From an uncultured Trueperaceae bacterium (GTDB taxonomy: Bacteria > Deinococcota > Deinococci > Deinococcales > Trueperaceae), in the NCBI GenBank assembly GCA_963815215.1, contig CAWFFU010000008.1, positions 32,001 to 96,000 on the forward strand: DNA of 64,000 bases, written 5' to 3'. The notes below the pieces were generated by a model, which had not been told where the DNA came from, did no database searches, and saw nothing but the letters and a program-made list of their open reading frames with translations. A program made the position numbers and the translations under genes. Below, piece after piece: positions 1 to 64,000 of this stretch (its first letter is position 1; every line of letters starts with the position of its first letter).

Positions 1-88
1 GGATGGTGTCGAGCTCAACCATGTTCGTTCCTCACGGCGCCACCGGCGTCCAGCCACGGCGCGACGGGCCGCGCCGTCGTCACCCGCC

Positions 89-1318
89 TCATTTGTCCAC
101 GTCTCCCAGGACCGGGTCGAGGCTGGCGATGTTCATGACCATGTCGGCGAACAGGCCACCTACACAGGCCGGTTCCAGCGACTGCAGGTTGATCAGGCTC
201 GGCACCCGGATCTTGACGCGGTAGGGCATCGAGCCGCCGTCGCTGATGATGTAGTAGCCGAGCTCGCCGCGGGCGCTCTCGGTGGCCACGTAGACCTCGC
301 CGCGCGGCGGGTGGAAGCCCTCGGTGACCAGTTTGAAGTGGAAGATCACGGCCTCCATCGAGTTCTCGAGCTCGCTCCGGGGAGGCATGCTGATGCGGCG
401 GTCGGGGTCCTTGATCGGTCCCGGCTCCGCGCGGTCGAGCGCCTGACGGACGATCTTCAGGCTCTCGCGCATCTCGTCGATGCGGATCCGTAAGCGGCTC
501 AAGAGGTCCCCCTCGGAGTAGGTGGGGACGTTGAACTCGTAGTCCTCGTAGCCGCTGTAAGGGACGGTCTTGCGCAGGTCGATAGGCACGCCGCTGGCAC
601 GCAGGCTGGGCCCGGTGAGGCCGTGCTCGAGCGCGGTCTCGCGCGTCAGGATGCCGACGCCCCTGGTGCGTTGGAGGAAGATGTCGTTCTTCGCGAACAG
701 CCGTTCGTACTGCTCGATCATCTTCGGGAAGCTGTCCAGGAAGGCGCGCGCGGCCGGCACGAACTCATCGGGAACGTCGCGGTAGAGCCCGCCGACCCGG
801 AAGTAGCCGTAGTTCATGCGCACACCGCAGACCATCTCGAACAGGTCGAGGATCTGCTCGCGCTCACGCATGGTGTAGAAGAACGGCGTCAGGGCGCCCA
901 TGTCGAGCAGCCCGGTGCCGACGAAGAGCAGGTGGCTGGCGATGCGGTTGAGCTCCACCAGCGCCACCCGGAGCCGCTGGGCGCGCTCGGGCACGTTGGC
1001 ATCGAGCAACTTCTCCACCGACAGCACGTACGCGAGGTCATGGGTGAAGCCCGTGACGTAGTCCATGCGGTTGGTGTAGGTGACGCCCTGCTGGTAAGTG
1101 CGGTTCTCCATCGTCTTCTCGAAGCCGGTATGGAGGTAACCGATCTGCGGCTTGAGGGCGACGATCTGCTCGCCGTCGAGGTCCACTACCAGCCGCAGCA
1201 CGCCGTGCGTGCTGGGGTGCTGCGGGCCGACGTTGATCCGCATGTACTTGGTCTCGAACTCGCCGTGCCGCTCCTCGCGCATGACGGCGGCGGCGTGGCC
1301 GAGGTCCTTGCCGCTCAC
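89..1318 (-). CDS. nuoD: NADH-quinone oxidoreductase subunit D
   Basis: [25 protein letters not shown] and C-terminal LGDVDK motifs; position in operon. Confidence 0.97.
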
Positions 1319-1953
1319 GGCTTGCCACTCTCCTTACCGTGCATTCCCGCGCCCTGGCCGTACTCCTGCTCGCTGGTGGTGCCCTTGCGGGCGCCGCCCT
1401 TCCACTGCGTCAGGCCGGCGTCGGCGCCGATCAGACCGGCTCGGAACGCCGCGGGGTCGAGGAAGCGCCCCTCGTTGAACAGGGTGGGCGTCTCGCCCAG
1501 CGGGAAGTCCTTGCGGTGAGGGTGGCCTTCGAAGTCCTCGGGGAGCAGAAGGCGACGCAGGTCGGGGTGACCCTCGAAGACCACGCCGAACATGTCGTAG
1601 ACTTCGCGCTCCATGAACATGGCGGCCTTGAACAGGTGGGTCACGGTCGGCATGCTCTCGCCGTCGTCGATGTCGACGCGCAAGAACACGCGCTCGGTAC
1701 CTTCGAGATTGCGCAGGTTGTACGCCACCGTGAACCGTTTGCCCTGGTGGCCGGGGTAGGTGAGGTAGTCGATGCCGAAGACATCGGCGATCAGGGGGAA
1801 GCCGCCGTTCTTGGCGTGCTCCACCGCCTCGACGATCGACGCTTTCGGCAGCGTGATGCTCACCATGCCCTTGTCCTCACGGAGCACCGCGCCAAGGGGC
1901 TCGAGCTTCGCCACCAGCGCCTGGGTGGCCGGACCCGTCACCGGCTCGCTCAC
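1315..1953 (-). CDS. nuoC: NADH-quinone oxidoreductase subunit C
   Basis: [22 protein letters not shown] and HPHRKDFPL motifs; GTG start overlaps nuoB stop (GTGA). Confidence 0.95.
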
Positions 1954-2492
1954 CGCGACCACCCCTCTACCATCGGCAGCTCCTCGCCGTGTTCGTCGAA
2001 GGCCTCGCCCCGCACCTTCTTCTGGAGCTGCTGCACCGCGAAGATCAGCGCCTCAGGGCGCGGCGGGCACCCGGGCACGAAGATGTCGACCGGTACCACC
2101 GAGTCGACGTTCTGAACGATGGCGTAGTTGTTGAACATGCCGCCCGAGGAGGCGCACGCCCCCATCGAGATCACCCACTTGGGATCGGGCATCTGCTCGT
2201 ACACGCGCCGCATGATCGGCGCCATCTTCTTCGACAAGCGGCCGGCTACGATCATCACGTCGGCCTGACGCGGGCTGGCCCGGAAGACCTCCGACCCGAA
2301 GCGGGCCATGTCGTTGCGGGAGTTGGTCGACTGCATCATCTCGATGGCGCAGCACGCCAGCCCGAAGGTAGCGGGCCACAGGCTGTTGCTGCGACCCCAC
2401 GCCACCAGCTTCTCGAGCGACGAGAAGAGGATGCCCTCGTTCTCGAGCTCCTGGATGTCCTTCTCGAACAAGTCTCTAAGGCCCATGCTCAC
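1950..2492 (-). CDS. nuoB: NADH-quinone oxidoreductase subunit B
   Basis: [24 protein letters not shown] and PGCPPRPE motifs; alternative ATG at 2486. Confidence 0.97.
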
Positions 2493-2836
2493 TTCCAGGA
2501 CAGGACACCCTTGCGGAGGATGTAGAGGTATCCGACCGCCAGGATGATCACGAACAAGATGGCCTGCACGTATAAGAACGCGGGAGCCTCCCGGAACTTG
2601 ACCGCCAGTGGGTAGAAGAAGGCAGTCTCCAGGTCGAAGATGATGAAGAGCATGGCGACCATGTAGAAGTGCACCGGGAAGCGCTCACGCGCGCTGCCCG
2701 ATGCCGGCACGCCGGACTCGTAGGCGGCGAGCTTGGTCGCCGTCCCCTTCTTGGGGCCGAGCAACGCACTCGCACCGATCGCGGCGACGGCGATGAAGCC
2801 GGCCGCGATGAACATCATGAGAACGTCTAGGTACAA
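2489..2836 (-). CDS. nuoA: NADH-quinone oxidoreductase subunit A
   Basis: [18 protein letters not shown], three hydrophobic segments; TTG start with AAGGAG RBS. Confidence 0.95.
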
Positions 2837-2900
2837 GGTTCTCCTTCACTCCCTTCAACGATCAGGAAAGACCCTCTCCGACGTGCGGAACCGGGCTTCC

Positions 2901-2918
2901 ATGTGCCCAGTTTCACAA
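2901..2918. promoter_or_regulatory. Rex-like operator upstream of nuoA
   Basis: ATGTGCC-CAGT-TTCACAA versus Rex consensus TTGTGAA-N4-TTCACAA; right half-site perfect. Confidence 0.55.
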
Positions 2919-2934
2919 CCTTTCAACGTCGGCA

Positions 2935-2964
2935 AGTCTACCAAAGGACGGAAGCCCCCAACAA
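2935..2964 (-). promoter_or_regulatory. putative nuo promoter
   Basis: minus strand TTGTTG-18 bp-TAGACT, with TG extended -10. Confidence 0.5.
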
Positions 2965-3328
2965 GGGAAGTCCGGCCGACCACGCGCCCCCGTGGGAGGG
3001 GGGTCGGCGGGCGCGACGGCGCGCCCGATCGAGGGCGGTATCTCCTCACGCCCCCCATTGTGCTCCTTTGCCGCACGCCATCTGCAACTCAAACCACGGC
3101 ATCCGCCTTCGGTGCGTCGGCTTCGCGCGACCGGCGTGCGGGGCGACCCCCTTGCCCTGGGGAGGTACTCGGGACGGTCACCTGCGGATCCCCGGGCAGC
3201 GCTTCGCTATCGGTACCGAACGACCCCGGTCGACGTCTCCGGACGGGTGCGGAGCGCCCGCCCCGGGCCGGTTCAGCCGAGGCCCACGAAGCCCCTTGGG
3301 AACGCCAACTTTCGCGTTCCGGCGGGCC

Positions 3329-3357
3329 TTGACATCCCCTGGGGGCGTCCATATACT
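3329..3357 (+). promoter_or_regulatory. sigma70 promoter of tRNA pair
   Basis: TTGACA-17 bp-TATACT, 12 bp upstream of tRNA-Lys. Confidence 0.9.
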
Positions 3358-3369
3358 ACTGAGGCTGTT

Positions 3370-3445
3370 GGGTCGTTAGCTCAGTTGGTAGAGCAGCTGA
3401 CTTTTAATCAGCGGGTCATAGGTTCGAGTCCTATACGACCCACCA
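3370..3445 (+). tRNA. tRNA-Lys(UUU)
   Basis: GGGTCGT/ACGACCC acceptor stem, anticodon loop CTTTTAA, GTTCGA T-loop, encoded CCA. Confidence 0.98.
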
Positions 3446-3456
3446 CAGATTGGTCT

Positions 3457-3532
3457 GGCCCCTTCGACTAGCGGTTTAGGTCACCACCCTTTCAAGGTGG
3501 CGGCACGGGTTCGAATCCCGTAGGGGTCACCA
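3457..3532 (+). tRNA. tRNA-Glu(UUC)
   Basis: GGCCCCT/AGGGGTC acceptor stem, anticodon loop CTTTCAA, GTTCGAATC, CCA. Confidence 0.98.
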
Positions 3533-3537
3533 GAAAC

Positions 3538-3563
3538 GGAGGCGCGATGAGCGCCTCCTTTCT
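3538..3563 (+). terminator. intrinsic terminator after tRNAs
   Basis: GGAGGCGC-GATGA-GCGCCTCC hairpin followed by TTTCT. Confidence 0.75.
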
Positions 3564-3645
3564 ACATTCTGGGGCAGCGGGTCCGTCGCCATCCCACCGG
3601 CGATCGCGCGGGGCCACTGCACAGGGGGCCGAATCGACCGCGCAG

Positions 3646-4329
3646 CTACGCGTCGTCTCGCTCGTCGTGGGGCACCGGCCCACGACGGTACTCCAGCACG
3701 TACGCCGGCACCGCGGCCCCGTCGGGTACCAGGGCATCGGGCTCAGGATCGCCGGCCTCCAGACGCAGCGGGAGAACGCCCGCCCAGACGCCACTGCGAA
3801 CGTCACGCCGGTCGTCCCCGGGCGGCCCCGAGCGGACCTTCGCCGTGGCACGATCGAGCGATAGCGCAAGCACCGTCGTTGCGTCCAGCTCGCGCGCGTC
3901 GGGAGGCCGCACGTCGGCCCAGCGCCCCGGCGTCACGTGCTCGGTGAACGCCTCGAGCGCATGCAGCTTCTCTTCGGCGTCGTCGACGCGCCGGGCCGTG
4001 CCGAACACGACCACGGATCGGTAGTTCGCCGAGTGGTGGAACGCCGACCGCGCCAGGACCAGACCGTCGAGCAGCGTCACCGTCAGGCACAGCTCGCCGC
4101 CGTCGGCGAGCGCGCCCAGCATGCGGCTGGCCGGCGAACCATGGATGTAGAGGCGGTCGCCGTCGCGCGCATATAGGGTCGGGATCACGACGGGCCGCCC
4201 ATCGTAGGTGAACCCGACGTGGCCCACCAGCCCCTCATCGAGGATGGCGTCGATGGACGAGCGATCGTAGATCCCGCGCTCGGGATGGCGCTGCACCCGC
4301 TCCTGGGTGACCCTGGTCTCGTTGGGCAT
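3646..4329 (-). CDS. pyridoxamine 5'-phosphate oxidase-like (NimA-like) flavin-binding protein
   Basis: ILDEGLVGHVGF, LYIHGS, LARSAFHHSANYRSVVVFG motifs. Confidence 0.9.
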   Translation of the reverse strand: MPNETRVTQERVQRHPERGIYDRSSIDAILDEGLVGHVGFTYDGRPVVIPTLYARDGDRLYIHGSPASRMLGALADGGELCLTVTLLDGLVLARSAFHHSANYRSVVVFGTARRVDDAEEKLHALEAFTEHVTPGRWADVRPPDARELDATTVLALSLDRATAKVRSGPPGDDRRDVRSGVWAGVLPLRLEAGDPEPDALVPDGAAVPAYVLEYRRGPVPHDERDDA

Positions 4330-4479
4330 GCACCACCATACAGAGTCCGTGGCCGGCCCCAGGGCCGGCTTCGCGGACCCGCCGGCGTCGAGCCCCGGGC
4401 TCGGGGGCGCCGGAAGGCGGCGACCGGGTCCCGGAGCGTAAGGCTTCCGTCAGCCGCGCCCGCGTACCGTGCTTGCGAT

Positions 4480-4734
4480 ATGAGCAACGCGATCCCCGTC
4501 ACCATCGGCATGAAGCTGACGAACGCGTTGGGGGATGTGGAGGACCTGGCCACCGCCAAGGGCCTCTTGCAGGTGTTCGCGATAGAACTCTTCTCGCTCC
4601 GGAAGACCGTCGAGGAAGCCACCGAACACGGCGACCCGGCGATGGCCGACAAGGCCCTGCGGGACGCGAGCGTCCTCTGGGGACTGCTGCGCGGCACGCC
4701 GGGGCGCTACCCAGGGGTGGGCATGCCGGCCTGA
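4480..4734 (+). CDS. hypothetical protein (84 aa)
   Basis: GC3-rich codon usage, protein-like composition, fills intergenic gap. Confidence 0.6.
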   Translation: MSNAIPVTIGMKLTNALGDVEDLATAKGLLQVFAIELFSLRKTVEEATEHGDPAMADKALRDASVLWGLLRGTPGRYPGVGMPA

Positions 4735-4905
4735 CAACGGCGCCGCACGCTCACCCGCCCCCGGTCGCGCGGGTCGTCGCCGTGTCGGCCGTCGACGACG
4801 GGCCCGTCGAGAATCGATTAGCGTGTAGGAGACACACGCCGTACGGCGCAGCGGTCGCCGGCCGCTGGACAGCCGCTGCGGCGCAACGCGTACGGAGGAG
4901 GGACC

Positions 4906-5631
4906 ATGTCCAGACTGGCCATCGCGCTCGCGGCCGCGCTCATGGGGAGCGGCGCCGTCGGAGCCCAGGACGCGCTGCGCTTCCAGACGTCGCTGGGCGA
5001 GCTCGTCATCACTCCGCTCGGGCACGGCTCGCTCCGACTGGACGTAGCCGGCACAGTCATCCACGTCGATCCCTATGGGCAGGTCGCCGACTACGCCTCG
5101 CAGCCCAAGGCCGACTGGATCTGGATCACCCACGATCATGCCGACCACTACGACGAGGCGGCGATCGCCGCGGTGCGCAAGCCGGACACGCGATTCCTGC
5201 TCGACCCGGCCAGCGCCGGACGGCTGGGCGAGGAGGCGACCGTGCTTCGCAACGGGGACACCACCGAGATCGGTGCCATCACGGTGAGGGCGGTGCCCGC
5301 CTACAACATCCGCCAGAAGCGCACCAACGGCGAGCCCTATCACCCCAAGGGCGCCGGCAACGGCTACCTGGCCCGGTTCGGCGATTTCGTGGTGCACGTC
5401 GGCGCCGATACCGAGTGCGTGCCGGAGATGCACGAACTCGGGCCGGTCGACGTCTCCTTCCTGCCCATCAACCTGCCTTACACCATGACGCCGCAGGACG
5501 CCGCCGAGTGCTTCCGCATCATCCACCCCAAGGTGGCCGTTCCCTACCATCAGGGGGATTACGACCCGCAGATCGTGGCCGACGCGCTGCGCGGCACCGA
5601 TATCGACGTGCGGGTGCTGCCGCTCCATTGA
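4906..5631 (+). CDS. secreted MBL-fold metallo-hydrolase
   Basis: signal peptide, ITHDHADH motif, GGAGGAGG RBS. Confidence 0.9.
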   Translation: MSRLAIALAAALMGSGAVGAQDALRFQTSLGELVITPLGHGSLRLDVAGTVIHVDPYGQVADYASQPKADWIWITHDHADHYDEAAIAAVRKPDTRFLLDPASAGRLGEEATVLRNGDTTEIGAITVRAVPAYNIRQKRTNGEPYHPKGAGNGYLARFGDFVVHVGADTECVPEMHELGPVDVSFLPINLPYTMTPQDAAECFRIIHPKVAVPYHQGDYDPQIVADALRGTDIDVRVLPLH

Positions 5632-7199
5632 CCGAGGAGGGGCCCGCGGGCAACACCGCTCACGCCCCGGGATCGACGTCCGAGCTCGAGCCGGCCACCC
5701 GCCGCTGGGTGCTGGCGGCGGCGACGCTGGGCTCGGGCATGGTCTTCCTCGACAACTCGACCGTCAACGTGGCGCTCCCTGCTCTGCAGCGCTCGCTGGG
5801 TGCGTCGGTCGTCGACGTGCAATGGGTCATCAACTCCTACACGCTGTTCCTCGCCTCGCTGCTGCTCATCGGCGGCGCCCTCGGCGACCTGCTGGGCCGA
5901 CGCAGGGTGTTCGCGGTCGGAGTCGCCGTGTTCACGCTCGCGTCGATCGCCTGCGGCTTCGCCGTCAACGCCGAGATGCTCATCGTCAGTCGCGCCGCGC
6001 AAGGGGTAGGCGGCGCTCTGCTCACGCCGGGCAGCCTGGCCCTCATCAACGGCGCCTACCCGCGCGATCAGCGCGGCCCGGCGATCGGGCTGTGGTCGGG
6101 CTTCTCCGCCGTCGCCTCGGCCGCCGGCCCGGTGCTGGGCGGTTACCTCATCGATACGGTGTCGTGGCGCGGGGTGTTCTTCCTCAACGCGCCACTGGCC
6201 CTGGCGGTGCTGGCCGTGGCATGGTGGCGCATCCCGGCCACCCCAGGCGAGGCGGGGCCGCGGCGGCTCGACGTGGCGGGCGCCCTCGCCGCGATGCTCG
6301 GCCTCGGCGGTGTGGTGTACGCGCTGATCGAGTCCTCCAATCGCAGCTTCGCGGCGCCGTCGGTGCTGGCGGCGCTCTTCGGCGGGCTAGCTGTGCTGGG
6401 GCTGTTCCTGGTGCGGGAGCGGCGCGCGCGGCGCCCCATGGTGCCGCTAGAACTGTTCCGGTCGCGTGCTTTCGCCGGCGCGAACGTGCTCACGCTCTTC
6501 CTCTACGCGGCGCTGTCCGGCCTGCTGTTCTTCCTGCCGATGAACCTGATCGAGGTGCAGGGCTACTCCGCCACGGCCGCCGGTGCGTCGCTGCTCCCCT
6601 TCGTGCTGTCGATGTTCCTGCTTTCGCGCTGGTCGGGAGGTCTGGTGGCGAGGGTGGGGGCGCGCCTACCGCTGGTAGCGGGTCCGCTGGTGGTGGCCGT
6701 CAGTTTCCTGCTCTATGCCCGTACGGGCGCGACCGGCTCCTATTGGAGCGCGGTCTTCCCCGCCGTGCTGACACAGGGCCTGGGCATGGCGCTGTGCGTG
6801 GCGCCGCTCACCACCACCGTGATGGCCTCGGTCAGCGACGCTCGCTCCGCCACCGCTTCGGGCATCAACAACGCGGTGTCGCGGGTGGCGGGCCTGCTGG
6901 CGATCGGCGCGTTCGGCGCGCTCATGGTCGGACTGTTCAGCGCGCGCCTGGAGACCCGGCTGCCGGTGCTCGACCTGCCCCCCGCGGTGGTGCGCGCGGT
7001 GCGCGCCCGCCACACCGACCTGGCCGCCCTCACCCTGCCGGAGGCCCTGACCTCGCAGCAAGCGCAGCGGCTGCGCACAGCGGTTGACGACGCCTTCGTG
7101 TACGGCTTCCGGATCGTGATGCTGGCCTTCGCGGGGCTGGCCGTAGCAGCCTCAGGCGTCGCGTACGGCACGCTCCGCGAGGACGGCCCCGGAGGCTAG
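5628..7199 (+). CDS. MFS transporter (DHA2/EmrB-QacA type)
   Basis: FLDNSTVNVALP, GDLLGRRR, about 14 TM segments; TTG start overlaps upstream stop (approximate). Confidence 0.9.
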   Translation: MTEEGPAGNTAHAPGSTSELEPATRRWVLAAATLGSGMVFLDNSTVNVALPALQRSLGASVVDVQWVINSYTLFLASLLLIGGALGDLLGRRRVFAVGVAVFTLASIACGFAVNAEMLIVSRAAQGVGGALLTPGSLALINGAYPRDQRGPAIGLWSGFSAVASAAGPVLGGYLIDTVSWRGVFFLNAPLALAVLAVAWWRIPATPGEAGPRRLDVAGALAAMLGLGGVVYALIESSNRSFAAPSVLAALFGGLAVLGLFLVRERRARRPMVPLELFRSRAFAGANVLTLFLYAALSGLLFFLPMNLIEVQGYSATAAGASLLPFVLSMFLLSRWSGGLVARVGARLPLVAGPLVVAVSFLLYARTGATGSYWSAVFPAVLTQGLGMALCVAPLTTTVMASVSDARSATASGINNAVSRVAGLLAIGAFGALMVGLFSARLETRLPVLDLPPAVVRAVRARHTDLAALTLPEALTSQQAQRLRTAVDDAFVYGFRIVMLAFAGLAVAASGVAYGTLREDGPGG

Positions 7200-8314
7200 C
7201 CGGCGCCACCGATCACCTCTCCGATCAACTCCGCCTCGCGGGCGATGCGCGAAAGCGTACCGCCGGCCGTAACGACGAAGCCGCAGAAGTGGAGCCCCGG
7301 CGCTTCCGGCAAGGCGAGCGGAAGGCGCTCGTCCAGATCGCCGAAGCCCTCGAGCAGGTCCGGGTAGCCGACCCGGTACCCGGTCGCCAGAACCACCACG
7401 TCGACAGGCAGCTCCACGCCGTCCACGAAGACCGCCCGCTCACCGTCGAAGCGCTTCAGGGCGGGGCGCACCGCGATCCGGCCGGCGCGTATGTGCCCGA
7501 CGGTGCCGGCATCGATCAGCGGGATGCGCGCGCGTTCGCGCACCTGGCGGGTGGGGCTGAACGGGGCGAACTGCAGCCCGTAGCGCGTCATGTCGCCGTA
7601 ACGCAGGCGCCGGACCGTCCGCCCGATGACGTCGGCGAGGGGCGCGGGCAGCCGCTCGAGGCGCGTCGCCACTTCCTCGACGGGGCATCCCAGCATGCGT
7701 CGGGGCACCACGTTCACGGGGCTGCGCACCGATAGCGCCACGCGAACGCCGTGCTCGACGAGATCGACCGCGATCTCGCCACCGGAATTGCCGAAGCCGA
7801 CCACGAGCGCACGCCGCTCGTGGAAGGGTGCGCCGTTGCGGTACTCGGAGCTGTGCAGGACGGTCCCCGGGAAACGCTCGAGCCCCGGCCACGTGGGCCG
7901 GTAGGGACGCTCGTTGAGCCCCGTGGCGATCACCAGGTGCTCTCCGAGGATCGTGCCGCGATCGGTCTCCACATGCCAGGCGCCGTCCTCGCGCCAGGCG
8001 CGCTGTGCGGGCTCGCCCCACCGCGGCCGGAGGTCGAACGCCGCGGCGTAGTCCTCGAGGTAAGCGACCACTTCGTCGCGGGAGGGGTAGTCGGGCGCTT
8101 CGTCGGGCCAGGGCCGGCCGGGCAACCTGGAGTTGCGCTTGTGGGTGTGGAGGTGCAGGCGGTCGTAGTGCCGTCGCCACGACGCTGCCGGGCGCGAGTC
8201 GCGCTCGAGTAGCTCGAAGGCCACGCCGCGGGCACGCAGGCACGCGGCGACCGCCAGCCCCGCCGGTCCCGCGCCCACGATTACGGCTCCGTAGCGGTCC
8301 CCTCGTCGTTCCAT
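7196..8314 (-). CDS. flavin-containing monooxygenase (FMO/YUCCA-like)
   Basis: GAGPAG, FPGTVLHSSEY, GFGNSG and LATGY motifs. Confidence 0.9.
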   Translation of the reverse strand: MERRGDRYGAVIVGAGPAGLAVAACLRARGVAFELLERDSRPAASWRRHYDRLHLHTHKRNSRLPGRPWPDEAPDYPSRDEVVAYLEDYAAAFDLRPRWGEPAQRAWREDGAWHVETDRGTILGEHLVIATGLNERPYRPTWPGLERFPGTVLHSSEYRNGAPFHERRALVVGFGNSGGEIAVDLVEHGVRVALSVRSPVNVVPRRMLGCPVEEVATRLERLPAPLADVIGRTVRRLRYGDMTRYGLQFAPFSPTRQVRERARIPLIDAGTVGHIRAGRIAVRPALKRFDGERAVFVDGVELPVDVVVLATGYRVGYPDLLEGFGDLDERLPLALPEAPGLHFCGFVVTAGGTLSRIAREAELIGEVIGGAG

Positions 8315-8477
8315 GACCGTGCTCCTCAGGTGTTGTTGGGGGCATTCTAGGGCATGCGCCGGCGGGCCGCTCCTCCCCATCGCAGGCATGCGATCCTCGG
8401 TGCCGCGGTCCTCGGCGCCGCGCCCCTCGCCCGTGGCATAATGCCCACGGTCGGGCGGCTAGCGTCCGGGCTCCTTC

Positions 8478-8552
8478 GGGCGATTAGCTCAGCGGAAGAG
8501 CGGCCGCCTTACAAGCGGTAGGTCGGCGGTTCGAACCCGTCATCGCCCACCA
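8478..8552 (+). tRNA. tRNA-Val(UAC)
   Basis: GGGCGAT/ATCGCCC stem, anticodon loop CTTACAA, GTTCGAACC, CCA; TGnCATAAT -10 at 8434-8442. Confidence 0.97.
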
Positions 8553-8700
8553 CACACCTGGGACCGCGCCAACCCCCGGCGACGACCCATGATCCCCGTG
8601 CTCGGAAACGGCGCCGAGTCGTGATGGTGAGTCGTTTGCGTAGCGCGCGCTCCGCCTGTGCGGGTGGCGGAGCGCACTTCCAGCTAGAAGGCCCCGCTCT

Positions 8701-9975
8701 CTAGAAGACCCCGCTCTCTATGCGGAGCGAGATCAGGTAGGTGGCGCCGTTCGACAACGCCGTGATGCTGCTCGCACGCCCCGTCGCGAGGCCCACGAGC
8801 TGGTCGAGCGAGAACGCCGTGCTCACGTGCAGGGCGGCCACCGTGGCGTACCCGCTCTGGCCCGTTGCGAAGTCCCAGGCGCTGTTCCAGCCCGACGTGG
8901 AAGTGAGGTCGGGGAAGCTGTAGGTGGTCGCGCCGGATCCGAGCCAGGCGGGCGTCACCATGACGACCCAGGTGGGGCTGGTCAGTGCGTTCGGGCTGAA
9001 ATCCCCGTACAGCGCACCCACGCCGCCGCCGCCGAGGAAGGGCACCGATCCCCAGGAGGCCGTGGCCGTACCGCTCGAGACACTGAACGCTGCGCTCGAG
9101 TCGAGCGCGGCAGGAAGCTGGAGGCTCCCGCTCGCAGGCGACTGCGAGGTCAAGCCCACCTCCTGTCTGAGGGTGACGTTCCCGCTGGATACGGCCGCTC
9201 CGCCGTCGAGATAGTACAGATCGCCGGACTCGGCCAGCGCGGCCGGAAGCTGGGGAAACGACAGGCTCGCGGCACTGGAGTCGTAGGCCAGCAAGACGTA
9301 GCCCGACCCGTCAGGCACGAGCGCGGCGGCGGCGCTCGGAGATTCCCCGACCGGCACGCCCGCGACGCTGAACGCGGTCATGCTGAATGGCTGGCCTGTC
9401 GTCAGGTCGATGTCGTGCGTGCCATTGCCTACGATCGATAGGCCCCGCTGCACGACCATGGTGTCGGGCGCCGAGCTGGACGTGAGCCCGTAGGCGACGA
9501 GCGTCTGAACGCCGCCGTTCACCTGCGGGTACGAGTAGCTCGGGCTGGCGGAGGTGACCGTGGAGAAGGAGTTGCCGATCGACACGAAGGCCGATCCACT
9601 GGCGGGTACGCCGGTCACGTTACCAGTGACGCTGTACGTCGACGTTGCCTGATCGAAGAGGCACGAGGCGACGACCGTGGTGGCGTCGCCTGTGGTCTCC
9701 TGCGTGACGCCGACCAGCGCCTGCCCGGAGCTCAGTGCGCACTCCCATGCCACTCCGTAGCGACCGTCCGCGTCGTTCACGACGAAACTCGAACCGGTCA
9801 CCGCCGTCCAGGGGCCACTGCCGTCCTGCACGGCGAGCCACGGAACGGAACCCACCTTCGTGACGGTCACGGTCGTTCCCGAGGTACCTCCGCCCGAAGG
9901 TCCCGCACTGCACCCTGCCAGCAAAGCGATCCCGGCGACTCCTGAAAGCCATCCGATCCAACGTTGGCGTCCCAT
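8701..9975 (-). CDS. Ser/Thr/Gly-rich lipoprotein of unknown function
   Basis: lipobox LLAGC after hydrophobic stretch; beta-rich extracellular composition. Confidence 0.75.
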   Translation of the reverse strand: MGRQRWIGWLSGVAGIALLAGCSAGPSGGGTSGTTVTVTKVGSVPWLAVQDGSGPWTAVTGSSFVVNDADGRYGVAWECALSSGQALVGVTQETTGDATTVVASCLFDQATSTYSVTGNVTGVPASGSAFVSIGNSFSTVTSASPSYSYPQVNGGVQTLVAYGLTSSSAPDTMVVQRGLSIVGNGTHDIDLTTGQPFSMTAFSVAGVPVGESPSAAAALVPDGSGYVLLAYDSSAASLSFPQLPAALAESGDLYYLDGGAAVSSGNVTLRQEVGLTSQSPASGSLQLPAALDSSAAFSVSSGTATASWGSVPFLGGGGVGALYGDFSPNALTSPTWVVMVTPAWLGSGATTYSFPDLTSTSGWNSAWDFATGQSGYATVAALHVSTAFSLDQLVGLATGRASSITALSNGATYLISLRIESGVF

Positions 9976-10147
9976 GGCCAACCCCTTTCCGTGCCCCGGC
10001 TCGAGGCAGATGTCCGCAGCCGTGGTTCGACCCGTCACCCGCGGCGACGCCACGGCGCGAGGCGCCTCGTCGCACGGTCGACGTCGAACCACCGTCGAGC
10101 ATCCCTCGCCGCCGTCTAGCGAGCGTCTAGCCGGCCCCTCGGGAGGC

Positions 10148-10999
10148 TCAACCCCCGGGGGACAGCGCGTCACGCAGCGCATCACCCAGCAAGTTCACGC
10201 TGAGGATGGTCAGCAGCAGGGCGACCCCGGGGAGGGTCGGGATCCACCACGCCACAGCGATGAAGACCTGTCCCTCGCTGAGGATGCCGCCCCAGCTCGG
10301 GGTCGGCGGCTGGATCCCCAGCCCCAGGAAGGACAACCCGGCCTCGGCGAGGATGAGCGTGCCGAGCTGAAGGGTGCCGTCGACCAGCAGCAGGGGTGCC
10401 ACGTTGGGTAGTACGTGGCGCAGCAGTACGCGACGGGTGGACGCTCCCAGGGAGACCGCCGCCTGCACGTAGTCCTCCTCGCGCAGCTCGAGCACGCGCC
10501 CTCGGACGAGCTTGGCGAAGCTGACCCATCCCGTCAGCCCCAGCGTGAGGATCAACACCGGTAGGCTCGGGCCCACCGCAGCCACGATGGCGATCGCGAG
10601 CAGCACGAACGGCAGCGCCATCAGCGTCTCCGTGATACCGGTGATCACGGAATCGACGACACCCCCGAAGTATCCGGCCAGCAGCCCGAAGGCCACGCCG
10701 ATGACCAGGGCGATGACGAGCGACGCCAGCCCGATGGTCAAGGATACGCGGGCGCCCATGAGCAGGCGACTGAGGAGGTCGCGACCCAGCTGGTCGGTAC
10801 CGAGCAGATGGACGACCCCGCTGGGGCTCCGGAAGCCGGGCGGCTTCAGGGTCGCGAACAGGTCCTGCTTGGTGGGCCCGATGGGGTCGAATGGGGCGTA
10901 GATCGCCGCCGCCGCGACCAGGATCAGCACGAGGACCGACGCCAACACCCGGGGCCGCCGGAGCGCCCGCCATAAGCGGCGCCGGAGCGACCCGCTCAA
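10148..10999 (-). CDS. peptide/nickel ABC permease (OppC/DppC-like)
   Basis: HLLGTDQLGRDLLSRL, EAA loop, QPPTPSWG. Confidence 0.92.
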   Translation of the reverse strand: MSGSLRRRLWRALRRPRVLASVLVLILVAAAAIYAPFDPIGPTKQDLFATLKPPGFRSPSGVVHLLGTDQLGRDLLSRLLMGARVSLTIGLASLVIALVIGVAFGLLAGYFGGVVDSVITGITETLMALPFVLLAIAIVAAVGPSLPVLILTLGLTGWVSFAKLVRGRVLELREEDYVQAAVSLGASTRRVLLRHVLPNVAPLLLVDGTLQLGTLILAEAGLSFLGLGIQPPTPSWGGILSEGQVFIAVAWWIPTLPGVALLLTILSVNLLGDALRDALSPGG

Positions 11000-11913
11000 C
11001 GGATTCGCACCCTCGGGTTGAGCAAGGTGTAGGACACGTCGACCAGCGTGTTGGCCAGGATGAGCAGGATCGCCACTACGAACACACCCGCCTCCACGAC
11101 GGGGTAGTCGCGGGCGTACACCGCCTGCACCAACAGCCGGCCCAGGCCCGGCCAAGCGAACACCGTCTCGGTGATGACCGAGCCACCGAGAACGAACCGG
11201 AGCTGGAGTCCGATGACCGTGACGATCGGGATCGCCGCGTTGCGCAAGGCGTGCCGCCAGACCACGAGCCGCTGTGCGACCCCCTTGGCGCGCGCGCTGC
11301 GCACGTAGGCCTTGCCGAGCACCTCGAGCACGCTCGTGCGTGTGACCCGCACGATGCCGCCGAGGAGGAAGAGCGCCAGCGTCAACGACGGCAGCACGTA
11401 GTGTTGCCAGCCGCCGATCCCGGCCGCAGGCAGCCACCGCAAGCGCACGGCGAAGAGCAGGATCCCCATGATGGCAAGCCAGAACACCGGGGTCGACTGG
11501 CCGGTCACGGCGATGGCCGTGACCAGCGAATCCCACACGCTGTCGCGCCGGGTGGCCGCGGTCACGCCGAGGGGAAGCCCGATCAGGACCGCCAGCGCCA
11601 CCGCCAGTCCCGCCAGCGCCAGGGTGGCCGGAAGTCTCTCCAGCACCAGGCTGAGCGCGGGCTGACCGAGCTGGATCGAGGTCCCGAAGTCGAAGCGGGC
11701 CACAGATCCCAGGAACCGTACGTACCTCACGGGCAGCGGCGCGTCCAGCCCCATGGCGTGGCGGTACGCGATGACCTCGCTCTGCGGGGCATCCGGGGGG
11801 AGGAGGAGCCGGATCGGATCGCCCGACAGATTGATCAATACGAACACCAGGAGCGTCAGGCCGAGAAGCGTGACGAAGCTGAGAACGAGGCGGCGTCCGA
11901 GGTAGGTCAACAT
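10996..11913 (-). CDS. peptide/nickel ABC permease (OppB/DppB-like)
   Basis: YVRSARAKG, ITETVFAWPGLG, DYPVV, NPRVR. Confidence 0.92.
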   Translation of the reverse strand: MLTYLGRRLVLSFVTLLGLTLLVFVLINLSGDPIRLLLPPDAPQSEVIAYRHAMGLDAPLPVRYVRFLGSVARFDFGTSIQLGQPALSLVLERLPATLALAGLAVALAVLIGLPLGVTAATRRDSVWDSLVTAIAVTGQSTPVFWLAIMGILLFAVRLRWLPAAGIGGWQHYVLPSLTLALFLLGGIVRVTRTSVLEVLGKAYVRSARAKGVAQRLVVWRHALRNAAIPIVTVIGLQLRFVLGGSVITETVFAWPGLGRLLVQAVYARDYPVVEAGVFVVAILLILANTLVDVSYTLLNPRVRIR

Positions 11914-12027
11914 CGAAGGGTCCGGGCCGTCCGGCGGAAGACGGGAGGCGGTAGTCAGTATAAGGTTACAGGTACGCGGGGTAAGATCCCGACGGGCCCG
12001 AGTCGCCCGCGCTTCTGGAGGGAACCC

Positions 12028-13527
12028 ATGACCAGCCTGTTTCGACGCCTTGCCCTGCTGGCCGCCATCGTCGTCGGCGGCTTCGCCCTCGCCCAACAAC
12101 CCGTGGTGGTGATGCAGAGCGCCGACGCCAAGACGCTCGATCCCACCATGAATCGTGAGACGTCGACGTTCAACGTGCTCCTCAACATCTTCGACGGGCT
12201 ACTGTTCAAGAACCCCGACGGCACCTACGCTCCCGGACTGGCCACGTCCTGGAAGGCGTTGACCCCGACCACCTGGCGGTTAGAGCTGCGCCACGGTGTC
12301 ACCTTCCAGAACGGCGAGCCGTTCGACGCCAACGCGGTGAAGTTCACCATCGACCGCATCCTTGACCCCAACGTCAAGTCACCGATCGCTCGCGGCTTCA
12401 GCTTCATCGCGTCGGTCGACGTGGTCGATCCTTATACCGTCGTGATCCACACCAAGACGCCGCAGCCCCTGGCCGAAGAGTACTTCGCCGAGCTCCTGAT
12501 CGTGCCGCCGACGTACTTCCAGAAGGTCGGTGCTCAAGCCTTCGCCACGGCCCCGATCGGGACGGGACCCTACGAACTGGTGAGCTGGAAACGCGACGAC
12601 GCTCTGACGCTGAAGGCCAATCCCACCTACTGGCGCGGCCCGGCCGCCATCAAGAACGTCGTGTTCAAGCCGGTGCCGGAAGCTCTGACGCGCTTCTCGA
12701 GCCTGTCGGCCGGCCAGGCCGACCTCGTCACCCAGGTCCCGCCCAGTCTCGTGTCGAGCATCCGCTCCGCACCCGGCGTGCACCTCGAGACGGTCGACGG
12801 CGCGCGTGTGATCTACATCGGAATCAACGAGACCAAGGGCAACCCGGCGCTCAAGGACGCGCGGGTGCGCCGCGCGCTGAACCTTGCCGTGAACCGCAAG
12901 GGGATCGTCGAGGGCATCTTCGGGGGCCTGGCCACACCGACCACGGCGATGCTGACGTCGATCGACTTCGGGTACAACCCCGACCTGAAGCCCTACCCCT
13001 ATGACCCTGCCAGAGCCAAGCAGCTGCTGGCGGACGCGGGCTACGCTACCGGGCTGAAGCTGACGCTGGGCACCCCCAACGGACGCTACGTCAACGACGT
13101 CCAGGTCGCTCAGGCCGTGGCCTCCCAGCTCGAGGCCGTCGGCATCACCGTGGACCTCCAGGTGCGCGAGTACGGCGCCTACGTGGGCGCCCTGTTCAGC
13201 GGCAAGGCGCCCGACCTCTACCTGATCGGCTGGGGCAACGCGCCCTTCGACGCCGACTACATCTACTACAACGTGCTCCGCAGCAAGCAGTTGCTCTCCT
13301 ACTTCAGCGATCCGGTCCTGGACGCAAGCCTCGACACGGCCCACGACACCGTGGATCGGGCGGTCCGCAAGGCGGCCTACCTGAAGGCCACCCAGCGCAT
13401 CTACGACCAGGCCCCCGTGATCGACCTCTACAAGCAGCAGGACGCGTATGGCGTCAGCGATCGTTTGCAGTGGAAGGCCCGCGCCGACGAGTTCATCTGG
13501 ATGTACAGCGCGTCGCTGAAGCCGTGA
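12028..13527 (+). CDS. ABC substrate-binding protein family 5 (OppA/DppA-like)
   Basis: signal peptide, LRHGVTFQNGEPF, PIGTGPY, VRRALNLAVNR. Confidence 0.93.
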   Translation: MTSLFRRLALLAAIVVGGFALAQQPVVVMQSADAKTLDPTMNRETSTFNVLLNIFDGLLFKNPDGTYAPGLATSWKALTPTTWRLELRHGVTFQNGEPFDANAVKFTIDRILDPNVKSPIARGFSFIASVDVVDPYTVVIHTKTPQPLAEEYFAELLIVPPTYFQKVGAQAFATAPIGTGPYELVSWKRDDALTLKANPTYWRGPAAIKNVVFKPVPEALTRFSSLSAGQADLVTQVPPSLVSSIRSAPGVHLETVDGARVIYIGINETKGNPALKDARVRRALNLAVNRKGIVEGIFGGLATPTTAMLTSIDFGYNPDLKPYPYDPARAKQLLADAGYATGLKLTLGTPNGRYVNDVQVAQAVASQLEAVGITVDLQVREYGAYVGALFSGKAPDLYLIGWGNAPFDADYIYYNVLRSKQLLSYFSDPVLDASLDTAHDTVDRAVRKAAYLKATQRIYDQAPVIDLYKQQDAYGVSDRLQWKARADEFIWMYSASLKP

Positions 13528-13606
13528 CGTCGCACGCCGCGAGCGGGGGGTGGGCGCCGGCCCGCCCCCCGACCCTCACCCTCCCCGGAGGTGGCGCGTG
13601 AGGTCG

Positions 13607-14941
13607 ATGCCCGAAGACCTACAGGGCTTCGCACGTGAGACCCTTGCCCGCCTGGTGGCCATCCCCTCCATCGCCGCCCAGGGCAAGGGCATCCGGGAGG
13701 CCGCCGAGCTCGTCCGCGAGCTGCTGGACGAGCAAGGGTTCGCGACGGAGCTGCACCCCACCGAGGGCTCGCCGGTGGTGTTCGGGCAGCGCGCCGCCGC
13801 TGCCGGCCCGACCGTGCTGTTCTACAACCACTACGATGTCCAGCCGCCCGAACCGCTGGACGCGTGGGACAGCGACCCGTTCGTCCTGAGCGAACGCGAC
13901 GGCGCGCTGTACGGCCGCGGCGCCGCCGACGACAAGGGCGAGCTGGTGTCGCGGTTGTGCGCGCTGCGGTGGTTCGAGCTCGAGCACGGCGACCTTCCGT
14001 TCACAGCGAAGTTCGTGGTCGAGGGCGAGGAGGAGATCGGCTCGTTGCACCTGGCGGACTACGTCGAGCGCGAGCGGAGCCGGTTGAGCGCCGACGGCTG
14101 CGTGTGGGAGTTCGGCGGCGTCGATGCAGACGAACGACCCTCCACGTACCTGGGCCTGAAGGGGATCCTCACGCTGGAGCTAACGGTCCGCACGGCCGAT
14201 CGCGACCTCCACTCGAGCTTCGGGGCGGTCGTCGAGAACGCCGCACAGCGGATCACAGCGGCCCTCGCCAGCCTCTTCGATGCCAACGGACGCGTGGCCG
14301 TGGACGGCTTCTACGACGCCGTCGTCGATCCCGGCGACGAGCTGCGGGGCCTCGTCGACCGGCTTCCCGACGAGGAGGCGCGGCTGGGAGCGCTGTTCGG
14401 TATCGAGCGCTTCGCGGGCGGCGTGACCGGCACGGACTTCCGCCGGCAGCTCTACCTCGCGCCGGCGCTCAACATCAACGGTGTCCACAGCGGTTACGGC
14501 GGCGCCGGCGCCAAGACGATCGTGCCATGCGAGGCCGTGGCGAAGCTCGACGCGCGTCTGGTACCCGACCAGGACCCGCTCGAGGTGCTCCGCCAGATCG
14601 AGCGTCACCTCGCCGCGCGCGGCTTCGCAGATGTCGAGGTCCGGGTGCTGGAGCACCTCGAGCGACCGGCGCGCGGGGTCCGTGACCATCCCTTCGTCGA
14701 TGCCGCTGTGCAGGCGCTGCGCGAGGTGTATGGCCGGGAGCCGGCGGTACAACCGAACACCCCGAGCTCCGGCCCCATGCACCCCTTCATCGAGCACCTC
14801 GGCATCCCGGTCGTCGGGATGGGATGCGGCTACCCCGGTAGCCGCATCCACGCGCCGAACGAACACCTGCGCTGGGTCGACTTCCAGCGCGGCACCGAGG
14901 CGACCTTGCGGATGCTCGAGCTCTTCGTGCTGGGCCGCTGA
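13607..14941 (+). CDS. M20 family dipeptidase/metallo-hydrolase
   Basis: YNHYDVQP, GRGAADDKG, EGEEEIGS, HAPNE. Confidence 0.92.
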   Translation: MPEDLQGFARETLARLVAIPSIAAQGKGIREAAELVRELLDEQGFATELHPTEGSPVVFGQRAAAAGPTVLFYNHYDVQPPEPLDAWDSDPFVLSERDGALYGRGAADDKGELVSRLCALRWFELEHGDLPFTAKFVVEGEEEIGSLHLADYVERERSRLSADGCVWEFGGVDADERPSTYLGLKGILTLELTVRTADRDLHSSFGAVVENAAQRITAALASLFDANGRVAVDGFYDAVVDPGDELRGLVDRLPDEEARLGALFGIERFAGGVTGTDFRRQLYLAPALNINGVHSGYGGAGAKTIVPCEAVAKLDARLVPDQDPLEVLRQIERHLAARGFADVEVRVLEHLERPARGVRDHPFVDAAVQALREVYGREPAVQPNTPSSGPMHPFIEHLGIPVVGMGCGYPGSRIHAPNEHLRWVDFQRGTEATLRMLELFVLGR

Positions 14942-14969
14942 CCACGCACGGAAGCCGTCGACTCTCCCA

Positions 14970-16082
14970 TCATGGGCCCTGCGTAGCACCCCCCGGCACA
15001 AGACCCTCGGTGACGAGGACCAGCACTCGGCTCTCGGGGCCGAGCTCGAGCTCGGCGGCCTTCGCGCGGTCGGCGAGCGCCGCCACGGCACCGGCCAGGC
15101 CCGCCGTTCCCGAGGGCGTGCTGCGCGGTCCGCCCATCTCGGCGAGCAAGCGGGGCGCCGCCAGCAGCGCTTCCTCACCGACGCTCAGTGCACCTACGCG
15201 GTGGCCGAGGAGGATCTCCAGCGCTGCGGCGCCGGCCCGGCCGCAGGCCAGCATCTCCGCCACGGTCACCAGGTCGCCGGGGAGCTGCACGGGCCGTCCG
15301 GCCTCGAGTGCGGCACCGACGCAACGCGCCGCGTCAGGTTCGACCACGACGATCGCGGCAGGCGGCGCCAGCCACGGTCCGAGCTCCGTGACCATGGCAG
15401 CGGCCAGCCCCCCGACGCCCGCCTGAACGAACAGATGGGTGGGCCTGCGGTGGCCCGAGGCGTCGCTCTGGCGCCGGATCTCGGCCGCCATCACCGCGTA
15501 GCCCGCGATCACGTCACGGACCACGGGATCGGCCGGGTCGTCGCTGGTGTCGGCGACCAGGATGCCGTCCCCGCGCTGTGCCGCGTCGGCCGCGGCGGCA
15601 ACCGCGTCGTCGTAGGTCCCCGTTACCCGGACGATCTCGGCCCCCAGCGCGGCGATGCGCGTCGCGCGGTCCGCCGGCACGCCGTCGTGGAGGAAGACAC
15701 GCGCGTTCGTGCCCGCCTGCCTTGCGGCCGCGGCGACGGCCAGGCCGTGGTTGCCGTCGCTGGCGCAGATCAGCACAGGCAGACCGGAACGAGGGCGCGC
15801 CACGATCGCGTCGACCTCCTCGCCCACCGCGCGGGCCAGGGCGCGCAAGCCGGCGTAGGTGCCGCCGAGCGACTTGAAGCTGCCGAGCATCCGGCGCCCC
15901 TCGTCCTTGGCCAGCACCTGCGCGACACCGAGTGCTGCCGCCAGCCGCGGCAGGTCGTGCAGCGGGGTCGGCACACGGTCCGGACCGTCGACGCCGCCGA
16001 TTCGCACGCCGCCGTTTCCCACGCCGTCATTCCCCACGCCGTCATTCCCCACGCCGTTCTTCCCCACGCCGTCGTTCGCCAC
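14970..16082 (-). CDS. PLP-dependent diaminopropionate ammonia-lyase-like enzyme
   Basis: KDEGRRMLGSFK, ASDGNHG, VQAGVGGLA; start uncertain because N-terminus lies in a tandem repeat. Confidence 0.8.
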   Translation of the reverse strand: MANDGVGKNGVGNDGVGNDGVGNGGVRIGGVDGPDRVPTPLHDLPRLAAALGVAQVLAKDEGRRMLGSFKSLGGTYAGLRALARAVGEEVDAIVARPRSGLPVLICASDGNHGLAVAAAARQAGTNARVFLHDGVPADRATRIAALGAEIVRVTGTYDDAVAAAADAAQRGDGILVADTSDDPADPVVRDVIAGYAVMAAEIRRQSDASGHRRPTHLFVQAGVGGLAAAMVTELGPWLAPPAAIVVVEPDAARCVGAALEAGRPVQLPGDLVTVAEMLACGRAGAAALEILLGHRVGALSVGEEALLAAPRLLAEMGGPRSTPSGTAGLAGAVAALADRAKAAELELGPESRVLVLVTEGLVPGGATQGP

Positions 16083-16086
16083 GCCG
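15991..16086. repeat. 15-bp tandem repeat, about 6.4 copies (ACGCCGTCATTCCCC-like)
   Basis: directly visible; encodes GVGND-like pentapeptides on the minus strand. Confidence 0.9.
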
Positions 16087-16102
16087 GCCTTCCGCGCCCC
16101 GC

Positions 16103-17326
16103 TCAGATGCCGAGCACGTCGCCGACCGTCCGGACCGGCATCCCGATGGCATGGATGTGGTCGACGATGGCGCGGAAGTCGCTCACCGAGTAGTCGGTTG
16201 CCGCCGTGTCGCTCGGCACCACGTGGTGGAACGTCAGGATGCACCACTGCTTGCCGGCCCTGGCGCGGTCGATGCGGGCGATGAGGTCGCCGGGGGGGCG
16301 GGCGTCGATCATGCTCCACGCCCGCAGCTTGAGCGGGTTCGGGGGCGTGACGACCTCGGTGCTGGACTGGATGATGGTGCGGGCGGCGCGCCAGTAGCGG
16401 CGCACCGTCTGCAGCACGGAATCGTCGTAGGCGCCTCCCGGGTAGGCGCAGTGGTTGACGCCGCGGAAGCCCTCACTGCGCAGCCACCGTTGCAGCTGCT
16501 CGATGTCCTCCGTCAGGGCCTCGGGGCTGACCCCGGTCCAGCGCGCGTTGTGCACGGCCAGGCGGTCGCTGTGGCCTGCCACCTCCCAGCCCGAGAAGTC
16601 CTCCAGCCTGTGCAGCTGCTCGAGCGTGAACCTCCGCGGGCTGCCGATGAGGTCACGGATCACGTAGGCGGTCGCCGGGTAGCCGTAGGCATCGAGGATC
16701 GGTCGTGCGTGGTCGTACGGGTCGCTCCAGCCGTCGTCGAACGACAGGCTGACGACCCCGTGAGGCCAGGCGTCGGGCTCCGCGTAGGAGGCCACGCCGT
16801 TGATGTGAAGGGTGGTGTCGCCCCCCTTGGGAGCGTCGACACGGATGCGCAGGGCCTCGATGGCGTTGCGCCGGGGGGAGCCCACGGCGGTGGCGTCGCC
16901 GAAGCCCAGGTCCATCACCACCCAGCCCTCGCCCGCCTTCAGGTACTGACCCGCGGGCGACGCACTCGTCTCGATCGGCCACTTGAGATAGTCGGTGAAA
17001 CCGGCGTCGCCGGCGTAGAGCGTGATGTCCCCGAGCCCGCTGAGATCACCCTCGACACGGAGCCACAGCCGCACGATCCGCGCGCTGAGATCGAGCTTCA
17101 GACCGGTGCGTTCGATCCAGGCCGGGAGCCCCCCGCTCGGCTGCGTGAACCATGCGCTCTGCGAACCGAGCACGTAGTCGGAGGCGTCGTCGAGGTTGCT
17201 CTCCGAGGCGTTCGTCACGGTCCAGCCGTGACCGCGCTGGAAGCGCGTGACCACCTCGAGATCGTGCGCGCGGGGCGCGTGCGGAACGCTGGAGGTGCGT
17301 TCCGTGACGCTGGCGAACTGCCGCAT
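16103..17326 (-). CDS. polysaccharide deacetylase (CE4/NodB-like) with N-terminal carbohydrate-binding-like domain
   Basis: VSLSFDDG, WEVAGHS, AYPGG and ILTFH motifs in C-terminal half. Confidence 0.85.
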   Translation of the reverse strand: MRQFASVTERTSSVPHAPRAHDLEVVTRFQRGHGWTVTNASESNLDDASDYVLGSQSAWFTQPSGGLPAWIERTGLKLDLSARIVRLWLRVEGDLSGLGDITLYAGDAGFTDYLKWPIETSASPAGQYLKAGEGWVVMDLGFGDATAVGSPRRNAIEALRIRVDAPKGGDTTLHINGVASYAEPDAWPHGVVSLSFDDGWSDPYDHARPILDAYGYPATAYVIRDLIGSPRRFTLEQLHRLEDFSGWEVAGHSDRLAVHNARWTGVSPEALTEDIEQLQRWLRSEGFRGVNHCAYPGGAYDDSVLQTVRRYWRAARTIIQSSTEVVTPPNPLKLRAWSMIDARPPGDLIARIDRARAGKQWCILTFHHVVPSDTAATDYSVSDFRAIVDHIHAIGMPVRTVGDVLGI

Positions 17327-17817
17327 CACTCGCTCCAGGTCTGCACGACCGCGCTGGCGCCGTTGGCGATGACGCTCAGGCTGTCGACGTCGTAGCGCTC
17401 GGCGAAGCCCGCGCCGATGAGCTCGCCGGTCGTCGCGGTGGCGTCGGAGCCGTCGGTCCGGACGCGGACCTGGCCCCGTTCGACCTGGAGCCAGATCCCC
17501 GCCCTGGAAGGTGCACGCTGGATCGTCTTCGGCGCCCGTGGCTCGAGCGCGTGCTGAGCGTAGCCCGCCGCCGCGCCGCGGCCGGCGAGCCGAACGTTGC
17601 CGGGATCGTCCGGGCTGAACGCGGGCATGGGCCGTCCGTCCGGCCCGTACAGCACCACCGGCTGATGCCCGCCGTCCCCGGCCGGCGTTCCACCGGCGGA
17701 ACCCACCGCCGCTCCCGCTGCCTGGGCGGTCCCCGCTCCGAGCACCGCACCCAGCACACCGACGCCGAGCGCCTTCACCAGCTTGCGTCGGCCCGCTCCC
17801 CAATCGCTGTCATCCAT
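17326..17817 (-). CDS. Tat-exported hypothetical protein
   Basis: GRRKLVKALG twin-arginine-like signal ending AQA; TAGGAT -10 sits 7 nt before ATG 17817; TGATG coupling to deacetylase. Confidence 0.7.
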   Translation of the reverse strand: MDDSDWGAGRRKLVKALGVGVLGAVLGAGTAQAAGAAVGSAGGTPAGDGGHQPVVLYGPDGRPMPAFSPDDPGNVRLAGRGAAAGYAQHALEPRAPKTIQRAPSRAGIWLQVERGQVRVRTDGSDATATTGELIGAGFAERYDVDSLSVIANGASAVVQTWSE

Positions 17818-17910
17818 GCGGGCCATCCTAGCGTGCCGTCGCCGCGCCGCCCCGTACTTCCCACGTCCGGCTCCGCCGCCGCCGAGCGGCGTCGCTCGGG
17901 AGTGCGGCGC

Positions 17911-19107
17911 TCAGCCGGCAGTCACCGCCTCGATCGCCGTCAGGAACGCCTCGACGCCCACCTCGAGCGCGCCTTCGTTGATGGCGAAGCGCGGGTGATG
18001 GTGCGGGTAGGCGACCTCGACGTCATCGGGCTTGGCGCCCACGAAGAAGAAGGTGCCCGGCTTGGCCGCCAGGTAGGCCGAGAAGTCCTCACCGCCCATG
18101 ATGCGGGGCGGCGTGAACACGCGTTCGGCCCCGAACGCTCCCTCGAAGGCACCACGCAGCGTCTCGGTAACCGCCGGGTCGTTGACCAGGGCGCGATAAC
18201 CCTTCTGGTACGCGAAGGTGTAGTCGGCGCCGTGCGCCTCGGTGAGGCCCTTGACAACGCGCTCCATCAATGCGGGCATGCGCTCGCGCAGCTCGGCGTC
18301 GAAGCTGCGCACCGTGCCTCCGAGCTCGGCGCGCTCGGGGATGACGTTGTCGGCGCTTCCGGCGTGGAAGCGGGTCACCGACACGACCAGCGGCTCGATG
18401 GGGTCGACGACGCGCGACACCAGGTGCTGAAGGTTGCTCACGATCTGCGCCCCGATAGCGACCGGGTCGACGGCGGTGTCGGGCATGGCTGCGTGCCCAC
18501 CCCGACCGATGACCGTGATGTCGAACGTGTCGGGCGCTGCCATGCCGGGCCCCGACCGGAGCAGCAACGCGCCGCTCTGGAATGGCGCCATCAGGTGCAG
18601 CCCCAGCACCGTGTCCACATCGTCGATCACGCCCTCGTCGACGAGCTGCTGCGCGCCGCCCGGGAACAGCTCCTCGGCATGCTGGAACAGGAAGCGCAGC
18701 TCGCCCGCGACCTGTTCGCGGCGCCGGCTGAGGATGCGCGCGACCCCGAGCAGGATGGCGGTGTGACCGTCGTGCCCGCAGGCATGCATCACGCCGGGAC
18801 GCTGTGAGGCGAAGGGAACCCCGCTCGCCTCCTCGATCGGGAGCGCGTCCATGTCCGCGCGCACCGCCACGCGCGGCCCAGGACGGCCGCCGCGCAACGT
18901 CGCGACCACGCTGGTGGGCGTGGGACGCGAGATCTCGAAGCCGCCGAAACCTGCGAGCGTGCGTTCCACGAAGTCCGCGGTCTCGTGCTCCTGGAACGAG
19001 AGCTCGGGGTGGCTGTGCAAGTGACGGCGCCACGCCACCACCTCGCCGGCGACCTCCGCGGCGAGGGCGTGCCAGTCGGTGGCTGCGTCGAGAGCGGGTT
19101 TCGTCAT
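17911..19107 (-). CDS. M20D amidohydrolase
   Basis: RRHLHSHPELSFQE, RADMDALP, MHACGHDGH, FQHAEE, GGEDF. Confidence 0.93.
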   Translation of the reverse strand: MTKPALDAATDWHALAAEVAGEVVAWRRHLHSHPELSFQEHETADFVERTLAGFGGFEISRPTPTSVVATLRGGRPGPRVAVRADMDALPIEEASGVPFASQRPGVMHACGHDGHTAILLGVARILSRRREQVAGELRFLFQHAEELFPGGAQQLVDEGVIDDVDTVLGLHLMAPFQSGALLLRSGPGMAAPDTFDITVIGRGGHAAMPDTAVDPVAIGAQIVSNLQHLVSRVVDPIEPLVVSVTRFHAGSADNVIPERAELGGTVRSFDAELRERMPALMERVVKGLTEAHGADYTFAYQKGYRALVNDPAVTETLRGAFEGAFGAERVFTPPRIMGGEDFSAYLAAKPGTFFFVGAKPDDVEVAYPHHHPRFAINEGALEVGVEAFLTAIEAVTAG

Positions 19108-19237
19108 GACGTCCTCCAGAGGGATCGGGCGGCCACAGCGATCGCTGCCCGCCCAGAGCTTGGACCAAGCTACCACCCGGCCGCAAGCGCAGCGCCCGCC
19201 CCTCGCTCCGCCACACGTTCCTCCGCCGGCCCCCGCG

Positions 19238-20026
19238 CTACAGGCAGCGCACCATGCCGCCGTCGACCAGGATCGAGCTTCCGGTCATGTACGACGCCGC
19301 GTCGCTGACCAGGAACGCGGCCACCCGGCCGAACTCGGCGGTGTCGCCGAGTCGGCCCAGCGGGATGGCGGCCACCGACGCCGCCCGCACCGCCTCCAGC
19401 GACATCCCCTCACGCCGAGCGCGAGCCTCGTCGAGCTGCACGATGCGCGGCGTGAGCACCCGCCCGGGCGACAGCGTGTTCACGCGGATGCCGTCGGCAG
19501 CGAGCTCGATCGACAGGGTCTTCACGAGCGCCTGAACCGCCGGGCGCAGCACGTTGCTGAGCGTCAGGTTGGCGATCGGCGCCTTCACGGATGAGCTTGC
19601 CAGCGCCAACACCGCCCCGCCCTGTGAACGCTTGAGATGCGGCAGCGCCGCGCGCACGCTGCGCACCACGCTCATCAGCGTGAGATCCACGGCAGCGGCC
19701 CACGACGCATCGTCCAACGTCTCGAAGGTGCCGGGAGGCGGCCCACCGGCGTTGGTCACCAGGATGTCCAACCCGCCCAGCGCGCTCCCCGCCTCCCCGA
19801 CCACCCGCTCGACCTGAGCGCCGTCGCTGACGTCCGCCTGCAGGCCCAGCACGGTGGCGCCGGTCGCGTCGGCGACCTCTCGCGCGATCTCCTCGGCGCG
19901 CGCGGCGTCGCGGCCGCACAGGGCCACCTTCGCGCCCTCGGCGGCGAGTACCCGCGCCGTCCCCAGCCCGAGCCCCGAGGTCCCTGCCAGCACCAGCGCC
20001 TTGCGTCCATGCAATCCCAGATCCAT
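19238..20026 (-). CDS. SDR family oxidoreductase
   Basis: GTSGLG, TNAGGPPPG, LSNVLR. Confidence 0.9.
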   Translation of the reverse strand: MDLGLHGRKALVLAGTSGLGLGTARVLAAEGAKVALCGRDAARAEEIAREVADATGATVLGLQADVSDGAQVERVVGEAGSALGGLDILVTNAGGPPPGTFETLDDASWAAAVDLTLMSVVRSVRAALPHLKRSQGGAVLALASSSVKAPIANLTLSNVLRPAVQALVKTLSIELAADGIRVNTLSPGRVLTPRIVQLDEARARREGMSLEAVRAASVAAIPLGRLGDTAEFGRVAAFLVSDAASYMTGSSILVDGGMVRCL

Positions 20027-20085
20027 GTCGTGCCTCCGTCTCGTGTGCGTTGCGTCTCGTGTGCGTTGCGTCTCGGTCGGTCGTG

Positions 20086-21336
20086 CTACAGCTCGGCGTC
20101 GAGCCGTTCGAGGGCGTCGAGCAGGACCGCTGCACCGGCGGCGACGTCGCCGGCGGCGGCCTGTTCGTCGGGATGGTGGCTCAGGCCGTCGACACAGGGG
20201 ATGAAGATCATCCCTACCGGGCACACCTGCGCCACTTGCATGGCGTCGTGCCCCGCGCCGCTCGACAGCCGCCGGTGGCCGAGCCCGCGAGCGTCGCAGG
20301 CGGCCTCCAGTGCCGCCACCAGGCGGGAGTCGCTGCGTACGGCGGGTGCCGCGTCGACGACGGCGGCCTCGAGCTCGAGCCCCAACGCCTCGGCGCGTTC
20401 CCGGGCACGGCGGCGCGTTTCGTCGAGGAAGCCCGCCACCTCGGTCTCGTCGAGCGAGCGCGCCTCCAGCACCAGTCTGACCTCACCGGGGACGACGTTC
20501 GCTCCGTTCGGGAACACCTCCAGCCGACCGACGGTCGCGACCAGCCCGCTCGCCGCCCCCGTCGCCCGCGCGCGTTCCCACACGTCTTGCACCAACGCCG
20601 CGGCGCCGACCAGCGCATCGCGCCGCAGCGCCATCGGGGTGGTGCCGGCGTGGCCCGCCTTGCCCCGCAACGTAACGTCCATCCGCTGGATCGCCACGAT
20701 CCCCTCCACCACGCCGATCGGAAGACCCTCGCGCTCCAGCACGGGTCCCTGTTCGATGTGCAACTCCAGGAAGGCCGCCAGCCGCCCGGCGTCGGGCAGC
20801 GGCGCGTCCAGCGCCGCCGGGTCGCCGCCCATGCGGGCCAGCGCCGCCGCCAGCGACTCGCCGTCCGGCCCGACGCCGGCGAGCAGGGCCGGCGTCAGGG
20901 TGCCGGCCAACGCACCGCTGCCGACGCAGGCGGCGCCGTAGTCGCTGGGCTCCTCGGAGAGGAAGTCGTACACGAACAGCGGATGCTCGAGTTCGACCCC
21001 GCTCTCGTGCAGCACTTGTGCCGCCTCCAGCGCCGCCACCACGCCGGCGACGCCGTCGAAGCGGCCGCCGCCGACCACCGTGTCGATGTGCGAGCCAGCC
21101 GCCAGGGCGCGGGCGCCCGACCGGCGCCCCGCCCGCCGGCCCACCAGGTTGCCTCCGGCGTCCAGCGCAGGCTCGAGCCCGGCGCTTCGGAACTCTTCGG
21201 CGAGCCACGCCCGGGCCTGCCGGTAGAGGTCGGTGAAGGCGCGGCGAGTGTAGGGCCGCTCGGCTTCCGTGAACGTTGCCAACCGGTCGATGCGGCGCCG
21301 GATGCGGGCCTCGTCGACCACCGGACGAGCGCTCAC
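20086..21336 (-). CDS. Zn-dependent hydrolase (N-carbamoyl-amino-acid/allantoate amidohydrolase family)
   Basis: GSHIDTV, GRFDGVAG, ELHIEQGP, HAGTTPM, SGAGHDA. Confidence 0.92.
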   Translation of the reverse strand: MSARPVVDEARIRRRIDRLATFTEAERPYTRRAFTDLYRQARAWLAEEFRSAGLEPALDAGGNLVGRRAGRRSGARALAAGSHIDTVVGGGRFDGVAGVVAALEAAQVLHESGVELEHPLFVYDFLSEEPSDYGAACVGSGALAGTLTPALLAGVGPDGESLAAALARMGGDPAALDAPLPDAGRLAAFLELHIEQGPVLEREGLPIGVVEGIVAIQRMDVTLRGKAGHAGTTPMALRRDALVGAAALVQDVWERARATGAASGLVATVGRLEVFPNGANVVPGEVRLVLEARSLDETEVAGFLDETRRRARERAEALGLELEAAVVDAAPAVRSDSRLVAALEAACDARGLGHRRLSSGAGHDAMQVAQVCPVGMIFIPCVDGLSHHPDEQAAAGDVAAGAAVLLDALERLDAEL

Positions 21337-22238
21337 GCCGGCTCGTGCGCGCCGGGTTCGAGCCGTAGTCCGACGCGCGTGACGATGCTCTCGAGCTCGT
21401 CGCGGCTGACGTCGTCCAGCGCCATGCCGGGCGGGCGGATGAACTCCGAGGTGAACACCCCGCGCCTGCGGTAGATGTGCTTGCGGAACGCCAGCCCGAT
21501 CTTGGGCTGGAACTCGTAGCGGATGAGCGGCATGTAGTGATCGAAGGTGCGGGCCGCGCCCGGCACGTCCCCAGCACGGAACTGCCGGTAGATCCTCACC
21601 AGCACCTCGGGGAACGCGAAGCCGGTCATGATGCCCACCGCGCCGCGCTGCAACTCCTCCAGGAAGTACTCGCCGCCGAGCCCGCCGAACACCCCGATGC
21701 GCCCCTCGGTCAGCTCCCGGATGCGGCTCAGCTTGGTCAGCACCGGCGGGTCCTCCAGCTTGATGTACGGCGCGAACCCGTCGTTCGCCAGGCGCGCCAC
21801 CAGCTCCGGTGACAGGCTGATGCCGAACGACGCCGGGTAGTCGTGCAAGATGACCGGCACCTCGATCGCTTGCGCGACGGCGCGGTAGTGCTGGTACAGC
21901 GCGGCGTCGGATTGCGGCGCGATGGGCGCCACGAACACCGCGCTGGCGCCCAGCTCCTGCGCGGCGCGCGCCTGCTCCACCGCGCCCGCCGTGCCCAGCG
22001 CGCGCACCCCCACCCACACCGGGATCTTGCCCGCGGCGCGCGCCACCACCGTCTGGACGACGGTGCGGCGCTCGGCTTCCGCCAGCTTGTGCGCCTCACC
22101 CAGGAACCCCAGGATCGCCACGCCGTCCACCCCGGCCTCGAGCTGGAAGTCGATGAGCCGCTCCAGGCTCGCCACATCCAGCGCACCGCCATCCGTGAAC
22201 GGCGTCGGCAAGATCGGATTCACACCATGCAGGTCCAT
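21333..22238 (-). CDS. dihydrodipicolinate synthase (DapA-like) family aldolase
   Basis: PILPTPF, ILGFLGE, YIKLED; GGAGG RBS. Confidence 0.88.
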   Translation of the reverse strand: MDLHGVNPILPTPFTDGGALDVASLERLIDFQLEAGVDGVAILGFLGEAHKLAEAERRTVVQTVVARAAGKIPVWVGVRALGTAGAVEQARAAQELGASAVFVAPIAPQSDAALYQHYRAVAQAIEVPVILHDYPASFGISLSPELVARLANDGFAPYIKLEDPPVLTKLSRIRELTEGRIGVFGGLGGEYFLEELQRGAVGIMTGFAFPEVLVRIYRQFRAGDVPGAARTFDHYMPLIRYEFQPKIGLAFRKHIYRRRGVFTSEFIRPPGMALDDVSRDELESIVTRVGLRLEPGAHEPA

Positions 22239-22488
22239 CGTCGCCTCCTTGGCGGTGGGGCCACAGTCGTGCCACAGCTGCGCAGCGGTGCCGCCGCTGG
22301 GCCGTCGCGCTGCGATCGCAGCGCGACCGAAGCGCAGCGGCAACGCTCGGGCGGTCCCGGGAGCCGCTCGAACCAGCGGCTCCCACAGGATGAACCACGC
22401 GCGCGGCCGCCGCAGCGCCGCGCGGGAGTTGTACCGTGCCGGACCGAGCGTCACCCGACAGCGGCCGCCGCCGGCCTAGGCCCCACGC

Positions 22489-23790
22489 TCAGGTCACGGA
22501 CGAGCGGGCGTCGTCGTAGGCATGGTGGCGGCCCTCCTCGACGATCCCCACCAACCGGTCGACGGAGTCCCAGACGTCGACGAACCGGGTATACAGCGGC
22601 GCCAGGCCGAAGCGGATGGTGTCGGGCTCACGGAAATCGGGCACCACGTCGGCATCGATGAGGGCGCGGTTGATGCGGTAGCCGTCGGGGTGGCGCAGGC
22701 TCACGTGCGAGCCGCGCCGCGCCGGATCGCGCGGTGTTCCCAGCGTGAACCCCAGCGGCACCAGGCGAGTATCGACCAGCTCCACCAGGAGGCGGGTCAG
22801 CGCCTCGGACTTGGCGCGTACGGCGCCCACCCCGGCCTGCTCCAGCGGCTCCAGACCGGACTCGATCGCCAGCAGCGACAGCACCGGCGGCGTTCCGACC
22901 AGGAAGCGGTCGATGCCGTCGGCGGGCTCGTACGCGAGATCGAACCCGAACGGCGTCTTGCGCCCGAACCAACCCTCGACCGGCGAGCGCAGCCGCTCCT
23001 GGAGTCCCCGACCGACGTAGAGGAAGGCGGGAGCTCCCGGTCCGCCGTTGAGGTACTTGTAGGTGCACCCCACCGCCAGCTCGACGCCCCAGGCGTCGAG
23101 CTCGATGGGCACCACGCCCGCCGAGTGGCTGAGGTCCCACAGCGTCCATGCGCCGACCGCGCGCGCCCGCGCCACCACGGCCTCGACATCGTGCAGATAG
23201 CCGCTCTTGAAGGCGACGTGCGACAGCACCACCAGAGCCGTGCCCTCGTCGATAGCGGCCGTCAACGCCTCCAGATCCGGCTCCACGCCGTCGGCGCCGG
23301 CCGGCACGACCTCGAGGGCGGCCCCGTGGTGCGCGCCGCGCACCACGCTCTGCAGGGTGTAGAGGTCCGACGGGAAGTTCATCGCGTCCGACACCAGCTT
23401 GGGGCGCTGCGGCCGGGCGCCCAACGCGGCACCCGCCAGCTTGAAGAGGTTGACCGTGGTGCTGTCGCTCACCACCACCTGGCCGGCGGCGGCGCCGATC
23501 AGCGGAGCCAGGCGCTCCCCGATGCGGCGGGGCGCCTCGATCCAGCCGCGCCCCCAGCTCTCGACGAGATGGCGGCCCCAGTCCTGCTCCACCGCCGCCG
23601 CCAGGCGCTCCCGGGTGCGCCGGGGGAGGCGGCCCAGGGAGTTGCCGTCGAGGTAGATCCGCGGCGCGTCGTCGATCACGAACGCCTGACGGTAGGACGC
23701 GAGGGGGTCCTCGCGGTCGAGCTGCTCGGCGCGGCCCCGCGGTGGAGGTTCGCCTACAGGGGCCTCGGCGTGTCGTGGATCGGCGTCCAT
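22489..23790 (-). CDS. kynU: kynureninase
   Basis: IYLDGNSLG, WDLSHSAG, GCTYKYLNGGPG, DFREPD. Confidence 0.93.
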   Translation of the reverse strand: MDADPRHAEAPVGEPPPRGRAEQLDREDPLASYRQAFVIDDAPRIYLDGNSLGRLPRRTRERLAAAVEQDWGRHLVESWGRGWIEAPRRIGERLAPLIGAAAGQVVVSDSTTVNLFKLAGAALGARPQRPKLVSDAMNFPSDLYTLQSVVRGAHHGAALEVVPAGADGVEPDLEALTAAIDEGTALVVLSHVAFKSGYLHDVEAVVARARAVGAWTLWDLSHSAGVVPIELDAWGVELAVGCTYKYLNGGPGAPAFLYVGRGLQERLRSPVEGWFGRKTPFGFDLAYEPADGIDRFLVGTPPVLSLLAIESGLEPLEQAGVGAVRAKSEALTRLLVELVDTRLVPLGFTLGTPRDPARRGSHVSLRHPDGYRINRALIDADVVPDFREPDTIRFGLAPLYTRFVDVWDSVDRLVGIVEEGRHHAYDDARSSVT

Positions 23791-23935
23791 GCCCGCCATC
23801 GTACGTGCGCCCGAGGCCCGCCGGCCCGAGACCACACGTCCGCCCGCGCAAGCCGTGCATCCCACCTGCACATCTCGCCAACATGGCGGCCTTAGCATCG
23901 GGGTGGAAGTCGCCCACTTCGGGCCGGTGCCGATC

Positions 23936-24622
23936 ATGACCAAGACGGTCCTCATCGTCGACGACAAGCTGAGCCTCACGCGACTGCTCCAGGAGTACCT
24001 GGGCAAGCAGGGTTACCGTACGGTCGTCGCAGACAACGGCCGCAACGCTCTGTTCACGGCACGCCACGCCAAACCCGATCTCATCCTCCTGGACGTGATG
24101 ATGCCGGAGATGGACGGGCTCGAGTTCATCCGCACCTACCGCCGCGAGTCCGACACCCCGATCATCCTCCTCACGGCGCGGGTCGAAGAGGCCGACAAGG
24201 TGGCCGGGCTGGAGCTCGGCGCCGACGACTACGTCACCAAGCCGTTCGGCATGGCCGAGCTCAACGCCCGCGTGCGCGCCGTGTTGCGGCGCTACGAGCA
24301 GCGGGAACGGACCGAGGAGCGCCTTCTGGTCGGCGCGGTCGAGCTCGACCGCGTCCGGCACACGGTTCGCGTGGACGGGAACTCGGTCGACCTGACCCCC
24401 TCGGAGTTCGACCTGCTCGCCACCATGATGGCGGCGCCGGGCAGGGTCTTCAGCCGCACCGACCTGATCGAGCACCTGCCCGGCGAGAGCCCGGAGCGGG
24501 TGGAGCGCACCATCGACGCCCACGTCCGCAACCTGCGTAAGAAGCTGGAGCGCGACCCCCGGAAGCCGCGCTACGTGGAGACCGTCTTCGGCGTCGGCTA
24601 CCGTTTCAGGCCCGAGGCCTAG
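23936..24622 (+). CDS. OmpR-family response regulator
   Basis: VLIVDD, LLDVMMP, GADDYVTKPF, ETVFGVGY. Confidence 0.95.
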   Translation: MTKTVLIVDDKLSLTRLLQEYLGKQGYRTVVADNGRNALFTARHAKPDLILLDVMMPEMDGLEFIRTYRRESDTPIILLTARVEEADKVAGLELGADDYVTKPFGMAELNARVRAVLRRYEQRERTEERLLVGAVELDRVRHTVRVDGNSVDLTPSEFDLLATMMAAPGRVFSRTDLIEHLPGESPERVERTIDAHVRNLRKKLERDPRKPRYVETVFGVGYRFRPEA

Positions 24623-24625
24623 AGC

Positions 24626-26197
24626 GTGCGGTCGATCCGCACCAAGCTGACGCTCATCATCATCGCCACCAGCGTGCTGGCGGTGGCGTTGGTGGGCGTC
24701 AGCGCGCGCTGGATCACCCACACCCAGTTCAACAACTTCCGTCTGGAGCAGACGCGCAGCGCCTTCATCGACGCCGCGACCGCTTACTACCAGGACCACG
24801 GCAACTGGGTGGGCGCCGAGACGGCCCTGCAGCGCGAGGTCGACCGCATCCTAGGAGTGCCCGGCGGCGACCGCTCGCGCCCCGACGCAGCACCGAAGGA
24901 CGCGGCGCCCGCCGGGTCGACCTCGACCGGGAGCCCCGCCGCCCCGGCAGCTCCGCCGGCTCGGCCGGGCACCCCGAGCGGCGCCGACTCTGAAGGCCTG
25001 CGGCCGTTGACGCCGGCCAACGGCGCGGCCGGATTTGGGCCCGCCGATGGCGCCATTGAGAGATTCGAACGCCACAACCCCTTCGCCCTGGCCAACCCGA
25101 AAGGAGTGGTCGTCATCGGCAGCCTGCGCTGGCACCTGGGCGCGACCCTTCCCGGCCGCGTGCTCCTCCGCGGCACGCCGGTGATGCTCGACGGGCAACG
25201 GATCGGTACGGTGACCTACAGCGCACCGCCTGAGCTGCGCACGTTGGAGCGCATCTACCTGCGTCGTACCGGTCAGGCGATCTTCTACGCCGCCATCGCC
25301 GCGGCGGCGCTGGCCCTGCTGATCGGCGTGCTCGCCACCCGGCTGCTGACGCGCCCGATCCGCGACCTCACCAGCGCCATCGGCAAGATGCGCGGCGGCG
25401 CGCTGGAGCAGTCGGTGCCGATCCGCTCGCAGGACGAGTTCGGCGAGATGGCGCAGGCCTTCAACGACATGAGCGCCGACGTGGCGCGCGGTCAGCGCCT
25501 GCGCGAACAGATGACGGCGGACATCGCGCACGACCTGCGGACGCCGCTATCGGTGCTGACGGGCTACCTGGAAGGCATCCGCGAGGGTGTCCTCGACGCC
25601 ACCCCCGCCACCATCGACACCATGTACGCCGAGGCAGTGCAGCTCCAGCACCTGGTCGAGGACCTGCGCACGTTGTCGATGGCGGACGCCGGGCGGCTGC
25701 GGTTGCAGTGCGAGACGATGGGCGCCGCCGAGCTGCTGCAGGGGACTCGTCAGGCGTTCCTGCCGCTGGCCGAGCAAGCGGGCGTCGCCCTCGAGATCGA
25801 GCTCGGCGACCCCCCTCCGGACCTGGATGTCGATCCCAGCCGCATGCGGCAGGTCCTTGCCAATCTGGTCAGCAACGCCCTGCAGCACACCTCCACCGGC
25901 GGTCACGTGAAGCTGAGCGCGCACCGGCAGGGCGGCCACGCCGTCCTGAGCGTGGCGGACGACGGCGCCGGTATCCCCGCCGATGCCTTGCCCCACATCT
26001 TCGAGCGCTTCTACCGGGTGGACGCCTCGCGCTCCGAGGGCGGCTCGGGCTCCGGCCTAGGACTGCCCATCGCGCGCTCGCTGGTGGAGGCGCACGGAGG
26101 CACCATCACCGCCGAGAGCGAGGCGGGCCGCGGCAGCACCATCACCGTGCGGCTGCCCGTCACCCCCTCCACGCCACCGTCGACCGCGCCCTTCTAG
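24626..26197 (+). CDS. HAMP sensor histidine kinase (BaeS-like)
   Basis: two TM segments, HAMP, IAHDLRTPL, NLVSNA, DDGAGI, GSGLGL. Confidence 0.95.
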   Translation: MRSIRTKLTLIIIATSVLAVALVGVSARWITHTQFNNFRLEQTRSAFIDAATAYYQDHGNWVGAETALQREVDRILGVPGGDRSRPDAAPKDAAPAGSTSTGSPAAPAAPPARPGTPSGADSEGLRPLTPANGAAGFGPADGAIERFERHNPFALANPKGVVVIGSLRWHLGATLPGRVLLRGTPVMLDGQRIGTVTYSAPPELRTLERIYLRRTGQAIFYAAIAAAALALLIGVLATRLLTRPIRDLTSAIGKMRGGALEQSVPIRSQDEFGEMAQAFNDMSADVARGQRLREQMTADIAHDLRTPLSVLTGYLEGIREGVLDATPATIDTMYAEAVQLQHLVEDLRTLSMADAGRLRLQCETMGAAELLQGTRQAFLPLAEQAGVALEIELGDPPPDLDVDPSRMRQVLANLVSNALQHTSTGGHVKLSAHRQGGHAVLSVADDGAGIPADALPHIFERFYRVDASRSEGGSGSGLGLPIARSLVEAHGGTITAESEAGRGSTITVRLPVTPSTPPSTAPF

Positions 26198-26247
26198 GCT
26201 CCCCCTTGGCAGGCGCGCCGCGAGCGGCCCGGCCACGGCGCCGTCGC

Positions 26248-27030
26248 TCAGCGGATGACGCGGCGCTGCATGCGCCACACCGCGAACACGCCCAGGGCCG
26301 TGCCCACCACCAACAGGTAGCCGACGTCGTACCCGAGCCCCTGCCAGTGGCCGTTGATGATGCCGCGCAGCAGCCGCACCGCCCGGTACAGCGGCGTCGC
26401 CTGAGCCACCCACACCAGCGAGGCGGGGAAGCGCTCCTGCACCGGGAAGAAGATCCCGGAGAACAGGAACGACGGCGTGATGAACAGCGTGAAGAAGTAG
26501 GAGAACACGTCGATGATGTGGATGACCGAGGTGAAGGCCAGGCCGATGGCGCTGAAGCAGTAACCGACCAGCGCGATGGCGGGCACGGCCAGCAGCAGCC
26601 GCCAGGTCAGCGGCGTGTCGAAGAACAGGGTGATCAACAGGAAGATGCCGCCGTAGATGACGGATCGGGTGACCGCCCACCACCACTCCCCTACCGCCAC
26701 GTCCTCCATGTTGACGCGGGTGGTCACCATGGCGTCGTAGAGCTTGCCGAAGTGCAACTTGACGAACACGTTGTAGGTGGTCTCGAAGGCGGCGCCGTTC
26801 ATGGCCGAAGCCGCCACCAGCCCGGGAGCGATGTAGCTCAGGTAGTCCTGGCCGAACTGCCCGCCGCTGCTGACGTAGTAGCCCAGGCCGACGCCGAGGC
26901 CGAGCAGGTAGAACAGCGGCTCGAAGAAGTTCGGCAGCAACCCGTAGTACCAGCGGTCGCGGTACACCCACAGGTTGCGCTGCCACACCCGGCCCGCGCT
27001 CCTGAGATCGATCACTCGGCTTCGTCCCAT
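26248..27030 (-). CDS. ABC-2 exporter permease (NodJ-like)
   Basis: EPLFYL, YIAPGL, LFSGIFFP. Confidence 0.88.
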   Translation of the reverse strand: MGRSRVIDLRSAGRVWQRNLWVYRDRWYYGLLPNFFEPLFYLLGLGVGLGYYVSSGGQFGQDYLSYIAPGLVAASAMNGAAFETTYNVFVKLHFGKLYDAMVTTRVNMEDVAVGEWWWAVTRSVIYGGIFLLITLFFDTPLTWRLLLAVPAIALVGYCFSAIGLAFTSVIHIIDVFSYFFTLFITPSFLFSGIFFPVQERFPASLVWVAQATPLYRAVRLLRGIINGHWQGLGYDVGYLLVVGTALGVFAVWRMQRRVIR

Positions 27031-27034
27031 GCCC

Positions 27035-27967
27035 TCACTCCCTGAGCGCCCGTCCGGTGAGCTTGAGGAAGACGTCCTCCAGGTTGGCCGGCCGCACGAA
27101 GGCGCGCTCGAGCCGCCACCCCTGCCCGCGAAGGCTCGCCAACGCCGCGTCGGCGTCGTCGACGAAGACGCTCACCCGGTCGCCGCTACGTACCGCGTCG
27201 AGCCCCAGTTTGCCGGCGGCGTCCTCGAGCCGGTGTCCCTCCCCGGCCTCGGCGCGCGCCTCGATGACCAGCGGCGGCAGGTGGTCGCGGATCAACGCCT
27301 GCGGGGCGCCCGAGGCGATGATGCTGCCGTGATCCATGATCACCAGCCGGTCACACAGCCGCTCGGCCTCATCCATGTAGTGGGTGCTCATCATGAGCGT
27401 CTTGCCCTGCGTGCGTAGCTCCTCGAGCTTGTTCCATAGGTTGAGGCGCACCTGCGGGTCGAGACCGGTGGTGGGCTCGTCGAGCACCACGATCTCCGGG
27501 TCGTTCATCAGCCCGCGCGCCAGCGTCAAGCGCCGCTTCATGCCCCCCGACAGCTCGTCGACCATGACGTTGCGCTTCTCGACCAGGTCGGCGAAGACGA
27601 GCAGCTCTTCGGCACGCTGCCGGGCGCGGGCGCCGGCGATGCCGTTGAACCGCGCGTAGATCAACAGGTTGTCCATCACACGGAGCTCGGTGTCGAGGTT
27701 GTCCATCTGCGGCACCACGCCGAGACGCTGCTTGATGGCGCGGGCGCGCTCGCCCGCCGGCATGCCCAGCACCCGCAACGTGCCCGACGTGCTGGGTGTG
27801 ACCTGATAGATCATCCGCATCAGCGTGGACTTGCCGGCGCCGTTGGGCCCGAGCATGCCGAAGAACTCGCCGCGGCGGACCTCGAAGCTCACGCCCTCAA
27901 CGGCATGTACGTCTCCGTATCGTTTGACCAGCGAGGCGACCTCGACGACGGCTTCGGTTGACGACAT
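27035..27967 (-). CDS. ABC exporter ATP-binding protein (NodI-like)
   Basis: GPNGAGKS, GVVPQMDNLD, LSGGMKRRL, LDEPTTGLDPQ. Confidence 0.92.
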   Translation of the reverse strand: MSSTEAVVEVASLVKRYGDVHAVEGVSFEVRRGEFFGMLGPNGAGKSTLMRMIYQVTPSTSGTLRVLGMPAGERARAIKQRLGVVPQMDNLDTELRVMDNLLIYARFNGIAGARARQRAEELLVFADLVEKRNVMVDELSGGMKRRLTLARGLMNDPEIVVLDEPTTGLDPQVRLNLWNKLEELRTQGKTLMMSTHYMDEAERLCDRLVIMDHGSIIASGAPQALIRDHLPPLVIEARAEAGEGHRLEDAAGKLGLDAVRSGDRVSVFVDDADAALASLRGQGWRLERAFVRPANLEDVFLKLTGRALRE

Positions 27968-28186
27968 GCTCCTCCACGGGCGGTTGCGAGCGGTCCGCGC
28001 CATTCTAACGAGGTGGCGCCGCCGGCCGGCGCGGAACGGCTACCTTACCAGCGCGGTCGGGGTCCGTGCGGTGGCTGCGCTTGACAGCCCACCGACCCTC
28101 CCCCATGCTTGAAGTCCCTCGACACGCCGGAAACGCTTGCCTCGACGACCTGGGTCCCGGACCTCGTGCATCTCAGGAAGGGGAGG

Positions 28187-31100
28187 GTGACGCAGCTGCG
28201 GCTCCGCATCGAACTTCTCGGACATGTCCGCATCCTGGACGGCGGCACGCCCGTGGCGGCGCTCGCGTCGGCACGTCGCTGCAGCCTGCTGGCCTACCTG
28301 ATTCTGCACCGCCACGTGGCCGTGCGACGCGAACGTCTGGCCTCCCTGTTCTGGCCTGACTCGGAGGAAGGGCAGGCGCGCACCAACCTGCGGCGCGAAC
28401 TCCACCACCTCCGCGCCGACCTGCCATGCGCCGACGAAGTGTTGCGGGTCGATGCCGACACGCTGCAATGGGTGTCCGGGGACACGGTGGAGGTCGATGT
28501 CGAGGCGCTCGAGACAGCCCTGGAGGCCGCCGCCGCCGCACGCAGCGGCGGCGACCCGCGCGCAGAGAGTGGCGCCCTCGAGAGGGCGGCCGTCCTCTAC
28601 CGCGGCGACCTGCTGCCCGCCAGCTACGACGACTGGTTGGAAGGCGAACGGCAACGCCTTCGTTGCGCCGTCCTGGCCGGTCTCGAGCGACTGGTGGGGC
28701 TGGCCGAGTCATCGGGCGACACGGCGGCGGCGCTGGCGCATGCCGAGCGCTTGCTGGGCATCGATCCCGCCGCCGAGTCCGCCTACCGCGCCCTGATGCG
28801 CTTGCACCAGCGCGACGGCAACCGCGCCGCCGCCATCCACGCCTTCCACCGCTGCGCCGGCGCCCTGCAGCGCGAGCTCGAGGTGACACCGAGCGATGCG
28901 ACCCGCGCCGCCTACGAGGCACTGCTCGCTACCGAAGGCGGAACCGACCGCCGTGCGCCGCGCGAGGCGCGCGACGGCGCGCCTCTGGTCGGCCGCGATC
29001 GGGCGCTCGCCACGCTGGCGGAGGCCTGGGTCGACGCGCGCGCAGGCGCTTCTGGGGTGGTGGTGGTCTACGGCGAGGCGGGCATCGGCAAGACGCGCCT
29101 GGTTGAGGAGTTCGTGCGCCACAGCCATCCGCAGCAGGCGACCGTCGCCCGCAGCCGCGCCTACGCCGCCGAGGGCACCGTCAGCTACGGGCTCGCCGTG
29201 GACTGGCTTCGCACCCCCGCCGTCAGCGAGCGGGTGCGCGAGCTGCCCGCACCATGGCGCGCCGAGATCGCCCGCCTGGCCCCGGAGCTCGACCCGGAGG
29301 GGGCGCAGGAGCCCGACGCTCCCGACACCGTGCCCGCATCCTGGCAACGACGACGCCTGCTGGAGGCGATCGCCCGCGCGCTGCTGGCCGCGCCGGGCCC
29401 CCGGTTGCTGATCGCCGACGATCTGCAGTGGGCGGATGCCGACTCCCTGGACGTGCTCCGTCTGCTGACGCGCCTCGATGGCACGGCCCAGCTGCTCATC
29501 CTGGCCACGGCCCGCAGCGAGGAGTTGCCCGGTCGGCCGGCGCTGGAGCGCCTGCTACTGGAGTGGCGGGCGAGCGGCCGCCTGCGTGACGTGGAGCTGG
29601 GACGCCTCAGCCCGTCCGAGACCGAACGGCTGGCCCGAGACGTCGCCGGCGGACGGCTGTCGGCCGCTGACCTGGCCCGGATCGTGCGCGTCAGCGAGGG
29701 CGTGCCCTTGTTCGTGGTCGAGGCGTTGCTCGCCGGGGACGGCGACGCGGACGCACTCCCGCCCGGGGAGGCCACCGACACCCTCACCGCACTTCCTCCC
29801 CGCGTGCGCGCCGTCCTCAGCGCGCGCCTGCAGCAGCTCTCCCCGGCGGCAGCTTCGCTCGCTGAGCTGGCAGCCACCATCGGCCGCGCCTTCCGTTTCG
29901 AGGTGCTGCGCCAGGCGTCCGATCGGACCGAGGAGGAACTGGTCCGGGCGCTGGACGAGCTGTGGCGCCGCCGCATCGTGCGCGAGCAGGCGGCCGGTGC
30001 CTACGACTTCAGTCACGACGCTCTGCGCGACGCCGCCCGTCAGGGTGCCGACCCGGCCCGCCGGCGGCTGCTCCACCGGCGCGTGGCACGCGCCCTCGAG
30101 CACCTTCAAGCCGAGGGGGCGGGTCCCATGAGCGGCCGGCTGGCCCACCATTTCGAGCAGGGGGGCGAGCCGGGGCGCGCCGTCCATGCCTACCGGCAGG
30201 CGGCCCGTGAGGCGGGGGCGGTGTACGCTCACGGCGAGGCGGTGCGCCTTCTCGACCACGCGTTGGAGCTGGTGGCTGCGTTCCCGCCGTCCGAGGAGCG
30301 CGACCGGCGCGAGCTCGAGCTCCACCTGGCGAAGAGCATCCCCATCCGCTCACTGGGCGGCTACACCGCGCCGACCCTAGACCATGCCATGCGCCGCGCG
30401 CGTGAGCTAAGCGAGCGTCTCGGCGACCTGGGTGGGCTCAACCAGGCTCTGCGCAACCAGCAGAACACCCGCTTCGTGAGCGGCCGGCTGGCCGAGGCAC
30501 TGGAGCTGTCCGAGCGCCTGCAGGCGCTGGCCCGCGACGTGCCCGACAGGCAGGCGGAGGGCGACCACGCCATGGCGGGCTCGCTGTTGACGGCGGGCGA
30601 CGTGGAGGGCGCCCTGCGGCACTTCGAACGCGCCGAGCAGGGTTACGATCCCGCCACCGGCCGCCAGCAGCTCTCGGTGTTCGGAGCCGACCTGGGGGTG
30701 TTCACCGCCGGCTGGCGCGCGCATGCACTGTGGCTGGCGGGCTTCACCCCGGCCGCACTGGCCGCGTCCGAGCGCGGCGTGGCGCACGCCGACGAGCTCG
30801 GCCACGCCTATAGCCAGGCGCTCGCGCACGCCTACGGGGCTGCGCTCGACCACATGCGCCGCGACCGACGCGGCTGCCTGGCCCACGCCCGCACCACGGT
30901 CGAGATCTGCGAGACCTGCGGCTTCGCCTACTACGTGCACTGGGGGCGGCTGCTGGCCGCCTGGGCCGACGCTTCCCTCGCGCCGGGCGAGCGCGTGACG
31001 ATCATCGAGGGAGCCATCGCGGGGCTCGAGCAGGAGGGAGCGGCAGTGCGACGTCCCTTCTACCTCACCGTGCTGGCGCAGGCGCTGTCCCGCGCCGGCG

Positions 31101-31522
31101 ACTGCGAGCGCGCCCGTGAGGCACTGGCCGAGGCCGAGCGGCGGGCCGACGCCACCGACGAGAGCTGGTGGGCGGCCGAGATCGCCCGGCTGCAGTCGCG
31201 GCTGGCGCCTACCGAAGCCGCGCGCGACGCGTGCCTGCACACCGCTCTGGTGCGCGCCGAGCGCATGAGCGCCTGGCCGCTGGCGGCCCGAAGCGCATTG
31301 ACGTGGGCGCAAGACCTGCGCGGGCGGGGGCAGACGGTCGACGCGGCACGCGTGCTCGAGCGGGTGCTCGAGCGTGCCCCGGCGCACGCCGCCGGCCGCG
31401 ACCTGGCGCGCGCGGCGCGGTTCCTGCACCACCTGCGGGCCCGAGAGCGAACGCCGCGAACGGTGCGCGAACGCTCCGCCTCCTACCCTTCAGAAGACCC
31501 AGAAGGCAAGGAGGACGGATGA
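28187..31522 (+). CDS. SARP/BTAD transcriptional regulator with AAA ATPase and TPR domains
   Basis: N-terminal wHTH (LLAYL..LFWP), BTAD (LYRGDLL..DDWL), GEAGIGKT, DDLQWAD, FSHDALR. Confidence 0.9.
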   Translation: MTQLRLRIELLGHVRILDGGTPVAALASARRCSLLAYLILHRHVAVRRERLASLFWPDSEEGQARTNLRRELHHLRADLPCADEVLRVDADTLQWVSGDTVEVDVEALETALEAAAAARSGGDPRAESGALERAAVLYRGDLLPASYDDWLEGERQRLRCAVLAGLERLVGLAESSGDTAAALAHAERLLGIDPAAESAYRALMRLHQRDGNRAAAIHAFHRCAGALQRELEVTPSDATRAAYEALLATEGGTDRRAPREARDGAPLVGRDRALATLAEAWVDARAGASGVVVVYGEAGIGKTRLVEEFVRHSHPQQATVARSRAYAAEGTVSYGLAVDWLRTPAVSERVRELPAPWRAEIARLAPELDPEGAQEPDAPDTVPASWQRRRLLEAIARALLAAPGPRLLIADDLQWADADSLDVLRLLTRLDGTAQLLILATARSEELPGRPALERLLLEWRASGRLRDVELGRLSPSETERLARDVAGGRLSAADLARIVRVSEGVPLFVVEALLAGDGDADALPPGEATDTLTALPPRVRAVLSARLQQLSPAAASLAELAATIGRAFRFEVLRQASDRTEEELVRALDELWRRRIVREQAAGAYDFSHDALRDAARQGADPARRRLLHRRVARALEHLQAEGAGPMSGRLAHHFEQGGEPGRAVHAYRQAAREAGAVYAHGEAVRLLDHALELVAAFPPSEERDRRELELHLAKSIPIRSLGGYTAPTLDHAMRRARELSERLGDLGGLNQALRNQQNTRFVSGRLAEALELSERLQALARDVPDRQAEGDHAMAGSLLTAGDVEGALRHFERAEQGYDPATGRQQLSVFGADLGVFTAGWRAHALWLAGFTPAALAASERGVAHADELGHAYSQALAHAYGAALDHMRRDRRGCLAHARTTVEICETCGFAYYVHWGRLLAAWADASLAPGERVTIIEGAIAGLEQEGAAVRRPFYLTVLAQALSRAGDCERAREALAEAERRADATDESWWAAEIARLQSRLAPTEAARDACLHTALVRAERMSAWPLAARSALTWAQDLRGRGQTVDAARVLERVLERAPAHAAGRDLARAARFLHHLRARERTPRTVRERSASYPSEDPEGKEDG
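31449..31489 (+). promoter_or_regulatory. putative SARP-type direct repeats and -10 inside regulator 3' end
   Basis: GAACGCC, GAACGGT, GAACGCT (last two 11 bp apart), then 8 bp, then TACCCT. Confidence 0.55.
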
Positions 31523-32955
31523 CCATGCAGCAGCGTTCACCCGAAACGCAGGCCGGTGCCACCCCGGCCGCGCCACCCCTTCCGAGCGCGTTCGTGGAGG
31601 CACTCCGCGGCGCGGTACGCGGTGCCGTGCTGGCCCCCAGCGACGATGGTTACGAGGAGGCTCGGCAGGTCTACAACGCCATGATCCAGCGCCGTCCCGG
31701 CGTCATCGTGCGCGTCGCGGACACCGCGGACGTGATCACCTGCGTCAACACCGCGCGCGATGGCAAGGTCCCGCTTGCCGTCCGCGGTGGCGGCCACAAC
31801 GCCGCCGGCCTAGGCGTCGCCGACGGCGCACTGGTGGTCGACCTGTCGCACCTGCACGGCATCCGCGTGGATCCCGAAGCCGGCACCGTGCGGGTGGAAG
31901 GCGGCTGCGTCTGGGGCGACGTCGACCACGCCACCCACCCCTTCGGGCTCGCGGTGCCTTGCGGCTTCATCGCCAGCACGGGGGTCGGCGGCCTCACCCT
32001 GGGCGGCGGCAGCGGCTACCTCACGCGCTCCGCCGGCCTCACCATCGACAACCTTCTCAGCGCCGATGTGGTCCTCGCCGACGGACGCCTCGTCACCGCG
32101 AGCGCCGACGACCATCCCGACCTGTTCTGGGCCCTCAAGGGCGGAGGCGGCAACTTCGGCATCGTCACCAGCTTCCTGTTCCGCGCGCACCCCGTCAAGA
32201 ACGTCATCGGCGGACCCACCATGTGGGCCGTGGACAAGGCGGAGGACGCGCTCCGCGGGTTCCAGGATCTCATCGAAACCGCGCCGGAGGAGCTGGGCGG
32301 CTTCTTCGCTTTCACCACCGTCCCGCCCGTGCCCCCCTTCCCCGCGGAGCTCCACGGCCGCACCGTCGCCGCCGTCGTGTGGTGCTACAACGGCACCCAG
32401 GAAGGCTTCGACGACCTCGTCGGACCCTTCGTGGAAGAGGTGGAGCCACTGCTGCACGGCCCCCACGAGCTCCCCTTCCCCGCCCTTCAATCCTTCTTCG
32501 ACCCGCTCTACCCTGCCGGCCTGCAGTGGTACTGGCGCGCCGACTTCCTGCCGGCGCTCTCGGACGAAGCGATCGCCGAGCACGCCCGCTTAGGCGGCAC
32601 CCTTCCCACCCCGCAGTCCACCATGCACCTGTACCCCTTGAACGGCGCAGCGGCACGGGTGAGCGCCGACGCAACCGCCTACCGCCACCGCGACGCGCTG
32701 TGGTCGCAGGTCATCGTCGGCGTCGACCCAGACCCCGGAATGGCCGGCGCGCTGCGCGACTGGGCGGTCGGCTACTACGATGCCCTGCACCCGTACTCCA
32801 CCGGCGCGGCCTACGTGAACTTCATGATGGATGAAGGCCACGACCGCATCCAGGCCAGCTACGGCGTGAACTACGAGCGCCTGACCAGGGTCAAGCGCCG
32901 CTACGACCCGGACAACCTGTTCCAGGTGAACCAGAACATCCCGCCAGCCGCGTGA
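31519..32955 (+). CDS. FAD-linked oxidase (berberine-bridge/VAO family)
   Basis: VRGGGHN, GLTLGGG, LFWALKGGGGNFG, AYVNF, YDPDNLF. Confidence 0.93.
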   Translation: MTMQQRSPETQAGATPAAPPLPSAFVEALRGAVRGAVLAPSDDGYEEARQVYNAMIQRRPGVIVRVADTADVITCVNTARDGKVPLAVRGGGHNAAGLGVADGALVVDLSHLHGIRVDPEAGTVRVEGGCVWGDVDHATHPFGLAVPCGFIASTGVGGLTLGGGSGYLTRSAGLTIDNLLSADVVLADGRLVTASADDHPDLFWALKGGGGNFGIVTSFLFRAHPVKNVIGGPTMWAVDKAEDALRGFQDLIETAPEELGGFFAFTTVPPVPPFPAELHGRTVAAVVWCYNGTQEGFDDLVGPFVEEVEPLLHGPHELPFPALQSFFDPLYPAGLQWYWRADFLPALSDEAIAEHARLGGTLPTPQSTMHLYPLNGAAARVSADATAYRHRDALWSQVIVGVDPDPGMAGALRDWAVGYYDALHPYSTGAAYVNFMMDEGHDRIQASYGVNYERLTRVKRRYDPDNLFQVNQNIPPAA

Positions 32956-33012
32956 GTCGCGGGCACCGTAGGGCCGGCGGCAGCGACGCCCCCGCCCGTC
33001 CGGACCACGGAA

Positions 33013-33041
33013 AGGGGCCCGCCGAGCGTCGGCGGGCCCCT
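33013..33041. terminator. hairpin between convergent genes
   Basis: AGGGGCCCGCCGA-GCG-TCGGCGGGCCCCT perfect 13-bp stem. Confidence 0.7.
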
Positions 33042-33090
33042 CCTACGCCCGGAGGCAGGGGCGTCACGAACTACGTCAGGCGAGCTGACG

Positions 33091-33702
33091 TCAGGAGAAC
33101 TCGTGCCCGAGGTTCTGCATCACCGCGAGCGCGAAGGCCATCACCCGGCGCGTGTCCGGGTCGTTGGCGGAGCGCAGGGCTCCGAAGATGCCGCCGACCG
33201 GCGGTACCTTCACGTCGGGGTACTGCGCCTGTCCGGCCTTGAGGGCGCGGGCGGCGCGCTGCAGCGCATCCAGCACGAAGGGATCGAGGATGAGTTCGCC
33301 GAGGATACCGACCTTGCCCACCAGCCCGGCGACCATCTCGTCGGTCATGCCGGCCTGGACCAGGTTGAGCGCACCCGTGAGGCCGCGCAGCCCTTCCAGC
33401 GTGTTGGGGTCGGTGACCTGCCTGAGCGTGGCCAGCACCTCGGGGCTCTTGATCCGCTCGAGCAGCTCGAGCACGCCGGGATCCAGGATGACCTCGGCCA
33501 GGGTGGCGATCTTCGACACCAGACCCTTGAGCATGTCGTCGGTCATGCCCGACAGCATCAGGGAGAGGGGGCCGCTGAGCTCGCCGATGGGGCCGGCCTC
33601 GAACGCGTCGAGGCGCCGCTCGATCCCCTCCATCTTGCCGAGGATCAGGTCGAGCTTCTGCGACAGGTCGGCATCGGTGGGAAGGGTGCTTTCGTTCGCC
33701 AT
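33091..33702 (-). CDS. DUF1641-like protein
   Basis: internal repeat MTDDM/MTDEM, C-terminal GGIFGALRSANDPDTRR; typical partner of SQR-like genes. Confidence 0.7.
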   Translation of the reverse strand: MANESTLPTDADLSQKLDLILGKMEGIERRLDAFEAGPIGELSGPLSLMLSGMTDDMLKGLVSKIATLAEVILDPGVLELLERIKSPEVLATLRQVTDPNTLEGLRGLTGALNLVQAGMTDEMVAGLVGKVGILGELILDPFVLDALQRAARALKAGQAQYPDVKVPPVGGIFGALRSANDPDTRRVMAFALAVMQNLGHEFS

Positions 33703-33713
33703 GGTCGCCTCCT

Positions 33714-34853
33714 CTACAGAGCGCCCTTGGCGGTGAGCCAGTAGGCGTTGTTGTAGGCGAGCTTGGCCCAGTGGATCATCTTGGTCGGGGGCTGCACCAC
33801 GGGAGGCCGGACGTAGTTGAACTCGATGAAGGTCGCGCTGTCCAGGCCCGCCTCGATGAAGCAGATGGTCTTGCCGTCGTAGCGGGCGACGGGTCCCGAG
33901 CCGTGTACGCGGGCCGCGACATTCTTGGCCAGCGTGGCGGACTGGTAGTGGGCCACCGAGCCGGCCTTCGAGACCGGCAGGCCGGTAGTGTCGCCCAGCG
34001 CCCAGATCCCCTCCTGGCCCTTGACGGCGAGGGTGTCGCGGTCGGTAGGCACCCAACCCGCCTCCGTCAGCCCGGATTCCTCCAGGAACGCGGCGCTGCG
34101 GTGCTCGGGGATGGCGATGAGGATGTCGAACGGCAGCTCGGTGCCCTCCATGCTCTGCAGCACCTTGGCCTCGGGATCGACCGACTCGGCGTTGAAGAAC
34201 GTCTCGATCTGCACGTTGCGCTTCTGAAGCTCGGGCGTCGCCCACTCGGCCAGCGAGGCGATGGAGTGGGTGCGGTTGATCGGGTAGGTGTAGGCCAGCT
34301 CGACCTTGTCGCGCCGTCCACGGCGCTCGAGCCACTGGTCGAGCATGAAGGTGACCTCCAGCGGGGCGACCGGGCACATGTGCGGGATACCGATCACCGA
34401 CACCACGATGCGGCCCTGCTCGAGCGCCTCGAGCTTGTCGTGCAGGCGTTGTGCGCCCGCCTGGTCGTAGAACCAGTCGCCGGCCTCGGCAAGGCCCGGC
34501 GTGGAGCCCGGGTCGAGCCGCGTTCCCGTGGCGATGACGAGCTGATCGAAGGGGTGACTACCGCCGCCTTCGACCATCACCTGGCGCTGCGCGGTGTCGA
34601 CCTTGGTGACGCGCTTGATCACGACATCGACGTACGGGCTGACGAGCCCGCGGACCGGCCGCCGGATGTGCTCCGGGGACTCCAGCCCGAAGGCTATGTA
34701 GAGGAAGCCGGGCTTGTAGACCTGGTCCGGTTGGTCGGTGATGAGCTCGATCTGGACTTCGCCGCTGCGGAGCTCGTCTCCGAGTTGCTCGGCGAGGTGG
34801 TTCGCCGTGATGGTGCCGCCGGGCCCCCCTCCGATGATGACGATCCGATGCAT
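33714..34853 (-). CDS. sulfide:quinone oxidoreductase-like FAD protein
   Basis: IIGGGPGG, HMCPVAPLE, LGDTT, SKAGSVAH, YDGKTICF. Confidence 0.85.
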   Translation of the reverse strand: MHRIVIIGGGPGGTITANHLAEQLGDELRSGEVQIELITDQPDQVYKPGFLYIAFGLESPEHIRRPVRGLVSPYVDVVIKRVTKVDTAQRQVMVEGGGSHPFDQLVIATGTRLDPGSTPGLAEAGDWFYDQAGAQRLHDKLEALEQGRIVVSVIGIPHMCPVAPLEVTFMLDQWLERRGRRDKVELAYTYPINRTHSIASLAEWATPELQKRNVQIETFFNAESVDPEAKVLQSMEGTELPFDILIAIPEHRSAAFLEESGLTEAGWVPTDRDTLAVKGQEGIWALGDTTGLPVSKAGSVAHYQSATLAKNVAARVHGSGPVARYDGKTICFIEAGLDSATFIEFNYVRPPVVQPPTKMIHWAKLAYNNAYWLTAKGAL

Positions 34854-34932
34854 GGTTGCCTCTCGGGATCGTCCCGGATCGGGGCGCCGGTTGCGGCGAC
34901 CGGGTCCGGGACGATCAGGCGCTAATGCAGCG

Positions 34933-35172
34933 CTACTTGGTCTTGCGAACGACGAAGCGGTGGTACTCGCCGTGGTCTTCGTTGGACAGCAGTTCGTAGC
35001 CGATCTTCTCGACCCACTCCGGGATGTCCTTGTTGGAGCCGGGGTCGGAAGACAGCACCGCGACGGACTCGCCGACGGTGGATGCCTTGATGCCGCGGAT
35101 AAGCTCCATCAGCGGGCCGGGGCAAGCGCTTCCGCGCGCGTCGATCTCCTGCTTGACGTTGGTGTCAGCCAT
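34933..35172 (-). CDS. tusA: sulfur carrier TusA family protein
   Basis: IDARGSACPGP motif, DPGSNKDIPEW. Confidence 0.9.
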   Translation of the reverse strand: MADTNVKQEIDARGSACPGPLMELIRGIKASTVGESVAVLSSDPGSNKDIPEWVEKIGYELLSNEDHGEYHRFVVRKTK

Positions 35173-35208
35173 GGTTGGATCTCCTTCCTCGTGGTCGAAC
35201 CCGTGGGC

Positions 35209-35628
35209 TCAGAAGACCAGGACCTCGGCATCGTCACACATGGAGATGAATCCGGCGACACCCTTCTCGCCGTCGACGATGTCCTCCAGGTCCTCCATCT
35301 TCATTCCGAACATGTCCTGCGTCATGCTGCAGGAGTAGACCTTGATGTCGCCGATCTCCTTGGCGGTCTTCAGGGTCTGCATCCAGGGGTTGATGCCCAT
35401 GCTCTGCATACGCTCCTGCATCATGGCTCCGAACTCCTGGTACTCGGCCGGCAACTTCTGCTGCGAGGGATCCTGCCAAGCACCCTTCTTGAACGCCATC
35501 AGGCCCCAGAAGGTCACGAACAGGGTGACCTCCTTACCCATGGCGACGGCGCCGGACACGATCGTGGACATGGCCAGAAGCTTGTCGACCGTGCCGCTCA
35601 TGACGATGATGTTGAGCTTGTCCTTCAT
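35209..35628 (-). CDS. DsrE2/DsrE-like sulfur relay protein
   Basis: SGTVDK, VTLFVTFWGL, YSCSMT, GVAGF. Confidence 0.88.
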   Translation of the reverse strand: MKDKLNIIVMSGTVDKLLAMSTIVSGAVAMGKEVTLFVTFWGLMAFKKGAWQDPSQQKLPAEYQEFGAMMQERMQSMGINPWMQTLKTAKEIGDIKVYSCSMTQDMFGMKMEDLEDIVDGEKGVAGFISMCDDAEVLVF

Positions 35629-35710
35629 GGTTCCTCGCCTCCACCCGCCCCCGTCGCTGTCATCGGCAGGCGGGACGTTTCCTTCGCGCCTGACAATATC
35701 CCTAGGGGGT

Positions 35711-35728
35711 TTGTGAACCAATGGACAA
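35711..35728. promoter_or_regulatory. Rex-like operator upstream of dsrE2-tusA-sqr
   Basis: TTGTGAA-CCAA-TGGACAA; left half-site perfect. Confidence 0.55.
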
Positions 35729-35786
35729 ATGCCCTGACGGTAGTCAGGGCCCGTTCACCAGCTCGCCATCGCGTACACTCGACGGC

Positions 35787-36830
35787 ATGATTCCCGTGTT
35801 CGACGGCCACAACGACACGCTGTTGATGCATCTCGAGCGTCCCGACCGCGACTTCTTCGAACGGCACGACGACGGCCACATCGACGAGCCACGCGCCAGG
35901 GAGGGCGGCTTCGCAGGGGGCTTCTTCGCCATGTTCCCGCCGACCCTACCCGGCAGCGAGCCCTTCATGAACCGCCGCGAGACCGACAGCGGCGGCTTCG
36001 TCACGCCGCCTGCGCCGCCCGTGGACGAGCTCCACGCCGTGCACTCCGAGAACCGCATGCTGAGCATCCTCTACCGGCTGGCCGCGACCGGCCGGGTACG
36101 CCTGGTGACCACGGCGGACGAGCTGCAGCGCAGTATCGACGAGGGCGTGCTGGCCGCCATCGCGCACTTCGAAGGCGCCGAGGCCATCGACAGCGAGCTG
36201 GCCGCGCTCGACGTCTACTACCGCGCCGGCCTGCGCTCGTTGGGGATCGTCTGGAGCCGCGCCAACGCCTTCGGACACGGCGTGCCCTTCAGCTTCCCCA
36301 GCAGCCCCGACACGGGGCCCGGCCTCACCGCGCTGGGACGCCGGCTGGTCACGCGCTGCAACGAGCTCGGCATCATGATCGACCTGTCGCACATCACCGA
36401 GCGCGGCTTCTGGGACGTCGCCGAGCTCAGCCGGGCGCCCCTGGTGGCGACGCACTCCAACGCCCACGCCGTGTGCCCGAGTCCCCGCAACCTCACCGAC
36501 GAGCAACTCGAGGCGGTACGCGCCTCGGACGGCATGGTCGGGCTCAACTTCGCGGTCGGGTTCCTCGACCCCTCGGGCGGTCACGACACCGACACCAGCC
36601 TCGACGTGATGGTGCGGCATATCGACCATCTGGTGGACAAGCTCGGCATCACGCGTGTGGGGCTCGGCTCCGACTTCGACGGCGCCCGCATCCCCGCCGC
36701 CATCGGTGATGTGGCGGGCGTCCAACGCCTGCTCGAAGCGCTCTCGGAGCACGGCTACGACGAGGACGCCCTGCTCAAGATCGCCCACCAGAACTGGGTC
36801 CGTGTGCTACGTAGCAGCTGGAAGGCCTGA
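35787..36830 (+). CDS. membrane dipeptidase (M19)
   Basis: FDGHND, HFEGAE, IDLSH, ATHSN, GSDFDG; TACACT -10 sits 7 nt before ATG. Confidence 0.93.
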   Translation: MIPVFDGHNDTLLMHLERPDRDFFERHDDGHIDEPRAREGGFAGGFFAMFPPTLPGSEPFMNRRETDSGGFVTPPAPPVDELHAVHSENRMLSILYRLAATGRVRLVTTADELQRSIDEGVLAAIAHFEGAEAIDSELAALDVYYRAGLRSLGIVWSRANAFGHGVPFSFPSSPDTGPGLTALGRRLVTRCNELGIMIDLSHITERGFWDVAELSRAPLVATHSNAHAVCPSPRNLTDEQLEAVRASDGMVGLNFAVGFLDPSGGHDTDTSLDVMVRHIDHLVDKLGITRVGLGSDFDGARIPAAIGDVAGVQRLLEALSEHGYDEDALLKIAHQNWVRVLRSSWKA

Positions 36831-36882
36831 CGCAGCCACCGTGACAACGACGGCGTGATGCGGAAGGCATGACGGGGGCGAC

Positions 36883-37347
36883 ATGACCCTGGGAGCCGCC
36901 CGGGCGTTGGCGACGGCGCTGATGGAACGGCACGGGCTGGAGGGCTGGAGCTTCACCTTCGACCGGGCGCGCAAGCGGCTCGGTTCGTGCCGGCCTTCGT
37001 CGCGGCGCATCACCCTGTCGGCGGCCTTGACCCGCCTCAACGACGAGGCCGTGGTGCGCGACACGATCCTCCATGAGATCGCTCACGCACTGACGCCCGG
37101 CGACGGCCACGGTGCGCGCTGGCGCGCCGCCTGCCGGCGGCTCGGCGCCAGGCCCGAGCGGCTGGTGCCGGCGAGCGACGTCGTGCTGCCGGAGGCGCCC
37201 CACGCCCTGGTCTGCGATCACTGCGGCAGCCGCTACCCGCGCTTCCGCCGCTCCCGGCTGCGCTACGCCTGCGGCCGCTGCCGGGCGGAGGCCGGCATCG
37301 AGGTTCCGTTGCGCTGGGTGAGCGGCCGCAGCTCCGAACGGAGCTAG
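36883..37347 (+). CDS. SprT-like metalloprotease
   Basis: ILHEIAHAL, HGARW, two C-terminal CxxC motifs. Confidence 0.88.
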   Translation: MTLGAARALATALMERHGLEGWSFTFDRARKRLGSCRPSSRRITLSAALTRLNDEAVVRDTILHEIAHALTPGDGHGARWRAACRRLGARPERLVPASDVVLPEAPHALVCDHCGSRYPRFRRSRLRYACGRCRAEAGIEVPLRWVSGRSSERS

Positions 37348-39797
37348 CCGAGCTTCACGGTCGACAGCGTGGCGAGGCGCGCCGGAACCTCGTCCGCCGG
37401 CATGGGCGCGGCCAGGTAGAAGCCCTGCACGGCATCGCACCCCACCCGCTCGAGGGCCCGGAGCTGCTCCGGCGTCTCCACCCCTTCGGCGACGACGCTG
37501 GCGCCCAGGCTGCGCCCCAGCGACACCACCGCGGCCAGGATGCCCTCGTCGGCGGCCGACGCCGCCGTACCCAGCCGACGGACGAAGCTGCGGTCGAGCT
37601 TGATGGCGTCGAACGGCAGGTCCCGTAGATAGGCCAGCGAGGCATAGCCGGTACCGAAGTCGTCGAGCGTCACACGCGCGCCCAACGCACGCAACTCTTC
37701 GAGCACCTCGGCGCCGCGGCGCGCGTCGAGCATGGCGGCGGTCTCGGTGATCTCGAACTCGACGCGTTGGGGCGGCACTCCGCACGAGCGGAGCACGTCG
37801 CGGATCCCGTCCACCAGCGCGGTGGAGCGGAGCTGCACGGGCGACAGGTTGACCGCCACCCGCTCCACGTCGAGCCCCTGGTCGATCCAGCTGCGGAGCT
37901 GCCCGCAGGCCTGCCGCAACACCTGCAGACCCAACTCACGGATCATGCCGGTCTCCTCGGCCAACGGGATGAAGGCGTCCGGCAACAGCAGCCCCCGCAC
38001 CGGATGGCGCCAGCGCACCAGCGCCTCCACCCCGACCGCGCGGCCCGTGGTGAGCCCCACCATCGGCTGGTAGTAGAGCACCAGCTGGTCCGTGCCCAGC
38101 GCCGCGCGCAGCTCGCCCTCCAGCGCGAAGCGTTCGCGAGCGAGCACGTCCATCGCCGGCGTGAAGTAGGCGAAGGCGGCGCCGCCACGGGTGCGGGCGC
38201 GCGCCAGCGCCAGCGAGGCCTTCTTGAGCAGGTCGGCGGGGTGCTCGGCGTGGTCGGGGAACACGGCGATGCCCAGACGGGGACGCAGCGACGTCGCCCG
38301 CCCCGCCACTTCGACCGGCTCCTCCAGCGCGCCCAGCATGCCCGCCGCGACCTCGACCGCGTCGACCGCCTGCGACAACGGGCCGGTCACTACCGCGAAC
38401 TCATCGCGCGTCAGGCGGGCCACCGCACCCGCATCGCCCAGCGCCACGCTCACGCGCCGGGCGGCGAGGCGCAGCAGCTCGTCGCCGGCCTCGGCCCCGA
38501 GGCTGTCCTTGAGGAGCTGGTACCCCTGCAGATCGAGCACCAGCACCGCCGAGCGGCGGCCGTCGGCGCGTCGCTCGGCCAACGTGGCGACCAGCCGGTC
38601 CTCGAAGCCGACACGGTTGAGCAGGTCGGTGAGCGCGTCGTGGCTGCCGAGGTACTCGAGCTGGGCGGTCATCGCACGCCGCTCGGTGATGTCCTCGGCC
38701 ACCTTCAGGTACTGGCGCACGCGGCCGCTCTCGTCGGTGACGGCCGTGATCTGAGCCCGCTCCCAGCTGCGGCCGCCCCCCTTGGTGAGGTTCACCAGCT
38801 CACCCCGCCACACGCCGTCCCGCCGAACGGCCTCGGCGATGTCGCCGAGCCGGGGGTTGTCGGCGCCGGGCGCGGAGAGGTCCGCCACCGTGCGGCCCAC
38901 CGCCTCCTCCTTGGAGAAGCCCGTGACCTCGCTGAAGCGGCGGTTGGCGTAGCGGATGCGGCCTTCGGCATCGGTCAGCAGGACGCTGCTCGAACCCTGC
39001 TCGACCGCCTGTCGAAGCTCGCGTAGCTCGTCGACCTGGAGCTTCTCCTGCGTCACGTCCCGAACCTGGACCTTGAGGAACGTCTCGCCGCCGATATCGA
39101 GGCGCAGCAGGTGCACCTCGCAGGTGAACGGCGTTCCGTCGGGCCGCACGTGGACCCACCCGAAATGCTGCTCCTCGCCCGCCATGGCCGCGCCCATGCG
39201 GGCCTCGGCAGCGGCGCGCGACTCCTGCCCATCCGGCTGGTAGGGGGGTGACAGCTCGTGGGGTTGGCGCCCCAGGAAGCGTTCGCGCGGCAGGCCGAAC
39301 ACCGCGGCGGTACGGCTGTTGCACTCCACGAAACGGCCCTTCTGGATCAGGCCGATGGCGTCGTAGGCGTTCTCGAACAGGACCCGGAACTTCTCTTCGG
39401 CACGGAGCAGGCTGGAGAAGGCGCCACGGTCGCCGCTCACGTCGGCCACCAGCACCAGCCTCGCCGGCGCGCCGCGGTAACGCAGCGCGAACACGCTCAC
39501 CACCGCGTCGAACACGGTGCCGTCCTTACGCCGGTGGCGGAAGGTATCCGCCAGCACGTAGGGAGGCTCGCGGCCGGCGCGGGCGGTGAGCATGCGCTCG
39601 ACCTCCTCGGCCGGACGGATGTCGAGCAGGGTCAACGAGGTGAACTCGTCTTCAGGGTAGCCGTAGTGGGTCACAGCCGCCGCGTTGACGGCAAGGACCC
39701 GGAGGGTATCCGGCTCGTAGACGATCATCGGTTGTGGGTGCGAGCGGAAGAACGCGGTGGCGCCGCTGCCCTTCTCAGCTCCTGCCCAATCGACCAT
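37344..39797 (-). CDS. PAS x3 / degenerate GGDEF / EAL c-di-GMP phosphodiesterase
   Basis: three PAS repeats, HDALTDL..TRDEF, EALVRW, DDFGTGY, KLDRSF; start approximate. Confidence 0.9.
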   Translation of the reverse strand: MVDWAGAEKGSGATAFFRSHPQPMIVYEPDTLRVLAVNAAAVTHYGYPEDEFTSLTLLDIRPAEEVERMLTARAGREPPYVLADTFRHRRKDGTVFDAVVSVFALRYRGAPARLVLVADVSGDRGAFSSLLRAEEKFRVLFENAYDAIGLIQKGRFVECNSRTAAVFGLPRERFLGRQPHELSPPYQPDGQESRAAAEARMGAAMAGEEQHFGWVHVRPDGTPFTCEVHLLRLDIGGETFLKVQVRDVTQEKLQVDELRELRQAVEQGSSSVLLTDAEGRIRYANRRFSEVTGFSKEEAVGRTVADLSAPGADNPRLGDIAEAVRRDGVWRGELVNLTKGGGRSWERAQITAVTDESGRVRQYLKVAEDITERRAMTAQLEYLGSHDALTDLLNRVGFEDRLVATLAERRADGRRSAVLVLDLQGYQLLKDSLGAEAGDELLRLAARRVSVALGDAGAVARLTRDEFAVVTGPLSQAVDAVEVAAGMLGALEEPVEVAGRATSLRPRLGIAVFPDHAEHPADLLKKASLALARARTRGGAAFAYFTPAMDVLARERFALEGELRAALGTDQLVLYYQPMVGLTTGRAVGVEALVRWRHPVRGLLLPDAFIPLAEETGMIRELGLQVLRQACGQLRSWIDQGLDVERVAVNLSPVQLRSTALVDGIRDVLRSCGVPPQRVEFEITETAAMLDARRGAEVLEELRALGARVTLDDFGTGYASLAYLRDLPFDAIKLDRSFVRRLGTAASAADEGILAAVVSLGRSLGASVVAEGVETPEQLRALERVGCDAVQGFYLAAPMPADEVPARLATLSTVKLG

Positions 39798-39924
39798 GCC
39801 ACGCCGCCTCGCTCGCGCCTTCGCGTCTCGACACCGCATCGGCTCCCCCGGACCACGGCGATCCTTGCGCGCAGCTTTTCCGGGCGATTCTATCCGACAG
39901 GATGGGCGCGGCCCTGGGCGGCGC

Positions 39925-41070
39925 TCACGCCCTGCGGAGCGTCTCGGGAACCCGGTAGGCGAAGACCCAGGCAGCACCCAGCCCCACGACGGCCACGGCC
40001 ACCGCCGCCAGCCCCAGGTCCAGCACTTCCGCCACCACGCCCACCAGCAGCGGGCCCCCACTCGCGCCCGCGTCCCCCACCAGGTTCCACACGCCGAGGA
40101 ACTCGCCCAGTGCCTCACGGGGTGCCAGGTCGGCGCCCAGCGTCATCATGGTGCCGGCGCTCAGCCCGTTGCCGAGCCCGAGCGCGACGGCCACCACCAG
40201 CAGTCCCACGAAGCCGTGGGTGAGCGGTACCAGCGCCAGCCCCACGGCCTGCGCCAGGAAGCTGGGCACGATGGCGAACTTCCGTCCCCAGCGGTCCATC
40301 AGCCACCCTGCCGGGTAGAACAACGACAGGTCGGCGAAGGCCGATGCGGAGAGGATGATCCCGACGGTCCCGACGTCGAGGCCGAGAACCTGGCTGGCGT
40401 ACAGCGGCAGCAACACCTTGCGCCCGGCCCGCAGCATCTGGGCCATCAACTGCGCCAGCCCAGCGGTCGACAGCACGCCGGCGAACTGCCGCACGGCGGC
40501 GAAGCCGGACGCCGCCGCCTTCCGCGGCTGTGGCGGGCTGGATGGCACGAAGCGCAACACCCCCAGCAGCGCCACCAACGCCACCGCGCCGTAGAGCACG
40601 AACGGCGCGCGCAGTCCGAACGCCGCCGCGACCAGTCCGCCGATCGCGGGACCCAGGAAGGCCCCGGCACGGCTGACCCCACCGAAGGTGGAGATCGCCC
40701 GCCCGCGCTTGCCGTTGTGGGTCGCCTCGGTGAGGAAGGCGTGGCGCGAGAGGTTGAACAGCGCCAGCCCGAAGCCCGATGTCAAGCGCAGCGCGATGAC
40801 CGGCAACACGCCGTGGCTGGGCACCAGCAGCAGCACCGACGCGCCGACCAGGGCCAACCCGCCCGCCATGACGACCTTCCCGCTGAAGCGCCTCAGGAGC
40901 GCGCCTGCGGGCACGTCGGCGATGAGCGTCCCGATGGCCTCGGCGCCCAGCACCAACCCCACCACGCTCAGCGACGCATGCAGGCTGCTGGCGAACAGCG
41001 GCAACGTCGGAACGAGCATGCCGTTGCAGAACGACAACAGCAACGCTGGGAGGTAGACGGCGGTGATCAC
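39925..41070 (-). CDS. MFS transporter
   Basis: about 12 TM segments, MDRWGRK motif. Confidence 0.88.
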   Translation of the reverse strand: MITAVYLPALLLSFCNGMLVPTLPLFASSLHASLSVVGLVLGAEAIGTLIADVPAGALLRRFSGKVVMAGGLALVGASVLLLVPSHGVLPVIALRLTSGFGLALFNLSRHAFLTEATHNGKRGRAISTFGGVSRAGAFLGPAIGGLVAAAFGLRAPFVLYGAVALVALLGVLRFVPSSPPQPRKAAASGFAAVRQFAGVLSTAGLAQLMAQMLRAGRKVLLPLYASQVLGLDVGTVGIILSASAFADLSLFYPAGWLMDRWGRKFAIVPSFLAQAVGLALVPLTHGFVGLLVVAVALGLGNGLSAGTMMTLGADLAPREALGEFLGVWNLVGDAGASGGPLLVGVVAEVLDLGLAAVAVAVVGLGAAWVFAYRVPETLRRA

Positions 41071-41267
41071 GGCGATCCTGGAGCGTGGTGGCGGCCGGAC
41101 CCGCGGCGGGCCGGCGGCGCGACGCCGGAGGCGAGTCTACCTCCGGGGACCGCGTGCGACCTGGGGCGCGAGCGCTCGCACGAGGACACGCCAGGCGCCG
41201 ACGCCAAAATGATGGGCGCCGCCCCGTCGGCGGCGCCCAACCCCGGAGAGGAGTCCTTCAGAAGCCT

Positions 41268-41561
41268 TCAGGCCCGCAACGGCCCGTCGGCACCCGCAGG
41301 CAACTGGAGCACGACGCGCCGGTCCTCGACACGGCGCGAGTGGCCGGCCCAGCTCACCACGTCGTTGAACGACAGCAGCAGCATGGTGACGAGCGCGGTC
41401 TGCATCCACGCGTCCTCGCTGTCTCGAACCCGAAGGCGCAGGGAAGCGGCCGCCGCGTCGTACTGCACTTCGCAGCGTGCCGCCTGCAGGCGGCGCACGA
41501 GTTGGCGCAGGCGCTGGGCCGAGCCTTCCTCGTGGATCGCAGCCTGATATTCGTAGAGCAT
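41268..41561 (-). CDS. hypothetical protein (97 aa)
   Basis: GGAGG RBS before ATG; fills gap. Confidence 0.5.
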   Translation of the reverse strand: MLYEYQAAIHEEGSAQRLRQLVRRLQAARCEVQYDAAAASLRLRVRDSEDAWMQTALVTMLLLSFNDVVSWAGHSRRVEDRRVVLQLPAGADGPLRA

Positions 41562-41691
41562 CCGGGACCTCCGAGACCGATCACAACGCGAGTCGACGAC
41601 CGTCCGACGCATGGCTGGCTTGCGCACAGCGTAGGTTCGTGGCCTCGGCACGAGCCAGGGCCAATTGTCCTCCAGCGGTCGGGCGCGTTCC

Positions 41692-42852
41692 TCAGGCGGC
41701 CTTCGTCCCGGACGGCACGGTTGTCGTCGTGGGCCGAGACCCGTGCAGCCGGAGCGCGCGCTCGTAGAACCCCACCAGGACGCGTGTGCTGCCCTCCCAC
41801 GACCACAGCAGGCTGTCGCGCCGGCCGCGCTCGGCGATGCGGCGACGGCGGTCGGGATCGTCGATCAGCTCCCGCAGCGCCCGCGCCAACGCAGCACCCT
41901 CACCCGGCTCGACCAGGACACCGTTATCGCCGTCGCGAACGATGTGCGGGATGCCGCCGGCGCGGGCGGCGACCACGCACACGCCGGCCGCCATGGCCTC
42001 GATCGCAGCGAAGCCGAGCGTCTCCGAGTCCGACGGGAAGGCGAACAGGTCCCCGCTCGCGTAGGCGGCCGACAGCTCATCGCCTTCCAGGAAGCCGGTG
42101 AACACCGTGTCGGTGCCGGTCAGCTCGCGCCGCAGCCAGTCCAGCGCAGGTCCCTCCCCCACCACCGCGAAGCGCACCCCGGCCAAGCGCCTCACCGCGT
42201 CGGCCAGCACATCGACGCGCTTCTCGAACGACACCCGGCCGGCGTACACGACCAGCGGCCGCTCCGGCTCGCCGCCGCTGAGGCGCGCCCGCATGGCATC
42301 CGTTGCCTTGCCCGGGTCGAAGCGCCGGCTGTCGACCGCCTTGGGCCACAGCCGCACCCGCCGGATGTGCAGGCCGCGCGCCAGCTCGACCATCTGCGGG
42401 CTGGTGCACAGGGTCACGTCGGCAAGGTTGTGCACCTCGCGGTCGACGATTTCGAGCGGGCGTTCCAACCACCCCAGGCCCAACCGCCGCACCACCTTGG
42501 GATCGGTGTGGAAGCTGGCGACCAGCGGCAGCCGCCGGCGGCGCGCCCACAGCGCACCCCAGCTCCCGAACACCACCGGGTTGACGACGTGCACCACGTC
42601 CGGGTCGAAGGCGGCGGCGGCGGCCGCCAACCGCGTCGACGGGAGTGCAACCCTCAGTTCGGGGTACCACGGGAAGGGCAGTCCGGGCGCCGCCACCACC
42701 GCGTAGCGGCCGTAGCGCTCCGGAGCCGCGGGCGGCGCCAGGACCAGCACCTCGTGGCCCAGCTCCTGGAGGGCGTCCAGGGTGTGGACGAGGCGCGTCA
42801 CGACGCCGTCGACCTTGGGGAGGAACGTCTCGGTGATGATCGCGATGCGCAC
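41692..42852 (-). CDS. GT4 glycosyltransferase (SqdX/MgtA-like)
   Basis: MRIAIITETFLPKVDGV, GRVSFEK, ETLGFAAIEAMAAG. Confidence 0.88.
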   Translation of the reverse strand: MRIAIITETFLPKVDGVVTRLVHTLDALQELGHEVLVLAPPAAPERYGRYAVVAAPGLPFPWYPELRVALPSTRLAAAAAAFDPDVVHVVNPVVFGSWGALWARRRRLPLVASFHTDPKVVRRLGLGWLERPLEIVDREVHNLADVTLCTSPQMVELARGLHIRRVRLWPKAVDSRRFDPGKATDAMRARLSGGEPERPLVVYAGRVSFEKRVDVLADAVRRLAGVRFAVVGEGPALDWLRRELTGTDTVFTGFLEGDELSAAYASGDLFAFPSDSETLGFAAIEAMAAGVCVVAARAGGIPHIVRDGDNGVLVEPGEGAALARALRELIDDPDRRRRIAERGRRDSLLWSWEGSTRVLVGFYERALRLHGSRPTTTTVPSGTKAA

Positions 42853-42942
42853 GGCTCGATCCCAGCTCTGTCCAGGGATTCTAACGTAGCCGGGGCGCGC
42901 GCTCGCCTACCGTCACGCCTTGCCTCCGCCCGCCGAGCACAC

Positions 42943-42971
42943 GGGACCCGGCGCTCGGCGCATCGGGTCCC
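42943..42971 (-). terminator. hairpin downstream of oxidoreductase beta subunit
   Basis: GGGACCCG...CGGGTCCC stem with internal GCGC pairing. Confidence 0.5.
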
Positions 42972-43032
42972 GCAGTCCGGCCGGCGGCCGCGGCGGAGGG
43001 AGCTCGGCGCGCGCTCCCTCTCGCCTGGCCAC

Positions 43033-44064
43033 TCAGTTGTAGGCGCTCATCAGCTCGTCGAGCTGCTCCCTCGTCGGCCGCAGCAGATCGTCGCCGAGCG
43101 AGGAGAGGGCGCGGCCGTTGAGGCCGCTCACTTCGGCGAGCGATGGCCGGCTCTGGTCGTAGTAGATCAGGCCGGTGATGAACTCGTGGCTGTCCTCGGC
43201 CTTCTGCAGGCGCTGCATGGCCGCTCCCTTATCGGTGGGATCGTAGTTGGCCTCGAGGTTGTGGAGCTTGATCTTCGAGCCGTCGTGGAGCTGCACCGTG
43301 GTGGTCTCACCGGGCTCCTGCGCGTCGATGATGATCTCCTCGTCCGCGGGGAAGAAGCCGATGTCCTGCAGGGCATGCTCGTGCTCGCGGCCGTAGCTGT
43401 AGCTCTTGGGCGACTCGTCCTCGTTGTTGAACGCGACACAAGGGCTGATGATGTCGAGCACGGCCGTGCCGCGATGGCTGAGGGCGGCCTTGAGCAACTC
43501 GCGCACCTGTTTGGCGTCGCCGGCGAAGCTGCGCGCCACGAAGCCCGCGCCCGCCACCAGCGCCTCCATGCAGAGGTCGATGGCCGGGAAGTCGTTGTGG
43601 CCCGCGTACTTGAGGTCCTGCCCGTAGTCGGCGGTGGCTGAGAACTGCCCCTTGGTGAGGCCGTACACACCGTTGTTCTCGACGACGTAGACCATCCGCA
43701 CGTTGCGCCGCACCAGATGCTTGAACTGTCCCATGCCGATGCTACCGGTGTCACCGTCACCACTGATGCCCAGGCCGCGCAGGGTGTGGTTGGCCGTGAG
43801 CGCGCCGGTCGCCAGTGAGGGCATCCGACCGTGCAGCCCGTTGAAGCCGTGCGACTGACCCAGGAAGTAGGTGGGGGACTTGCTCGAGCAGCCGATACCC
43901 GACAGCTTGATGATCTCGTGCGGCTTCAGGTTGAGCTCGTACGCCACCTGGATGACCTGGTTGGCGATCGAGTTGTGGCCGCAGCCCTTGCACAACGTCG
44001 AGGCCTGGCCGGCGTAGTCCGCCTTCGACATGCCCAGCAGGTTGACCTTCATGGTGCGTTCCAT
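43033..44064 (-). CDS. 2-oxoacid:ferredoxin oxidoreductase beta subunit
   Basis: CKGCGH, SGIGCS, LHGR, SGDGD, NNGVYGLTKGQ. Confidence 0.93.
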   Translation of the reverse strand: MERTMKVNLLGMSKADYAGQASTLCKGCGHNSIANQVIQVAYELNLKPHEIIKLSGIGCSSKSPTYFLGQSHGFNGLHGRMPSLATGALTANHTLRGLGISGDGDTGSIGMGQFKHLVRRNVRMVYVVENNGVYGLTKGQFSATADYGQDLKYAGHNDFPAIDLCMEALVAGAGFVARSFAGDAKQVRELLKAALSHRGTAVLDIISPCVAFNNEDESPKSYSYGREHEHALQDIGFFPADEEIIIDAQEPGETTTVQLHDGSKIKLHNLEANYDPTDKGAAMQRLQKAEDSHEFITGLIYYDQSRPSLAEVSGLNGRALSSLGDDLLRPTREQLDELMSAYN

Positions 44065-44068
44065 GACC

Positions 44069-45901
44069 TCAGTCCCGTCCTTCCGCCAGGGTCGCGAGGA
44101 TCTTCTCGCGCACCCACGCCGCCGTCCAGGGCATACCGTCCAGGAAGGCGACCGACTCGAGCCTCGTGGCGCAGTTGTGACACTCGGCCTTCAGGATCTC
44201 GAAGAGCTGCCCGTCGCGGTTCATCTCCATGACCACGACCCGGTCGTGGGCCTGGATGAACGCGCGCACCTCGTCGCCGATCGGCAGGGCCTTGAGGCGC
44301 AAGAAATCGGTGGGGATGTCCTCGGCGGCGAGCTGATCGCGCGCCTCTTCGATGGCGTAGCGGGTCGTTCCGAACGCCAGGATCCCGAGCTTCGCGCCCG
44401 CCATCTCATCGAGCACCGGCTTGGGGACCAGTGCGCGGGCGGTGTCGAACTTCCGGACCAGCCGGTCCATGTTCTCGGTCCAATCCTCCGGCCGCTCGCT
44501 GTACAGCGCGGCGTCGTTGTGACCAGTGCCGCGCGCGAAGTAGGCCGACATGGCGTTGGTGTTGCCAGGAAGCGTACGGAAGGGGATGCCGTCGCCGTCG
44601 ATGTCACGGTAACGGGCGAAGCCGCGCTCCTCGACCTCTTCGGCGCTGAGCACCTTGCCGCGCCGGATCGGGGTGTCCGGGTACGCGAACGGCTCGCCCA
44701 TCCAGTTGTTCATGCCCAGATCGAGGTCGGACAGCACGAAGACCGGCGTCTGCAGGGTGTCGGCCAGGTCGTGGGCCTTGTACCCCAGCTCGAACGCCTC
44801 CTCGATGCTGGACGGAAGCAGCACCGGGTGCCGGGTGTCGCCGTGACCGAGGTGGTAGGCGAAGCCCAGATCGCCCTGGCTGGTACGGGTCGGCAGGCCG
44901 GTGCTGGGGCCGACGCGCTGGACGTCCCAGATGACCCCCGGGACCTCGGCGAAGTAGCCCAGGCCGATGTACTCGGCCATCAGGGAGATGCCGGGCCCCG
45001 AGGTCGCCGTCACGGCGCGCGCTCCGGCCCAGCCCGCACCGATCACCATGCCGATGGCGGCGAGCTCGTCCTCGGCCTGCACCACCGCGAAGGTGGGGGA
45101 GCCGTCGGGCGCCATGCGCAACTTCGCGGCGTGCTCCCGGAACGAGTCGATGAAGCTGGTGGACGGGGTGATGGGGTACCAGGCGGCCACACTGGCGCCG
45201 CCGAACAGCGATCCGATCGCCCCCGCCTCGTTGCCGTTCATCAGGATGAGGCCCTCGGTGGCGTCCATCGGCTCGACCCGGAAGGGGTCCTTCTTGATCA
45301 GATTGGCCTCGGCCCACTGGTAGCTGTCGCGGACGACGGCCATGTTGCTGTCGATCAGCTTCTGGCGGCGCCAGAAGTGGAACTCCAGCGCCTCCTCGAC
45401 CGTCTCCAGCGAGACGCCGAGCAGCCAGGCCGCCACCCCGACGTAGGTCATGTTGGCAACGTAATCGCGCAGCTTGCCCTTGAGCGGGTTGCCCTTGAGC
45501 AGCTCCTTGACCGGCACGCCGTAGTACACGAGATCCTGGCGACCGGTGTCGGCGTTCAGATCGTCGTTGAAGATACAGACGCCGCCGGCAGGCAGGTTGG
45601 CCACGTCCTTGGCCACGGTAGCGGCGTTGAAGGCCACCAGGATCTCGGCCGGCCGACGGGCGATGTAGCCCTTGTGGCTGACGCGGATGTTGTACCAGGT
45701 CGGGAGACCTTGGATGTTGGACGGGAAGATGTTCTTGCCGTGAACCGGGATACCCATCTTGAAGAAGCTGCGTAGCAACGTCAGATTGGCGGTCTGGCTG
45801 CCGGTTCCGTTCGCGGTGGCGACCGCGATCGAGAAGTCGTTGACGACCGCCTCGACGGCCTGGTCGGGCGCGGGTCTGGTTATCGGTTCAGTGACACCCA
45901 T
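44069..45901 (-). CDS. 2-oxoacid:ferredoxin oxidoreductase alpha subunit
   Basis: WYPITPS, QAEDELAA, ATSGPG, QRVGPSTGLPT. Confidence 0.93.
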   Translation of the reverse strand: MGVTEPITRPAPDQAVEAVVNDFSIAVATANGTGSQTANLTLLRSFFKMGIPVHGKNIFPSNIQGLPTWYNIRVSHKGYIARRPAEILVAFNAATVAKDVANLPAGGVCIFNDDLNADTGRQDLVYYGVPVKELLKGNPLKGKLRDYVANMTYVGVAAWLLGVSLETVEEALEFHFWRRQKLIDSNMAVVRDSYQWAEANLIKKDPFRVEPMDATEGLILMNGNEAGAIGSLFGGASVAAWYPITPSTSFIDSFREHAAKLRMAPDGSPTFAVVQAEDELAAIGMVIGAGWAGARAVTATSGPGISLMAEYIGLGYFAEVPGVIWDVQRVGPSTGLPTRTSQGDLGFAYHLGHGDTRHPVLLPSSIEEAFELGYKAHDLADTLQTPVFVLSDLDLGMNNWMGEPFAYPDTPIRRGKVLSAEEVEERGFARYRDIDGDGIPFRTLPGNTNAMSAYFARGTGHNDAALYSERPEDWTENMDRLVRKFDTARALVPKPVLDEMAGAKLGILAFGTTRYAIEEARDQLAAEDIPTDFLRLKALPIGDEVRAFIQAHDRVVVMEMNRDGQLFEILKAECHNCATRLESVAFLDGMPWTAAWVREKILATLAEGRD

Positions 45902-46100
45902 GGTCTACCAACTCCTACGTCCGACCCCAGCCAACCCGCGGCTCGCTCGCGAGCCTGGACCGACCGGGGCCTAAACGGTGGTTCCACCACTTCATACTAT
46001 TCCTGGCGCGACGTCGCGCCTGCCGTCGTACCTTCACGTTGACACAGCCTCTTCCGTGGAGCGGTTGGGAGTTGTGCGGCTGCCTCCGCGAGCACGATAG

Positions 46101-46122
46101 CGCCCACCCCGTGGGGTGGGCG
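46101..46122. terminator. GC hairpin, probable recA terminator
   Basis: CGCCCACCCC-GT-GGGGTGGGCG inverted repeat. Confidence 0.55.
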
Positions 46123-46159
46123 TGGGACATCTGTCACGTTGGGACACGAGCCCCTGGTC

Positions 46160-46224
46160 GCGGGCGTCGTGGCGGGCGTCGTAGCGGGCGTCGCGGCGGG
46201 CGTCGCGGCGGGCGTCGCGGCGGG
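46160..46224. repeat. 12-bp tandem repeat (GCGGGCGTCGYR), about 5.4 copies
   Basis: directly visible, just downstream of recA stop. Confidence 0.9.
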
Positions 46225-46256
46225 ACGCCGTCACGGCGGCCCCATGGGGCGAGCGC

Positions 46257-47333
46257 TCAGGCCTCCAGCGCGGCGTCCTCCCCCGCGTCGCCGGAGCCGA
46301 CCTCCTCGACGTCGTAGGCGGAGGCGTGGTGCACCTGCTTGCCGAGCTGGAGCTCGGCCATGACGCGTTCTCGGATCTCCCCGAGGACGTCCGGGTTCTG
46401 GCTCAGGAACTCAACCGTCTTCTCCTTGCCCTGCCCCAACCGCGTCTCCCCGAACGAGTACCACGACCCCGACTTCTGCACCACCTCCACATCACTCGCC
46501 ACATTCACCAGATCCCCCACCCGATCGATCCCCCGACCGAACATGATCTCCACCTCCGCCTCCCGAAAAGGCGGCGCCACCTTGTTCTTCGTCACCTTCA
46601 CCCGCACGCGGTTCCCCACCTTCTCCGCGCCCACCTTCACATCCCCCTTACGCCGCACCTCCATACGCACACTCGCATAGAACTTCAACGCCCGCCCCCC
46701 CGGCGTCACCTCCGGATTGCCGTACAACACCCCGATCTTCTCCCGCACCTGATTGATGAAAATCGCCGTCGACCGACTCTTCGACAACACCGCCGTCAAC
46801 TTCCGCAACGCCTGACTCATCAACCGCGCCTGCAACCCCACATGCGCGTCCCCCATCTCACCCTCGAGCTCCGCGCGCGGCGTCAACGCCGCCACACTAT
46901 CGATCACCACCACATCCACCGCGCCCGACCGCACCAACAACTCCACGATCTCCAACGCCTGCTCCCCCGAATCCGGCTGGCTCACCAACAACTGCTCGAT
47001 ATCCACCCCCAACGCCCGCGCATACGACGGATCCAACGCATGCTCCGCATCCACGAACGCCGCCACACCCCCCGCCGCCTGCGCCTCCGCCACCACATGC
47101 AACGCCAACGTCGTCTTCCCCCCAGCCTCAGGCCCATACACCTCCACCACCCGACCCCGAGGCACACCCCCCACCCCCAACGCCAGATCCACCGACAACG
47201 ACCCCGTCGAAATCACACCCGCCCCCAACAACCGAACCTGCTCCTCCCCCAAACGCATCACCGCGCCCTTACCAAACTGACGCTCGATCTGCGAGATAGC
47301 AGTATCCAGGGCCTTCCTACGCTGCTCGTCCAT
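46257..47333 (-). CDS. recA: recombinase RecA
   Basis: [61 protein letters not shown]. Confidence 0.98.
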
Positions 47334-47347
47334 GGTGATGCTCCCTC

Positions 47348-47423
47348 CGTGCCGGCGACTCGTGCCGCCGACTCGTGCCGCCGACTCGTGCCGGCGACTC
47401 GTGCCGCCGGACCCGTGCCGCCG
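47348..47423. repeat. 13-bp tandem repeat (CGTGCCGSCGACT), about 5.8 copies, in recA 5' UTR
   Basis: directly visible between recA promoter and RBS (GGAGGGAG). Confidence 0.9.
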
Positions 47424-47476
47424 CGCGTCGTCGGCGCGCGGGCGCAGCGGCTACGGCGGCGCCCGTCCGCGGAATA

Positions 47477-47512
47477 CCTTAAATACTAAGGGTTCGGAAG
47501 GGGTGTTGGCAA
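47477..47512 (-). promoter_or_regulatory. recA promoter with palindrome CCTTA-N5-TAAGG over the -10
   Basis: TTGCCA (47512-47507)-18 bp-TAGTAT (47488-47483); inverted repeat at 47477-47491. Confidence 0.7.
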
Positions 47513-47556
47513 GGGGCGAGCGCCCAGAGGCCCTCGGCACAGCCCCGTCGATCCGG

Positions 47557-48570
47557 CTAGGCCGCCAGCACCTGCCGCACCGCCTCGAGCACACGGCGCG
47601 CGTCGGGACGGTAGTGATGCTCGATGGCGCCGAACGGCGGGTAGGGAGCGTCCCAGCCCGCGACCCGCAGCACCGGCGCCTGCAACGACCAGATGGCGTC
47701 CTCGGCGATGCGCGCGGCGACCTCGGCGCCGAACCCTCCGATCTTGCGGGCCTCGTAGACCACCACCGCGCGGCCGGTCTTCTCGACCGACGCGAGCACG
47801 GTGTCGGCGTCGAACGGCGCGAGCGTCTCCAGGTCGATCACTTCGAGCTCCACGCCTTCGCGCGCAGCCACCTCGGCGGCCTTGAGGCACACCTCGACCA
47901 TGCCGCCGTAGGCGATGAGGGTCACGGCGTTCCCCGGCCGCACGATGCGCGCCTTGCCGAGCTCGATCCGGTAGTGTCCCGCGGGCACCTCCGCCTTGAC
48001 CGACCGGTAGAGCTTGATGGCCTCCAGGAAGAACACGGGGTCGGGGTCCTCGATGGCGGCGAGCAGCAGACCCTTGGCCCGCTCCGGGCTCGAAGGGATG
48101 ACCACCTTCACCCCCGGCACGTGCGCCAGGACCGCCTCCGGGGAGTCGGCGTGCTGCTCGGGCGTGTGCACGCCGCCACCGTAAGGGGCCCGGATCACCA
48201 TCGGCACCGTGAAGCGGCTGCGCGTCCGGTGCCGGTAGCGACCGAGGTGGGAGAGGATGTGGTCGAGCGCCGGATACAGGAAGCCGGCGAACTGGATCTC
48301 GGCCACCGGCCGCATCCCCGCCAACGCCAGGCCGATCCCGTAGCCGACGATACCGGCCTCGGACAGCGGGGTGTCGAACACCCGCCGTTCACCGTAGGCG
48401 TCCCGAAGCCCGTCGCTCACGCGGAACACGCCACCCATGCCCACGTCCTCGCCGAACAGCAGCACCTGCGGGTCGCGCTCGAGCGCCACGTCGAGCGCGT
48501 CGTGGATCGCCTGCACCATGGTCATGCTGCGCACCCCGGCGCCCGCCGTTCCCTCGGCCGCCTCAACCAT
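47557..48570 (-). CDS. 2-oxoacid dehydrogenase E1 beta subunit
   Basis: [35 protein letters not shown]. Confidence 0.93.
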
Positions 48571-49597
48571 GACGCAGCACCTCCCAGGCGACGCGCGCAT
48601 CGGGCGTCATGCTCTCGAACACCTCTTCCACCAGCTCCTGCGGCTCGGGCTCCGGGGCCTCGTCTGCCTCCCGGACGGCCGTCCGCCACTCCTCGTTCAG
48701 CTCTTCCGCCATGGCCCGCTCGCGCTCATCGTCCCACGCCTCCATCGCGGTCAACGCCGTGCGCAGCCGCGCGACCGGGTCGCGGGCCTCCCAGGCGGCG
48801 GTGCTCTCGGCGCTGCGGTAGCGCTTGGGGTCGTCGCTGGAGGTGTGCGGGCCCATGCGGTAGGTCACAGCTTCGATGAGGGTCGGCCCCTCGCCGTCGC
48901 GGGCGCGCTGAACCGCCTCACGCGCGGCGTGCCACACCGCGGTCACATCGTTGCCGTCGACCACCACCCCGGGGATGCCGTACCCGGCCGCACGATCGGC
49001 GATGCGCGGGTTGCGCATCTGCTTGGCGGTGGGCACGCTGATCGCCCAGCCGTTGTTCTCCACCAGCAGCACCAGCGGGGCCGAGAACACGGCGGCGAAG
49101 TTCAGGGCCTCGTGGAAGTCGCCCTCGCTGGTGCCACCGTCACCGATGGTCGTGAGCGCCACCCAATCCGCGTCCTGGTACCGCCCCGCCGACGCCACCC
49201 CTACGGCATGCAGGAGCTGCGTGGCGATGGGGATGTAGAACGGCAGGATGCGCAGGTCGTCCGGGTAGCGCCAGCCGGCCGGCGTAGCGCGCCAGTAGAG
49301 GATGGCCTGGCTCATGGGCAACCCATGGGTCAGGGCCGCGCCGGTGTCCCGGTAGCTCGGCACCAGCCAGTCGTCGGCCGCTAGCGCCAGTGCCGCCCCG
49401 ACCTGGGCGGCCTCCTGGCCGCGGTAGGGAGGGTAGACGCCGAGTCGGCCCTGGCGTTGCAGGGTCATGGCCCGCTCGTCGAAGACGCGGGCCCGGACCA
49501 TGGCGCGGTAGCCGCGAACCAGCTCGTCCACCGAGAACGGGAGCCGGTCGGCTCTGCCGCCGTCTTCCGCGATGAAGCGCAACGGTTCCATAGTCAT
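48563..49597 (-). CDS. 2-oxoacid dehydrogenase E1 alpha subunit
   Basis: [40 protein letters not shown]. Confidence 0.93.
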
Positions 49598-49728
49598 CTC
49601 CTGGTGCCGCCGTGGGGAGCCGGTCCTCCACAGGGATTGGGTCTCGCCGGTAGGCTAACCCACGAGCGCCAAGCGCTCCGCTATCGGGCGCTCAGGCCGG
49701 TCAGGCGCGTCGTTCGCCATTGCGCCGC

Positions 49729-49758
49729 TTGTCGAACGAACGCTCGTTCGCCTATACT
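49729..49758 (+). promoter_or_regulatory. paa promoter with PaaR operator
   Basis: TTGTCG-18 bp-TATACT; CGAACGCTCGTTCG (49737-49750) fits the Thermus PaaR consensus CNAACGNNCGTTNG as recalled. Confidence 0.75.
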
Positions 49759-49764
49759 CCGTGG

Positions 49765-50352
49765 GTGACCCGACGGCAGGAGATCCTGCAGACCGCCGGC
49801 GACCTCTTCCAGCGCAACGGCTATCACGCCACCAGTATGCGCGAGATCGCCCGGAACGTGCAGCTCCAGGGCAGCAGCCTCTACGCCCACATCCAGTCCA
49901 AGGAGGAGCTGCTCCGGAACATCGTCAACGAGGCCGCCGAGACCTTCCTGGCCGCGGCGCGCCAGGTGGACGGGTCGCTCCCGCCGCCCGAGCGCCTGCG
50001 CGGACTGGTGCGCGCCCATCTGGGTGTCATCCGCGACCAGCTTCCGCACGCCACCGTGTTCTTCCACGAGTGGGCGCACCTTCCCCCCGACCTGCAGCGG
50101 GAGCTGATCGAGCGTCGCGACGCCTACCAGGCGATCTTCCGCGACACCGTGGAGGACGGCGCGCGCGACGGCAGCTTCGTGGTCGAGGACGCACCGCTGG
50201 CGACCCTGTTCGTGCTGTCGTCGTTGAACTGGACCTACCAGTGGCTCGACCCGGCCGGCCGGCTGTCGCTCGACGCCCTTGCCGAGCGCTACGCGTCCCT
50301 GCTGCTGGGCGCGCTCGGCGCCGCTCCGGAGGACGGACGGGGACGGCCGTGA
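49765..50352 (+). CDS. paaR: TetR-family repressor (PaaR-like)
   Basis: [26 protein letters not shown]; first gene of paa operon; probably leaderless GTG. Confidence 0.8.
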
Positions 50353-51302
50353 GCCGACGGGCTCCCGCCCCCGACGATGGACAGCGACTCGAGGCGTTCG
50401 AGGCCCGGATCGCGCGCGGCGAGAAGATCGAGCCGGGCGACTGGATGCCGGAGGCCTACCGTCGACAGCTCGTGAGGATGATCAGCCAGCACGCCCACAG
50501 TGAGGTGGTCGGCATGCTCCCCGAGGGCTTCTGGATCACGCGGGCCCCCAGCCTGCGGCGCAAGCTCATCCTCATCGCCAAGGTGCAGGACGAGGCCGGC
50601 CACGGCCAGTACCTCTACCACGCCGCCGAGACCCTGGGCGCTTCCCGCGACGAGCTTCTCGACGCCCTGCTGGCGGGTCGCGCGAAGTACTCCAGTGTCT
50701 TCAACTACCCCACCCTGAGCTGGGCCGACGTCGGAATGATCGGGTGGCTGGTGGACGGCGCGGCCATCCGCAACCAGCTCATGCTGGCACAGTGCTCCTA
50801 CGGCCCGTACTCGCGCGCGATGGTGCGCATCTGCGCCGAGGAGACGTTCCATCACAAGCAGGGCAAGGAGATGGTGCTGACCTACGCTCGGGGCAGCGCC
50901 CGGCAGCGGGCCATGACGCAGGGCGCGCTGGACCGTTGGTGGTGGCCGTCGCTGATGATGCTGGGCCCGCACGACGGCGACTCACCGAACACGCCCCAGC
51001 TCGCCCGTTGGGGGATCAAGACGAAGACCAACGACCAGGTACGGCAGGAGTTCATCGACGAGCACGCTCCCGAGCTGATGGAAGCGGGCCTCGCCCTCCC
51101 CGACCCGGAGCTGGCGTTCGATGCGTCGAGCGGTCACTGGCTACACGGCCCCATCGACTGGGACGAGTTCTGGAGCGTCGTGAAGGGGCACGGGCCGCTC
51201 AACGCCGAGCGCCTCGCCGCACGCCGCAAGGCCCACGAGGACGGCGCCTGGGTGCGCGAGGCGATGGCCGCCCACAGCGCCCGCACGCAGGGGGCCGCCT
51301 GA
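50349..51302 (+). CDS. paaA: phenylacetyl-CoA epoxidase subunit A
   Basis: [38 protein letters not shown]. Confidence 0.95.
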
Positions 51303-51852
51303 TGGCCGGCCGCGCCCCCCGCGACGGCCAGGGCCCGCGCTGGGAGGTCTTCAAGCAGGACGCCCCCGACAGGCCCCACCAGGCCGTCGGCTCGGTGCAC
51401 GCCGCCGACCCCGAGCACGCGCTGCTGATGGCCCGCAGCGTCCACGCCCGCCGCCCCTCCGCCGTCAGCCTGTGGGTGGCGCCGGCCGACGCCGTCTTCG
51501 CCGTGACCGCGGAGGAGCTACACGCCGCCGCACCCTGGCCGGTCGAGGAGGGCGGCTCTAGCCGCCGCTTCCTGGTGTTCCGCAAGACGAGCCACCGCCG
51601 CGCCATGACCTTCGTCGATCACGTCGGTGCGGTGGATGCGCCGGGTCCGCGCGCGGCCGTCGCGGCCGCGAAGCGTACTTTCCCCGAACCACCGGCCCTG
51701 ACCTGGTGGGTGGTGCCGGCCGACGACGTGGTCGCCAGCCCCGAGAACGAAGCGGACGCCTGGTTCGACCCCGCCCGCGACAAGACCTACAAGCTGCAAT
51801 CGGCCTACGGGCTGCTGGCGCCCGGCAAGCACACGCGCGCGGGGGGCGGCTC

Positions 51853-51856
<4 letters not shown>
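51302..51856 (+). CDS. paaB: phenylacetyl-CoA epoxidase subunit B (tandem-domain form)
   Basis: WEVF..VGSVHAADPEHAL..ARR..SLWV followed by a second degenerate copy (HVGAVDA..WWVVP), then DKTY. Confidence 0.8.
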
Positions 51857-52629
<773 letters not shown>

Positions 52630-52685
52630 CGGCGTCGCCGACATCCGACCTCGGCCAGCACCGGCACCGTAGAGGAGGAACCGGC

Positions 52686-53201
52686 ATGGACCCGGCCCCC
52701 AAGCCCGTCGGCACGAGCGCGTCCCCGACCCCCGAGGCGGTGTGGGCCGCCTTGCAGGACGTGAAGGACCCCGAGATCCCGGTGGTGTCGGTGGTCGAGC
52801 TCGGCATGGTGCGCGCCGTGGAGGTGACGGGCACGCACGTGCGGGTCGACATCACCCCGACCTTCGCGGGTTGCCCCGCCTTCCATGCCATCCGCGAGGC
52901 CGTGAGCGACCGCATCCGGACGCTCGGCGCCGGCGAAGTCGAGGTGCGGCGGCGGCTCGCGCCGGCCTGGAGCTCGGACGACATGAGCGACGCCGCGCGC
53001 ATCAAGCTGCACGCCTTCGGCATCGCTCCCCCACGCGCTCACGGCGGCCTCGTTGTGCCTGAGCTCGAGGCGCCGGTCGCATGCCCGCGCTGCAGCAGCT
53101 TCGATACCGATCTGCGGGGCGCCTTCGGCAGTGCGTTGTGCCGGGAGATCTACACCTGCCGCTCCTGCCAGGAGACCTTCGAGCGCTTCAAGCCGCTGTG
53201 A
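52686..53201 (+). CDS. paaD: phenylacetyl-CoA epoxidase subunit D
   Basis: DPEIPVVSVVELG, TPTFAGCPA, CPRC..C..C ETFERFK. Confidence 0.93.
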   Translation: MDPAPKPVGTSASPTPEAVWAALQDVKDPEIPVVSVVELGMVRAVEVTGTHVRVDITPTFAGCPAFHAIREAVSDRIRTLGAGEVEVRRRLAPAWSSDDMSDAARIKLHAFGIAPPRAHGGLVVPELEAPVACPRCSSFDTDLRGAFGSALCREIYTCRSCQETFERFKPL

Positions 53202-53232
53202 CGCCCGGTCACAGCCCCTCTCACAGCCGCTC

Positions 53233-55356
53233 TCACCGCAGCAACGCCACGATGACCAATGCGAAGCCGCCGGAGCTCACCGCTGCCAGACGCATGGCGG
53301 CGCGGTAGTTGGCGGCGACCTGCGCCTCGTCGAAACGCGCGGCCCACGCGAGCATCCAGCCTCCGACGGCCACGAAGAACAGCGCCACCGCCGCCACCCA
53401 GCCCGGCGCCGCCCGCTGCCACAGCTCTACCAGCATCACGCCGCCGCCGGCGGCGAGCGCTGCCACCGCCAGGCGCAGCGCACGCCGGGGACCGAGCAGC
53501 ACCGGCAGTGTGCGGTCGCCGCGGCGGCGGTCTTCCAGCGTCTGGTAGCTCTGCGTGACCACGTACAGGCCGGTCACGACCAGCGCCGTGCTGAGCATAC
53601 CGATGGCGCCGGTCGCGGACGCCAGCCCCAGAGCCGGCGCCACCGCCAGCCATCCCAGCGCGAAGCCCAGGGCCCCCTGGCCCAGCGCGATGGCCGCCAG
53701 GGCACCTACGGGGTTCGCCTTCAGGCGCACCCACGGGTGCGAGTAGGCGGCGAACACCAGGAACAGCAGCAACCACGCCACCGTGAAGCCGCGCCCTACC
53801 AGCAGCGCCAGCGGCAGGCCGAGCGCCTGCACGGCCAGCGAGAACGGCAGCAGCCCGGGGCTCACCCCGGGCGGCTCCAGCATGCCCCCCACCGGTCCCT
53901 CGTCACGGTCGTAGTAGGAGTTGAAGGCGGTGGTGCCGCCGTAGAGGAAGAGGTGGACGGAGAGGTACCCGAGCCACACGCCTCCGTCCAGCAGGCGGCC
54001 CCCGCCCAGCAGGACGCCCCACAGGTAGATGGGGCTCAAGAGAACGTTGAAGTGGAGCCGGAGATGGCGAACGAACGGGTGCGACCACGGCGCGCTCACA
54101 CGGCGGACTCCGATGGCGGACCGGCATCGAGACCGGCATCGAGACCGGCATCGGCGCTCGAGACCCCGCATCGTGAAGCGCCGCGCGAAGACCCCCGCCA
54201 GGGGGGTGCGGAGCCCCGTCCACACCGCGGCCGCTCGCAGGCTCGGCGCCGGCGACGCCCGGCCGACCCGCAGGTTGAACGCCGCCCGGTGCGCGGCCGT
54301 CCGTGCCGCCGGCAATCGCGCCGCCTCGTAGCCGGCCAGCGCCCGCTGCAGCCCCTCGACCGGTAGCTGGGTCAGGTCCTGGCCGGCGCGGGCGGCCAGC
54401 ACGCGGGCGGCCAGCACACCGGCGTCGAGCCAACCGAGGTTCATCCCCTGACCCCCGAACGGCGGGAGCACGTGCGCAGCGTCCCCCGCCAACGCCACCC
54501 GGCCGGCCACCAGGCGGCGCATCAGCAACGTGCGCACCCCGAAGGCGCTCACCATGCTGCAGCGGTGCGCGTCCAGGCGTTCCCCCACCCGCTCCAGCAC
54601 CCGGTCGGCCAGCCAGCTCGCGGCGCGCCGATCCGTCGCGGCACGGGGTTCCGGGGCGTCGCCGGGTTCCGGGGCGGGCCTGCCGTCGGATGAGACCGCC
54701 ACCACCCAGCGCCGCAGACCGTCCGGCAGGGGGAACGACTCCACCACCCCACCGGCGGTGAGGTAGATGGCAGCGTCAGGCCCCAGCCGCGTTTCGTCCG
54801 GGAAGTCGCCCATCATGAAGCGATCGGGGTAGCGGCGCTCCTCGAAGGGAAGCTCGAGCCAGCCGCGAACGGCACTGTCGTGCCCGTCGCAACCGACCAC
54901 CAGGGCGGCCTCTAGGCCACCGCCGTCGGCGAACTGCAGGCGCACGCTCGCCTCGGCACGCTCCAGCGCCACCACCTCCACCCCCCGACACAGCTCCACG
55001 CTCGGATGGGAGGCCAGGCGTCTCTCCAGCAGGCGCTCGCTCTCGGCCTGGGGCAGGGTCAGCACGAAGCGGTAGGGAGGTGGGCAGCTCCGGAACGACA
55101 GCGTGCCCAGGCGGGTGCGGCCGGCGTAGGCATGCCCCCGCTCGACGCACACGCCGCGCGTCACGAACGACTCGGCCAGGCCCAGGCGAGCGGCGATCTC
55201 CAGGGCCGGGGGGTGCACCCCGATCGAGCGCGAGTGGGTGGACCGTTGCCGTCGGCGCTCGAGCACCGCCACCCGCACGCCCTGGTCGGCCAGCAGGCAG
55301 CCGAGCAGCAGCCCGACCGGGCCGCCACCGACCACGGCGACCTCGACGCGACTCAC
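53233..55356 (-). CDS. FAD-dependent monooxygenase fused in frame to UbiA-family prenyltransferase
   Basis: GGGPVG, GCDG, GDAAH..PFGGQGMN in N-half; NSYYDRDEG and EDRRRGDRT plus many TM segments in C-half; possible internal GTG at 54099. Confidence 0.8.
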   Translation of the reverse strand: MSRVEVAVVGGGPVGLLLGCLLADQGVRVAVLERRRQRSTHSRSIGVHPPALEIAARLGLAESFVTRGVCVERGHAYAGRTRLGTLSFRSCPPPYRFVLTLPQAESERLLERRLASHPSVELCRGVEVVALERAEASVRLQFADGGGLEAALVVGCDGHDSAVRGWLELPFEERRYPDRFMMGDFPDETRLGPDAAIYLTAGGVVESFPLPDGLRRWVVAVSSDGRPAPEPGDAPEPRAATDRRAASWLADRVLERVGERLDAHRCSMVSAFGVRTLLMRRLVAGRVALAGDAAHVLPPFGGQGMNLGWLDAGVLAARVLAARAGQDLTQLPVEGLQRALAGYEAARLPAARTAAHRAAFNLRVGRASPAPSLRAAAVWTGLRTPLAGVFARRFTMRGLERRCRSRCRSRCRSAIGVRRVSAPWSHPFVRHLRLHFNVLLSPIYLWGVLLGGGRLLDGGVWLGYLSVHLFLYGGTTAFNSYYDRDEGPVGGMLEPPGVSPGLLPFSLAVQALGLPLALLVGRGFTVAWLLLFLVFAAYSHPWVRLKANPVGALAAIALGQGALGFALGWLAVAPALGLASATGAIGMLSTALVVTGLYVVTQSYQTLEDRRRGDRTLPVLLGPRRALRLAVAALAAGGGVMLVELWQRAAPGWVAAVALFFVAVGGWMLAWAARFDEAQVAANYRAAMRLAAVSSGGFALVIVALLR
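54119..54154. repeat. 12-bp tandem repeat (GACCGGCATCGA) x3 at the fusion junction
   Basis: directly visible; encodes RCRS repeats. Confidence 0.85.
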
Positions 55357-56057
55357 CCCCGCGCCTCCGCCTCGCGCCGCTCGAACGCCAGCAGCGCACG
55401 GAACGGCGGCATGCGCTGCACCCGCCAGCCCTCGGGCGCCAGGGCGCGCAGCTCGTCAGGCCGGTAGGCACGGCGGATCGAGCGCAGACCGTCGGGCACG
55501 ATGAACGATCCGCGGAACAACGGCCGCAGCGGCGCGAACGCCAGCAGCGCCAGCGCGTTGCGCCGCAGGTCGTTGTGGAGCGCCGCGACACGGGCCAGGC
55601 TCGCCGTGGCAGCGAGGAAGGCGGGCACCTCCGCCTCGCTGAGGTGGTGCAGCACGTGGTTGGAGATCACGAAGTCGTAGCGCTCCCCGTCGGCGAGAAG
55701 GTCTTCCACGGCGGCCTGGCGGTAGCACACCTGCGGGTTCGACCCGTGCGCCCGGGCGAACGCCAACGCGCGGGCGTCGGGGTCGACGGCGGTGATCGCC
55801 AGCGGGACTCCCGCCGCCGCCGACCACGTCGCGAGGTTGCGCGCGACGTCGCCGCCGCCGCAACCGACGTCGAGCAACGTCGCGCCGGGCCGCGCGCGGG
55901 GCTCGAGCCAGCGCTCGAACACGCCGCGCCAGCCCGCCAGCCAGCGGTTGACCACGGCGAACTGGGCGTAGGTGGCGCTCAACCGCTCGCCGTCACAGCC
56001 CGGATCGTCCATGGCCTCGCGCAGGTCCGTGGCGCGGCGCCGGAGCAACAGGCTCAT
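55353..56057 (-). CDS. class I SAM-dependent methyltransferase
   Basis: [34 protein letters not shown]. Confidence 0.9.
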
Positions 56058-57151
56058 GCCGCGCTCAACACCCCCGCGTCGACCGTCAGCCCGGGGCCGA
56101 ACGCCATGGCAACGACCGGCTCGCCAGGCTCGAGCCCGTCCTCCAGGATCCTCTGCAGCACGAACAGCACGGTCGCGCTCGACATGTTGCCGTAACGCGC
56201 CAGCACCGCACGCGAGGCTTCCAGCGCCGCCGGGGGCAGTGCCAGGCCGCTCTCGACGCGGTCGAGGATGGCGCGTCCGCCCGGGTGCACCGCCCAGCGT
56301 CGTACGTCCTCTCGGCGCGTGCCGGCTGCCCGAAGAAGTGGCTCCACGGCCTCCTGCGCACGCGCCCCCACGATCCTGGGCACGTAGCTGGAGAGCACCA
56401 TCTCGAAGCCGGTGTCGCCGATGGTCCAGGCCATCGCGTCGGCGCCTTCCGGCGCGACACCCGAGGAGAAGTGGTCCAGGCGCAGGCCCCCCGCCTCCGG
56501 CCGCCGCGCGCTCACCACCGTGGCGGCGCCACCGTCGGCGAACACCGAGCCCGCCACGAGCGCGTCGAGCTCGCAGCTCGGCTGCAGGTGGAGCGAGCAC
56601 AGCTCCACCGCCGCCACCAGCACCACCGCGTCGGGGTCGGCGCGGCAGAAGGCCTCGGCCATGCGCAGCGCCGGGAAGGCGGCGTAGCAGCCCATGAAGC
56701 CCAGGTGGTAGCGCTCCGTGGAGGGCGCCAGCCCCAGCTCGCGCACCACGGCGAGGTCCGGGCCCGGCGCCACGAACCCTGTGCAGGACACGGTGATGAC
56801 GTGGGTGACATCCGCGGCGTCGAACCCGTCGGCGCGCTCGAGGGCGCGGCGCGCGACCCGCGGGAAGAGCGCCATCGCTTCGCGTGCGTACACGGCGTTG
56901 CGCTCGGCCGTGCCCGGGCTCCGGAACGCGCCGCTGGCGGCGTCGCGGTAGAAGCCGCGCGCGCCGTCCGGCGCGAAATCGCCCACCACGCTGTGGCGGG
57001 TGTCGATGCCGGAGTGCTGGTAGATGCGGTGGAGCAAGTGGTCGGTGCGGCGATCGCCGCCCACCCACGCCTTCATCACGTCGCGCGCGACGGTCTGGTC
57101 GTAGGCCGTCTCGGGCACGGCCGATGCAACACCGTGCAGGTATGCGGACAT
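56054..57151 (-). CDS. type III polyketide synthase
   Basis: catalytic triad GFMGCYA / VHPGG / GNMSS; AFGPGLT. Confidence 0.95.
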
Positions 57152-57255
57152 GGGTCATTATGCAGGCCGTCGCGTCGGGCGACGGTAGGCCGGCACCCAG
57201 GCCCGCGGGCGGCGCGCTTTCAGACCTTTCATGTGCGCCCTGACAAGATGGCTGC

Positions 57256-58404
57256 ATGGTCCAGCCGATCCTCCCCCCACACGCAACCCGCCGGCGGGCC
57301 GTCCTGCTGCTGGCCGCTGCCATGCTGGCGCTGGCGACGGCCGGCGCCGCCCTGGCACAGGACGCCGGCTCCGCCTCCACCCCGTTCGTCGACAAGCAGG
57401 GGCTCGATCTGGCGGAGAAACGTGTCATCAACGTCTACAACCGGGTCGCGCCGTCGGTGGTCAACATCACCACCCAGGTGCTCCAGCCCAGCTTCTTCTA
57501 CGGCTCGGTCCCCGCGCAGGGCGCCGGCTCCGGCTTCGTCATCGATACCGACGGCCACATCCTGACCAACTACCACGTCATCGAGAACGCACAACGCATC
57601 GACGTCGCCTTCGGCAACGGCACCACGCTGAAGGCGACGCTGGTCGGCAGCGACGCCCGCAACGACATGGCGGTGCTCAAGGTCGACGCCCCCAAGAGTC
57701 TGCTCAAGCCCGTCACCTTCGGTGACTCCGAGCACCTGCAGGTGGGGCAGCGCGCTATCGCCATCGGCAACCCGTTCGGCGAGTTCGGCCGCACCCTGAC
57801 CACCGGCGTGGTCAGCGCCCTGAACCGCTCCATCCAGGGCCCCTCCGGCCTCCCCATCACCGGCATCATCCAGACCGACGCCGCCATCAACAAGGGCAAC
57901 TCGGGCGGACCGCTGCTCGACAGCGCTGGACGCGTGATCGGCATCACCAGCGCCATCTTCAGCCCGTCGGGGACCAACGCCGGGGTGGGCTTCGCGTTGC
58001 CGATCGCCACGGTCAAGCGGGTGCTGCCGTCGCTGCTGAAGAGCGGCTCCTACCCCCACCCCTACCTGGGCGTGAAGTACGCCCACACCCTGACGCCGGC
58101 GCTGTCTCGTGCGCTGGGGTTGAAGAGCGACCACGGCCTGTTGCTGGTGCAACTCGTCTCCGGCAGCCCGCTCGATCGGGCCGGCCTGCAGGGCGCACAG
58201 CAACAGCAGGTGGTGGGCAACCGCTTGTTCTACGTCGGCGGCGATGTGCTGCTGGCGGTCGACAGCCACACGGTCCGGAATCTGGGCGACCTCAAGGCTT
58301 ACCTCGAGAACCACTATCGCGTGGGCGACAAGGTGAGCGTGACCTACTCACGCGCGGGCCAGCAGAAGCAGGTGACGCTCACGCTGGCGCGCGAGCCGCA
58401 GTAG
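57256..58404 (+). CDS. HtrA/DegP-like serine protease with PDZ domain
   Basis: signal peptide, GSGF, TNYHV, QTDAAINKGNSGGPL. Confidence 0.93.
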   Translation: MVQPILPPHATRRRAVLLLAAAMLALATAGAALAQDAGSASTPFVDKQGLDLAEKRVINVYNRVAPSVVNITTQVLQPSFFYGSVPAQGAGSGFVIDTDGHILTNYHVIENAQRIDVAFGNGTTLKATLVGSDARNDMAVLKVDAPKSLLKPVTFGDSEHLQVGQRAIAIGNPFGEFGRTLTTGVVSALNRSIQGPSGLPITGIIQTDAAINKGNSGGPLLDSAGRVIGITSAIFSPSGTNAGVGFALPIATVKRVLPSLLKSGSYPHPYLGVKYAHTLTPALSRALGLKSDHGLLLVQLVSGSPLDRAGLQGAQQQQVVGNRLFYVGGDVLLAVDSHTVRNLGDLKAYLENHYRVGDKVSVTYSRAGQQKQVTLTLAREPQ

Positions 58405-58480
58405 CGGCAGGCGCCCGCCGCAACGGTGCGGGGCGCTGCCTGCGCCCCGCACCTCACGACGCCATGGCGTCGGCGTCAAG

Positions 58481-60226
58481 CTAGAAGGGGTAGCCGTCCG
58501 CCGCCAGCACCGCCTGGGCCGCGTCGCGTCGCAGCGCGATGAGGTCGACGCCGTGGTCAGCCAGGTAGTTGGCTGCGCTGCCCTGCGCCTGCGCCCCTCC
58601 CGGGATGCGCCGCAACGCCTCGGCGGCGAGCGGACGCGCGCGATCGACGGCGGCCAAGGCGTAGAGCCTCGCAAGCAACGCGGCGCGCTCGCCGGCCTCG
58701 CCGCCGAGTAGACGTTCGGCGCGCAGCAGCGCCGAGTCGGCCAGGTAGACCAGACCCACCATGTCCGCGGCGTGGCCCATCAGCTCCTGCTCGTGCTCGA
58801 GCTTCTGGGCGTAGGCCATCGCGCCCATGCCGGCCACCAGCAGGGTGGCGCGTTTGAGGTTCTCGACCGCCACCACTGCGTCGGCCAGCGCCTCCGGCGC
58901 GTCGACCTCCGCCACGGGCTCACCTTGCAGCGCGGCCTGCGCCGGTCCCAGCAGGTCGACCGCGCCGCGCATGGCGCGCTTGAGGAGCTGCTCGACGGTC
59001 AGCAAGCGGTTGATCTCATTGGTGCCCTCGAAGATGCGGTTGATGCGGCTGTTGCGGTACGCGAGCTCGACCGGGTAGTCGGCCGAGAAGCCGTAGCCGC
59101 CGTACACCTGTAGTGTTTCGTCCACCACCATGTCGAGGATCTCGCTACCGAACACCTTGATGAACGAGTACTCGACCACGTACTCGTTGAGCGCCCGTGA
59201 CTGCTCGGGGCCTTCGGGAACGCCATCGAGCACCGTGTCCATATCCCCGGCGAGGCGGTAGACGGCGCTCTCGAGCGCGAACGCTTCGGCCGCCATCCGC
59301 CCGAGCTTGTCCTGGATGAGCCCGAAGCTGGCGATCGGCACGCCGAACTGGTGGCGCTCCTGGGCGTATCCGCTGGCGAGCCCGATGAGCTGCTTGACGC
59401 CGCCCACCGCACCCACCGCGAGCTTGTAGCGGCCGATGTTGAGGGTGCCCAGCGCGATGTGCGCGCCCTTGCCGACCTCGCCGAGGAGGTTCTCCACGGG
59501 CACGCGCACGTTCTCGAGGATCACCTGGCGCGTCGAGGACCCCTTGATCCCCATCTTCTTCTCTTCGGCCCCGAAACTGAGGCCCGGCGACGCGCGCTCG
59601 ACCAGGAAGGCGCTGAACTTGTCGCCGTCGATCTGCGCGAAGACCGTGAAGAGGTCGGCGAAGCCGGCGTTGGAGATCCACATCTTGGTGCCGTTCAGGA
59701 CGTAGGCGTCGCCATCGAGCACCGCACGCGTGCGGGCGGCCAGCGAGTCGGAGCCGCTGCCCGGCTCCGTGAGGCAGTACGCGGCGATCCACTCGCCGCT
59801 GGCCAGCTTGGGCAGGTAGCGCCGCTTCTGCTCGTCGGTACCGAAGTAGACCAGCGGCAGCGTGCCGATGCCGCTGTGGGCGTTGAAGGTGACGTTGAAC
59901 GAGCCCGAGCGCGCCAGCGCCTCGGTCACGACCGCCGACGCCGCCTTGCTGGCGCCCAGGCCGCCGTACGCCTCGGGGATCTCCACGGCCAGCAGGCCCT
60001 GCTCCCCGGCCCGGCTCATCGCCTTGCGACTGAGCTCGTAGGAGAGGTGCTCGAGCTCGTCGAAGACGGGGTCGATCTCCCGCTCCACGAAGGTTCGGGC
60101 CGTGGCGCGCATGAGCTTGAGTTCGTCGTCGAGCGCCTCGGGGATGAGGACGTTCTCGGCGGGCGTGCGTTCGATCAGGAAAGCGGAGCCGGTGGCGGCG
60201 CGAACTCGTTCGTCGGACACGGACAT
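58481..60226 (-). CDS. acyl-CoA dehydrogenase (long FadE type)
   Basis: AYCLTEPGSGSD, NGTKMWISN, KMGIKGSST, GGYGF, RINRIFEGTNEINR. Confidence 0.95.
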   Translation of the reverse strand: MSVSDERVRAATGSAFLIERTPAENVLIPEALDDELKLMRATARTFVEREIDPVFDELEHLSYELSRKAMSRAGEQGLLAVEIPEAYGGLGASKAASAVVTEALARSGSFNVTFNAHSGIGTLPLVYFGTDEQKRRYLPKLASGEWIAAYCLTEPGSGSDSLAARTRAVLDGDAYVLNGTKMWISNAGFADLFTVFAQIDGDKFSAFLVERASPGLSFGAEEKKMGIKGSSTRQVILENVRVPVENLLGEVGKGAHIALGTLNIGRYKLAVGAVGGVKQLIGLASGYAQERHQFGVPIASFGLIQDKLGRMAAEAFALESAVYRLAGDMDTVLDGVPEGPEQSRALNEYVVEYSFIKVFGSEILDMVVDETLQVYGGYGFSADYPVELAYRNSRINRIFEGTNEINRLLTVEQLLKRAMRGAVDLLGPAQAALQGEPVAEVDAPEALADAVVAVENLKRATLLVAGMGAMAYAQKLEHEQELMGHAADMVGLVYLADSALLRAERLLGGEAGERAALLARLYALAAVDRARPLAAEALRRIPGGAQAQGSAANYLADHGVDLIALRRDAAQAVLAADGYPF

Positions 60227-60399
60227 GCGGGGCCTCCTCACGGACCCGATCGAGGGCCCGGGCGGCGCTGGAGCGCGCGAACGCGTCCCCGGCGGCATCG
60301 ATGTCCGGAGTATAGCCATCCCCTTGTACTCGGTACAAGTTGGTGACGGCGTCGCGGTACAAGGCGCCCAGGTACACGCCACCGGGCGCGTTCCTGTCT

Positions 60400-61161
60400 C
60401 TAGAACAGGGCCTCGACCACGCCTCCGTCCACTACCAGCGTCTGCCCCGTCATGTAGCCCGCCTGTTGCGAAGCCAGGTACGTCACCGCCGCCGCGATCT
60501 CGGCAGGCTCCGCCAGGCGCCTGGCCGGGATGCGGTCCACCAGCGCCTGCTTGGCCTGCTCGTTCTCGAACAGGTCGTCGAGGCGGGCCGTAGCGGTGTA
60601 GCCGGGCGCGACGTTGTTGACCGTGACGCCGTCCGCGGCGATCTCCTCCGAGAGCGTCTTGGCGAAGGCGGTCACCCCGGAGCGCAGCGCATTGGACAGC
60701 GCGAGCGTCAAGAGGGGCTGCTTGACCACGAAGGACGTGATGTTCACGATCCTGCCCCAGCGCTGGCGCCGCATGGCCGGCAACACCTCGCGCACCAGGC
60801 GCACCGACGACATCAAGGTGAGCTCGACGGCGCGAGCCCAGGCCTCCTCGTCGAGCGCGGTTGGCATCCCCGCGGGTGGGCCACCGGCATTGGCGACCAG
60901 CACCAGCGGATCCCCGACCAGGCGCCGGGTCTCCGCGACGATCCACTCGACCTCCGACAGACGGCTTACGTCTCCCGGCACCGCCACGGCCTCGCCCCCG
61001 GCCTGCTGGATGCGGTCCACGGCAAGGTCCAAGGCCGCACCGTCCCGCGCCACCAGGACCACTGTGGCGCCCTCGCCCGCCAACGCTTCGGCCACGGCGA
61101 GGCCGATCCCTTTCGACGCTCCCGTCACCAACGCGATCTTGCCCTTCAGTCCGAAATCCAT
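60400..61161 (-). CDS. SDR family oxidoreductase
   Basis: TGASKGIG, NAGGPP, LSNALR; TACAAT -10 sits 5 nt before ATG. Confidence 0.92.
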   Translation of the reverse strand: MDFGLKGKIALVTGASKGIGLAVAEALAGEGATVVLVARDGAALDLAVDRIQQAGGEAVAVPGDVSRLSEVEWIVAETRRLVGDPLVLVANAGGPPAGMPTALDEEAWARAVELTLMSSVRLVREVLPAMRRQRWGRIVNITSFVVKQPLLTLALSNALRSGVTAFAKTLSEEIAADGVTVNNVAPGYTATARLDDLFENEQAKQALVDRIPARRLAEPAEIAAAVTYLASQQAGYMTGQTLVVDGGVVEALF

Positions 61162-61212
61162 GCGGCATTGTAAGCGCCCGCCGGAGGCGCCGAAGGGGAA
61201 CCCACGCACGTG

Positions 61213-62226
61213 TCAGCGAAACCGCAGCGGCAACCCCTCGAGACCGGCCAACCGCGCGACGCCGGATCCGTGCATCGCGACGCGCAGCTCGAACACCAGG
61301 CGCCTCAAGACGGCCTCCACCGCCTCCGGCGATTCGGTCGCCGGCGCGAGCAGCGGACGCGCGACCGCCGCCACGCGGGCGCCGAGCGCCAGCGCCTTGG
61401 CGATGTCGACGCCGCTCCGGACGCCGCCCGAAGCGATGAGCGGCATACCGGGCACCGCCTCGCGCACCTCTTCCAGGGCGTCCACAGTGGGGATCCCCCA
61501 CTCCGCCAGGTCCGGGTGGCGCACCTCGCCGTAGCGCGCCAGGTCCTCGACCTTGGCCCAGGAGGTCCCGCCTGCGCCGGCCACGTCGAGCGCCGCGAAG
61601 CCGACGTCGCGAACGGCGTCCGCCACGGCGCCAGACAGCCCGTGGCCGACCTCCTTGAGCAACACCGGGCGACCCACCTCCGGCACCACCTCCGCGAGCC
61701 GTGCGACGAGATCCCGGAAGTCCGCGTCGCCACCGGCCTGCAGCGCTTCCTGCAGGGGGTTTGCGTGCAGCGCCAGGGCGTCGGCGCCGACCAGGTCGAC
61801 CGCCTCGCGGAGCTCCTCGGCGCCATACCCGCGACCGAGCTGCGCCACCCCGAGGTTGCCGATCAGCAGGATGTCGGGGGCGTAGCGGCGCACCTGGAAC
61901 CCCGGGCGCGCCGATGGGTCCTCCAGCATGACGCGCTGCGAGCCGAGCATCAGGCCGAGGCCCAGCCGCTGCGCGGCCGTCGCAAGGTTGCGGTTGATGA
62001 GGCTGGAGAGCGCGGCCCCGCCGGTCATCGCCCCGATCAGGAGCGGCGCGGACAGCTCGCGGCCGAGGAAGGTCGTACGGGTGTCGATCGCCTCCAGGTG
62101 CGTCTCCGGCAGCGCACGGTAAGGCAGGTCGTAGCGTTCGAATCCTGTGGTCCGGGTCGCGTATTCGACCTCCCGCTCCAGGCAGACCTCGATGTGCTTG
62201 AGCTTGCGGCGGGCCAGGTCGGACAC
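61213..62226 (-). CDS. fni: type 2 isopentenyl-diphosphate isomerase
   Basis: RKLKHI, GAMTGG, GSQR, NPLQE, KEVGHG, AGAGGTSW, SGGVR. Confidence 0.93.
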   Translation of the reverse strand: MSDLARRKLKHIEVCLEREVEYATRTTGFERYDLPYRALPETHLEAIDTRTTFLGRELSAPLLIGAMTGGAALSSLINRNLATAAQRLGLGLMLGSQRVMLEDPSARPGFQVRRYAPDILLIGNLGVAQLGRGYGAEELREAVDLVGADALALHANPLQEALQAGGDADFRDLVARLAEVVPEVGRPVLLKEVGHGLSGAVADAVRDVGFAALDVAGAGGTSWAKVEDLARYGEVRHPDLAEWGIPTVDALEEVREAVPGMPLIASGGVRSGVDIAKALALGARVAAVARPLLAPATESPEAVEAVLRRLVFELRVAMHGSGVARLAGLEGLPLRFR

Positions 62227-62360
62227 GGCGCGCCCATTGTACGGCGGCGGAGGTCGCACGGTGGCGGCGGCGTGCCCCGGAGCCCGGCACCGACGCACTC
62301 GGACGAGCGCAAGAGCAACGCTCGCAGCGGGTACAGCCATCGAGCGGGTATAGTCCGGCA

Positions 62361-64000
62361 ATGCGCTCCGTCCGGAATACTGCCCTGGCGCTGTTGGGGC
62401 CCGCACTGCTGTCCCTCGCGGGCTGCGGGCTCTTCCAGACGTCGAATCAGCTCTCAGTCTCGCCCTCCAGCGTGACCCTCGACAGCTCCACGTCCCAGGC
62501 CGTCGTCACGCTCAGCAACACCAGCAACGCCTCGACCTCCTGGACCGCCACGTCGTCGGACACTCACGCGTCCGTGAGCCCGGCCCAGGGCACGCTCGCG
62601 GCCGGGAGCAGCACCTCAATAACGGTCTCGGTCGATAGCAACGGGCTCAGCCAGGGCCAGACGATCACGCCGACGGTCACCTTCGATTCCGGCGTCGGCA
62701 CGGCCACCCTCGACGTGAGCTTCACCATGACAGCCGGCAGCCTGGTCCAGTGCGGGACAGATCCCGTCGACGCTGTCGCTGGGGTCGATCGCAGGCAGCG
62801 CGACGGCGACCTGACGCCGCGCCCGATAGCGCACCCCACGGCGATCGCGCCCGACGGCCGGAGCTACGTCCCCGGCGAGGTGCTGGTGAGCTACAACGCG
62901 GCGGCCGCGCCCCAGAGCGCGGGCGGCGCGGCCGCCACGCTGCGGCAGCTCTCGGCCGACGTGCGCTCGAGCTACGGGCTCCAGCTGGTGCGGGCGGGCG
63001 CGCCGGGCGCGCCCGATCTGGTGCGGGCGAGCGACGCGGTGGCGGCGCTGGCTCGCCTGCGCGCCGACCCGCGCGTGAGCGCGGCGCAGCTCAACTACTA
63101 CCTGAAGCCGATGGCGTTCACGCCCAACGACACCTACTACGGCCAGCAGTGGAACCTGCAGGAGTTCGGCCTGGAGCAGGCCTGGAGCACCGAGACCGGC
63201 GCCAGCCACCGGACCGTCCTCGCGGTGATCGACACCGGCGTGCAGATGAACCACCCCGACCTGCAGGCCAAGATCGTCGGCGGCTGCGACTTCTACTCCG
63301 GCGACAACGACCCCACACCCGGCCCCGGCATCGACCACGGCACGCACGTGGCCGGCATCGCCGCCGCCATCGGCAACAACAACCTGGGCGTGGCGGGCGT
63401 CGCCTTCGGTCCGCAGGTCATGATCGAGCCCATCAAGGTCTTCGACGATGCCGGCGGCGGCGCCACCACCAGCATCCTGATCGACGCCATCCGTTGGGCC
63501 GCCGGCCTGGCGGTGAGCGGCACCGCCACCAACCCCAACCCCGCCGACGTCATCAACATGAGCATCGGCGTCGACGGCGACCAGCCGCTGATCGACCAGG
63601 CCGCCACCGCCGCCTTCAACGCGGGTTCGCTGCTGGTGGCGTCGTCGGGCAACTACGGAACCGGCGCGCCGTTCCCCACCAACCCCGGCGTGCTGAGCCC
63701 CGCCAACGCGCCAGCCGTCATCGCCGTCGGCTCGGTCGACAGCGACCACCACATCTCCGGCTTCTCGGCCTACAGCACCGGCGCCGGTTACGCCACGGGC
63801 GTCGAGGTGATGGCGCCGGGCGGCTTCGAGGTGTCGAGCAGCTACCCCGGCAACGCCTGCCTCTACCACTACTACACCACCACGTCATCGGACTACGGCG
63901 TCCTCAGCACCTACACCGGCAGCAACTACGGTTGCGATGTCGGCACCTCGATGGCGTCACCGTTCGTCGCCGGCGTGGCGGCGCTGCTCAAGAGCCACAC
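62361..64000 (+). CDS. lipoprotein S8 subtilase with N-terminal BACON/Ig-like domain (runs off window)
   Basis: read by eye: MRSVRNTALALLGPALLSLAGC lipobox; VIDTG, DHGTHVAG and GTSMASP catalytic motifs; TATAGT -10 sits 6 nt before ATG; no stop in window. Confidence 0.9.
   Translation, partial: MRSVRNTALALLGPALLSLAGCGLFQTSNQLSVSPSSVTLDSSTSQAVVTLSNTSNASTSWTATSSDTHASVSPAQGTLAAGSSTSITVSVDSNGLSQGQTITPTVTFDSGVGTATLDVSFTMTAGSLVQCGTDPVDAVAGVDRRQRDGDLTPRPIAHPTAIAPDGRSYVPGEVLVSYNAAAAPQSAGGAAATLRQLSADVRSSYGLQLVRAGAPGAPDLVRASDAVAALARLRADPRVSAAQLNYYLKPMAFTPNDTYYGQQWNLQEFGLEQAWSTETGASHRTVLAVIDTGVQMNHPDLQAKIVGGCDFYSGDNDPTPGPGIDHGTHVAGIAAAIGNNNLGVAGVAFGPQVMIEPIKVFDDAGGGATTSILIDAIRWAAGLAVSGTATNPNPADVINMSIGVDGDQPLIDQAATAAFNAGSLLVASSGNYGTGAPFPTNPGVLSPANAPAVIAVGSVDSDHHISGFSAYSTGAGYATGVEVMAPGGFEVSSSYPGNACLYHYYTTTSSDYGVLSTYTGSNYGCDVGTSMASPFVAGVAALLKSH

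Follow-up and report, generated by a model that had tools for sequence, protein, structure and literature searches.

The stretch of DNA analysed here (64,000 nt, referred to as the window) belongs to a 3.32-Mb genome that is assembled in 14 contigs and 97% complete (G000), and it carries a recA gene, paralogue A, whose parts and immediate surroundings are collected in Table 1. In a profile search, the window copy scored 537 bits and a second copy in the same genome, paralogue B, 538 bits against the RecA equivalog TIGR02012, for which the cut-off is 325. Both copies match the profile over its full length in an intact frame free of stop codons, and both are predicted to belong to the RecA recombinases. 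Tandem repeats of 12-bp and 13-bp units flank the window recA on both sides, outside the coding region. An antisense ORF at 46326..47489 is open because recA has close to no A at third codon positions; it was rejected as a gene, its translation being a low-complexity run of H, P, R and L. In the metatranscriptome X15, part of korA was covered and nothing on recA.

Table 1. Features of the recA locus, in positions of the window
Feature	Position	Strand	Description
recA paralogue A	46257..47333	-	358 aa; between E1beta gene and korA; TIGR02012 match
Putative gene-conversion tract	46383..47330	-	948 bp, codons 2-317, 100% identical to paralogue B
Keto-skewed tract	46410..47333	-	Codons 1 to ~308; third positions nearly all G/T
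Copy-specific C-terminal tail, acidic	46257..46382	-	Ordinary C-ending codons; paralogue B tail shorter, different
Tandem repeat, 13-bp unit, 5.8 copies	47348..47423	.	Leader of paralogue A
Tandem repeat, 12-bp unit, 5.4 copies	46160..46224	.	Directly past recA stop codon
Promoter-like site, TTGCCA - 18 nt - TAGTAT	47483..47512	-	Upstream of paralogue A; consensus match alone

The extreme G/T skew at third positions of the recA core, to which a preliminary description of the locus had drawn attention, is confirmed. Third positions of the core are ~78% G, 15% T, 7% C and 0% A (G 247, C 59, T 50 and A 2-3 for the whole gene), with 0-3 C per 20-codon bin from codon 21 to codon 300. Synonymous C is avoided as described, with TTG 23 vs CTG 3, GAT 12 vs GAC 2, CAT 3 vs CAC 0 and GTG 42 vs GTC 0; the exceptions are ATC (9) and TTC (5), which are kept. 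The plus strand of the tract is rich in C and A, and the hand count of 32 C and 8 G at 47161-47220 proved exact on recount. Over 46421-47310 the plus strand holds C 431, A 189, G 142 and T 128, and its GC skew of -0.504 is the lowest of 1263 overlapping 890-bp windows along the 64 kb (mean -0.039, sd 0.062). Across the genome, mean GC skew over 33,091 windows of 600 bp is -0.005 (sd 0.071), and the 77 that exceed an absolute value of 0.3 merge into 11 regions. For the 2395 ORFs that a simple GC3 rule delimits, mean G3 skew is -0.105 (sd 0.122); the recA copies, at 0.61 and 0.64, hold ranks 3-4 behind the two tuf copies at 0.87 and 0.85. When ORFs of at least 200 codons are taken (n=1979), just seven exceed 0.3 on the positive side, and the negative side declines smoothly. 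It had also been claimed that the tail of the gene and its minus-strand neighbours are ordinary, and both points hold: C and G return to third positions from about codon 308, and G3 skew is -0.21 in korB, -0.19 in korA, -0.01 in the E1beta gene and -0.05 in the E1alpha gene. Keto content by codon position in recA is 0.90 at the third (K3), 0.65 at the first (K1) and 0.53 at the second (K2), and in skewed lineages it is raised by ~0.1 at first and by ~0.02-0.04 at second positions.

A second recA, identical to the first over the skewed tract, had been predicted, and a self-BLAST of the genome found it as paralogue B at G000:C3:872310-873389, between cinA and rny. The run of 100% identity covers the skewed tract and lies in a wider alignment of 983 bp at 99.4%, and the paralogues diverge outside the core, at the start, in the upstream DNA and in the C-terminal tail. 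Codon usage that is atypical and sharply bounded could also mean that the core came from a foreign recA by horizontal transfer, or that the assembly is chimeric. The junctions of the shared core are, however, present in independent metagenome contigs: those of three runs from separate studies stop at the core borders (one contig is 950 nt), and others run from position 47333 into the upstream flank of copy B or, in X2, into the flank of the window type. The two junctions are thus found independently of the G000 assembly and the locus is not a chimera, as the preliminary description had allowed it might be. The complete genomes G020 and G012, moreover, have two recA copies each. Transfer is at odds with the distribution of the skew as well, as a G3 skew of at least 0.5 was found in 15 of 36 recA loci, those 15 all being of the same family (genus g1, G019, G020 and G015), the other 21 ranging from -0.57 to 0.18. 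In a set of 80 recA loci drawn from many phyla, a K3 of at least 0.79 is reached by just two, both titled Trueperaceae. Identity between recA genes declines with taxonomic distance, and both gene contexts occur in three genera. We regard transfer or chimerism as largely refuted and scarcely credible as the origin of the core.

Among the 41 related genomes compared, both recA copies are fully assembled in G000, G003, G019, G020 and G012; many of the fragmented assemblies break within recA. The orders E1beta-recA-korA and cinA-recA-rny are both present in the first four, which represent three genera of Trueperaceae, so the duplication of recA is older than those genera; in G012 the second copy lies in another context. 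Within each of the five genomes, the two copies match without a difference over 930-982 bp (942-972 bp in G012); orthologues differ by 8-32%, and by 8-19% in the three genera with both contexts. As the paralogues are identical within genomes and the orthologues have diverged, long-term gene conversion is indicated, and it appears to be gene conversion that maintains the identity of the copies. The onset of the skew coincides with the onset of identity, at codon 2 in G000, codon 16 in G003 and G019 and codon 10 in G020. At the other end, all four genomes lose the skew at around codon 308, before identity gives out at codons 317-336. Between G000 and G003, silent sites have diverged by 0.095 in the core of recA vs 0.25-0.26 in flanking genes, a reduction to be expected if a strong bias had reached equilibrium, and equally if silent sites were under constraint.

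The skewed tract is not confined to recA. A duplicated tuf with the same skew had been named in advance as a telling observation, and it is present in stronger form: the copies at G000:C3:568993-570189 and G000:C3:825736-826932 match perfectly over 1224 bp, their third positions comprising G 267, T 121, C 11 and A 0. We considered whether selection on mRNA or translation could account for both genes, through a codon bias for stress conditions, a less structured, C-poor mRNA or the avoidance of A/C ribonuclease sites. A role under stress or at high expression is plausible for both recA and tuf, the skew is kept over several genera, silent-site divergence is reduced, and trinucleotides composed of A and C only number 10 in the 918-nt core vs 11 in the 159-nt tail of recA. 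Within one mRNA, however, the copy-specific head and tail are unskewed, and fusA, rpsJ and rplC, which adjoin tuf, have a G3 skew of about -0.1. The 30 ORFs that follow in the G3 ranking are not of an expression type, and expression level was rejected as a cause, there being no gradient among the top-skew ORFs. The codons chosen in tuf go against the habit of the genome, with TTT 11 vs TTC 0 (TTC 99% genome-wide), ATT 18 vs ATC 2 (ATC 97.5%) and TTG 24 vs CTG 1 (TTG 7%); TTT and TTC are decoded by the same tRNA, as are ATT and ATC. Avoidance of toxin sites was likewise rejected, since third-position C is shunned also in contexts where no A/C-only trinucleotide could form. Selection of this kind is in our judgement very unlikely to be the source of the skew. 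The data support neither an expression effect nor translational selection, and likewise neither horizontal transfer nor an assembly error.

The extent of the tuf skew varies greatly among relatives. G3 skew is 0.85-0.96 in genus g1, G019 and G020, 0.3-0.6 in G014, G017, G030, G011 and Thermus-like genomes, and negative in G012, G016, G021, G026/G034 and 37 of 38 sampled Deinococcus-like genomes, the one exception among the latter being G082 at +0.10. All 11 tuf pairs that were aligned are identical or nearly so, regardless of skew. In G012 the identical tuf pair accompanies a recA pair with an identical run, and neither is skewed. In G017 the tuf copies (L053, L190) are identical over the whole gene and the 3' half alone is skewed, with G and T, mostly T, at third positions; the skew there appears to be a mosaic within a putative conversion tract. 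These observations bear on a further explanation, raised in part already in the preliminary description, namely that selection favours G/T richness in the strand, which would serve RecA better as a substrate or be of lower complexity, so that conversion is more frequent and the copies stay uniform. RecA prefers GT-rich DNA in vitro, the skew coincides with the exchanged tracts, and silent-site divergence is reduced in the recA core. A skew that raises conversion frequency is also the second hypothesis put forward in the discussion of PMC8256042. Against it, the tuf pairs of G012, G026 and the Deinococcus-like G033 stay identical or near-identical with no positive skew, so skew is unneeded for homogenisation. 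A single-copy ABC ATPase gene gains skew, and an allele that raises its own initiation should presumably be converted away rather than spread. We consider selection for a RecA substrate unlikely.

Skew had been expected to be rare in single-copy genes, which is borne out in that two further ORFs of the 2395 exceed a G3 skew of 0.4. The single-copy ABC ATPase gene at G000:C3:748365-749147 has a value of 0.52, and its orthologues are graded from -0.08 to 0.53 within the genus (nine species) and lie between -0.23 and 0.16 in other genera. The single-copy DUF4357 gene at G000:C11:187603-188418 (L038), with a G3 skew of 0.43, is sixth-highest and sits in an island of restriction-modification type. 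On the lineage of G000 and G008, 43 derived changes in the ABC ATPase gene could be polarised: C>T accounts for 21, C>G for 17, G>C for 3, and G>A and C>A for 1 each. Coding-strand C was lost in 39 of the 43, and 39 of the 43 are silent. The 43 changes fall in 783 columns, vs 39 in 1800 and 50 in 1581 columns of the flanks, so that the gene has changed at ~2-2.5x the flank rate; in the upstream flank the changes are balanced. From this spectrum it follows that a local, directional force strips C from the coding strand by both transitions and transversions, and a conversion-like or mutational bias would fit better than plain deamination or weak codon selection.

The ABC ATPase spectrum also bears on the cytosine loss that the preliminary description inferred for the tract. 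The change is not plainly one of C to T, as four-fold sites are far more often G than T and C>G (17) is nearly as common as C>T (21). A related explanation is that deamination of an exposed strand during transcription or replication acted alone, recombination being uninvolved. It has in its favour that C and A are lost and G and T gained, as in mitochondrial single-strand gradients. On the vertebrate mitochondrial heavy strand, which is long single-stranded, C and A are lost and T and G gained at silent sites, and one strand does the same here; unlike in that system, G rather than T dominates the four-fold sites, C>G is frequent, and the tracts are ~1 kb and gene-bounded. The sign of the skew matches that of the local replication skew in 10 of the 11 high-skew regions, but we rejected a replication-strand rule, as the C/A-coded regions among them, the frameshifted epimerase described below excepted, are ORFs within the continuous negative tail of the skew distribution. 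Paralogue B of recA has a sign opposite to its replichore, as inferred from the layout of G020, and skew is lacking both in the tail encoded on the transcript of the core and in neighbours that are co-transcribed or highly expressed. Deamination alone is very improbable indeed as an explanation. The tracts do not resemble fungal RIP either, in which C-to-T transitions degrade both repeat copies and drive them apart: here the copies are identical and intact, and the changes are silent and include C>G.

The properties of the two gene pairs correspond to those of GRINS, which are defined in PMC8256042 (Nivina et al., 2021) as duplicated segments of >500 bp with >80% identity between copies and with mean absolute GC skew and TA skew each >0.15 in 150-nt windows. 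We computed the skews in 150-nt windows with a step of 30, which gives 27 windows for recA. Against a genome background of 0.084 for GC and 0.145 for TA, the recA pair (948 bp, 100% identity) has means of 0.505 and 0.221 with r 0.36, the TA value exceeding the GRINS threshold and the background by a modest margin, and the tuf pair (1224 bp, 100%), which likewise passes all the thresholds, has 0.516 and 0.218 with r 0.51. A typical GRINS trait that is not a formal criterion, correlated GC and TA skews with an effect strongest at third codon positions, is present too. Gene conversion between the copies is a further criterion, and comparison of the recA sequences suggests that it takes place. The recA pair is a GRINS by every published criterion and a new example, in a housekeeping gene. 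The words recA, tuf and elongation factor do not occur in the main text of PMC8256042, and our literature searches, which for the GRINS paper covered the main text, found no description of a skewed recA or tuf. The GRINS described there share with recA and tuf the long near-identical repeats within a genome, gene conversion, positively correlated GC and TA skews, the predominance of third positions, a shift towards residues such as Gly and Val, and proteins that still function (here as predicted from sequence). They differ in being polyketide synthase modules or transposases rather than two dispersed housekeeping genes, in having alternating skew where here it is uniformly positive on the coding strand, and in being recent and cluster-specific where here the skew is kept with the gene pair in three genera. 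The mechanism of GRINS is stated in PMC8256042 as not known, and skewed single-copy regions are also mentioned there.

For tuf, part of this behaviour is familiar. PMC6053082 places tuf of Deinococcus-Thermus among concertedly evolving genes and, as here, describes dispersed essential copies that are identical within a genome and diverged between orthologues; recA does not occur among its 19 bacterial genes, and the word skew is absent from it. For recA, bacteria with multiple copies offer a comparison. More than one recA per genome is found in Myxococcus xanthus, Bacillus megaterium and Deinococcus deserti, with paralogues that are diverged or plasmid-borne; unlike in those bacteria, the cores here are identical and just the ends differ. 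Concerted evolution of tufA and tufB by gene conversion is reportedly the subject of PMC5485169.

We favour, with a probability of about 60%, the reading that the tract in the window belongs to a GRINS-type repeat, present in two copies that undergo gene conversion, in which the bias is made by recombination. Two recA genes have been carried since before the three Trueperaceae genera split, cinA-recA-rny being the ancestral context and E1beta-recA-korA, in the window, that of the other copy. As the sequences indicate, recombination between the copies holds a core of ~930-980 bp identical within each genome, whereas the opening codons, the regulatory tail at the C terminus and the promoters remain copy-specific. 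Within the exchanged core, a directional, strand-specific substitution bias has cleared the coding strand of C and A at almost every silent site and shifted some amino acids as well. We infer that this bias comes from DNA transactions associated with recombination, in which either the strand that is repeatedly single-stranded may be damaged or miscopied, or heteroduplex mismatches may be processed asymmetrically, which would amount to biased gene conversion. A lineage-specific factor would be required besides gene conversion, and selection on mRNA is in our view not the source. That the tail within the recA transcript is unskewed counts for a link to recombination. Counted against it are the unskewed identical duplicates, the half-skewed tuf of G017, the skewed single-copy ABC ATPase (0.52) and DUF4357 (0.43) genes, the end of the skew at about codon 308 inside the identity, and the low silent divergence in the core. 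The part of the preliminary description that proposed gene conversion with a second recA therefore stands in that the copy exists and is identical over the skew, and falls short in that conversion does not suffice alone, as the identical or near-identical, unskewed pairs of G012 and G033 indicate. From G012 and the other unskewed identical duplicates, the G017 mosaic and the stop at codon 308 we conclude that conversion is associated with the skew but insufficient for it.

The lineage-specific factor could conceivably lie in mismatch repair. In the 97%-complete genome G000, a domain search found no MutS_I, MutL_C or DNA_mis_repair domain, and MutS domain I and MutL were likewise not found in nine other genomes of the genus; a single weak MutS_V match in G000 is of the MutS2 type. 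NucS is present at G000:C4:54170-54487, and within the family NucS and MutS1/MutL occupy complementary sets of genomes. The seven of 41 relatives in which tuf has a G3 skew of at least 0.85 all have NucS, with no MutS1-type match or MutL found. According to PMC4838380 and PMC6159521, the endonuclease NucS/EndoMS acts on G/T, G/G and T/T mismatches and leaves A/C, C/C and A/A uncut, and NucS is reported to lower homeologous recombination in M. smegmatis. The two poles of the skew, G+T and A+C, match this split in NucS/EndoMS substrates. Filtering of heteroduplexes by NucS might result in a biased gene conversion whose direction depends on polarity and which pushes exchanged tracts towards G/T on one strand: transfers making keto-keto mismatches would be aborted and amino-amino ones would pass. 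If this were true, the extent to which a GRINS can develop would depend on the kind of mismatch repair present. We hold it to be quite unlikely. In 17 of 23 further Thermus-like genomes, with NucS absent and MutL present, tuf has a G3 skew of 0.46-0.58 that is distinct from its flanks; in Deinococcus-like genomes the median tuf skew does not differ between 15 with NucS (-0.34) and 23 lacking it (-0.33); G097 has NucS, no MutL was found in it, and its tuf skew is only 0.12. These counterexamples, from which it follows that NucS-only status is neither necessary nor sufficient, led us to reject NucS-only or MutSL status as the cause; NucS-only repair at most modulates the skew, and the link is weakly supported, the relatives counted here being non-independent samples. 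In G026/G034 neither NucS nor MutL was found, and tuf skew is -0.48/-0.49. Endonuclease V showed no link to the skew, being present in one of 25 genomes of the family (G012; G000 is among the 25) and in 8 of 8 from families f3 and f4. No paper treating NucS and GRINS together was found in the literature searched.

So far, work on GRINS has centred on polyketide synthase genes, which are huge and change so fast that orthology is difficult to trace. Because recA and tuf are universal, slow-evolving and single-domain, they can be compared across unskewed, intermediate and saturated lineages and across repair systems, and the ABC ATPase gene, caught in the act of acquiring skew, reveals the direction and spectrum of the process. 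Both recA and tuf are phylogenetic markers, and in these lineages their silent sites break standard substitution models. The clade also encodes two predicted RecA isoforms with identical cores and different C-terminal tails and promoters.

Several other regions of the genome were noted in passing. At G000:C14:80800-81200 (L041) the GC skew falls to -0.92, in ORFs with no Pfam match. At G000:C3:836272-837800 (L037), a gene for an SQD1-like epimerase is followed by one for a GT4 glycosyltransferase, with the skew mirrored, third positions being ~80% C and 10% A; the Epimerase Pfam matches are split over two frames, which may reflect a frameshift, a pseudogene or an assembly error. A subtilisin-like secreted protease gene at 62435-64000 of the window (G000:C8:94435-96170) has a paralogous segment at G000:C9:64133-65862, 1.7 kb long, 96.8% identical and free of marked skew; this pair and a Crp pair were rejected as GRINS because they fall below the thresholds. 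The NHL-repeat lipoprotein genes at G000:C3:631398-632930 and G000:C4:141093-142623, which are 89% identical over 1538 bp, exceed the GRINS thresholds with mean absolute skews of 0.218 for GC and 0.239 for TA, the skew being negative, that is, C/A-rich.
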